Shown one piece after another: positions 1-35,528 of a stretch of 35,528 nt of DNA. The notes beneath the pieces were generated by a model. That model was not told where the DNA came from. It did no database searches and saw only the letters and a list, made by a program, of their open reading frames with translations. Where the stretch lies: the IMG/VR virus record IMGVR_UViG_3300037962_000735, positions 1 to 35,528 of that record; one strand, 5' to 3'. Source of the DNA: a virus (taxonomy: Duplodnaviria > Caudoviricetes). A program made the position numbers and the translations under genes. Each line of letters begins with the position of its first letter. Within the stretch, counting starts at the first letter, position 1.

Positions 1-1761
1 ATGACCCAATACAGTGACAACCAAAACCCTAAAAGCGATGCACACTCTCCAATAGTCACCGTCAATAATGCACCCAGCGATCAGCCTGCAACGCTCTGGT
101 TAATCGACGATGATGCAGCGCTGCGTATGGTATTGGCCGATACGTTTGAAGATGCTGGATTGACCGTTATCAGTTTTACCCAAGCGCAGGCAGCATGGAC
201 TCGGCTCAATGATGCGCTAAAACAGCAAGAATCAGCCACACAGCTGCCAGACGTAATATTGACTGATATTCGTATGCCAATGATGGATGGATTGTCATTT
301 AGTGACTGGGTACACCAGCACTTTCCGGACATGCCGATTGTCATTATGACAGCGCACTCAGACCTCACCTCTGCGATTAATAGCTATCAGACCGGTGCGT
401 TTGAATACTTGCCAAAGCCCTTTGACCTAGATGATGCTGTTGCCACTATCTATAAAGCGATCAACTACCAGCCAAATATGGCGATAGCCCATTATTCGAA
501 TGAGTCTGATACCCATATCGCGACTGACGCGCTCGCTGACAGTGAGATAACACCTGAAGCACCTACCAGTACACACTCTAAACACAGCAAAAATAAAGCT
601 GAGGTGACAACTGCCTCTAAAGCTAATAGCAATCCGAGCGGTATCATCGGTCAGTCACAAGCCATGCAAACTGTGTTTCGTGCCATTGGTAGATTGGCGC
701 AGTCCCCCATCTCAGTCTTAATTACTGGAGAGTCAGGAACAGGTAAAGAGTTGGTTGCCAGTGCCTTGCATCAGCACTCACCGCGCAAACAGCAACCATT
801 TATCGCACTTAATATGGCAGCCATACCACATGATTTGATTGAGTCTGAATTATTTGGTCACGAAAAAGGCGCGTTCACTGGTGCAACGACAACTCGTCAA
901 GGACGTTTTGAGCAGGCTAATGGCGGTACGTTATTTTTGGACGAAATTGGCGACATGCCCTTTAGTACCCAAACACGTCTGTTACGCGTACTGGCCAATG
1001 GCGAGTTTTATCGCGTTGGTGGACAGCAGCCGATCCAAGTAGATGTCCGTATCATCGCCGCTACTCACCAGAACTTAGAAGAATTAGTCAAACAAAATCG
1101 TTTCCGTGAAGATTTGTTTTATCGTCTCAATGTCATTCGTCTACCGCTGCCACCACTGCGTAAACGCCCCGAAGACATTCCTGCATTAGCGACCTACTTT
1201 ATGCAGTCGGCAGCTGAGCAAATGAACACAACACCGAAACATTTGCATCCTGCGGCCTTACAGATGATGCAGACCTTTGACTGGCGCGGCAATGTGCGTC
1301 AACTTGAGAATGTCTGCCTATGGCTGACAGTGATGGCCACGGGCGACACCGTGATGGCGACAGATTTGCCACCAGAGCTATTAGAAAACACGCCTCTAGA
1401 CTCAGAGCTAGACCAAGAACACGACTCGTCACCACAAGCAAATGCAGAAAACCCTCAGCTGCAAAATAACGATGACTTGAATAATCACAGCCAAAATAAT
1501 CAAGTCACTCACACTCCTGCCAGTCCAAATTGGCAAAAAGCTCTTGCTATCTGGGCTGAGCAGTCTCTCAATACAGGCGAAACTGATATTCTACAAACGG
1601 CCACGCCTGAGTTTGAGCGGGTCTTGCTAACAGCAGCACTCAACCATAGTGGTGGCAAAAAGATAGAAGCAGCAAGCTTACTTGGTTGGGGTCGCAATAC
1701 CCTAACCCGTAAATTACAGCAGTTAGATATCTCTGCACCCAGAGTGCCGTCTAAAGAGTAA
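1..1761 (+). CDS. glnG: Nitrogen regulation response regulator NtrC (sigma54 activator), host gene
   Basis: Receiver domain (LIDDD...TDIRMP...MTAHSDL...KPFD), AAA+ domain with Walker A GESGTGKE, GAFTGA loop and FLDEIGD, C-terminal Fis-type HTH (LLGWGRNTLTRKL). Confidence 0.95.
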   Translation: MTQYSDNQNPKSDAHSPIVTVNNAPSDQPATLWLIDDDAALRMVLADTFEDAGLTVISFTQAQAAWTRLNDALKQQESATQLPDVILTDIRMPMMDGLSFSDWVHQHFPDMPIVIMTAHSDLTSAINSYQTGAFEYLPKPFDLDDAVATIYKAINYQPNMAIAHYSNESDTHIATDALADSEITPEAPTSTHSKHSKNKAEVTTASKANSNPSGIIGQSQAMQTVFRAIGRLAQSPISVLITGESGTGKELVASALHQHSPRKQQPFIALNMAAIPHDLIESELFGHEKGAFTGATTTRQGRFEQANGGTLFLDEIGDMPFSTQTRLLRVLANGEFYRVGGQQPIQVDVRIIAATHQNLEELVKQNRFREDLFYRLNVIRLPLPPLRKRPEDIPALATYFMQSAAEQMNTTPKHLHPAALQMMQTFDWRGNVRQLENVCLWLTVMATGDTVMATDLPPELLENTPLDSELDQEHDSSPQANAENPQLQNNDDLNNHSQNNQVTHTPASPNWQKALAIWAEQSLNTGETDILQTATPEFERVLLTAALNHSGGKKIEAASLLGWGRNTLTRKLQQLDISAPRVPSKE

Positions 1762-1863
1762 ATAAAGGCTTAAAACGCAATATTAAAAAGCCATTAATAT
1801 CAATTATTTATAAAATCAGGTAAAAATAAATGCAAAATAACTAAAAATAATCGCAAATAGGGG

Positions 1864-1891
1864 TTGACCAAAAATTCAAACTCTATATAAT
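1864..1891 (+). promoter_or_regulatory. Sigma70 promoter of the tRNA
   Basis: TTGACC-16 bp-TATAAT, preceded by A-tract UP-element-like sequence. Confidence 0.75.
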
Positions 1892-1980
1892 AGCCAACCA
1901 CTGAGACGCACTACCGAATCAGTTAACTGTCTAGATAGCGTTTGAATTTAATCGCTTTTGATGATAGAGTAACGGAAAAT

Positions 1981-2065
1981 GGGGCTGTGGCGGAATTGGT
2001 AGACGCACCAGATTTAGGTTCTGGCGCCGCAAGGTGTGAGAGTTCGAGTCTCTCCAGCCCCACCA
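1981..2065 (+). tRNA. tRNA-Leu (anticodon TAG); probable prophage integration site
   Basis: Acceptor stem GGGGCTG/CAGCCCC, anticodon arm CCAGA-TTTAGGT-TCTGG, long variable arm, GTTCGA T-loop, encoded CCA; 85 nt. Confidence 0.97.
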
Positions 2066-2103
2066 TTTTCGGATAGTGATAAAAGTTCTCAAACCTATAC
2101 TAG

Positions 2104-2127
2104 ACCTGCTTTCGAGCAGGTTTTTTT
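2104..2127 (+). terminator. Intrinsic terminator after tRNA
   Basis: ACCTGCT-TTCG-AGCAGGT followed by a T-run. Confidence 0.9.
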
Positions 2128-2146
2128 ATGTCTGCAATTTGAGTCT

Positions 2147-2175
2147 AATCCCACGATGGGATAGATCGTGGGATT
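2147..2175. repeat. 11 bp perfect inverted repeat; possible integrase arm-type sites
   Basis: AATCCCACGAT-N7-ATCGTGGGATT; a third CGTGGGATTG at 2256-2265. Confidence 0.55.
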
Positions 2176-2385
2176 GCACAGAACTGACCTATCACCCGCA
2201 AACCTTGTTTTTATTCACGTACAGCGCCTTAACTTCTACATCCCAGATATTTTAGCGTGGGATTGAGTATAAATATCCGTCATATCTCGTCATTTCAAAC
2301 AGCTGGTTATCTGCCCTTTCCCTAGTTACGGCAAAGCCACCGCCATGATCGTCATGGTCGTCGAAAACCATGTTTTTTTATCGTG

Positions 2386-2408
2386 GGCGAGGCGGGGCTT
2401 CGATTGCG
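2386..2408 (+). other. P2-type cos (cohesive end/packaging) site
   Basis: GGCGAGGCGGGG-CTTCGAT-TGCG matches the recalled P2 left end GGCGAGGCGGGG-AAAGCAC-TGCG, in the P2 position just beyond the 3' end of the portal gene. Confidence 0.85.
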
Positions 2409-2421
2409 TTTTTTGAAAGCC

Positions 2422-2449
2422 AAAAAAATCCGCTCGATTTAGAGCGGAT
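2422..2449 (-). terminator. Intrinsic terminator of the terminase-portal operon
   Basis: ATCCGCTC/GAGCGGAT stem with a T-run on the minus strand. Confidence 0.85.
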
Positions 2450-2472
2450 ATATTGATCTTAAAATTGGTTAT

Positions 2473-3486
2473 TTAATCTTCATCTTTGAGTAGCGAGTAG
2501 TCTTTGAATCTGATGACTTCCTCACCTAGCCAATCATTAATCTGTAGCATGGTCTGTTGTAAAGGCATAAGCTCATTGACTGCGAAAACTCTGGCCGCTT
2601 TGATTAGGTCACCAAAGCCCGCCGCATTAGTTGGTGATGCTCCCATCAGTTGAGGTGGTACTCGATGAGCAGCTGCAATATCTATTCGACTCGCTTCTTT
2701 GATTTTAAAGAAGTCATCATTGGCACTGACTTCACTGATCGGTAAGATTTGGATTCCATCCTTTTTACCGTTTGGCGAATACATAAAAAGATTGCGGAAG
2801 TTACCAGGGCCTTTGCTATCTTTCAAAGCTTTACGGATTGCATCGATGTCTTCTTTGTTCGTTGCTGGGTCATTGATGTATAAGATGTACCCAGCGTGGC
2901 TGCCATTTAAATAATACTTACGTCTGAATAAGGTCGCTGACTCATCAAGCCATGCTGCATTCAATGCGGACAAATATTCAGGCGCACCATACACTTCTTG
3001 ATTAACATCAGGCTCAATTATATGGCAGATGTTTTCTGCTTTATATTCATGTGGCTCTGCCCAGCTGTGCGTGGCAAAATAATATTTGTCACCATTGACG
3101 CCGACGCGCATGTATTTACCCAATGGCACGTTTAGCTTCATAGTTTTTTTTGATCGTGACTGTACTCGCTCAACGTATGCGTTGCCAAACGTCAAATGAT
3201 CTAGTGCAAGCTTACTGAAATCACGATGTGATAGTAGAGGATGCGGTATAAAAGTACTGGCCAAGATATTGCGCTTAACAAAGATAGCACTACTATGATG
3301 TGGTGATGCTCTCATCGTCTTAGACAAAGCATCTGGATCATATGGCGGCGCATACCATAGTTGATGATTGTGACATTCACCCCAATACAAAGTTTGCCAT
3401 TGTTCCATCACTGGGATGGGATCGCCGAAGGTAAAAGCCTCCATGCCCGGCATTTCTACCACTGCATGATTTTCTGTTTCATTCAT
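2473..3486 (-). CDS. Q: Phage portal protein (P2 gpQ, PBSX family)
   Basis: Motifs AFTFGDPIPV, HHSSAIFVKRNIL, ESATLFRRKYYLNGSHAG, SKGPGNFRNLFMYSPNGKKDG, AAHRVPPQLMG. Confidence 0.95.
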   Translation of the reverse strand: MNETENHAVVEMPGMEAFTFGDPIPVMEQWQTLYWGECHNHQLWYAPPYDPDALSKTMRASPHHSSAIFVKRNILASTFIPHPLLSHRDFSKLALDHLTFGNAYVERVQSRSKKTMKLNVPLGKYMRVGVNGDKYYFATHSWAEPHEYKAENICHIIEPDVNQEVYGAPEYLSALNAAWLDESATLFRRKYYLNGSHAGYILYINDPATNKEDIDAIRKALKDSKGPGNFRNLFMYSPNGKKDGIQILPISEVSANDDFFKIKEASRIDIAAAHRVPPQLMGASPTNAAGFGDLIKAARVFAVNELMPLQQTMLQINDWLGEEVIRFKDYSLLKDED

Positions 3487-5270
3487 TCAAATATCTCCAG
3501 TGCGGATTCGTCTTCACCTTGAGCAATTGCCAAAGGCTCTCTATGTAGTGCGTGCATTAATGCCCATGCTAGATCCGCATGGCCAGTATCTTCATTGCGG
3601 TCGGCTTTATAAGTGACCGCTTTTTCGCTGCTAGTGATTGTTTTGTGTATCGAAGTAAACGCGCCTACTACATCCGTCCATTCGTGGTCAAAAGTTAAGC
3701 GGCCTTTTTTGATAACGTCCTTTGTCTTTAGGACAAATTGCTGCTTCAACTCTGGGCTGTAATGCAGCTTGACAGCTTGCGGATAAAACTTAATCACTGA
3801 CTGATAAACACCAATGCCAAGGCCGGTCACGTCAATAGCTATATATTCAACGTTATACTTTTCTGTCATTTCTCTGATGACGTTTGCTTGTGCTTCGAAG
3901 TCTGGGTTTTTAAACTGCAAACGCTCAATGCCGCGTATCATGCCGTTTGGTGTACTTGGTGCTGCTAATATCACAAGTCCAGCGCTATCACGGCTCAATG
4001 ACGGATCATAGCCAAGCCATACTGGCTGATTACCAAGTGGCCTTGGCGTATAAGGCTTCCAGTCATCCCATATCTCTAACGTATCGACCATGCATGACTG
4101 TAGTTCGCTGACACTAAAAGCGGATAACGTGTCATCAATAAATTCACACATCAGCAAGTTATTGAACTCGTCCTCGCTGTATTCCATCCGCAAGTCATCA
4201 ATGTCGAACAGGTCACAACCACCGTTCATAGCGTCATAGACATTGACGACTTGCCGCCATTGTTTATCACCGCACAACTTGCCATTTTTTAGGTTATGCG
4301 GCGTCACATCTATTTCGATTCGGTCATCACCTTTACGGCCACGGTTATACAGTTGGCCAGTCCAAAACTTATATGCTTGGTGCTGCTTAGATGATGGCGT
4401 TGATATGTATGTCTGACGCCATTTTTTGTGCATGGCCATACCTGATGCAACTTTTCTGAATTCAATAAACTTATGAATCCAAAAATATTCGTCCATGTAT
4501 ACGTTGCCGTGATACGACTGCGCGGTACGGCTGTTTGTACCCAAAAAATACAGGCTTGCGCTGTAGTCCTTTTCTGGGCCTTCTATGTTTAGCGTGATTG
4601 GATCACCGGTCAGCTCGATCCCTGCAGTTTCCATCGCCCATGCAATGATGTATTCGCGGAATACACGCGCCTGAGCCTTGGATGCGGATAAAAATATTTG
4701 ATTACGGCCAGTCTCAATGGCATCAAGAAAAGCTTCACGCGCAAAGTACCAAGTTGCGCCAATTTGGCGTGACTTTAATAGGTTACGGATACGATTAGTG
4801 AGACCTGCGCTGTACCAGACTTTTTGATAATCAAATAAGCAATCTCTGAATGAATCTTTGAACTTATCGATATCATCTATTTGTATGACGTTTGAAGGGT
4901 TTTTTTGTCCTGCTTTGCGCCCACGGTTGGATAGGTTGGGATTGAGATCCGACTGTTTGCCAGACTCTTTATATTTATGGATCTTGGCCATTCTCTCTAC
5001 TTGACGACCAAGCAGATCAATCTCTTTGAAGTCTTTACCAGTCTTATCGTCCTTGTTAATCAGCTGTACCAATCGCGCTTCGAGCGTGGACTCTACTCGA
5101 TCTAGAGGCTTTGCTTCATCCCAACCGTCTGATTTTTTCCATCCATCTACGGTCGTGCGCGGCGTACTGATCATTTCTGCAATCGCGCTGATACTCCAAC
5201 CTTGCCAATAGAGACCACGGGCAACGGTTTTGGGGTTCTCTCCAGTCGGTAGGGTGATAAGGGCAGACAT
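3483..5270 (-). CDS. P: Terminase large (ATPase) subunit (P2 gpP)
   Basis: N-terminal LYWQGW HTH, KSRQIGATWYFAREA, YMDEYFWI Walker B, GYDPS and GHADLAWA nuclease motifs. Confidence 0.95.
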   Translation of the reverse strand: MSALITLPTGENPKTVARGLYWQGWSISAIAEMISTPRTTVDGWKKSDGWDEAKPLDRVESTLEARLVQLINKDDKTGKDFKEIDLLGRQVERMAKIHKYKESGKQSDLNPNLSNRGRKAGQKNPSNVIQIDDIDKFKDSFRDCLFDYQKVWYSAGLTNRIRNLLKSRQIGATWYFAREAFLDAIETGRNQIFLSASKAQARVFREYIIAWAMETAGIELTGDPITLNIEGPEKDYSASLYFLGTNSRTAQSYHGNVYMDEYFWIHKFIEFRKVASGMAMHKKWRQTYISTPSSKQHQAYKFWTGQLYNRGRKGDDRIEIDVTPHNLKNGKLCGDKQWRQVVNVYDAMNGGCDLFDIDDLRMEYSEDEFNNLLMCEFIDDTLSAFSVSELQSCMVDTLEIWDDWKPYTPRPLGNQPVWLGYDPSLSRDSAGLVILAAPSTPNGMIRGIERLQFKNPDFEAQANVIREMTEKYNVEYIAIDVTGLGIGVYQSVIKFYPQAVKLHYSPELKQQFVLKTKDVIKKGRLTFDHEWTDVVGAFTSIHKTITSSEKAVTYKADRNEDTGHADLAWALMHALHREPLAIAQGEDESALEIFE

Positions 5271-5331
5271 TAACGCAGCTCATAAGGGTATGACGCTACT
5301 TTGGTTTATCAGCCTCTCTATATCATGCTTG

Positions 5332-5371
5332 TTTTGCGTGTATTTGCTCAATCCACGCTTTTTTGTTTTGT
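5332..5371. promoter_or_regulatory. Late-promoter activator (Ogr) site between divergent P and O operons
   Basis: Dyad GCGTG-N13-CACGC inside a 40 bp block that is 39/40 identical to 11420-11459. Confidence 0.75.
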
Positions 5372-5443
5372 TTTTGCATATCGCAATAGGTCAAAGTAAA
5401 GCTTTAAAAATGACTTCCCTTTTATCTAACTCATGGACCGTCT

Positions 5444-6280
5444 ATGACTACCAAAACTTTTCGAGTTGCACGCGCCGGACAGACTACGGACGGCCGTGAA
5501 ATCACTCGCGAACAGATCACCCAAATGGCCGCCGGCTATAATCCAGAAGTATACGGTGCACGGGTAAATTTAGAACATTACCGTGCAATGTTCCCAAATT
5601 CTGACTTTCGCTGTTATGGCGATGTGATATCGCTATCGACTGAAGAAGTTGATGATCATTTATATCTATTGGCAGAAGTTGATCCAACGCCTGAATTGAT
5701 CGCGCTCGCCAAGTCGAAGCAAAAGGTTTATTTCTCTATTGAGTTCTATCCAGAATTTGCTGATACCAAAGAAGCTTATATGGTTGGTTTAGCTTGTACC
5801 GATAGTCCTGCCTCACTTGGCACCAGCTATATGAAGTTTTGCCAACAGAACCCCGACGATAGCCCCTTATCTGCTCGCAAACAAAACCCTGACACCTACA
5901 TTTCCACTGCCGAAAGCGCTTGGGAGTATAAAGAAGAGCCAAAATCAGTCTTTGCAACCGTCAAAGATATGTTTGCCGCACCTGTCACACCTAAAACAGA
6001 TAAAGACAAAGAGCTGGCCACCGCACAAGCTTTTGCTGAACTGCCGGCAACCATCAAAAGCTTCCAAGATGTTATGCAAACAATGGCAAGTTCTATTGAC
6101 ACGATCAACGCCTCTATTGGTCATTTGAACACCACGGTATCTGATTTTGCTGAAAAGCAAAACGAAGTTGAAACGTCTTTAAAGAGCGTGCAAGACAATC
6201 TTGATAATACGCCTGAAGACAATTATACCCAGCGTCCGGCTGCCACCGGTTCATCTGATTATGTCAAGTCTGACTGTTAG
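5444..6280 (+). CDS. O: Capsid scaffolding protein/protease (P2 gpO)
   Basis: FRVARAGQTTDGREI, YGARVNLEH, GLACTDSPASLGT, C-terminal RPAATG...SDC. Confidence 0.93.
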   Translation: MTTKTFRVARAGQTTDGREITREQITQMAAGYNPEVYGARVNLEHYRAMFPNSDFRCYGDVISLSTEEVDDHLYLLAEVDPTPELIALAKSKQKVYFSIEFYPEFADTKEAYMVGLACTDSPASLGTSYMKFCQQNPDDSPLSARKQNPDTYISTAESAWEYKEEPKSVFATVKDMFAAPVTPKTDKDKELATAQAFAELPATIKSFQDVMQTMASSIDTINASIGHLNTTVSDFAEKQNEVETSLKSVQDNLDNTPEDNYTQRPAATGSSDYVKSDC

Positions 6281-6322
6281 GCTAAACGGCAACTAAAATC
6301 AATTATCTAGGACAAACACAAT

Positions 6323-7342
6323 ATGAAAAATACTACCCGTCAGCAGTTTAATGGCTATCTTGCAAATCAAGCAGAGCTAAATGGCGTACCAAGCGCTACC
6401 GAGCAATACACGGTCGAGCCATCAGTACAACAAAAAGTTGAAACCCGAGTTCAAGAATCAAGCGAGTTTTTGAAAAAGATTAACGTCATCCCTGTTACCG
6501 ATCAAAAAGGTGAAGCGCTTGGGCTTGGTATTAGTGGCGGTATCGCAAGCCGTACCAACACCAAAAACGGTAAGCGCCGTGAACCGAAAAACGTTGGTGA
6601 AGTGGGCCCTATTTACACTTATGTATGTGAAAAGACAGACTTTGATACTGCTATCCCTTACAACAAGCTAGACAGCTGGGCGCGTGACCCAAAGTTCCAA
6701 GAGAAAATTCGTGACGCGGTACTAAAACAGCAAGCGCTCGATCGTATCACTGTCGGTTTTAACGGCACTCATGTCGCCGCTGATACTGACATTGATGTCA
6801 ATCCGTTGTTGCAAGATGTCAATATCGGCTGGTTGCAGAAATACCGTGATAACGCACCTGAGTCAGTAATGACTGAATCAGAAGTGGGTACCAGCAAAGT
6901 CTCTGTTGGCGCGTCTGCCACTAGCTATAAAAACCTTGATGCTCTGGTTAAAGACTGTGTTGATCAGCTGATTGATCCTATCGTCCGTGATGATAGTGAT
7001 TTGCGCGTGATTTTGGGTCGTAACCTCAAGCAAAGCCGTGATTTCAACATGGTCAATGACAACAACACGCCAAGCGAGGTTATCGCGGTCAATAGCTTAT
7101 TAATGCTCGATAAAGTGGGTGGTATTACGATTGAACCAACTCCGCCAAATTTCCCTGCTGACGGCATTTTGATCACACCTTTAGATAATCTATCAATTTA
7201 CTATCAAGAAGGCAGCCGCCGCCGCAATCATAAAGATGAGCCAGAGTATGACCGCGTCGCCTTTTACGAATCAGACAACGAAGCGTATGTGGTTGAAAAC
7301 TACAAAGCTGGCTGCTTGATTGAAAATGTTGAGCTTGTCTAA
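6323..7342 (+). CDS. N: Major capsid protein (P2 gpN)
   Basis: MKNTTRQQFNGY, VEPSVQQ, QESSEFLKKIN, NPLLQDVNIGWLQKYR, LDNLSIYYQEGSRRR. Confidence 0.96.
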   Translation: MKNTTRQQFNGYLANQAELNGVPSATEQYTVEPSVQQKVETRVQESSEFLKKINVIPVTDQKGEALGLGISGGIASRTNTKNGKRREPKNVGEVGPIYTYVCEKTDFDTAIPYNKLDSWARDPKFQEKIRDAVLKQQALDRITVGFNGTHVAADTDIDVNPLLQDVNIGWLQKYRDNAPESVMTESEVGTSKVSVGASATSYKNLDALVKDCVDQLIDPIVRDDSDLRVILGRNLKQSRDFNMVNDNNTPSEVIAVNSLLMLDKVGGITIEPTPPNFPADGILITPLDNLSIYYQEGSRRRNHKDEPEYDRVAFYESDNEAYVVENYKAGCLIENVELV

Positions 7343-7387
7343 TGACTGAAGGATGGGACGGATGAAAATTAACGAAGGATGGGAATT

Positions 7388-8149
7388 ATGAGCGACAACA
7401 TGACCCCAGCGCAGCGACATCGCCAGGCCGCGCTGGCACAAAAAGAAGTAGTGAATATCACGGTGGGCCCTAATAGCGCCTACCGCTTATTGCAATTAAA
7501 ACTACGTGAAGACAAGCAGCTGCTCAAATCTAAGCAGTCAATCCAAGCCAAGATTGAGCTAAAACGCGAATTGGTCGGACACTACGACGAATGGATCAAC
7601 GCAAGCTTGGCATCTGGCAAAGGCGATCAAGACAATCTATTGACCACGCTTATGCTTTGGCATATCGATATCGGTAGCTTTGAGCGTGCGCTTGATATCG
7701 CTGACTATGCGATGACTCATAAGCTCAAAATGCCCGACGCACACCAGCGCACGCTTGCAACGGTAGTCGCTGAAGAGATTGCTGACACTGCCAAAAAACT
7801 GGCTGCCAGTGGTGAGATCACTGATGAGCAAATCGCGCAAGTATTGCGAGCATCAACCATAACAGCTGAAGAAGACATGCCTGATCAGGTACGTGCAAAA
7901 CTCGCACGTCAAGTAGGTGAGTTGACTGAGGCTGTCAATCCAGTATTTGCATTAGATAACTTTCAAAATGCGCTGAAGTTTGACGAAAATAGTGGTGTAA
8001 AAGGCTCTATCAAACGTCTTGAAAAACAGCTAAAAGATGCTGAGCTCAAACCTAAAGATGAAGCACCTGCAGTTCAAGAAATAGTACTAGATCCACCAAC
8101 GATTGAGGCTATTCAATCCGATTCGTCTGAAGTACTAAAGGAATCATAA
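7388..8149 (+). CDS. M: Terminase small/endonuclease subunit (P2 gpM)
   Basis: MTPAQRHR, SIQAKIELKREL, LMLWHIDIG, DMPDQVRAKL, GVKGSIKRLEK. Start placed at 7388 on RBS spacing (ORF open from 7379). Confidence 0.9.
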   Translation: MSDNMTPAQRHRQAALAQKEVVNITVGPNSAYRLLQLKLREDKQLLKSKQSIQAKIELKRELVGHYDEWINASLASGKGDQDNLLTTLMLWHIDIGSFERALDIADYAMTHKLKMPDAHQRTLATVVAEEIADTAKKLAASGEITDEQIAQVLRASTITAEEDMPDQVRAKLARQVGELTEAVNPVFALDNFQNALKFDENSGVKGSIKRLEKQLKDAELKPKDEAPAVQEIVLDPPTIEAIQSDSSEVLKES

Positions 8150-8151
8150 TT

Positions 8152-8448
8152 ATGCAAGTTATCACTGTTGAGTTTTTAACGTCTGAAATTGTACCTAATG
8201 GTGTTACGTTTACTCGACTAGGCGCAAAGCTTACTCACTGCCAGATTGAAACTAAGTCTGGGTTCGTCTTTACAGGTGAAAGCGCCTGTGTAGATCCTTC
8301 TCGATATAACCAAGCAATGGGTGAAAAGATCGCTTATCAAAATGCACTCGACAAGATGTGGGAGCCTTACGGACTTTGGCTTTCAAAAGTTTTGCATGAC
8401 AAGAACAATCCAGATTCGCCTGAACTACTAGGCGACAACAACTCGTAG
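8152..8448 (+). CDS. N4 Gp49/Sf6 gp66-family protein, inserted in the head operon
   Basis: LTHCQIETKSGFVFTGESACVDPSRYNQAMGEKIAYQNALDKMW matches the family signature G-F-x-x-T-G-E-S-A-C...G-x-K-I-A. Confidence 0.8.
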   Translation: MQVITVEFLTSEIVPNGVTFTRLGAKLTHCQIETKSGFVFTGESACVDPSRYNQAMGEKIAYQNALDKMWEPYGLWLSKVLHDKNNPDSPELLGDNNS

Positions 8449-8457
8449 CCGCGAGCC

Positions 8458-8516
8458 GAGGCGGCTCATAACTGCATTCAGTTGATACTGCACATGACAA
8501 TTATGACCACCGCCTC
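8458..8516 (+). other. Structured RNA element upstream of gene L
   Basis: Nested stems GAGGCGG/CCGCCTC and TCATAA/TTATGA. Confidence 0.55.
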
Positions 8517-8554
8517 ACCCTATTTTATTTTTCTTATCAATATTTGGAGTTGTT

Positions 8555-9007
8555 ATGGGTTTTAGTGCTGTCAATCCAGTCAGTGATGATGTTGTCACTA
8601 CTCCGCCATTTATGCCTAATCTGTCAGTACGTGTTTTTAGCGAAGCGATGAAGCTTGACGGTACGGTAACACCAGCACGAATGAAATATGCGTTAACTGA
8701 CGCTGCAAATGACGTCTGTCGTGAGCTGAAGGGTTGGACTGCCAACGCTCTACATGAACATGGCGTCCTGACTCTAGCAGAATATGACTTGGCTCAAGAC
8801 ACAGATAAGTGCTTCAGCTTTAAAAAAGCTGTCTATAACTTTGCTAAAGCAAAACTCACTGAACACTACCGTGATTATGACACTGGTCGTGATGCAACCT
8901 CACGCAGCAAAGAGTTAACACCAACTATCGATAGCTGCTATCGCAATGCACGCAATGCAATTGCTGATATCAAAGATGAGCCGCATTCAACCATTGAGCT
9001 TATCTGA
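8555..9007 (+). CDS. L: Head completion/stabilisation protein (P2 gpL)
   Basis: LDGTVTPARM, KKAVYNFAKAKLTEHYRDYDT, RNAIADI...TIELI. Confidence 0.9.
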   Translation: MGFSAVNPVSDDVVTTPPFMPNLSVRVFSEAMKLDGTVTPARMKYALTDAANDVCRELKGWTANALHEHGVLTLAEYDLAQDTDKCFSFKKAVYNFAKAKLTEHYRDYDTGRDATSRSKELTPTIDSCYRNARNAIADIKDEPHSTIELI

Positions 9008-9213
9008 TGCGTGTTGTATCGACATTGCAAGGCGACACAGTAGATTTGATCTGCTTACGCTATTTCAGCTTCACTGGCGGCGTTACTGAACAAGTTATGG
9101 ATCTCAATCCGCATCTGGTTGGTTACGATCTTGTATTGCCTACCGGCGTTGATATCCAATTGCCAGACGCGCCCGAACGTACACAAAAGCAGGTCATTCA
9201 ATTATGGACGTAA
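9007..9213 (+). CDS. X: Tail protein X
   Basis: QGDTVDLICLRY...NPHL...LPTG...IQLW (LysM-like gpX). Confidence 0.92.
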   Translation: MRVVSTLQGDTVDLICLRYFSFTGGVTEQVMDLNPHLVGYDLVLPTGVDIQLPDAPERTQKQVIQLWT

Positions 9214-9611
9214 CTCAAATTCAGGTATTAACGATTGATGATGTTATGAGTAACCATCTGCAATGGTTGTTGATTACTTTGCCTGTTATCTGGGCTGCTG
9301 CTGGTGGCGCTTGCATTCGTCTATTGTTGATCCGCGCCGAGCCTTTTCGGATGCGATCTCAAAATGCGACTGCGGGTGTATTGCTTGCAGTGATGCTGTC
9401 GGATATTACTGCAAAACTATTGACGGGTGGCAACTATGCCACTGGCTACGCAGTCATTTATGGCATGGTCGGACGAGAATTGTTTGTCACATTTTATGAC
9501 TTTGTGAATGACAATGTACGACCCCTTCTAATGTCTGCTTTGCGTCATTTTTTCCCTTTTTTATTCAAAGATAAACCAGCCAACGAGGCGGACAATCATG
9601 ATCATTCTTGA
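9204..9611 (+). CDS. Putative holin (about 3 TM segments)
   Basis: Hydrophobic segments, charged C-terminus, holin position between X and the endolysin. Confidence 0.6.
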   Translation: MDVTQIQVLTIDDVMSNHLQWLLITLPVIWAAAGGACIRLLLIRAEPFRMRSQNATAGVLLAVMLSDITAKLLTGGNYATGYAVIYGMVGRELFVTFYDFVNDNVRPLLMSALRHFFPFLFKDKPANEADNHDHS

Positions 9612-9909
9612 GACGTTATCGACTTTATCTATCATTGTCATTGCCATCGTTTGTGCTATGACAATCATTAAATATCATCGCGAGCTTGGCTCACTGGTTA
9701 CGCTCACTATTTTATTTTTCGCGCTGAGCTGTGTCGGCTTGGCATTTGATGAGACCACTGGTCGGGACGGTGTATGGGCCCTACCCATATTTCGTATGCT
9801 TGCCGCTGCTGCAACCGCTACTACTTATTTTAAATTAAGAGCCTTTTGGGCGCGTTATGGCGTGTTCATTAGCGCTATTAATCAATCAAAAAAGGATAAT
9901 CTTGTATGA
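9598..9909 (+). CDS. Second lysis-cassette membrane protein (holin/antiholin candidate)
   Basis: About 3 TM segments; overlaps both neighbours; RBS GAGG. Confidence 0.55.
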   Translation: MIILETLSTLSIIVIAIVCAMTIIKYHRELGSLVTLTILFFALSCVGLAFDETTGRDGVWALPIFRMLAAAATATTYFKLRAFWARYGVFISAINQSKKDNLV

Positions 9910-10532
9910 GCCCTACCCAACCGATGACACTGATTGACTGTGATTATAAAGTCGCTGCTCGCCGACTGCGCTGTGATGAAGCTGCTATCCGCGCGGTCAG
10001 TGATGTTGAGTCGCGCGGCGATGGGTTCTTATTCGACAAAGATGACAACCAATGGCGTATTAAAATACTGTTTGAGCGCCATATTATGTATCGATTGCTA
10101 GACAAAAAGTTTGGCCGTGACAAAGCGCTTGATCATGTTCGTACTAGCCCTGATGTGGTCAATACTCGTACGGGTGGCTATAGTGGCGGTACTGCTGAAC
10201 ATGATCGACTTGCTAAAGCCCGTCGCATTGATAAAGACTTAGGTTTAGAGTCAGCAAGTTGGGGCATGTTTCAGCTTATGGGCTTTCACTGGGAGCGTCT
10301 TGGCTATAAGTCAGCTGTTGATTTTGTGCTAACGCTATCCAAAGGCGAGCCTGAGCAGTTAGAGGCATTTTGTCGCTTTATCGAGACAGATAAACGCTTG
10401 CTCAATGCCATTCGTAGCCGTGACTGGGCCATGTTTGCAGAGATATATAACGGCCGCGATTATAAGAAGAATAAATATGACACTAAAATGCGTGACCGTG
10501 CCAAATACTGGGATAAAGAGTTGGCGAAATGA
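9906..10532 (+). CDS. Endolysin, N-acetylmuramidase (DUF3380) family
   Basis: AIRAVSDVESRGDGF, KILFERH, ESASWGMFQLMGFH, WAMFAEIYNG...YD. Confidence 0.92.
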   Translation: MSPTQPMTLIDCDYKVAARRLRCDEAAIRAVSDVESRGDGFLFDKDDNQWRIKILFERHIMYRLLDKKFGRDKALDHVRTSPDVVNTRTGGYSGGTAEHDRLAKARRIDKDLGLESASWGMFQLMGFHWERLGYKSAVDFVLTLSKGEPEQLEAFCRFIETDKRLLNAIRSRDWAMFAEIYNGRDYKKNKYDTKMRDRAKYWDKELAK

Positions 10533-10960
10533 TATTTGACGACAGCCTACGCAAATTCTTAACCGATAAAGTCGAGTTCTTTGCCCAGAACCCTGACCAG
10601 TTAATCATTAGCGTGGAAAAGGGCTCACTGAAATGGACTGGTCAATCATTGAGCCACCGTCAACACTATCAATTGCTAGTCGAGATTGATGAGTTCCCCG
10701 AGAGCATTGACGCCAATTTAGTCATTGTCGCTATTTTGGCATGGTATCAAGAGAATCAAGATCCAGTCCCACCAAACGGGCCATCACCGATTGAATTTGA
10801 ATCCTATATATTGAGCAACTATACGACCACCGTAGTCTTTACTATCAAAGTCGAAGAAGTTGTCCAGGTATCTACTGATGACACTGGTAACTACGTGTTT
10901 AATGCTTGTCCACGTCCAATCCTACACCTGCCAAAACCTTTACATAATCCAAACCTATAA
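10529..10960 (+). CDS. R: Tail completion protein (P2 gpR-like)
   Basis: SLRKFL...NPDQLIISVEKG...ILAWYQENQ; synteny before S. Confidence 0.75.
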   Translation: MIFDDSLRKFLTDKVEFFAQNPDQLIISVEKGSLKWTGQSLSHRQHYQLLVEIDEFPESIDANLVIVAILAWYQENQDPVPPNGPSPIEFESYILSNYTTTVVFTIKVEEVVQVSTDDTGNYVFNACPRPILHLPKPLHNPNL

Positions 10961-10962
10961 TC

Positions 10963-11406
10963 ATGAGCGATTTAACTGAACTGGCCACTGCATTACCTGA
11001 ATGGGCGACCGCAATAACGAGTCAGCTAGATAATAAACAGTTAAAAAAAGTCAATCGCACTCTCGCTATGGAATTGCGAGCGGTCAATCGAGAGCGTATC
11101 CGCGCACAAACCGATCCTGATGGTAGCGATTTTGTAGATCCATTGAAAGCTTCTAACAACCCCATGTTTCGCGAGCTGACCAAAGCGCGTCATCTTAAAT
11201 TTAATGCAACCAGCCGCTATGCCCAAATTGGTTTCAAAGGTAGCGCCGCTAAGATCGCACGCATACATCACGAGGGCCAACGCAGTACTGTCCGTCCTGA
11301 TAGTTCTAAGAAATTCCCCTACCCCAAACGCGAGCTGATCGGTATCTCTCGTGCTGACAGACATATCATTATTCGAGTACTACGCGAGTCATTAACCGCT
11401 GATTAG
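10963..11406 (+). CDS. S: Virion morphogenesis/tail completion protein (P2 gpS)
   Basis: RIRAQTDPDGS, IARIHHEG, YPKRELIGIS. Confidence 0.88.
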   Translation: MSDLTELATALPEWATAITSQLDNKQLKKVNRTLAMELRAVNRERIRAQTDPDGSDFVDPLKASNNPMFRELTKARHLKFNATSRYAQIGFKGSAAKIARIHHEGQRSTVRPDSSKKFPYPKRELIGISRADRHIIIRVLRESLTAD

Positions 11407-11419
11407 ATGCCCTGCTCTT

Positions 11420-11459
11420 TTTTGCGTGTATTTACTCAATCCACGCTTTTTTGTTTTGT
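11420..11459 (+). promoter_or_regulatory. Late-promoter activator site upstream of V
   Basis: Second copy of the 40 bp block at 5332-5371; dyad centre about 55 bp upstream of ATG 11491. Confidence 0.75.
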
Positions 11460-11490
11460 ATCAAAAATCGCAATGAGTGACGATAACGTC

Positions 11491-12099
11491 ATGAATACAT
11501 CCCCTATCGAAAACGAGCGCCGGCTCCAAAGTTTTATCAATCGAGGCATTGTCACAGACGTTGATCATGCTAATGCTCGTTGCCGAGTACAGATAGATGG
11601 GTTAGAGACCGACTGGCTAAAGTTTTCAGCAGCTCGCATCGGCAAGGTCAAAATCTGGAATCCACCGTGTGTTGGTGAGCAAGTCTTAGTTATTAGCGAG
11701 ACTGGTGAGCTGTCGACTGGACTGGTAACGACATCGTTTGATTATGATGATCAGCCAATGCCGTCTGCCAATGCCGATACGTTTGAGCTTCATTGTGATG
11801 ATGGCGCGACATTTATCTATAACCACGCGACACATAACCTAGAGGTTACTTTACTTGATGATTCTACTACTACGCTTATTTCCAACCGCGTGCAAATATC
11901 TGCTCGCGATGTCAGTTTTGATTGTAATAACTTTGATGTTAATTGCGAGTCCTATTCTATTGGTTGCCAGTCTTATACCTTGAACGGTCAAACCATCAAT
12001 CAAAACGGAAAATTAATTATTAATGACCAACCATATTTAGAACATGGCCATAAAAACGTTGAGAACGGATCATCTGTCTCTGGGGGCGTTAATGCTTAA
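11491..12099 (+). CDS. V: Baseplate spike protein (P2 gpV)
   Basis: GIVTDVDH...TDWL...WNPPCVGEQVLVIS, C-terminal HGH iron-binding motif. Start moved from 11407 because the extension runs through the promoter repeat. Confidence 0.9.
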   Translation: MNTSPIENERRLQSFINRGIVTDVDHANARCRVQIDGLETDWLKFSAARIGKVKIWNPPCVGEQVLVISETGELSTGLVTTSFDYDDQPMPSANADTFELHCDDGATFIYNHATHNLEVTLLDDSTTTLISNRVQISARDVSFDCNNFDVNCESYSIGCQSYTLNGQTINQNGKLIINDQPYLEHGHKNVENGSSVSGGVNA

Positions 12100-12481
12100 T
12101 CAAGATAACAACGTCACTGTGATCAATGTCAAAGGCATGTCACGCAGTACTGGTCAGCGTATTGACCAAACCAATCATATCTTACAAAGCGTCCGCGATA
12201 TATTGATGACGCCTATCGGTAGTCGTGTCATGCGCCGCGATTACGGCTCATTGCTACCATTCTTAATTGATTCGCCTATTAATGCCTATTTCATTATGCA
12301 GCTTCGTGCCTCCGTCATTCATGCATTAATGCGCTGGGAAACTCGTGTCACACCAACTCGCATTGAGCTGATGACTGACGACAGTGCCTCACAAGGCGTG
12401 GCCAGTTTGATGATTGAATATCGTTATGTGATTAGTAAAAAGATTGAACGTACTTATCTGTCATTAGGCGGTGCGCTATGA
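12092..12481 (+). CDS. W: Baseplate wedge protein (P2 gpW / T4 gp25 family)
   Basis: HILQSVRDILMTPIGSRVMRRDYGS...RWETRV. Start at 12092 overlaps the V stop. Confidence 0.92.
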   Translation: MLNQDNNVTVINVKGMSRSTGQRIDQTNHILQSVRDILMTPIGSRVMRRDYGSLLPFLIDSPINAYFIMQLRASVIHALMRWETRVTPTRIELMTDDSASQGVASLMIEYRYVISKKIERTYLSLGGAL

Positions 12482-13368
12482 GTCGTATTGATCTATCTGG
12501 GCTACCTGCCCCTGATATTTTAACGCCTTTAGATTTTGAAGCAGAGCTTGCCGACCTTAAAGCTGAATTGATAGCCAAAGATCCACAACTTGCTGCTGCA
12601 TTGACGCTTGAAAGCGAGCCATTGACCAAGATCCTTGAACTGTTTGCTTACCGTCTGATGTCTAAGACCAATCATATCAACCAAACAGCCAAATCAATGC
12701 TGCTTGCTTATACCACTGGCACAACGCTTGATCATCTTGCCGCTGGCGTTGGTGTGACTCGTCTATTGGTTAAGCCTGGCAATCCCAATGCTGTCCCGCC
12801 GATCCCGGATGTCATGGAATCTGACACTGCCTTACGTCGCCGTGTCCAATTAGAACCTGAACGCGCCTCTGCAGGTAGCAAAGGCGCTTACTTATTTTGG
12901 GCGCTATCCGCTGATGGTGATGTTCGTGATGCAAGTGTTGTCACAGCCTCCCCTGGTCGCGTGACTGTCTATGTTCAAAGCCATAATGATGCGATCGCTA
13001 GCGATGCACTACGTGAACAAGTAAGACTGGCCGTTGATACTGATGAGCGCCGGCCTTTTACCGATAGCGTGCGTATTGCGGCTGGTCAGCCAGAGGATTG
13101 GAGCCTACAAGCGGAACTGACACTCTATCCGGGCCCAGATAAAGACGTGGTGATTGCTGCAGCCCGTGCACAGCTTGATAAATATATCGAGCAAGTACGC
13201 TACTTGGGTTATGACGTTACGCTATCTGGTTTATATCACGCCTTACATCAAGCGGGTGTCCAACGTGTCAGCCTCTTACAACCTACTGCTGATATCAGTT
13301 TGCCAGATGGCAAATATGCTAACTGTGTCGACGTGACGATCAGTGCTGTGGAGTACCGCGATGTCTAA
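12478..13368 (+). CDS. J: Baseplate assembly protein J
   Basis: IDLSGLPAPDI...LDFE, LESEPLTKILE, AGSKGAYLFWALSADGDV. Confidence 0.94.
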   Translation: MSRIDLSGLPAPDILTPLDFEAELADLKAELIAKDPQLAAALTLESEPLTKILELFAYRLMSKTNHINQTAKSMLLAYTTGTTLDHLAAGVGVTRLLVKPGNPNAVPPIPDVMESDTALRRRVQLEPERASAGSKGAYLFWALSADGDVRDASVVTASPGRVTVYVQSHNDAIASDALREQVRLAVDTDERRPFTDSVRIAAGQPEDWSLQAELTLYPGPDKDVVIAAARAQLDKYIEQVRYLGYDVTLSGLYHALHQAGVQRVSLLQPTADISLPDGKYANCVDVTISAVEYRDV

Positions 13369-13891
13369 GGGGCTACTACCGAAAAACAGCACCAAGCTGG
13401 AAAAAGCATTGGATGAGCAGACGCAGCGTATTGATGCGTTACCTGTTACCTTTGCTCGTTTGATTGATGCTGATAGCTGCCCTGAAGCTTTTTTACCGTG
13501 GCTTGCTTGGTCACGCCGTGTCGAATATTGGGACGGTCAATGGCCAGAAGCAAAAAAGCGTGATGTGGTGAAAGGTGCAAGAGATTTTAACGCGCAGCGC
13601 GGCACTAAAAACACACTCGCACAAGCAATGGAAAACCTGGGCATAGGTCATAGTTTGCTTGCATGGCATGAGCTATATCCAAAAGGCACGCCTTATACCT
13701 TTACAGTAAAAATCACTAGCGGTCGTGTGAGTGTGCAGCAGCAACAAGAGATCTATACCGCGCTAGACAGTGTTAAATCTGCCCGTGATCAGTTCTCTAT
13801 TGATGCCAGTGTCGTGAATGGCTCTCAATTTTATGTTGCCGGCGCTTGTCGGACTGGCAATGTCACTTATCTATCAACTCCAAACGCTTAG
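13361..13891 (+). CDS. I: Tail/baseplate protein I
   Basis: LLPKNSTKLEKAL, CPEAFLPWLAWS, RGT; ATG at 13361 overlaps the J stop. Confidence 0.92.
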   Translation: MSKGLLPKNSTKLEKALDEQTQRIDALPVTFARLIDADSCPEAFLPWLAWSRRVEYWDGQWPEAKKRDVVKGARDFNAQRGTKNTLAQAMENLGIGHSLLAWHELYPKGTPYTFTVKITSGRVSVQQQQEIYTALDSVKSARDQFSIDASVVNGSQFYVAGACRTGNVTYLSTPNA

Positions 13892-13912
13892 GTAACTATT
13901 TAGGTAACAATA

Positions 13913-14902
13913 ATGGCCAACTACTATGTATTACTCACTGACCACGGCAAATCTTTTATTGCAAATGCACAAGCGAACTCACAACTTGCATTGACGCATG
14001 TGGTGTTGGGTGATGCAAACGATCAGCCATATCTGCCTGATTCGCGTTTGACTCAGACTAGCCTGGTGAATCAAAGAGCAAAAGTAGCCGTAACCTCTAT
14101 CAAGATCGTCAATGACACGACAGCTGAAGTATCTGCAGTTGTACCGTCCAATGTAGGCGGCTTTAACCTGCATGAAGTGGGAATTACCGATAGTAGTGGC
14201 AAGCTTGTCTACGTGGGTAACTTTCACGGCGGTTATCGCCCAACGCTGACCGAGGGCGCTGGCGGTGATATGGAGCTTATATTTACGATTACTGCAGACA
14301 ACCTTGCGACTGTTGTCATTGAAACGGACAGCAACGTGGTCATCGCTACTCGCGATTGGGTTGCCGACCGTTTTGCTTTGAAATCTTTAGTGAGTGAACT
14401 ACACGATATTATCAATCAATTACAGGATGAGCTTATGGCTACCCAGTTTCAATTACTGTCAAATCGTATAGACGATATAGAGAAAGGCATCGCGGGGCTT
14501 TTAGATTTGCAGCCATATAAAGTTGGCGATATTTATCAGACAACCATCAATCATTTGGATGCGTCTGCGGTGGCGGCTCATCATGGCTATGGTACGTGGG
14601 AGCGATTCGCAGAAGGTCGCACGCTAGTAGGCCTATCAACCAAAACTGATGATCCATCTGACTATAAAACTATCGGTAATGAGTTTGGTGAAAATGAGGA
14701 AACTCTGACGCTTGCACAGATTCCAAATCATGATCATACCGTTGATATGCATAGTGGCAGTATTGATGGTGGTACTCGCGCTGGTACTCAGAACACCAGT
14801 TCCAGCGCTGCAAATATCAAGACTAACGCTGTAGGCGGCGGTGAACCGCACAACAACATTCAGCCATCAAAAGTGGTTGGCAAGTGGTTACGTACTGCTT
14901 AA
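13913..14902 (+). CDS. H: Short tail fibre (gpH-like N-terminal collar domain, coiled coil, T4 gp10-like C-terminal domain)
   Basis: LLTDHG...GGFNLHEVG N-terminus; YKVGDIY...GTWERFAEGRTLVG...TLTLAQIPNHDH...GGGEPHNNIQPS C-terminus. Confidence 0.8.
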   Translation: MANYYVLLTDHGKSFIANAQANSQLALTHVVLGDANDQPYLPDSRLTQTSLVNQRAKVAVTSIKIVNDTTAEVSAVVPSNVGGFNLHEVGITDSSGKLVYVGNFHGGYRPTLTEGAGGDMELIFTITADNLATVVIETDSNVVIATRDWVADRFALKSLVSELHDIINQLQDELMATQFQLLSNRIDDIEKGIAGLLDLQPYKVGDIYQTTINHLDASAVAAHHGYGTWERFAEGRTLVGLSTKTDDPSDYKTIGNEFGENEETLTLAQIPNHDHTVDMHSGSIDGGTRAGTQNTSSSAANIKTNAVGGGEPHNNIQPSKVVGKWLRTA

Positions 14903-14939
14903 AACACTATTTATTTTAGACAAAAAAAGGATCTAGACC

Positions 14940-15494
14940 ATGGCATTAACTACTTACCATCACGGCGTCACTGCTACTGAGACCAGTAATATCACACCGA
15001 TTATCAAATCGGTCAGTATGAGCACCATTGCACTGGTGAGCACCAGTATTGATGCTGATGATGCTAAATACCCGCTTGATACCCCTGTATTGCTGACAGG
15101 CATCACGACAGATGATGTCACCAAAGCTGGCGCTAAAGATTCTTTGCTCAGCCAATGCTTGCAGACAATCAAATCTATCCAGAATACCAGTGTGGTCGTG
15201 TTGCGACTGTCTGAGCCAGTAGATATCGCTACCGTTGATACCTTGCTTAGCTCTCAATCACGCCTTGGTGTGACGCCCAAGATTTTGATTGCGCCTGAAA
15301 TTGATACCCCAGATATGACACGTAAGCTGATTGAGATCGCCAAGAAACGCCGTGCGTTTGTGTATGCGTCCCCACGAGCAGAAGACGGTACGTTGATTAC
15401 GGTCAAAGAAGATATTGCCGCTTATCGCGATACGTTCGCCGCGCGTGAGTTGATGCTGATTGAAGGCGAATGGGGCGTTCCAGCGGGAAAGTAA
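14940..15494 (+). CDS. FI: Tail sheath (P2 FI), N-terminal half
   Basis: YHHGV..., DAD..YPLDTPVLLT, LGVTPKILIAPEIDT, YRDTFAARELMLI, colinear with the first half of P2 FI; own RBS AAGGA. Confidence 0.88.
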   Translation: MALTTYHHGVTATETSNITPIIKSVSMSTIALVSTSIDADDAKYPLDTPVLLTGITTDDVTKAGAKDSLLSQCLQTIKSIQNTSVVVLRLSEPVDIATVDTLLSSQSRLGVTPKILIAPEIDTPDMTRKLIEIAKKRRAFVYASPRAEDGTLITVKEDIAAYRDTFAARELMLIEGEWGVPAGK

Positions 15495-15907
15495 CACGGC
15501 GACTATGGGCAAGTAAGCCATACCCCGTACTTGTGGAAAAAGACGATGCTTACCAGCCCACAGTTAAGCCGTTAAACATCACGATGAGACGGATATTAAA
15601 AGACACAACGATTGACAGTGATGCGTACCAGCCAAGCGTTAAGCCTCTCGATATTACATTACGCTCACTGCTTATGAATAAAAATATTGATGACGGCGAC
15701 GCTTATCAGCCGTCAGTCAAGCCGCTTGATATTACGCTGAAGTCGCTACTCATGAGTAAGAATATTGATGGTGATGCTTATAAACCGTCGGTTAAGCCAT
15801 TAGATCTAACGCTCAAGAGAGTTTTAGTTCAGCAGTACACGGGTGAAGATGATGCTTATCAGTCGACAGTCACGCCATTAGATATAACGTTAAATAAAGG
15901 AACATAG
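15470..15907 (+). CDS. Five-repeat domain, probably made as a -1 frameshift extension of sheath-N (fusion about 322 aa)
   Basis: SKPYP motif, then five DAY(Q/K)xxVxPLxxT(L/M) repeats; ORF lies in the -1 frame of 14940..15494 and overlaps its end. Confidence 0.75.
   Translation: MGRSSGKVTRRLWASKPYPVLVEKDDAYQPTVKPLNITMRRILKDTTIDSDAYQPSVKPLDITLRSLLMNKNIDDGDAYQPSVKPLDITLKSLLMSKNIDGDAYKPSVKPLDLTLKRVLVQQYTGEDDAYQSTVTPLDITLNKGT
15485..15528 (+). promoter_or_regulatory. Predicted -1 ribosomal frameshift signal
   Basis: In-frame G GGA AAG directly before TAA; downstream stems ACGG/CCGT and TATGG/CCATA; the -1 frame is open to 15907. Confidence 0.75.
15545..15892 (+). repeat. Degenerate coding tandem repeat, 5 units of 75-78 bp
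   Basis: DAY codons begin at 15545, 15620, 15698, 15773 and 15851. Confidence 0.85.
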
Positions 15908-15910
15908 ACA

Positions 15911-16864
15911 ATGCTAAATTTAGGCATAGCCGGTGAATTTCGTGCAGTAGTTACCCGCGCTGACGGTTCGGTAAAGATAGACACGGGTTTTGTAAGAAAC
16001 CTTGTATTAAACCAGGGCCTAGAATTTTTTGGGGGGAGTAAAGGTGGGTATTTTAATAGTAAATGCCTTATCGGTAGCGGTAATAGTAGCCCTGCAATTA
16101 CGCAAATATCATTAGATACTGCTGTAGCCATAGAGTCGATAACTCAATCGCCAGCAAATGCTAACGAATATGCCTTTAACGATTCAGGCGATGGGCTTTA
16201 TAAAATATGGGAGCAGCGTGCATATCGTTTCACTGGATTATCCGATGTGAATATTTCCGAAGTAGGTTTAGCAAGTGAGGGTACGTTAACTAATTACTAC
16301 TTAACCACAAGAGCATTAATAAAAGATGCCTTAGGAAATCCCACGACTATAAGCATAAAGGCTGGAGAAACCTTAGAAATAGTTTATCGAATCCATAAAG
16401 TTATAGACATTAACGACAAATCGTTTGTGGTTGATGTAAAAGATGGTGCCGGTGGTAGCGTACCGTATAACGTGGTAGTACGTCCGGCTAGAGTTGGGAC
16501 AAGCACCCATAATGTTTCGGCTGCTATATCTACCGTGGCGGGCGGTCGCTTTGCGTATAGCACCGCCGACTTAGGTGCTAAAGAACATTACCCCACTGGC
16601 GGAAGTGTTGAAGAAGGTGTTTTTTCTTTAGATACTTATACCTCGTTAACTAATAAAAGAAAAGGGTTGCTGTCTTTTGGTCTAACCGTTGCCAATGTTG
16701 CTATAAGAACAGTTTTCACTAGCAGCCCATCATACTTTTCCTTTTTCCCTTTTCAAATGCGCTTTGGGCGGGTGTCTGACGATGCACCATTAACCAAAAC
16801 AAATAAAGATACGTTATCTATCCCATTTGAAGTAAGTTGGGGACGCTATGAGGGTGAATTGTAA
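15911..16864 (+). CDS. Beta-rich putative virion/adsorption protein (cassette gene 2)
   Basis: 317 aa, RBS AAGGAA; NLVLNQGL, NISEVGL, TRALIKDA, VSWGRY; visibly more AT-rich than flanking tail genes. Confidence 0.6.
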   Translation: MLNLGIAGEFRAVVTRADGSVKIDTGFVRNLVLNQGLEFFGGSKGGYFNSKCLIGSGNSSPAITQISLDTAVAIESITQSPANANEYAFNDSGDGLYKIWEQRAYRFTGLSDVNISEVGLASEGTLTNYYLTTRALIKDALGNPTTISIKAGETLEIVYRIHKVIDINDKSFVVDVKDGAGGSVPYNVVVRPARVGTSTHNVSAAISTVAGGRFAYSTADLGAKEHYPTGGSVEEGVFSLDTYTSLTNKRKGLLSFGLTVANVAIRTVFTSSPSYFSFFPFQMRFGRVSDDAPLTKTNKDTLSIPFEVSWGRYEGEL

Positions 16865-17448
16865 TGTTGCCCGACAATACGCTTACTGAACTTGATAGTG
16901 CCTCGTTTTTACCACCACGCAATAAGTCGCAGACAGCGACAAAGTGTTGGGAGCTTGGTGGCATCGCCCTATCTGATACCAGTGAGCCTATGCAGTACTA
17001 CTGGTATGGCTATGTCAAAGGTAAAGGTATCTATCTACAGCGTAGCGGTGCTGAGCCAGTCGCAGTCTTAGCGTTTGCAGGTGATGTCACTGAGATGAGT
17101 TTTAGCTTTGATCAAAACATGCGCCCAACAATCGCATACGTCGAAAACGGCGTGGCCAAACTGTATTGGTATGACGCAAGCGTGGCTAAAAACGTGCTGA
17201 CACTATACCCGAATATCACCAATCCGCGCTTGTCACTTGATGATAAGCGCAAGTTTAACATCGGTAATAGCGACATTATTTTTGCTTATGTGACTGATCA
17301 CAATCGTCTGTGCTACCGCTTACAGCGCGAGCGTTATGGTGCTGAGCATGTACTTGTAACTGACACAACAAAGTCAGATGATGAACCTTTAAAGCTGAAC
17401 GTAATCGGTATGAGTACTGCAAATCGATTTTTATTCCTAACCAATTAA
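16864..17448 (+). CDS. Putative virion/adsorption protein (cassette gene 3)
   Basis: 194 aa, coupled by TAATG; motifs ELGGIALSD, FDQNM, YWYD, LDDKR, SDIIFAY, QRERY. Confidence 0.6.
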   Translation: MLPDNTLTELDSASFLPPRNKSQTATKCWELGGIALSDTSEPMQYYWYGYVKGKGIYLQRSGAEPVAVLAFAGDVTEMSFSFDQNMRPTIAYVENGVAKLYWYDASVAKNVLTLYPNITNPRLSLDDKRKFNIGNSDIIFAYVTDHNRLCYRLQRERYGAEHVLVTDTTKSDDEPLKLNVIGMSTANRFLFLTN

Positions 17449-17460
17449 TAAGGGAAAATT

Positions 17461-18060
17461 ATGACCCAAACAACCCCAATCATCGCCGTGGCCGCAGCTT
17501 TACGCGCCCACTTAGACAAGACGCACCAGTATAGCTTCGTCAAGTCGCTGTCCAACGTTGCCATTGATACTGTTAGTGGTATCAAATATCCACGTACCTG
17601 GGATCTAGAAGATCCTGATACTGAGGTCGGCTACCTAAACGCGAATGACGTGACCAGCCTCATTCAACACAACGGCTTTCGCTTTTGGGGCAGTCATACC
17701 TGCTCTGATCAGCCTGAGTATATGTTTGAGCCGGTCGTGCGTACCTCGCAGTTTTTGCTGGACACGATCATCAATGGCTGCTTTCAGTTCATTGATCAGC
17801 CACTATCACCAACGACTGTCCGTGACATCATTCGTGCCATCAATGCCAAGCTGCAGGAGATGGTTAACTTCGGTTATTTAATCGGTGCGAAATGCTGGTA
17901 CAACACCGAGCTAAACAGCGAAACGCTGCTCATGCAAGGCAAGCTGTATCTAGATTATGACTTTACCCCAGTGCCTAACCTAGAGAACCTTAACCTAAAT
18001 CAGACGATCACAGATACATACCTGGTCAACTTTGCCGACTTGGTAGCAGCAGCGGCCTAA
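17461..18060 (+). CDS. FI: Tail sheath (P2 FI), C-terminal half
   Basis: ALRAHLD...KSLSNV, WDLEDP, GFRFWGSHTCSD, GKLYLDYDFTPVPNLENL; own RBS AAGGGA and ATG. Confidence 0.9.
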   Translation: MTQTTPIIAVAAALRAHLDKTHQYSFVKSLSNVAIDTVSGIKYPRTWDLEDPDTEVGYLNANDVTSLIQHNGFRFWGSHTCSDQPEYMFEPVVRTSQFLLDTIINGCFQFIDQPLSPTTVRDIIRAINAKLQEMVNFGYLIGAKCWYNTELNSETLLMQGKLYLDYDFTPVPNLENLNLNQTITDTYLVNFADLVAAAA

Positions 18061-18098
18061 TAGCCACCTGACGACCCTATTACTAAAAAGGAACCCCT

Positions 18099-18626
18099 AT
18101 GTTACCTCGTAAATTAAAGAACTTCATGGCTTACAAAGGCCTTGGTAACCAAAAGCGCTACCAAGGTCAGATCCCAGAGATTGAGCTGCCCAAACTGACT
18201 CGCGTGCTCGAAGAGTATCGCGCTGGTGGTATGGATATGCCGGTCAAGGTTGACTTGGGCCAAGAAGCGATGGAAATGACCATCAAATGCGGTGGTCACG
18301 AAGCAGATTTGTACCGCGACTTTGCGCGTGCTGGTATTGACAAGGTCGTATTGTCTTATTCAGGTGCCTATCAACGCGATGATGATTGTAGTGTGGCAGC
18401 TGTCGATATCTATTGCCGTGGTCGCTTAGAGGAAATTGACCCTGGTAGCGCCAAGTTAGGCGACGACACAGAAGAGTCGTTCAAGTACTCATTGGCGTAT
18501 TACAGGCTGGTCGTAGACGGTGAAGACATCATTGAAATTGATGCCATGGCGATGAAGTGTATCGTCAATGGTGAAGACCGCCTAAAAGAGATCCGTGAAG
18601 CCATGGGAATGTTTACCACCGTCTAA
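18099..18626 (+). CDS. FII: Major tail tube protein (P2 FII)
   Basis: LPRKLKNF, LPKLTRVLEEYRAGGMD, GAYQRDD, IEID...VNGEDRL. Confidence 0.95.
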   Translation: MLPRKLKNFMAYKGLGNQKRYQGQIPEIELPKLTRVLEEYRAGGMDMPVKVDLGQEAMEMTIKCGGHEADLYRDFARAGIDKVVLSYSGAYQRDDDCSVAAVDIYCRGRLEEIDPGSAKLGDDTEESFKYSLAYYRLVVDGEDIIEIDAMAMKCIVNGEDRLKEIREAMGMFTTV

Positions 18627-18708
18627 ACCGATCATGCAAATCAAGTGACCAAACCAGACACCTATTTGATTAAAACATCGACTAAAAATTACTGATTAAG
18701 GATACACC

Positions 18709-19035
18709 ATGAACAACAATGATATGCCAACTATCGAACTAGACTACCCTATCATTCGCGGTACTGGCGATAAGGCCAAAGAGATTAAAGAGTTTACCCT
18801 GCGTCGTCCGATGGGTGGCGATTTGCGTGGCCAGTCACTCATTGACATTTCAATGGCCAAAGTCGATGCCCTAGCAGTAGTACTCCCTCGCATCAGCAAC
18901 CCAGTTATCCATGAGCATGAAGTCAAAAACATGGATGCCGCTGATTTGATGGACGTGGGGTTAACTATTGCCAGTTTTTTTACCAAGGCGAAACATCAGT
19001 TGCAAGCAGAAACCGCAGCTATCCCAACCGCGTAG
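18709..19035 (+). CDS. E: Tail assembly chaperone gpE
   Basis: LDYPIIRG, LRRPMGGDLRG, VLPRISNP, MDAADL...FF. Confidence 0.9.
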   Translation: MNNNDMPTIELDYPIIRGTGDKAKEIKEFTLRRPMGGDLRGQSLIDISMAKVDALAVVLPRISNPVIHEHEVKNMDAADLMDVGLTIASFFTKAKHQLQAETAAIPTA

Positions 19036-19160
19036 AAGACTGCATGGCAGACATCGCCTTGGTGTTCGGCTGGACACCAGAGGCGATGTATCACATGACG
19101 ATCGAAGAGCTTGCTGATTGGCGCGAACGAGCGCGTATCCGTAACAACCCTGATGAATGA
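18975..19160 (+). CDS. E': gpE' extension via -1 frameshift (not in the ORF track)
   Basis: T TTT TTT at 18975-18981; the -1 frame is open to TGA 19158-19160 and encodes MADIALVFGWTPEAMYHMTIEELADWRERA, the P2 GpE' motif. Confidence 0.88.
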   Translation, partial: FFYQGETSVASRNRSYPNRVEDCMADIALVFGWTPEAMYHMTIEELADWRERARIRNNPDE

Positions 19161-19239
19161 TAACTTGGTTCCCTCACGAATGAGGGAACCAGGACAACAT
19201 CAGCATCATTGATATCAACAATAAAGTGGGCGCAAATAC

Positions 19240-21780
19240 ATGGCAGACCTAAGCTTTCGAGCACAGATAGAACTTATCGACCGCATGACTGCACCCATGC
19301 GCTCACTCAGTAGCCAAGCCGATCGCTTAGGTCGTCAGTTTGGTGAGACAGCACAAGCAGCGCGTAAACTTCAGTCACAGCAAGGCTTGATCAACAGTTT
19401 CAGACAACAAAAACAAGCGCTAGCCGAAACCTCAGAGGCCGCTGTTCGTAGCCGTGCCCGACTACAGCAGTTAGAGCAGCAAATGCGCGATACGGCCAAT
19501 CCTAGCGCCACATTGATTCGTCAATTTGAGGCTGCAGGACGTGAATCACAGCGCTTGAATGCTCGCCTTGATAGTCAACGGCAGCATTTACAGCAGCTAC
19601 GCGGTCGTTTATCAGATGCAGGTATTAGCACCAATAATCTATCTGATCATGAGCGTGAGCTTGCGCGTAATATCGAGCGCACCAATCAGCAGCTGGCAGA
19701 GCAGCGGCGGCGGATGAACGAGGTTCGACAGCTTGAACGTCAATCACAGCAAATGGGTGATATGCGGAACAAAGCCCTAGGACTGGCCGTAGGCGGTGCA
19801 GCAGCAACCTATGCTGGTGCACGGTTCATTCAACCAGGCTTAGACCTAGAGCAGAACCTGAGTAAAGTTCAAGCAGTCACCCGTCTGGATAAAAACAGTC
19901 CACAGTATAAAGCGCTTGTTGCACAAGCTAAAGAGCTAGGCGCGTCGACTCAGTTCACTTCAGCCGATGCCGCGGCTGGACAGACGTTCTTAGCGATGGC
20001 TGGTTTTACACCTGAGTCTGTGAAAGCTGCTATGCCGGGGATGCTTGATCTTGCTTTAGCTGGTGGCATGGAGTTAGACCGAACAGCTGATATCGCGTCA
20101 AATATTCTCTCAGGCATGAAGATCGACCCCTCTAAAATGAGCAATCTTAGTGATGTATTGGCAGGTACTTTCACCCGTTCTAACACAAATATTGAAATGC
20201 TTGGCGAAACCATGAAGTACGCCGCACCAGGCGCGGCACTACTAGGTGTATCACTTGAGCAATCAGCAGCAATGGCTGGTAAGTTGGGCGATGCAGGTAT
20301 CCAAGCGAGTATGGCCGGTACAGCGATGCGTGCGATTATGTCGCGTATGGCCGCTGGCCCAAAAGCAACGATAGAGGCACTTGATAGGTTAGGTGTCAAG
20401 ACCTCTGATGCAAATGGCAACTTGCGCCAAATGCCAGATATATTAAAAGAGATTCACGATAAAAGTAAAAATTTGGGTAATGCAGAACAATCAGAGTTGT
20501 TCAAAGGCATTGCAGGAGAAGAAGCCGGTGGTGCTTTAGCCATTCTCGTAGATCAAGCTGGTAGCGGTGCGCTACAAAATCTCATTGGTGAGTTACAAAA
20601 CGCCCAAGGCGAAGCTGGTAACTTAGCGAAAACCATGAGCGACAATACCGTTGGTGACTTTAAGTCAATGACCTCAGCCATTGATGCCCTTAGAACCTCT
20701 ATTTTTGATGCAAACGGCGGTGCGCTACGTGAGTTCATTCAGACGATCACTATCATGACCCAACGTTTGACCGCGTTCGCTAATGCGAATCCGCAGTTAA
20801 TGGCTGTCCTAGGTCAACTATTTGCTATTTTGGCCATTGGTGCGGTCATCATTGGCGGCTTAGGCGCAGTCATGCTAACTATTTTAGGCCCTATGGCACT
20901 ATTGAGAGCATCATTGGTTACGCTAGGGCTACCCACAACTCTAACGCCATTATCAATGTTGGCTAAATCATTTGGCATGATTGGCGGTGCTGTCAGAGCA
21001 TTGACGCTGACGCTAATGGCAAACCCTATTTTGGCACTCTGCTTAGCACTGGCAGTACTGGCCTTTACCATTTATAAGAACTGGGACACCCTAGGGCCGA
21101 TGTTTGCGGCGCTGTGGGAACGTATCAAAGCCATATTCAATACGGGTATTCAGGCGCTTAAATCTTTTATATCTAATTTCAATCCAGTCGCATCATTCAT
21201 GACGGCATTCGCTACAGTTTGGGGTTACTTGGCTGGACTGGGTGCGACCTTCAGGCAGTACGGCGTCAATATGCTCGAAGGGCTAAAAAACGGCATCTTA
21301 GGCAGAGCGCAAGCGGTTATTAATTCTATTAGTAGTGTCGTAGGGCGTATCAAAGGAGCATTTACGGGTTCAAAAGGAATGGACATTCACAGTCCGAGCC
21401 GTGTATTTACCCGCTATGGTGGCTTCATGATGGAAGGTTTAGGCGATGGTGTATTAGCCAATGCAAATCGAGCAATCAATGCGGTAAAAAACGTTACTGG
21501 TCGTATTCGTAATTCAGCGCCTGGACAGATGGTTGGGTCAGTTGTCAGCAAAGTATCTGATTATATCCCCATGCAAATTGACAGCCGAAAATCTATCTTA
21601 CCGCCTCGCGGCCAGTCTAGTATGGCAATGATGGGCGGTATGAGTAGTGGCAATATTACCATCAATATCCATGGCGCAACCGATCCGCAAGCCGTAGCGC
21701 GTGAAGTTCAGCGCGCATTGGCAGCAGAACAACGCAATCAAATGGCACGTCAGCGTAGCCGCTTATCTGATATTGATTAA
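19240..21780 (+). CDS. T: Tail tape measure protein (P2 gpT)
   Basis: 846 aa, helical; TP901-type core (FLAMAGF, FTRSNTNIEMLGETMKY, GIQASMAGT), IHSPSRVF. Confidence 0.95.
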   Translation: MADLSFRAQIELIDRMTAPMRSLSSQADRLGRQFGETAQAARKLQSQQGLINSFRQQKQALAETSEAAVRSRARLQQLEQQMRDTANPSATLIRQFEAAGRESQRLNARLDSQRQHLQQLRGRLSDAGISTNNLSDHERELARNIERTNQQLAEQRRRMNEVRQLERQSQQMGDMRNKALGLAVGGAAATYAGARFIQPGLDLEQNLSKVQAVTRLDKNSPQYKALVAQAKELGASTQFTSADAAAGQTFLAMAGFTPESVKAAMPGMLDLALAGGMELDRTADIASNILSGMKIDPSKMSNLSDVLAGTFTRSNTNIEMLGETMKYAAPGAALLGVSLEQSAAMAGKLGDAGIQASMAGTAMRAIMSRMAAGPKATIEALDRLGVKTSDANGNLRQMPDILKEIHDKSKNLGNAEQSELFKGIAGEEAGGALAILVDQAGSGALQNLIGELQNAQGEAGNLAKTMSDNTVGDFKSMTSAIDALRTSIFDANGGALREFIQTITIMTQRLTAFANANPQLMAVLGQLFAILAIGAVIIGGLGAVMLTILGPMALLRASLVTLGLPTTLTPLSMLAKSFGMIGGAVRALTLTLMANPILALCLALAVLAFTIYKNWDTLGPMFAALWERIKAIFNTGIQALKSFISNFNPVASFMTAFATVWGYLAGLGATFRQYGVNMLEGLKNGILGRAQAVINSISSVVGRIKGAFTGSKGMDIHSPSRVFTRYGGFMMEGLGDGVLANANRAINAVKNVTGRIRNSAPGQMVGSVVSKVSDYIPMQIDSRKSILPPRGQSSMAMMGGMSSGNITINIHGATDPQAVAREVQRALAAEQRNQMARQRSRLSDID

Positions 21781-21800
21781 GGGCATATAAGGATTAAGTT

Positions 21801-22226
21801 ATGTTAGCCAGTTTAGGATTGTTCGTATTTGAGACCACCAGCGCGGCATTTAATGAGATATCGCGCAAGTCTGGTTATCGTTTTGGCACCGGCAACGCGG
21901 TCGGTACCAGACCACATATGCAGTATATCGGCCAAGATAACGACGACATATCGCTATCAGGCACACTATACCCAGAAATCACCAACGGTATTGTGTCGTT
22001 AGATGAATTACGTGATATGGCCGCCACTGGTAAGACCTACGCGCTCATGAATGGCAATGGTTACTACTATGGCATGTGCTACATCACTGACATCAGTGAG
22101 ACTCAATCACACTTATTGTCAGATGGCACTGCTCGCAAAATTAGCTTTAGCTTAGCACTAAAACTGGCAGATGATAGCGAGCGTGAGCAAGTAGCCATCT
22201 TAGATCAGGATCGAGCAGACGTATGA
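21801..22226 (+). CDS. U: Tail protein U
   Basis: MLASLGLFVF, QYIG, ISLSGTLYPE, DGTARKISFSL. Confidence 0.92.
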   Translation: MLASLGLFVFETTSAAFNEISRKSGYRFGTGNAVGTRPHMQYIGQDNDDISLSGTLYPEITNGIVSLDELRDMAATGKTYALMNGNGYYYGMCYITDISETQSHLLSDGTARKISFSLALKLADDSEREQVAILDQDRADV

Positions 22227-23230
22227 CTAACTTATTCAAGCTCACAATCGAAGGTATTGATCGTACCGCGCAGGTTGAGAAGCGTCTGATTAGTCTCTCA
22301 ATGACAGACAAGCGTGGTACTGAAGCGGATGAGCTATCACTGACGCTATCTGATCATGACGCGGCGCTGCCCTTACCTACCAATGGCAATGAGATAAGGC
22401 TATGGCTCGCGATGCCTGATACTGGCGATATGATAGACAAAGGCACATTTACCATTGATCAAGCTGAGCACAGTGGCACACCTGACCAGCTGCAGATACG
22501 CGCCAAGTCAGCCGATTTCAAGTCATCTCTGAAGGTAAAGCGCAGTGACAGCTATCATCAGCACAAGCTTGGGGAAATAGCATCGAGTGTGGCCAAACGT
22601 CATGACTTGATATTGGCCATTGATGCTACGGTAGCAGCGACGATGATTGATCATATCGATCAGCACCGTGAGAGTGATATCAATTTACTGACCAGGCTTT
22701 GTGAGGACCATGATTTGATGTGTACGATTAAGGCTGGACGGTTGATTATCAAACCGATTGCCAATGCAAGATCACCTTCAGGGGCGGCATTGGGAGCAGT
22801 CACCATCACTCGTCAGTCTGGGGACAGCCATCGCTATAGTCGCGCCGATCGTACCAGCGACTATGACGAGACGACAGCAAGCTATCATGATGATAAAACT
22901 GGTAAGACCAAGCATATCAGTGTCAAAGACGGTAAGTCCAAACCACTGGACGCCCTACCCAATGACAAGTCTCATGTACTGACTAAACCCGCTAAGAGCA
23001 AATCAGAGGCAGTCTCTAAGGCAAAATCAAGTGCCAATAAAAAAGCCCGCCAGATGGCGAGCTTTGAACTGACGTTAGCAACTGCGCGTCCTGATATCAT
23101 CGCTGACAGCCCAGTGACGGTCAGTGGCTTCAGACCGTATATTGATGCTCACGCTTGGACAGTCATTGAAATCAGCCATGATTTATCAGGTAGTGGCTAT
23201 CAAACTAGGGTTAAGTGTGAGGCTGGGTAA
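22223..23230 (+). CDS. D: Late control/baseplate hub protein D
   Basis: RLISLSMTDKRGTEADEL, EHSGTPD, RAKSADF, HIDQHRESD. Confidence 0.93.
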   Translation: MTNLFKLTIEGIDRTAQVEKRLISLSMTDKRGTEADELSLTLSDHDAALPLPTNGNEIRLWLAMPDTGDMIDKGTFTIDQAEHSGTPDQLQIRAKSADFKSSLKVKRSDSYHQHKLGEIASSVAKRHDLILAIDATVAATMIDHIDQHRESDINLLTRLCEDHDLMCTIKAGRLIIKPIANARSPSGAALGAVTITRQSGDSHRYSRADRTSDYDETTASYHDDKTGKTKHISVKDGKSKPLDALPNDKSHVLTKPAKSKSEAVSKAKSSANKKARQMASFELTLATARPDIIADSPVTVSGFRPYIDAHAWTVIEISHDLSGSGYQTRVKCEAG

Positions 23231-23249
23231 AAATAGTAGCAAGGTCAGC

Positions 23250-23525
23250 TTAACTCAATAGCCATCGAGGAATATAGTCACGTTTATAGTCCCTGATCCA
23301 TGTTGTAACTAAAACCTCTAAAGCTAAAACCATACCAATTGCATATACTGCAAAATGATATGACTCTAACGAAATGTGCTGAGTGAAAATAGCTATATCT
23401 TTAGGCATCATACTAGCAATAAAAATAGTTGCTAATAATATAATCGAAGCGCGAGTCACTCCTCGAACTGAATACATTGAGCAATGTATAATGGAATACC
23501 ATACACCTAAAATAAATTCTTTCAT
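23250..23525 (-). CDS. Small membrane protein, accessory (moron)
   Basis: 91 aa, 2-3 TM segments, RBS AAGGA, AT-rich. Confidence 0.55.
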   Translation of the reverse strand: MKEFILGVWYSIIHCSMYSVRGVTRASIILLATIFIASMMPKDIAIFTQHISLESYHFAVYAIGMVLALEVLVTTWIRDYKRDYIPRWLLS

Positions 23526-23585
23526 TTCTAATTTAAATCCTTAATAAAAACCAACATACATACTTCAAAATAATTAATTTTTCAT

Positions 23586-24038
23586 TCATACTTCAGGCTT
23601 TATATTATGAAATATCTGAAAAAACTTATATGCGGTTCGCAAAGAGTAAAAAACCAATACAATAGATAGAAAAATAACTGTGATAAAAACAAGAGATTGA
23701 TTATCTCGAACAAATAAACCAATAACAGAGATAATCAGAGTAATAAAGTAAAGCAGTGCAAGTAATTTGCTGTTTGTTAATAAGTTACTGTAATGGTTGG
23801 TTCTAATTAAATTTGAGACCAACCTTGTTCCTGCCAAACTTACCACTATAGCTATAAGAGTCAACAAAAAACCTAGCAGTATTCCATAAAGCGGAATCAA
23901 TACTTTAAATATATCATTAATAAAAATAGAATCTTGGGATAGTAAAAACTCTTTGAAAAAATAACATACAACACTACCAAATACTGCGCCATACAGTAGC
24001 CAGCTATAAGGTTTAATATGCTTCATTAATTTCATCAA
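23586..24038 (-). CDS. Four-TM membrane protein, accessory (RexB-like effector candidate)
   Basis: Four hydrophobic segments, very AT-rich, overlaps the upstream gene. Confidence 0.65.
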   Translation of the reverse strand: MMKLMKHIKPYSWLLYGAVFGSVVCYFFKEFLLSQDSIFINDIFKVLIPLYGILLGFLLTLIAIVVSLAGTRLVSNLIRTNHYSNLLTNSKLLALLYFITLIISVIGLFVRDNQSLVFITVIFLSIVLVFYSLRTAYKFFQIFHNIKPEV

Positions 24039-24867
24039 GTTTATCCAAGTAAGCAGAAATTATTTTCTCGTATATACTCTTATCAGGTAAAGTCTCTTTC
24101 AAATATTTATAGTCTTTAAAAGTATATTTAATCTTATCTTCAATTAGGTCGATCCAGTCTTTTTTACCGTCTATATTTAGTACTTGCACTCTAGCAGTAG
24201 TTGCTCCAAAACCCAAAAAGTTTTTTATAGCTTTTAAGGGATGATTGATAGAGCCTGGTGTCTGAGTTTTCAAACTAATATTTGTTTCTATTCTTACCGT
24301 TTCAGCTCCAGACTTGCTCGCAGCTTGAATGGTTTCATTACTCCAGTCATCAGCATACTCAGGTATTAAGTCATGTTTTACAGGAATATTAGCCTGTAGT
24401 TTAGTAACAGACTTATTACTCAATAAAGTTTCCAATGTGCCTTTCGTTAATAGAGGTGACAACTCTACTCTAATACCAAACGCTTGAGTCAGACAGTCCT
24501 CAAGTCTTTTGTAATGATTACCATGTTGGTTTCTGATATAAGCAAGTATTCGTTTATTAGGAATATAAATTAGATGATTGGTTTCAAACTTTCCTTCATC
24601 ATCAGCCATAGCAACATCCCAGCCATCAGTACACGCTTTACCAACCTTAATAGGCTCACCTGTCCTTACTTTGCGAAAAACACCACATACATATTGGTTA
24701 TCAATTTTTTGAAACTTATATAAGTCGCGTTCATAGCTATCTTTAAAACTATAGTTACCAGTCAACAATGTTTCAAAGCAACCACTGACAGTTACAGTAT
24801 TTCCCTGTTCATCTGGTTCAGGCTGTTCAAAAAAATTTACTTGGTAAAATTCGACTGTGGTAGACAT
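24013..24867 (-). CDS. Soluble accessory protein, DUF6731/DUF4747-like (RexA-like candidate)
   Basis: 284 aa; EG..E.NH..Y, RNQHG and IDLIEDK motifs recalled from this family; RBS AGGA. Confidence 0.55.
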   Translation of the reverse strand: MSTTVEFYQVNFFEQPEPDEQGNTVTVSGCFETLLTGNYSFKDSYERDLYKFQKIDNQYVCGVFRKVRTGEPIKVGKACTDGWDVAMADDEGKFETNHLIYIPNKRILAYIRNQHGNHYKRLEDCLTQAFGIRVELSPLLTKGTLETLLSNKSVTKLQANIPVKHDLIPEYADDWSNETIQAASKSGAETVRIETNISLKTQTPGSINHPLKAIKNFLGFGATTARVQVLNIDGKKDWIDLIEDKIKYTFKDYKYLKETLPDKSIYEKIISAYLDKLDEINEAY

Positions 24868-25104
24868 TTATTATCCTGTGTATGGGGTTGAGCATCAATA
24901 GGACAGGTGCTAAGACTCGTCACTCCCTGTCGCTTACAGCACTAAAAAAATGAGCCTGTATCAACTGACTCATAATAGATTGATATTAGCTAAAGCGTAT
25001 CACCGTGCAACACTTTCAGCAATAACTATTTGACTTTTGTCAATCTAAATATTTCCTTTTTTAAATATGGCAGTGGATGTTTAAGGCGTCTTATCTAATA
25101 CAAC

Positions 25105-25138
25105 AAAAAATAGCCACTACCTATCAGGCAGTGGCTAT
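25105..25138 (-). terminator. Intrinsic terminator for 25168..25992
   Basis: Minus strand ATAGCCACTGCC-TGATA-GGTAGTGGCTAT followed by a T-run. Confidence 0.85.
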
Positions 25139-25167
25139 CAGACTAGGACTGAATGCGAGGTTAAAGT

Positions 25168-25992
25168 TTAAGCAGGTTCAATTGTGATCCATATACCTAT
25201 AGTCTTACTTGCAAGAGCAGTGTATTTAACGTCATCTACTACTTTACTGGCTTCCCCTTCGCCGTTTTCTTCATACCCATTAAGAGCTTCTGCAAGCACC
25301 TTCATTACTGTTCCAGCGCTCTCTTCTTTAGGCACATCAGGACTGATAGCACGAGCAGAGAGCCCTGCCATCATTGCCATATTCAAACCCTCTCTATCAC
25401 CATTTTGTGTTTTACCCATAATAAAGGTGATACCTTTTAGCTCTCCATTCTTATCAACAGTGCCATTCATTGCTATAGCTTCGCTCAACATTGTTGAAAA
25501 GGTATCGTTTACAGCGCCTTTGATTGTCTCAAAATCCCCATAAGGCACTTCACCAAATCCAACCTCTTTAGCCTCAGCGCTAAATTGACGACTAAACTCG
25601 AGCGGAGTAATACCAAAAGTTTTGTCAGTAGATTTTTCTACATAAACAGGCTCGAAAGGTTCAATTTCTTTAGCTTCAAGCGTATCGTCGGCTTGTGACT
25701 TTACCTCAATCGCACCATTATCTTTTACTTCATAATCATCAGGTTCAATGCCTACTTCGGCAACGACTTCATCGACATCTATAGCTGTATTTTGGTCGGG
25801 AGTAATAGCAATGCCAATACCAATAGAGACAACCCATACCGCTAGTATGGCAGCAGAGAACTTGCCTCGCGACCACTTGCCATTAGGGTTTTTCTTAGTA
25901 CGAATATTAAATTTAGCAGGTTTTATCAGAGAATAAATCAACAACGCTGGTAATAATAAAAAGGCAACCAAACTGATTAAGAACATGCCCAT
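25168..25992 (-). CDS. Membrane-anchored acidic periplasmic protein, accessory
   Basis: Two N-terminal TM helices separated by a basic loop, acidic linker, globular C-terminal domain. Confidence 0.65.
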   Translation of the reverse strand: MGMFLISLVAFLLLPALLIYSLIKPAKFNIRTKKNPNGKWSRGKFSAAILAVWVVSIGIGIAITPDQNTAIDVDEVVAEVGIEPDDYEVKDNGAIEVKSQADDTLEAKEIEPFEPVYVEKSTDKTFGITPLEFSRQFSAEAKEVGFGEVPYGDFETIKGAVNDTFSTMLSEAIAMNGTVDKNGELKGITFIMGKTQNGDREGLNMAMMAGLSARAISPDVPKEESAGTVMKVLAEALNGYEENGEGEASKVVDDVKYTALASKTIGIWITIEPA

Positions 25993-26187
25993 GCCAACTT
26001 CCTTACAATTGTGTAATAAATTAGCAATCTATCAAACCATAGCGTTTATCACAATAAATATTTAACTTTTGTCAGTCCCAGTCTACCGCTTCACGATAGA
26101 CACTCCACCCAAATGGCAAGTCTGTAACCAACGTAGCATGTTGCAAGAAGTGCTCAATCCATAGTGTCATATAGTCTGTAGCCATAC

Positions 26188-26466
26188 TTAATCGCTCCCT
26201 TTGTCCTCTTTTAGACTATCCGAAATACTTTTCCGCACAAACGCCCCAAACTGCTCACGAGTCAGCCCAGCATCTTTAAGAAAACTATCATCGAACGGTA
26301 CGCTGATGGGCTTTGGCGGTGACTCTTCAGTGGCAAAACTGGCTTCAAGACGCGCCACAATGTCTGCATTCATTGAACGGACATGTTCTTTTGCTGATTC
26401 TTTGATTTTGTCCCTTAGCTCTTCTGGAAGCCTTAATTTGTACTGGGGTTCAGTTTGTAGAGTCAT
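26188..26466 (-). CDS. Arc/Mnt-family ribbon-helix-helix repressor
   Basis: PQYKLRLPEELRDKIKESAKEHVRSMNADIVARLEASF. Confidence 0.9.
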   Translation of the reverse strand: MTLQTEPQYKLRLPEELRDKIKESAKEHVRSMNADIVARLEASFATEESPPKPISVPFDDSFLKDAGLTREQFGAFVRKSISDSLKEDKGSD

Positions 26467-26478
26467 TTATTTAGCCTT

Positions 26479-26567
26479 ACGTACCTACTAGGTGTTGACA
26501 ACACAAGTATAAAGGAATAAAGTTACAAACGTACCTACTAGGTACTTTTATAAACCTATAAGGTTTA
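26479..26567. promoter_or_regulatory. Three operators (ACCT-N3-AGGT) and a rightward sigma70 promoter
   Basis: ACGTACCTACTAGGT at 26479 and 26529; TAAACCTATAAGGTTTA at 26551; TTGACA(26495)-17 bp-TAAAGT(26518). Confidence 0.8.
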
Positions 26568-26595
26568 ATATTACCACGATTAAAAGGAAATCAAA

Positions 26596-26763
26596 ATGGC
26601 AGCAAAAAAAACCGTTGATTATAAGCTCAAGCTAGACCCTGAGCTGCACCACTGGCTAAAAGTCCACGCCGCCGAAAACTACCGCACGCTATCAGCCGAA
26701 ATTACGATGCATCTGGACAAAGCATGTAAAGCCGCACAAAAGGAAAAAGATAATGCTAAATAG
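26596..26763 (+). CDS. Arc-like RHH protein, 55 aa (not in the ORF track)
   Basis: RBS AAGGA; MAAKKTVDYKLKLDPELHHWLKVHAAENYRTLSAEITMHLDKACKAAQKEKDNAK. Confidence 0.85.
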   Translation: MAAKKTVDYKLKLDPELHHWLKVHAAENYRTLSAEITMHLDKACKAAQKEKDNAK

Positions 26764-26844
26764 ACCGAATACCACCCAGCAGATCAACACTTATATCCGC
26801 AGTCAGCAGTTGCTATATCGCCACCTGCAATTATGTCAGCGCAT

Positions 26845-26955
26845 AAAAAAGGCAAACCGCACTCGCCAAAGTAACCGGTCTGCCTTTAACACCAAAGAAA
26901 TCAACCTAACTAAAGTTAATTCCTTTAACCAAATAACTCATGGAGTTAATCAGTA
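26845..26955 (-). ncRNA. Putative sar-like antisense RNA (about 110 nt)
   Basis: Minus-strand extended -10 TGTTATACT (26970-26962) and minus-strand terminator GGCAGACCG/CGGTTTGCC-T6 (26884-26845), spanning the RBS of the next gene. Confidence 0.5.
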
Positions 26956-27659
26956 TGTCAAAGTATAACACAGCACAAGAAACTACCGCTAAAGCTAAAA
27001 CACTCACCAAAGCTAACAATCGCGGTGACTACATAATGAAAGGCGATACTAGCGCAAACCATGAAAGCATAATACGCAATTTATTTAATGCGCTATTTGT
27101 TAGCGAACGTCAGCACAGTATCAAAACCGACCATACACCTACTCATCCAACAATGATGACACTGGATATCTATCAGGTACAGCAGCTCATACAGTCACAC
27201 TGTGGCAAACTTATCACGCATATGGAGATTATTGACGCTCTCTACGATTTGGAAGAACCAAAGCTGCTACAGCCTTCCACTATCGTTTTTAATTCTGAGT
27301 TGGATGGTAAGAGAATTGATGCAATACGTTTAGAGTATGGTCATTCTAACAAGGCAATTCCAATAGAAAAATCTGAGACAGACGAGATTGCGCTCGAACT
27401 ATCCCAAGTAACCTTTGCAGAGGCACCAGTCAAGCCTGGCAAGTGGGAGACAGATGCCAAAGCTTGGAAAAACAAAGCATTAAAGCTACATGAACAGCAG
27501 ACCATTGATCGAGACACCATTCAATCACTGCGTAGTATCATCATTGAGATGGCAGAGACACTGCACGTAGCAGACCCGAATGCCCGTATCAGTGTCACCA
27601 GTAGTGACCTGCTGGACTTGGTACACAGTCAAAAAGATATGTCGGATAATGCATTCTAA
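26955..27659 (+). CDS. Hypothetical protein in the antirepressor position
   Basis: ORF open from 26940; GGAG RBS favours ATG 26955; no motif recognised. Confidence 0.6.
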   Translation: MSKYNTAQETTAKAKTLTKANNRGDYIMKGDTSANHESIIRNLFNALFVSERQHSIKTDHTPTHPTMMTLDIYQVQQLIQSHCGKLITHMEIIDALYDLEEPKLLQPSTIVFNSELDGKRIDAIRLEYGHSNKAIPIEKSETDEIALELSQVTFAEAPVKPGKWETDAKAWKNKALKLHEQQTIDRDTIQSLRSIIIEMAETLHVADPNARISVTSSDLLDLVHSQKDMSDNAF

Positions 27660-27674
27660 TAATTTAATAGCAGT

Positions 27675-27704
27675 AAAAAACCAGTCTTAGCGGACTGGTT
27701 TTTT
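27675..27704. terminator. Bidirectional intrinsic terminator
   Basis: A6-CCAGTC-N6-GACTGG-T6 between convergent genes. Confidence 0.9.
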
Positions 27705-27715
27705 GTGCCTGCTTC

Positions 27716-28168
27716 TTATGGATTGCCTCGTTTAACTGTATCGATTAACCCCAGTCCCAATGTTGCCAGTGTTTTATAGTCATAGTCTTCATTGGCATTT
27801 GCTCCGGCTTGTACCAACGCTTCCTCTGCGTGATACATCGCACCCAACAGCCTATCCGATGGATTATCCAAGTCCATAATTTCAGGTAAATGAATTAGAC
27901 GCTGATGATAGCTTGGGACGTAGCTTTCACCGTTGTTTATCACATCTGTTGCGATATCACCTATTCTCTGCCCCGTCAATATATAAATCACGTCAAACCC
28001 CATATTCCAAAGAGTGACCAGCAGTGATGATGGCATTTCCCTTCTACCCATCTCATAGTTTTTGTAAGTATTCTGATGAATATCCAATTCAGAATAAACG
28101 TCAACAGCCTTAATCCCTAGACGCTGACGCTCTTCTTCTAATCGCTTACCAATGTCTTCAATAATCAT
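27716..28168 (-). CDS. Prophage immunity repressor, XRE/Cro-CI HTH
   Basis: IGKRLEEERQRLG...TYKNYEMGRREM...GFDVIYILTG; divergent from the early operon. Start 28168 has RBS AAGGGG (ORF open from 28216). Confidence 0.85.
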   Translation of the reverse strand: MIIEDIGKRLEEERQRLGIKAVDVYSELDIHQNTYKNYEMGRREMPSSLLVTLWNMGFDVIYILTGQRIGDIATDVINNGESYVPSYHQRLIHLPEIMDLDNPSDRLLGAMYHAEEALVQAGANANEDYDYKTLATLGLGLIDTVKRGNP

Positions 28169-28183
28169 AAAAACCCCTTTTAT

Positions 28184-28274
28184 ACTATCAATCGTTAATA
28201 TAATATTGACTATCAATCATTTGTGAGTATAATAATATACTCATTCGGTTGATGCGCTTTAAGTGTAAGCGCAT
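28184..28274. promoter_or_regulatory. Lysis/lysogeny switch region with early promoter and candidate operators
   Basis: TTGACT(28206)-16 bp-TATAAT(28228); direct repeat ACTATCAATC at 28184 and 28209; dyads TGAGTAT/ATACTCA (28224-28243) and ATGCGCTT/AAGCGCAT (28252-28274). Confidence 0.7.
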
Positions 28275-28297
28275 TATAACAATAGGATACCACCAAA

Positions 28298-28498
28298 ATG
28301 AAACAAACCACATTAAAGCCGACCCAAAAAGGACACTTGAATAAATCAAAGCGTACTGGCGTGACTTTACGCTTAGAAACAGACCTTCATGCTGATCTGA
28401 AAGAAGCTGCTGACAAAGAACAGCGCTCAATGGGCTTTGTTGTTCTCCGACGCTACCTAAAAGGTCGTGAAATAGAACTAGCCGAACAGAATCAATAA
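28298..28498 (+). CDS. RHH-type DNA-binding protein in the Cro/Cox position
   Basis: GVTLRLETDLHADLKEAADKEQRSMGFVV; RBS AGGA. Confidence 0.75.
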   Translation: MKQTTLKPTQKGHLNKSKRTGVTLRLETDLHADLKEAADKEQRSMGFVVLRRYLKGREIELAEQNQ

Positions 28499-28522
28499 TC
28501 AAACTTAAAAGGAAACCAAATC

Positions 28523-28957
28523 ATGACAACTGATACCAAACCACCTGAAGAAAACATAAGAGGCATAGGCGAACGTTTAAAAATAGAGCGTGAACGTTTA
28601 GGTCTAAAAGCAGTTACCGTTTATGAATCACTAGACATTGTTCAAACGACTTATAAGAACTACGAGGAAGGAAAGCGCGACATCCCTTCTTCTTTACTGG
28701 TCAACCTATGGCATCTAGGTTTTGATATTACGTTTATCCTAATTGGTAACCAATCATCATCAATTAAGAATGGAATAAAACCTATTACCAATCCGCAAAA
28801 GCAGTTAAATGAAGCTGAAGCAAGACAATTAAAGATTTTTGCTGATGTTCAAAACAAGTTAAAAAACACAGAGCATAAACTTTTAGTGTCTCAACAGATT
28901 GACGGTCTGCTAAAACAAGATTCAAGCAAAAGCCGTTTTAAAAGATTTATAAGCTAA
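28523..28957 (+). CDS. XRE HTH protein, paralogue of the repressor
   Basis: 40 of 61 residues identical to the repressor HTH by hand alignment. Confidence 0.85.
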   Translation: MTTDTKPPEENIRGIGERLKIERERLGLKAVTVYESLDIVQTTYKNYEEGKRDIPSSLLVNLWHLGFDITFILIGNQSSSIKNGIKPITNPQKQLNEAEARQLKIFADVQNKLKNTEHKLLVSQQIDGLLKQDSSKSRFKRFIS

Positions 28958-28991
28958 TTGACTAAGACCAAACCCAGAAGGAAACCAAACC

Positions 28992-29270
28992 ATGAACCCA
29001 AACACCAAAAAACTACGCGATAACGCCATCAAAGTCAGTGTCGATCATTATGACTATCAAATCTTACTGGCCCATGCCGAACGCTCAGGTGTGGAGCTCG
29101 CCACCCTCGTCCGCCAGTTAGCAATGAGCAAGATCCATGACTTGATGTTCCGCGAACAACCTATCGCCATGATACTGCCATCACAAAACACAGTCGAGAT
29201 GCCATTAGGTCACTTTTGGGCGATGACGGCGGCACCAGTCAGTACCTCAGGAGTCACCAGCCATGCCTAA
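28992..29270 (+). CDS. Hypothetical early protein, possibly RHH-like
   Basis: RBS AAGGA; IKVSVDHYDYQILLAHAERSGVELATLVRQLAM strand-helix-helix pattern. Confidence 0.65.
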   Translation: MNPNTKKLRDNAIKVSVDHYDYQILLAHAERSGVELATLVRQLAMSKIHDLMFREQPIAMILPSQNTVEMPLGHFWAMTAAPVSTSGVTSHA

Positions 29271-29424
29271 CGATGTCTATATCCACCCAACCTCTGCAGA
29301 GCAGCGCTTACTTGAACGTAAGGCTGCCGAGTATGGAGTAAGCGTCGATGAGTTTGTCGCTTGGGCACTGAGACAAGCACTCGCTGAAACAGATAAAGAG
29401 CTACAACTCATCATCAAACACTAA
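29263..29424 (+). CDS. 53 aa early protein, possibly RHH-like (not in the ORF track)
   Basis: RBS AGGAG; MPNDVYIHPTSAEQRLLERKAAEYGVSVDEFVAWALRQALAETDKELQLIIKH. Confidence 0.7.
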   Translation: MPNDVYIHPTSAEQRLLERKAAEYGVSVDEFVAWALRQALAETDKELQLIIKH

Positions 29425-29436
29425 AAGAGGTCATAT

Positions 29437-29628
29437 ATGCGCTGTCCAGCTTGTCATTCCAACTGTTTAATCCTGCGTACCCGCGTTATTACTGATTACT
29501 TACGCGATATAGAGCACCGCTGCAAAAACGATGAGTGCGGACACATATTCGTCACTCAGCAAGAGTATGTACGCTCGATAGTCAAGCCAGACGTGCAGAA
29601 AGACAAACCAATCAGCGCAAATGCCTAA
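29437..29628 (+). CDS. ogr: Ogr/Delta-like zinc-finger late-gene activator
   Basis: MRCPACH...R...CKNDECGHIFV...RSIV. Confidence 0.88.
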   Translation: MRCPACHSNCLILRTRVITDYLRDIEHRCKNDECGHIFVTQQEYVRSIVKPDVQKDKPISANA

Positions 29629-29657
29629 CCAAACTACCAAACCAGACGAGCAATATT

Positions 29658-32405
29658 ATGCAAACCATGCAAGATGATACCCGTAGCGAGCTAATCACTC
29701 GCCTCGTGCAAGATTATGGTCTCAAATTCTCAAGCGACCATCAGTTTTTGCGTTATGGTCGCTGCCCATCATGCGGCAAAAAGGAGTTGTTCACCGGTGC
29801 TGATGCGCCGTGGACGATCCAGTGTGGCCGCTCTAATAAATGCAATTACCAAGCATCTACTCGCGATATTTACCCAGACATATTCGCCAATTGGACGAAG
29901 AAAAACCCACCAACACCCAGCAACCCAAATGCCACGGCTGACGCTTATCTTCAGTCGGGACGTGGCTTTGATATTGTCAAATGGCAAGGCAGCTATACCC
30001 AAGAAGTATTCAAAGACTTTTATTCCGACTTCACCTGCCCCAGCGTGCGCTTCAACATCACAAGCGATGGCCAAGCCATCGGCTATTGGGAACGGCTGAT
30101 AGAACCCGCCGCAAATATAAAAAAGGCCCGTGTACAAACAGGCTTTAAATTTAAAGGTCATGCTTGGTTACCGCCAAAGCTACACCTACAGCAAGGCGTC
30201 TGGTCATATGTAAAAGAGCTATGGATAGTAGAGGGCATCTTTGACGCCATGGCACTGACTGAGAACGGCTTACATGCTATCAGCAACATCACCGCGGGTA
30301 ACTTCCCAGCGCACACCTTAGCACAAATAAAAGCGCGAATGGCAGAGCTTGGTAAGCCACTGCCCAAGCTTATCATCGCACTCGATAGCGACCACGCTGG
30401 ACGCAAAGCCACTGACAAACTGGTGGCCACCGCACGCCAAAACGGCTGGGATGTCACCGCCGCGCAGTCAAGTGAGTACAGCGACGGAGCAGACTGGAAC
30501 GACCTACACAAAGCGGGAAAACTCACCAAGACAGACCTTGAACGCTACCGCTTTTATGGTGAGCTGCTTATTGCTGAGACAGCAAAGGACAAGGCGCTAC
30601 TGACGTACAACCAGTATGGCACCACTAGCTTTTATATGTTTTTCAACAGTTGCACCTACTGGGTAAAAGTAGACAGCGAAAGCTTTGATAAAGCCAAGCA
30701 AATGGACGCAGACAGCGAACCGACAGAAGATTTATTCAATACTGAAGAAGAGTTAAAAGAAGCCGTACAGCTTTGGCATGACGACTTGATGCAGTCTTGC
30801 ATGACTGTCACCCAAATCATGAACTGTCAGCCGCAAGCACTCTATTATCAGCAAAACTTAGTGACAGATGAGAGCTGGTACTTCTTTCGTATTCGCACAT
30901 CACAAGGCGACACTAAAAATACCTTTACCGGTAGCCAACTGTCGGCCGCTGGTGAGTTTAAAAAGCGCCTATTATCAGTCGCGCCTGGCGTCATTTATCA
31001 AGGCAATTCAAAGCAGCTCGACATTATGTTAGGACGCATGATTAACGGCATCAAAACCGTTGAGACCATCGACTTTATTGGTTATAGCAAAGACCATCAG
31101 ACTTACATTTTTAACGATATCGCAATCCGTCATGGTGTGACTTACGCGCTCAATAAAGACGACTATTTTGACCTGCCCAATAATAAAAGCCTAAAGACAT
31201 TAGCGGCCAGTCCAAATATTCGCATAGGCGACAAACCCAAAGAACCTGCAAATTGGCTAGCGGACATCATAACTGGTTGGGGCGTCCAAGGAGTCATTAG
31301 TCTAGTGGGTTTTATGGGTAGCCTGTTTGCTCAGCAGATCCGCGAGCGTCAAAAATCCTATCCATTTATGGAGATTGTGGGCGAGCCTGGGACTGGTAAA
31401 TCAACCCTACTTAGCTTTTTTTGGCGTTTGATAGGTCGTGATGGCTACGAGGGTATCGATCCCAACAAAACCACTAAGGCCGGTCGCCTGCGCTCACTGT
31501 CACAGACTTCAAACATGCCCAGCGTCTTTATCGAGTCAGACCGCGATGGGGCTGGTACAGGACGTAATAGCCAGTTCAATTGGGACGAACTTAAAAACCT
31601 ATACGACGGCGGCACGATTGGTACACGCGGCGTCAAGTCTGCAGGCAATGAAGTCTACGAGCCACCGTTTCGCGGCACTATCGTCATCAGTCAAAATTTG
31701 CCCGTGGTGGCGTCCAAGGCAGTGCTAAGCCGTATTTGCCACCTATTCTTTGGATTGGACAACCAGACCCGAGATTCTGAAGCAGCAGCCAGACGCATTG
31801 AGGCACTACAGACCGAAGATGTCAGTCATTTTTTAGTCGATATCCTCAAGATGGAAGACAAGATACTGCAGGTATTTTTTGATACCAAAATAGCGCATGA
31901 GAATTGGTTAAAAGACAGCGGTGTCAAAGCTTTTCGTGTTGCTCATTGCCACGCGCAGATACTCGCCATGTTTGATGCGATGAAACTGGTATTGCCAGAC
32001 TTGCAACGTTTGGACGGGGCCGTCAAGCAGGAAGTATTTAACATGGCAACCGAACGCGATCAGACGCTTGATACCGAGCATCCGCTCAATATCCAGTTCT
32101 TTGATGTGCTCGAACGATTGAATGCAGCGCCCAACACAATCGAAGGTGCTGGTCATCATATCCGCCGCTTGCATATCAACCACAGCAAAAACCCAGATCT
32201 ATTAGCGATCAGTATGCCAGAGATCTATCAGCTTGCGAATGAGTACCGCTATGACCTACCGCCACAATCCGATATGCATCACGCGCTGCGCCAGTCTAGG
32301 CAGTTCAAGTTTGTGGCAGCAAACAAGACGGTAGCGTCTCAAATCACGGGCCGTAGCATTCGTTGCTGGGTGTTTGAAATGCCTAAAAACCTAAGTCTCA
32401 CTTAA
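29658..32405 (+). CDS. Replication protein: zinc finger + TOPRIM primase + helicase (phiCTX/P4-alpha type)
   Basis: CPSCGKKE...CGRSNKC, WIVEGIFDA, ALDSD, DWNDLH, Walker A GEPGTGKST. Start likely 29658 or 29667 rather than 29535, which overlaps ogr. Confidence 0.9.
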   Translation: MQTMQDDTRSELITRLVQDYGLKFSSDHQFLRYGRCPSCGKKELFTGADAPWTIQCGRSNKCNYQASTRDIYPDIFANWTKKNPPTPSNPNATADAYLQSGRGFDIVKWQGSYTQEVFKDFYSDFTCPSVRFNITSDGQAIGYWERLIEPAANIKKARVQTGFKFKGHAWLPPKLHLQQGVWSYVKELWIVEGIFDAMALTENGLHAISNITAGNFPAHTLAQIKARMAELGKPLPKLIIALDSDHAGRKATDKLVATARQNGWDVTAAQSSEYSDGADWNDLHKAGKLTKTDLERYRFYGELLIAETAKDKALLTYNQYGTTSFYMFFNSCTYWVKVDSESFDKAKQMDADSEPTEDLFNTEEELKEAVQLWHDDLMQSCMTVTQIMNCQPQALYYQQNLVTDESWYFFRIRTSQGDTKNTFTGSQLSAAGEFKKRLLSVAPGVIYQGNSKQLDIMLGRMINGIKTVETIDFIGYSKDHQTYIFNDIAIRHGVTYALNKDDYFDLPNNKSLKTLAASPNIRIGDKPKEPANWLADIITGWGVQGVISLVGFMGSLFAQQIRERQKSYPFMEIVGEPGTGKSTLLSFFWRLIGRDGYEGIDPNKTTKAGRLRSLSQTSNMPSVFIESDRDGAGTGRNSQFNWDELKNLYDGGTIGTRGVKSAGNEVYEPPFRGTIVISQNLPVVASKAVLSRICHLFFGLDNQTRDSEAAARRIEALQTEDVSHFLVDILKMEDKILQVFFDTKIAHENWLKDSGVKAFRVAHCHAQILAMFDAMKLVLPDLQRLDGAVKQEVFNMATERDQTLDTEHPLNIQFFDVLERLNAAPNTIEGAGHHIRRLHINHSKNPDLLAISMPEIYQLANEYRYDLPPQSDMHHALRQSRQFKFVAANKTVASQITGRSIRCWVFEMPKNLSLT

Positions 32406-32424
32406 TTACAAAGGAATAAACATC

Positions 32425-32700
32425 ATGACATTACAAACTTCAAAAAACGAAATTAAAGGCAGTGATCTGACTAGAGCAATGCTTAAGAAATATGAAGGTG
32501 GCGGAGTTCATTGCGTCATATCAGATGAGAGTGATGAAGCTGCTCTTAACTGGTGCACCTATGTAAACAGTCCTGCAGGAGTGACGCTCATTATTAAAGA
32601 AGATGAAGACGGCATGTTTGTCTGTAAGGACGGCAATAAATGGGAGTTTGCTGTACCTGTGGATCTAATCCCCTTATCCCTAGAGAAAGCCAGTCTTTGA
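32425..32700 (+). CDS. Hypothetical phage protein
   Basis: RBS AAGGA, 91 aa. Confidence 0.65.
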   Translation: MTLQTSKNEIKGSDLTRAMLKKYEGGGVHCVISDESDEAALNWCTYVNSPAGVTLIIKEDEDGMFVCKDGNKWEFAVPVDLIPLSLEKASL

Positions 32701-32726
32701 CACCAAACCAAAAAGGAACCCAAACC

Positions 32727-32993
32727 ATGACATGCGATTTTAAAAATATTGAAAATTCAAAAGAATTTAATTCTATGCAGGCGTTAGGTGCTAACGAGTT
32801 GTTGTTCATTATGCGAATTATCAATGCTAGTAACGAACCTTTATGCCCTGAGCAAATCGTTGCGAAGGTTCATTTAAATTTAACAATCATTAGATTTTAT
32901 GCGAAGCGACTTTACGAAGAAGGTCTGATTGAAATAGCAACTCTAAGAGAAGACGGGCATCACTATTACATGAAAAAAGGATTAAGAACATGA
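32727..32993 (+). CDS. Winged-HTH-like hypothetical protein
   Basis: RBS AAGGA before ATG 32727; PEQIVAKVHLNLTIIRFYAKRLYEEGLIE. Confidence 0.6.
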   Translation: MTCDFKNIENSKEFNSMQALGANELLFIMRIINASNEPLCPEQIVAKVHLNLTIIRFYAKRLYEEGLIEIATLREDGHHYYMKKGLRT

Positions 32994-33166
32994 CATACGA
33001 TTTTAAAGGTAGTGACGGTGATTGCGATGAATGTGGCTGCGAGCTTTGGCTTGGTCAAAGCGAAGCACCTCATGCGGATTTATGCGGTCACTGTTATGAA
33101 CTAGAAATTATCAATGAAGAGTGCCCTGCTCCAGTTGGCCACTTTACGCATAAGGAAACCAAATAA
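32990..33166 (+). CDS. 58 aa Cys-rich zinc-finger protein (not in the ORF track)
   Basis: MTYDFKGSDGDCDECGCELWLGQSEAPHADLCGHCYELE...; ATGA overlap upstream, abuts the next ATG. Confidence 0.7.
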   Translation: MTYDFKGSDGDCDECGCELWLGQSEAPHADLCGHCYELEIINEECPAPVGHFTHKETK

Positions 33167-33445
33167 ATGGACTTAAATAAATTAATGCAAATGGCGATAG
33201 AACATCACCAGCAGCAAGAAGCATCGAAGCTCCAACTTGACGCAGTTTTTGAACTATTGGCTTTAACCTTTATCCGAACCATTCCACCAGTCCAGCGTGA
33301 GCACGAATTATCTCTGTCCATGAAAGAAGTCATCGACAACGCCGGCTATCTTGATGACGAGCAAGAAGAGATATTCCTTGAGCTGATGGGTAATGCAAAA
33401 AATATAGTTATTGATATGGCAATTAAAACGGAGACAAGTCGATGA
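33167..33445 (+). CDS. Hypothetical phage protein
   Basis: RBS AAGGA, acidic helical 92 aa. Confidence 0.65.
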   Translation: MDLNKLMQMAIEHHQQQEASKLQLDAVFELLALTFIRTIPPVQREHELSLSMKEVIDNAGYLDDEQEEIFLELMGNAKNIVIDMAIKTETSR

Positions 33446-33687
33446 ACCTAGTCCGCGCCCTATTCCCTTACAACCGTGAAAGCCCTTTACATTGGCTGAC
33501 GTTCGACACTGTGAGCGGTCAGATGATCGACTGCTCAATGCACCCAACGCACAAGCAGCGCGAGCTTTATCAACGCAAGCATTACAGCATCAACAAAGAC
33601 AAGATTGAAATGCGCTGTGAAGTCGAAATTTTTAAAGAGCGTAAATTTGAATCACTTACTGAAATAAAAATAGGAAAAGACCAATGA
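33442..33687 (+). CDS. Hypothetical phage protein
   Basis: ATGA coupling at both ends, RBS GGAG. Confidence 0.6.
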   Translation: MNLVRALFPYNRESPLHWLTFDTVSGQMIDCSMHPTHKQRELYQRKHYSINKDKIEMRCEVEIFKERKFESLTEIKIGKDQ

Positions 33688-33881
33688 GCGACATTATCGA
33701 CCGCGCCAACGACCAGGCGCAAGAAGAGTTAAATAGAAACCTAGCCAAGGCACAACGCTTTGATACGCCATCACTAGCTGAATGCGTCGAATGCGGTGAA
33801 GATATTCCCGAGCGCCGTCGGCGTTTGGGAGGCGTCACCCGCTGCATTGATTGCCAAAGTGTCATTGAGCGGCGGAGGTAG
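33684..33881 (+). CDS. TraR/DksA C4 zinc-finger protein (P2 Orf82-like)
   Basis: MSDIIDRAND...CVECGEDIPERRR...GVTRCIDCQ. Confidence 0.92.
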   Translation: MSDIIDRANDQAQEELNRNLAKAQRFDTPSLAECVECGEDIPERRRRLGGVTRCIDCQSVIERRR

Positions 33882-33883
33882 TC

Positions 33884-34150
33884 ATGCCTCTACCATTAAA
33901 CTTATATCGTTGTCGTGACAAAGTTTGCATAGCAACTGATGAAAGTATGGTCAATGAGCATCTAAACCGTGATCGCATGGGCAGAAAATCACCCATCAAA
34001 AAACTGCCAGAGGGTAGCGTCATCTTACATAACAATAAACCCTATGGCATAGACGAACTGACCAGACTAGCGCACAAAAAAGCCAAGACAATGAAACTCA
34101 ACATAGACAACCCTTTTTCAATAATTATTGATGACAGGTTTATCAAATGA
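33884..34150 (+). CDS. Hypothetical basic phage protein
   Basis: RBS GGAGG, 88 aa, last gene before the terminator. Confidence 0.6.
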   Translation: MPLPLNLYRCRDKVCIATDESMVNEHLNRDRMGRKSPIKKLPEGSVILHNNKPYGIDELTRLAHKKAKTMKLNIDNPFSIIIDDRFIK

Positions 34151-34168
34151 AAGCAGTACAATCGGTAT

Positions 34169-34204
34169 AAAAAAAACAGCCCTCACCATTGTGAAGGCTG
34201 TTTT
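34169..34204. terminator. Intrinsic (bidirectional) terminator ending the early operon
   Basis: AAAACAGCC...GGCTGTTTT stem with A/T runs. Confidence 0.8.
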
Positions 34205-34364
34205 ATCAAACAGTTAGAGCCAAAAGCCCCAAACCAAGAACTTTTCAGTGGCTCCATAGTTACCAAACCAGACCTTTATTATAGCGCAAAAATGTTGTAA
34301 AAGCTAGGTATATCAGGTGTTTAAGCCTATTAAACAGCATGTAAGCGCAAGGATTAACGACATA

Positions 34365-35528
34365 ATGGCAAGTATTGAACCCCTAAAAACCAGTATCCGT
34401 ATTATCTGGTACATCGACGGCAAAAAGGACAGCGAAACCTTACTGAACACGCCACCAACCGCAGCAAACAAGGCTAACGCCCAAAAAATAGCGGATATGG
34501 TTGAGCAACAGATACAAATGGGTATATTTAACCGTGACACCGTATTCCCATCATCACCAAAGCGACAAGCATCATATTTTGGCTATTACATCCCAGTTTG
34601 GGAGAATGCCGAGCAAAGCACAGTCTCCCCAACGACTTGGACGACCTACACCAGCAAAGTGGCCAACCACATCACGCCATATTGGCAAAATAAGCAAATA
34701 AGCAAAATCAGTGCTGAAGACGTCGAATATTGGGTATACAAAGTGCTTAGAATCAATCTATCACCGAAAACGATTGTCGATATACTAGGTTTATGGCGAT
34801 CAATATGGAGTTATTGGGCACGTCATCAAAAAAACCCTAACGATCCAAGCCAGTACATTAAGCTTAACGCAAAAGATCCCAAAGACATTGAGCCATTCTC
34901 TCGTGAAGAAATCGCATTAATCATCAATACCGAAACGGACACGACCTTTCGGAACTTATGGACGGTCATGTTATGGTCAGGTCTATCCAGTCATGAGCTC
35001 ATGCCACTGGCCATAGAAGATATTGATTTTGATCAGGCAACAGCATATATCAGACGTGGCTTTGTGAAAGGCATTCATAAGGCGACTAAGAACCGGCGAC
35101 GTAAACGGCAAATTGAACTACTACCGATCGTAGCAAATGCCTTGGACAATCAACGCCAATTACTAACTGATAAAACCCCACACGCAGTCAAAGTACTTGA
35201 GCGAGACAACCACACCTATGAAGAACAGTATCTAACGTGGCTTTGGTACAACCCGCGCACCGGTAGCCATTACACATACCCACAGCTTGAAAAACGCTGG
35301 AAACGCCACCTTGATAAATGCGACATACCCTATCGCGCTTTAAATAATGGTCGTCATACTTATGCAAGCCAAGTATTATCAACAGGCATTATTAGCGCCG
35401 AATGGTTAGCCAACCAACTGGGCCACGTAAATACAGACATGATCCACAAACACTATGGCAAATTCATTCCCAGTGACACGCGCCATATCATCCGCAACTT
35501 AGCCAATGCACTAGACAACAGCCAATAA
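34365..35528 (+). CDS. int: Phage integrase, tyrosine recombinase with N-terminal arm-binding domain
   Basis: SIRIIW arm domain, EPFSREE, TK, RHTYAS, WLANQLGH...MIHKHYG. Start 34365 follows AAGGA (ORF open from GTG 34317). Confidence 0.92.
   Translation: MASIEPLKTSIRIIWYIDGKKDSETLLNTPPTAANKANAQKIADMVEQQIQMGIFNRDTVFPSSPKRQASYFGYYIPVWENAEQSTVSPTTWTTYTSKVANHITPYWQNKQISKISAEDVEYWVYKVLRINLSPKTIVDILGLWRSIWSYWARHQKNPNDPSQYIKLNAKDPKDIEPFSREEIALIINTETDTTFRNLWTVMLWSGLSSHELMPLAIEDIDFDQATAYIRRGFVKGIHKATKNRRRKRQIELLPIVANALDNQRQLLTDKTPHAVKVLERDNHTYEEQYLTWLWYNPRTGSHYTYPQLEKRWKRHLDKCDIPYRALNNGRHTYASQVLSTGIISAEWLANQLGHVNTDMIHKHYGKFIPSDTRHIIRNLANALDNSQ

What the first reader, a model, noticed from the sequence alone, without database searches (positions are those of the whole stretch)
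14940..18060. Split tail sheath with a frameshift-grafted accessory module: a candidate sheath-mounted adsorption system
Seen: the sheath is two intact ORFs (184 and 199 aa), each with its own RBS, separated by about 1.97 kb carrying three ORFs. Against P2 FI from memory, the N-half ends at RELMLI (P2 RELMVI) and the C-half resumes at ALRAHLD (P2 GLRAKID), so almost nothing is lost at the break. The insert has no transposase, terminal repeats or intron features. The N-half's last codons are the slippery site G GGA AAG, leading into the first insert ORF. Inference: this is an evolved architecture rather than decay. Splitting creates a new C-terminus in mid-sheath, a minority of subunits gain a repeat arm there, and the arm may recruit the two co-transcribed proteins to decorate the tail. 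I know of frameshift-added decoration domains on tail-tube and capsid proteins, but not a bipartite contractile sheath used this way.
Basis: partly seen in the sequence, partly recalled or inferred. Interest (0 to 1): 0.92.

Follow-up and report, generated by a model that had tools for sequence, protein, structure and literature searches.

The report
Split phage sheath displays swappable arms
These bacterial viruses encode their contractile tail sheath as two separate genes with a swappable cassette between them, and a conserved ribosome-slip site likely hangs the cassette's first protein on some sheath subunits as a predicted host-binding arm.

Summary
Confirmed and wider than first read. This complete P2-type Psychrobacter-group provirus has no other sheath gene. 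The split is an old Moraxellaceae trait: 20 of 52 sheath matches in 401 genomes, one clade, dN/dS 0.02-0.20 on both halves. Behind the N-half, 20 of 38 loci have a slippery heptamer plus a long -1 frame (0 of 1513 control ORFs), 11 an in-frame extension, 7 neither. The arms vary: Hoc-like Ig, glycine-rich, LRR, and in one genome the target of a complete diversity-generating retroelement. A second, Mu-type sheath family is split too (10 of 10 loci), keeps GGGAAAG and shares cassettes at 84-94% DNA identity. The window's cassette matches the 'tail fibre' trio of Xanthomonas/Xylella podophages. Best reading: splitting frees a surface C-terminus used as an exchangeable, frameshift-dosed display site, likely for adsorption. 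Frameshifting, virion incorporation, recruitment of the two partner proteins and the receptor are untested. Not found in ten literature searches.

The parts
13913..14902 (+). Short gpH-like tail fibre (329 aa): collar domain plus Gp10_C, no long fibre shaft; context for why an extra adhesin may matter
   Evidence: PF12571 and PF21939; <=361 aa in 24 of 31 split loci against 5 of 59 whole-sheath loci
14940..15494 (+). Sheath N-half, 184 aa, RBS AAGGA at 14927-14931
   Evidence: phrog_23 E 5e-21; dN/dS 0.026-0.19 in 12 computable of 15 pairs
15485..15491 (+). Slippery heptamer G GGA AAG, followed at once by the TAA stop (15492-15494); also the left border of exchanged cassettes
   Evidence: listed as highly shift-prone in E. 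coli in PMC5009743
15496..15536 (+). Possible 3' stimulatory hairpin, weak in this genome
   Evidence: -11.4 kcal/mol, z -0.8; strong stems 3-6 nt behind the heptamer in several relatives (z to -5.9)
15485..15907 (+). Repeat arm in the -1 frame, 140 codons from the heptamer; five repeats at 15540-15889; ORF callers start it at ATG 15470
   Evidence: phrog_8874 'tail fiber' E 1e-4; repeats; dN/dS 0.14-0.28 in 7 computable of 8 pairs; alignment of 11 arms
15911..16864 (+). 317-aa all-beta protein, conserved ends and hypervariable residues 201-280; candidate receptor-binding subunit
   Evidence: phrog_4176 E 9e-45; model pLDDT 94; best fold match 9h4p_BD, HFTV1 tail, Z 15.9, rmsd 3.7, 238 aligned; conservation 0.28-0.47 against 0.61-0.89 elsewhere
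16864..17448 (+). 194-aa conserved partial beta-propeller protein, coupled to the previous gene
   Evidence: phrog_4950 E 1e-40; model pLDDT 94; generic propeller matches, best Z 10.3
17461..18060 (+). Sheath C-half, 199 aa, RBS AAGGG at 17450-17454 (right border of exchanged cassettes)
   Evidence: PF17482, phrog_23, 3j9q 197-385; dN/dS 0.024-0.20 in 14 computable of 15 split pairs; 126 stand-alone clusters of 187 candidates
18099..18626 (+). Tail tube FII, intact, in the usual place behind the sheath
   Evidence: PF04985 E 9e-53

Best explanation
The sheath is encoded as two conserved genes that likely co-assemble into one sheath subunit, and ribosomes likely slip -1 at G GGA AAG so that a fraction of N-halves would carry the repeat arm on the sheath surface as part of an exchangeable, predicted host-binding module. 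Shown: the split, its age and selection, the conserved slip site, a pool of different cassettes between fixed borders, and cassette traffic with an unrelated Mu-type split sheath. Inferred: (1) N and C halves fold together non-covalently (about 0.93); (2) -1 frameshifting gives a 35-kDa N-half-arm product beside the 20-kDa N-half (about 0.88); (3) the new C-terminus faces outward, since whole sheaths carry 130-145-residue insertions at this same hairpin; (4) the arm's beta-strand repeats bind the 317-aa and 194-aa proteins (about 0.6); (5) the module serves reversible adsorption to a variable surface structure (about 0.65), with type IV pili a lead only. New cassettes would enter by recombination between the heptamer and the C-half's RBS or first codons; the frameshift would set how many arms a tail carries.
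For: Only sheath genes in a 100%-complete provirus. Split in 6 of 6 close viral relatives, 20 of 21 top-clade matches among 52 in 401 Moraxellaceae genomes, 8 of 8 further new loci; 38 split rows plus one inserted whole sheath form one 100/100 clade against 44 whole rows. dN/dS like the tube gene among close relatives. Slip site plus long -1 ORF in 20 of 38 loci against 0 of 1513 other ORFs; three heptamers used (GGGAAAG, AAAAAAG, GGGGGAG); the codon before Gly-Lys changes (Pro, Ala, Leu, Val) yet ends in G, and Gly is GGA, 8% of Gly codons here. In 8 of 10 loci with this arm no ATG precedes the conserved start of the arm. Acinetobacter stems change sequence but keep pairing 4-6 nt behind the heptamer. 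Related domains occur in -1 frame in one phage and in frame in another (L184 vs P0246, E 6e-16; ISCxGA motif in P0262/P0263). Arms include Hoc-like Ig, Gly_rich_2, LRR_5, DUF285. L018 holds Avd, template repeat and RT inside the insert, with 13 of 16 TR/VR mismatches at adenines in the -1 arm's 3' end. Mu-type sheath (phrog_165) split near residue 80 in 10 of 10 loci, GGGAAAG kept in all, 8 with long -1 ORFs; cassettes 84-94% identical to P2-type ones, homology starting at the heptamer. In L173 the same arm is fused in frame to a different small protein; in Prado and Paxi an arm-like tail ends a larger 'tail fiber' protein (78, by eye; HMM not significant). Whole sheaths L020, P0254, P0273 carry insertions at the split site.
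Against: No protein, ribosome or virion data. The window itself has an ATG at 15470 behind GAAGG that could start the arm independently, and its hairpin is no better than shuffles (z -0.8). 7 of 38 loci have no long fused arm (6 without slip site, 1 with a 25-codon -1 frame), and L109 has a broken C-half, so arms are dispensable in some phages and some loci may be decaying. Some inserts hold passenger enzymes (peptidase S11, glycosyltransferase-2-like), so lying in the insert does not make a protein part of the virion. GGGGGAG was chosen after seeing the data. GGGAAAG also stays in 7 in-frame fusions, so part of its conservation may be as a recombination junction. dN/dS pairs all share the window and the fibre-length contrast is not phylogenetically independent. 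StenM_174's homologues of the two partner proteins were called undefined structural proteins, not receptor-binding (PMC10820202 section 18). No cultured phage with this layout appeared in the 25 best of 516 GenBank phage hits listed.
Confidence: 0.75

Rival explanations
1. The halves do assemble, but the insert is a moron-like slot of separately translated genes; the arm starts at its own ATG (15470) and is not attached to the sheath.
For: ATG with a possible RBS in the window and L006; L017, L019, L099 have insert genes with their own starts and no slip site; passenger enzymes in some inserts.
Against: The ATG is missing in 8 of 10 loci with the same arm; -1 frames open only 7-28 nt before the N-half stop in the GGGAAAG/AAAAAAG loci; heptamer plus long -1 ORF in 20 of 38 against 0 of 1513; in-frame versions of related domains exist. 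Only Met starts were checked systematically.
Confidence: 0.08
2. The frameshift is real, but the decorated N-half serves something other than adsorption (tail stability, tail-to-tail or mucus binding, or use only in the first or last sheath ring).
For: Evseev et al. offer stability as well as adhesion for extra sheath domains; SPP1's frameshift-added FN3 domain is dispensable; no receptor is shown for this trio.
Against: Hypervariable segment in the 317-aa protein, a DGR acting on one arm (100, 105), constant swapping of cassettes and short native fibres fit host-driven selection better.
Confidence: 0.14
3. A decayed prophage: an insertion broke the sheath gene, or RNA splicing or ribosome bypass restores one full-length sheath.
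For: Single-base broken sheaths are common in other prophages (earlier notes); L109 and L097 look damaged.
Against: Family-wide clade (66, 114), dN/dS 0.02-0.20 (56), own RBS on the C-half, loci with coupled halves and no insert, no Rfam or transposase hit (128, 5, 8), flanking inverted repeat not conserved, no joint skipping the insert in contigs of 4 runs, two of them RNA (contigs show presence, not absence), and a circular split-sheath genome from DNase-treated filtrate (MF417929.1).
Confidence: 0.03

Closest known systems
Frameshift-extended virion proteins: SPP1 gp17.1/gp17.1* (FN3, 3:1), T3/T7 gp10B, Lactobacillus A2 and Listeria A118/A500 capsid and tail-tube extensions
   Same: A minority of a major structural protein gains a C-terminal accessory domain by frameshifting; Ig-like domains land in frame or out of frame (PMC5009743, PMC8718954 passages).
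   Different: Those are natural C-termini of capsid or tube proteins. Here the gene of a contractile sheath is cut in two to make the C-terminus, the arm is one of many swapped cassettes, and some cassettes bring partner genes or a DGR.
P2 FI / R2 pyocin sheath PA0622 (type 1, one-domain sheaths of Evseev et al. 2022)
   Same: Homologous over both halves, same gene order fibre-sheath-tube-E-T.
   Different: Single polypeptide of 321-410 aa in the paper's type 1 set; here two polypeptides with a variable insert.
Type 2/3 sheaths with inserted Ig-like domains (T4 gp18, phage 812, Mu gpL)
   Same: Extra domains lie away from the tube and are proposed to aid adhesion or stability. The Mu-type relatives lose phrog_165 positions about 85-214 at their split.
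   Different: Those domains are inserted in frame in every subunit; here they hang on a free end and are likely dosed by frameshift.
T6SS sheath TssB/TssC (VipA/VipB)
   Same: A contractile sheath subunit built from two proteins (PMC9230969); tolerance of C-terminal tags on VipA is recalled, not checked.
   Different: Not a phage; fixed two-gene pair without cassette or frameshift. The P2-type cut near pyocin residue 190 appears to be a different site (recalled, not tested).
'Tail fiber' gene trio of Xylella phage Prado gp42-44, Stenotrophomonas phages Paxi and StenM_174 gp44-46 (phrog_8874, 4176, 4950)
   Same: Same order and homologous second and third proteins (HMM E 1e-29 to 1e-55); 125 and 103 GenBank phage records.
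   Different: There the arm-like tail ends an Ig/carbohydrate-binding protein of short-tailed phages; here it is read from a sheath half. Function is only annotated. Pilus use by Prado-like phages is recalled and was not confirmed.

Membership tests
P2-type (FI / R-pyocin) tail sheath | Homology to phrog_23 / PF17482 / pyocin sheath, gene before an FII tube | tested here: met
P2-type (FI / R-pyocin) tail sheath | One polypeptide of about 390 aa | tested here: not met
   two ORFs, 184 and 199 aa, no other sheath gene (3, 111)
P2-type (FI / R-pyocin) tail sheath | Polymerises round the tube and contracts | not testable with these tools
   needs particles
Programmed -1 ribosomal frameshift, heptamer type | Shift-prone heptamer in frame near the stop, conserved beyond protein need | tested here: met
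Programmed -1 ribosomal frameshift, heptamer type | Long, selected -1 ORF without own start | tested here: met
   dN/dS 0.14-0.28 (56); no ATG in 8 of 10 loci, though the window has one (46, 59)
Programmed -1 ribosomal frameshift, heptamer type | 3' stimulatory stem 5-9 nt downstream | tested here: inconclusive
   z below -2.5 in 10 of 24 loci folded, weak in the window
Programmed -1 ribosomal frameshift, heptamer type | Transframe protein detected | not testable with these tools
   needs proteomics or a reporter
Prado/Paxi-type tail accessory trio | Homologues of the 310-aa and 190-aa proteins, adjacent and in order | tested here: met
Prado/Paxi-type tail accessory trio | Upstream repeat arm homologous to Prado gp42 C-terminus | tested here: inconclusive
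   phrog_8874 E 1e-4 (8), but own HMM gave no significant hit on Prado gp42 or Paxi gp45 (78)
Prado/Paxi-type tail accessory trio | Three proteins form one virion appendage that binds the host | not testable with these tools
   not shown for any member in the papers read
JBD30 gp47/gp48 pilus-binding fibre | Shared fold with gp47/gp48 | tested here: inconclusive
   not among listed rows
Transposon, intron or other inserted mobile element | Transposase or RT/maturase, terminal repeats, intron RNA | tested here: not met
   (window insert)
T6SS TssB/TssC | TssB/TssC family match and T6SS gene context | tested here: not met
   no such Pfam or NCBIfam hit; P2-type prophage context
Diversity-generating retroelement (relative L018 only) | RT, Avd, TR/VR pair with adenine-specific mismatches | tested here: met
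   PF00078, PF22296, NF033474 (72 bits, cut-off 80); 13 of 16 mismatches at TR adenines

The most novel reading that the evidence does not exclude
Moraxellaceae myoviruses have turned the contractile sheath into a plug-and-play display scaffold: two unrelated sheath families were each cut at an outward-facing site, share one junction that is both ribosomal slip site and recombination border, and draw on a common pool of adhesin cassettes, one DGR-diversified, that partly replace the tail fibre in host recognition.
Probability: 0.55. Interest if true: 0.92.

Novelty: new variant of a known kind. Interest (0 to 1): 0.84.

Why it matters
It would show that a phage sheath can be built from two chains, as so far described for T6SS, and that host-recognition modules can sit along the sheath instead of at the baseplate. 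It names two natural cut points where contractile sheaths likely take foreign domains, useful for understanding sheath assembly and for tagging tailocins. It also means that many Psychrobacter, Moraxella and Acinetobacter prophages now read as having a broken sheath plus hypothetical genes are probably intact, including the ICTV-classified Bracchivirus U2F1.

Tried and rejected
Complex prediction of arm with the 317-aa and 194-aa proteins: verdict 'no answer' (median 0.76; control with the 317-aa chain replaced 0.60; arm replaced 0.00); not used as evidence either way. The N-half/C-half pair was not folded (one job only). ESM Atlas gave no usable hit for the arm. Fold searches of the 194-aa protein gave only generic propellers. 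JBD30 gp47/gp48 did not appear for the 317-aa protein; absence is no exclusion. Arm HMM found no in-frame arm among 150 N-half representatives. Promoter and terminator scans were at or below chance (6 vs 8.4; 1 vs 3.3). Flanking inverted repeat rejected as chance. No att core found between the window ends beyond 10 nt. Run data were contigs only and cannot show transcription or slippage. Literature searches found no report of a split phage sheath or frameshift on a sheath; 'split', 'two genes' and 'frameshift' occur 0 times in PMC9230969; PMC6095929 passages on phage 2F_1 do not mention its sheath; supplements were not read, and subscription papers such as Fraser 2006 were not searchable. Earlier-finding look-ups by sequence and by seven words gave nothing.
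Full report
Setting. The window is a complete provirus record with a P2-type late operon: portal, terminase, GPO, P2 capsid, GPL, muramidase, gpR, gpS, gpV, gpW, gpJ, gpI, a short gpH, sheath, FII tube, E, tape measure. The nearest named genomes are Psychrobacter species at 97-99% identity on the C-half.

Observation. The two sheath ORFs, their RBSs, the 1966-nt gap, three insert ORFs and G GGA AAG before the N-half stop are all as described. The halves cover phrog_23 up to position 271 and from 283 and R2 pyocin sheath up to about 179 and from 197 (the N-half match is weak, E 0.8). The cut lies in the stretch that in whole sheaths spans 30 residues between two motifs (115 of 117); the halves supply 28. 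No other sheath gene exists in the record.

The split is old and selected. Stand-alone C-halves form 126 clusters among 187 candidates, with source names from Psychrobacter and Acinetobacter. In 401 Moraxellaceae genomes, 48 had matches (52 rows); the 21 best rows (over 300 bits) comprise 20 split genes and one whole gene with an insertion, the other 31 are whole. A C-half tree of 83 rows put 38 split rows and that whole gene (L020) in one 100/100 clade against 44 whole rows; it is midpoint-rooted, and duplicates, L109, L173 and whole sheaths beyond 45 were left out. Pairwise dN/dS against the window is 0.026-0.19 (N-half), 0.024-0.20 (C-half) and 0.14-0.28 (arm in the -1 frame); the tube gives 0.02-0.06 in close relatives. 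Eight further loci fetched afterwards were all split.

What follows the N-half varies. Of 38 non-duplicate P2-type loci with an N-half in reach, 20 have a slippery heptamer within the last 15 codons and a -1 frame open for at least 90 codons, 11 carry an in-frame extension, 6 have no slip site, 1 has a slip site with a 25-codon frame; among 1513 other ORFs, 1 had such a heptamer and 0 a long -1 frame (GGGGGAG was added after seeing the Acinetobacter loci). The later eight gave 2 slip, 5 in-frame, 1 short linker. The codon before Gly-Lys changes between Pro, Ala, Leu and Val but ends in G, and L174 uses A AAA AAG instead. G_GGA_AAG is listed as highly shift-prone in E. coli (PMC5009743, passages). 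Stems lie 3-6 nt downstream in many loci and vary in sequence while keeping pairing in Acinetobacter; the window's own stem is weak. The ATG at 15470 is present in 2 of 10 loci with this arm. Related domains appear in the -1 frame in some phages and in frame in others. N-half representatives are mostly N-half plus unrelated extensions without a C-half. Seven in-frame fusions keep GGGAAAG, where a shift would stop within 3-8 codons: either the ratio is inverted there or the site is kept as a junction.

The arms look like surface modules: Hoc-like Ig domains, Gly_rich_2, LRR_5, DUF285. In L018 (Psychrobacter sp. 72-O-c) the insert holds a 439-codon -1 arm, Avd, a template repeat and an RT; 13 of 16 mismatches over 119 nt fall on template adenines. 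L004, L011 and L015 carry the same target without RT in the insert. Against this, some inserts hold enzymes (peptidase S11, GT2-like), and L097 and L109 look damaged.

A second sheath family does the same. Searches with the cassette proteins found Mu-type prophages whose sheath (phrog_165 positions 13-84 and 215-491) is cut near residue 80. All 10 such loci are split and keep GGGAAAG; 8 have long -1 frames, 2 are in frame. Cassettes are shared with P2-type phages at 84-94% DNA identity; homology starts at the heptamer and ends at the C part's RBS or first codons, and L186 and L188 begin their Mu-type C part with the first residues of a P2-type C-half. In L173 the same trio lies before a whole sheath with the arm fused in frame to a small protein. 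The arm is thus a portable unit whose anchor changes.

This window's cassette. The three ORFs match PHROGs 8874, 4176 and 4950, annotated tail fiber, found in order in Xylella phage Prado and Stenotrophomonas phage Paxi. The 317-aa protein folds as an all-beta body (pLDDT 94) whose one clear match is a 953-residue chain of the HFTV1 tail (Z 15.9, rmsd 3.7, 238 aligned), probably the baseplate hub whose projecting domains are proposed to bind host glycans (bioRxiv 2024.12.09.627619 passages; chain identity inferred). Its residues 201-280 are hypervariable across 120 homologues while the 194-aa propeller protein stays 85-99% identical in near relatives. The native fibre is short in 24 of 31 split loci against 5 of 59 whole-sheath loci (not independent samples). 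StenM_174's homologues were left as undefined structural proteins (PMC10820202 passages and section 18). Pilus use by Prado-like phages is recalled only; the pilus-binding papers read (PMC11445458 passages; bioRxiv 2026.03.17.712343 first part and passages) concern other proteins.

Mechanism. Shown: bipartite gene, selection, slip site, exchangeable cassette with fixed borders, exchange between two sheath families. Inferred: the halves co-fold; the free C-terminus points outward, because whole sheaths L020, P0254 and P0273 carry large insertions at this site and extra sheath domains lie away from the tube (PMC9230969 abstract, passages and section 10); a fraction of N-halves gain the arm; the arm binds the two partners; the module aids adsorption. 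A likely history is insertion into the hairpin, fission behind the inserted domain, then frameshift control; the tree does not fix this order.

Comparison and novelty. Frameshift-added domains on capsid and tube proteins, in-frame extra sheath domains and the two-chain T6SS sheath are known. Their union in a phage sheath was not found in ten searches; supplements and most subscription papers were out of reach. The classified genome MF417929.1 (Bracchivirus U2F1) has the split, a GGGAAAG and a 462-codon -1 frame running into a gene annotated hypothetical; its paper's passages say nothing of it and describe DNase-treated filtrate (PMC6095929). PMC8008677 passages gave DGR background only. Verdict: real, conserved, a new variant of frameshift decoration on a new scaffold; interest 0.84.

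Noticed in passing
L018:2976-6001 (Psychrobacter sp. 72-O-c): Complete DGR (target arm, Avd, TR, RT) sits between the sheath halves; the target is reachable through the -1 slip. The genome has two equal-scoring C-half copies on one contig.
   Followed up: partly
L007, L170, L171, L183-L189: Mu-type prophages with the sheath split near residue 80, about 130 profile positions missing, same junction and shared cassettes. L185 seems to hold two N-part copies.
   Followed up: partly
L173:5462-8811: Third mounting: the repeat arm is fused in frame to a small protein of about 55 residues just before the partner genes and a whole 403-aa sheath.
   Followed up: partly
L190:2538-3926 (MF417929.1, Bracchivirus U2F1): Unannotated likely -1 frameshift joining the sheath N-half to 2F1_24; C-half annotated hypothetical.
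   Followed up: partly
window 18709-19160: gpE chaperone gene with a run of T near 18975-18982 and an overlapping -1 frame resembling the P2 E/E' extension (family recalled).
   Followed up: no
L003:7480-8241; L094:5420-5983; L184:4175-4750; L223: Enzyme genes inside the sheath insert: peptidase S11/beta-lactamase-like, GT2-like, and in L223 a protein whose start looks like a nucleotide-sugar epimerase (recalled motif).
   Followed up: no
window 23586-25992 (minus strand): Three genes opposite to the late operon after the tail genes, of unknown PHROG families (10865, 23546); possible morons.
   Followed up: no
window 29535-32405: 956-aa Toprim-domain replication protein in place of a P2 gpA-type initiator.
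   Followed up: no
L179:4960-7495: Two tandem homologue-like copies of the 317-aa gene before the 194-aa homologue in an unrelated phage; in L175-L178 the trio sits among siphovirus or podovirus tail genes.
   Followed up: no
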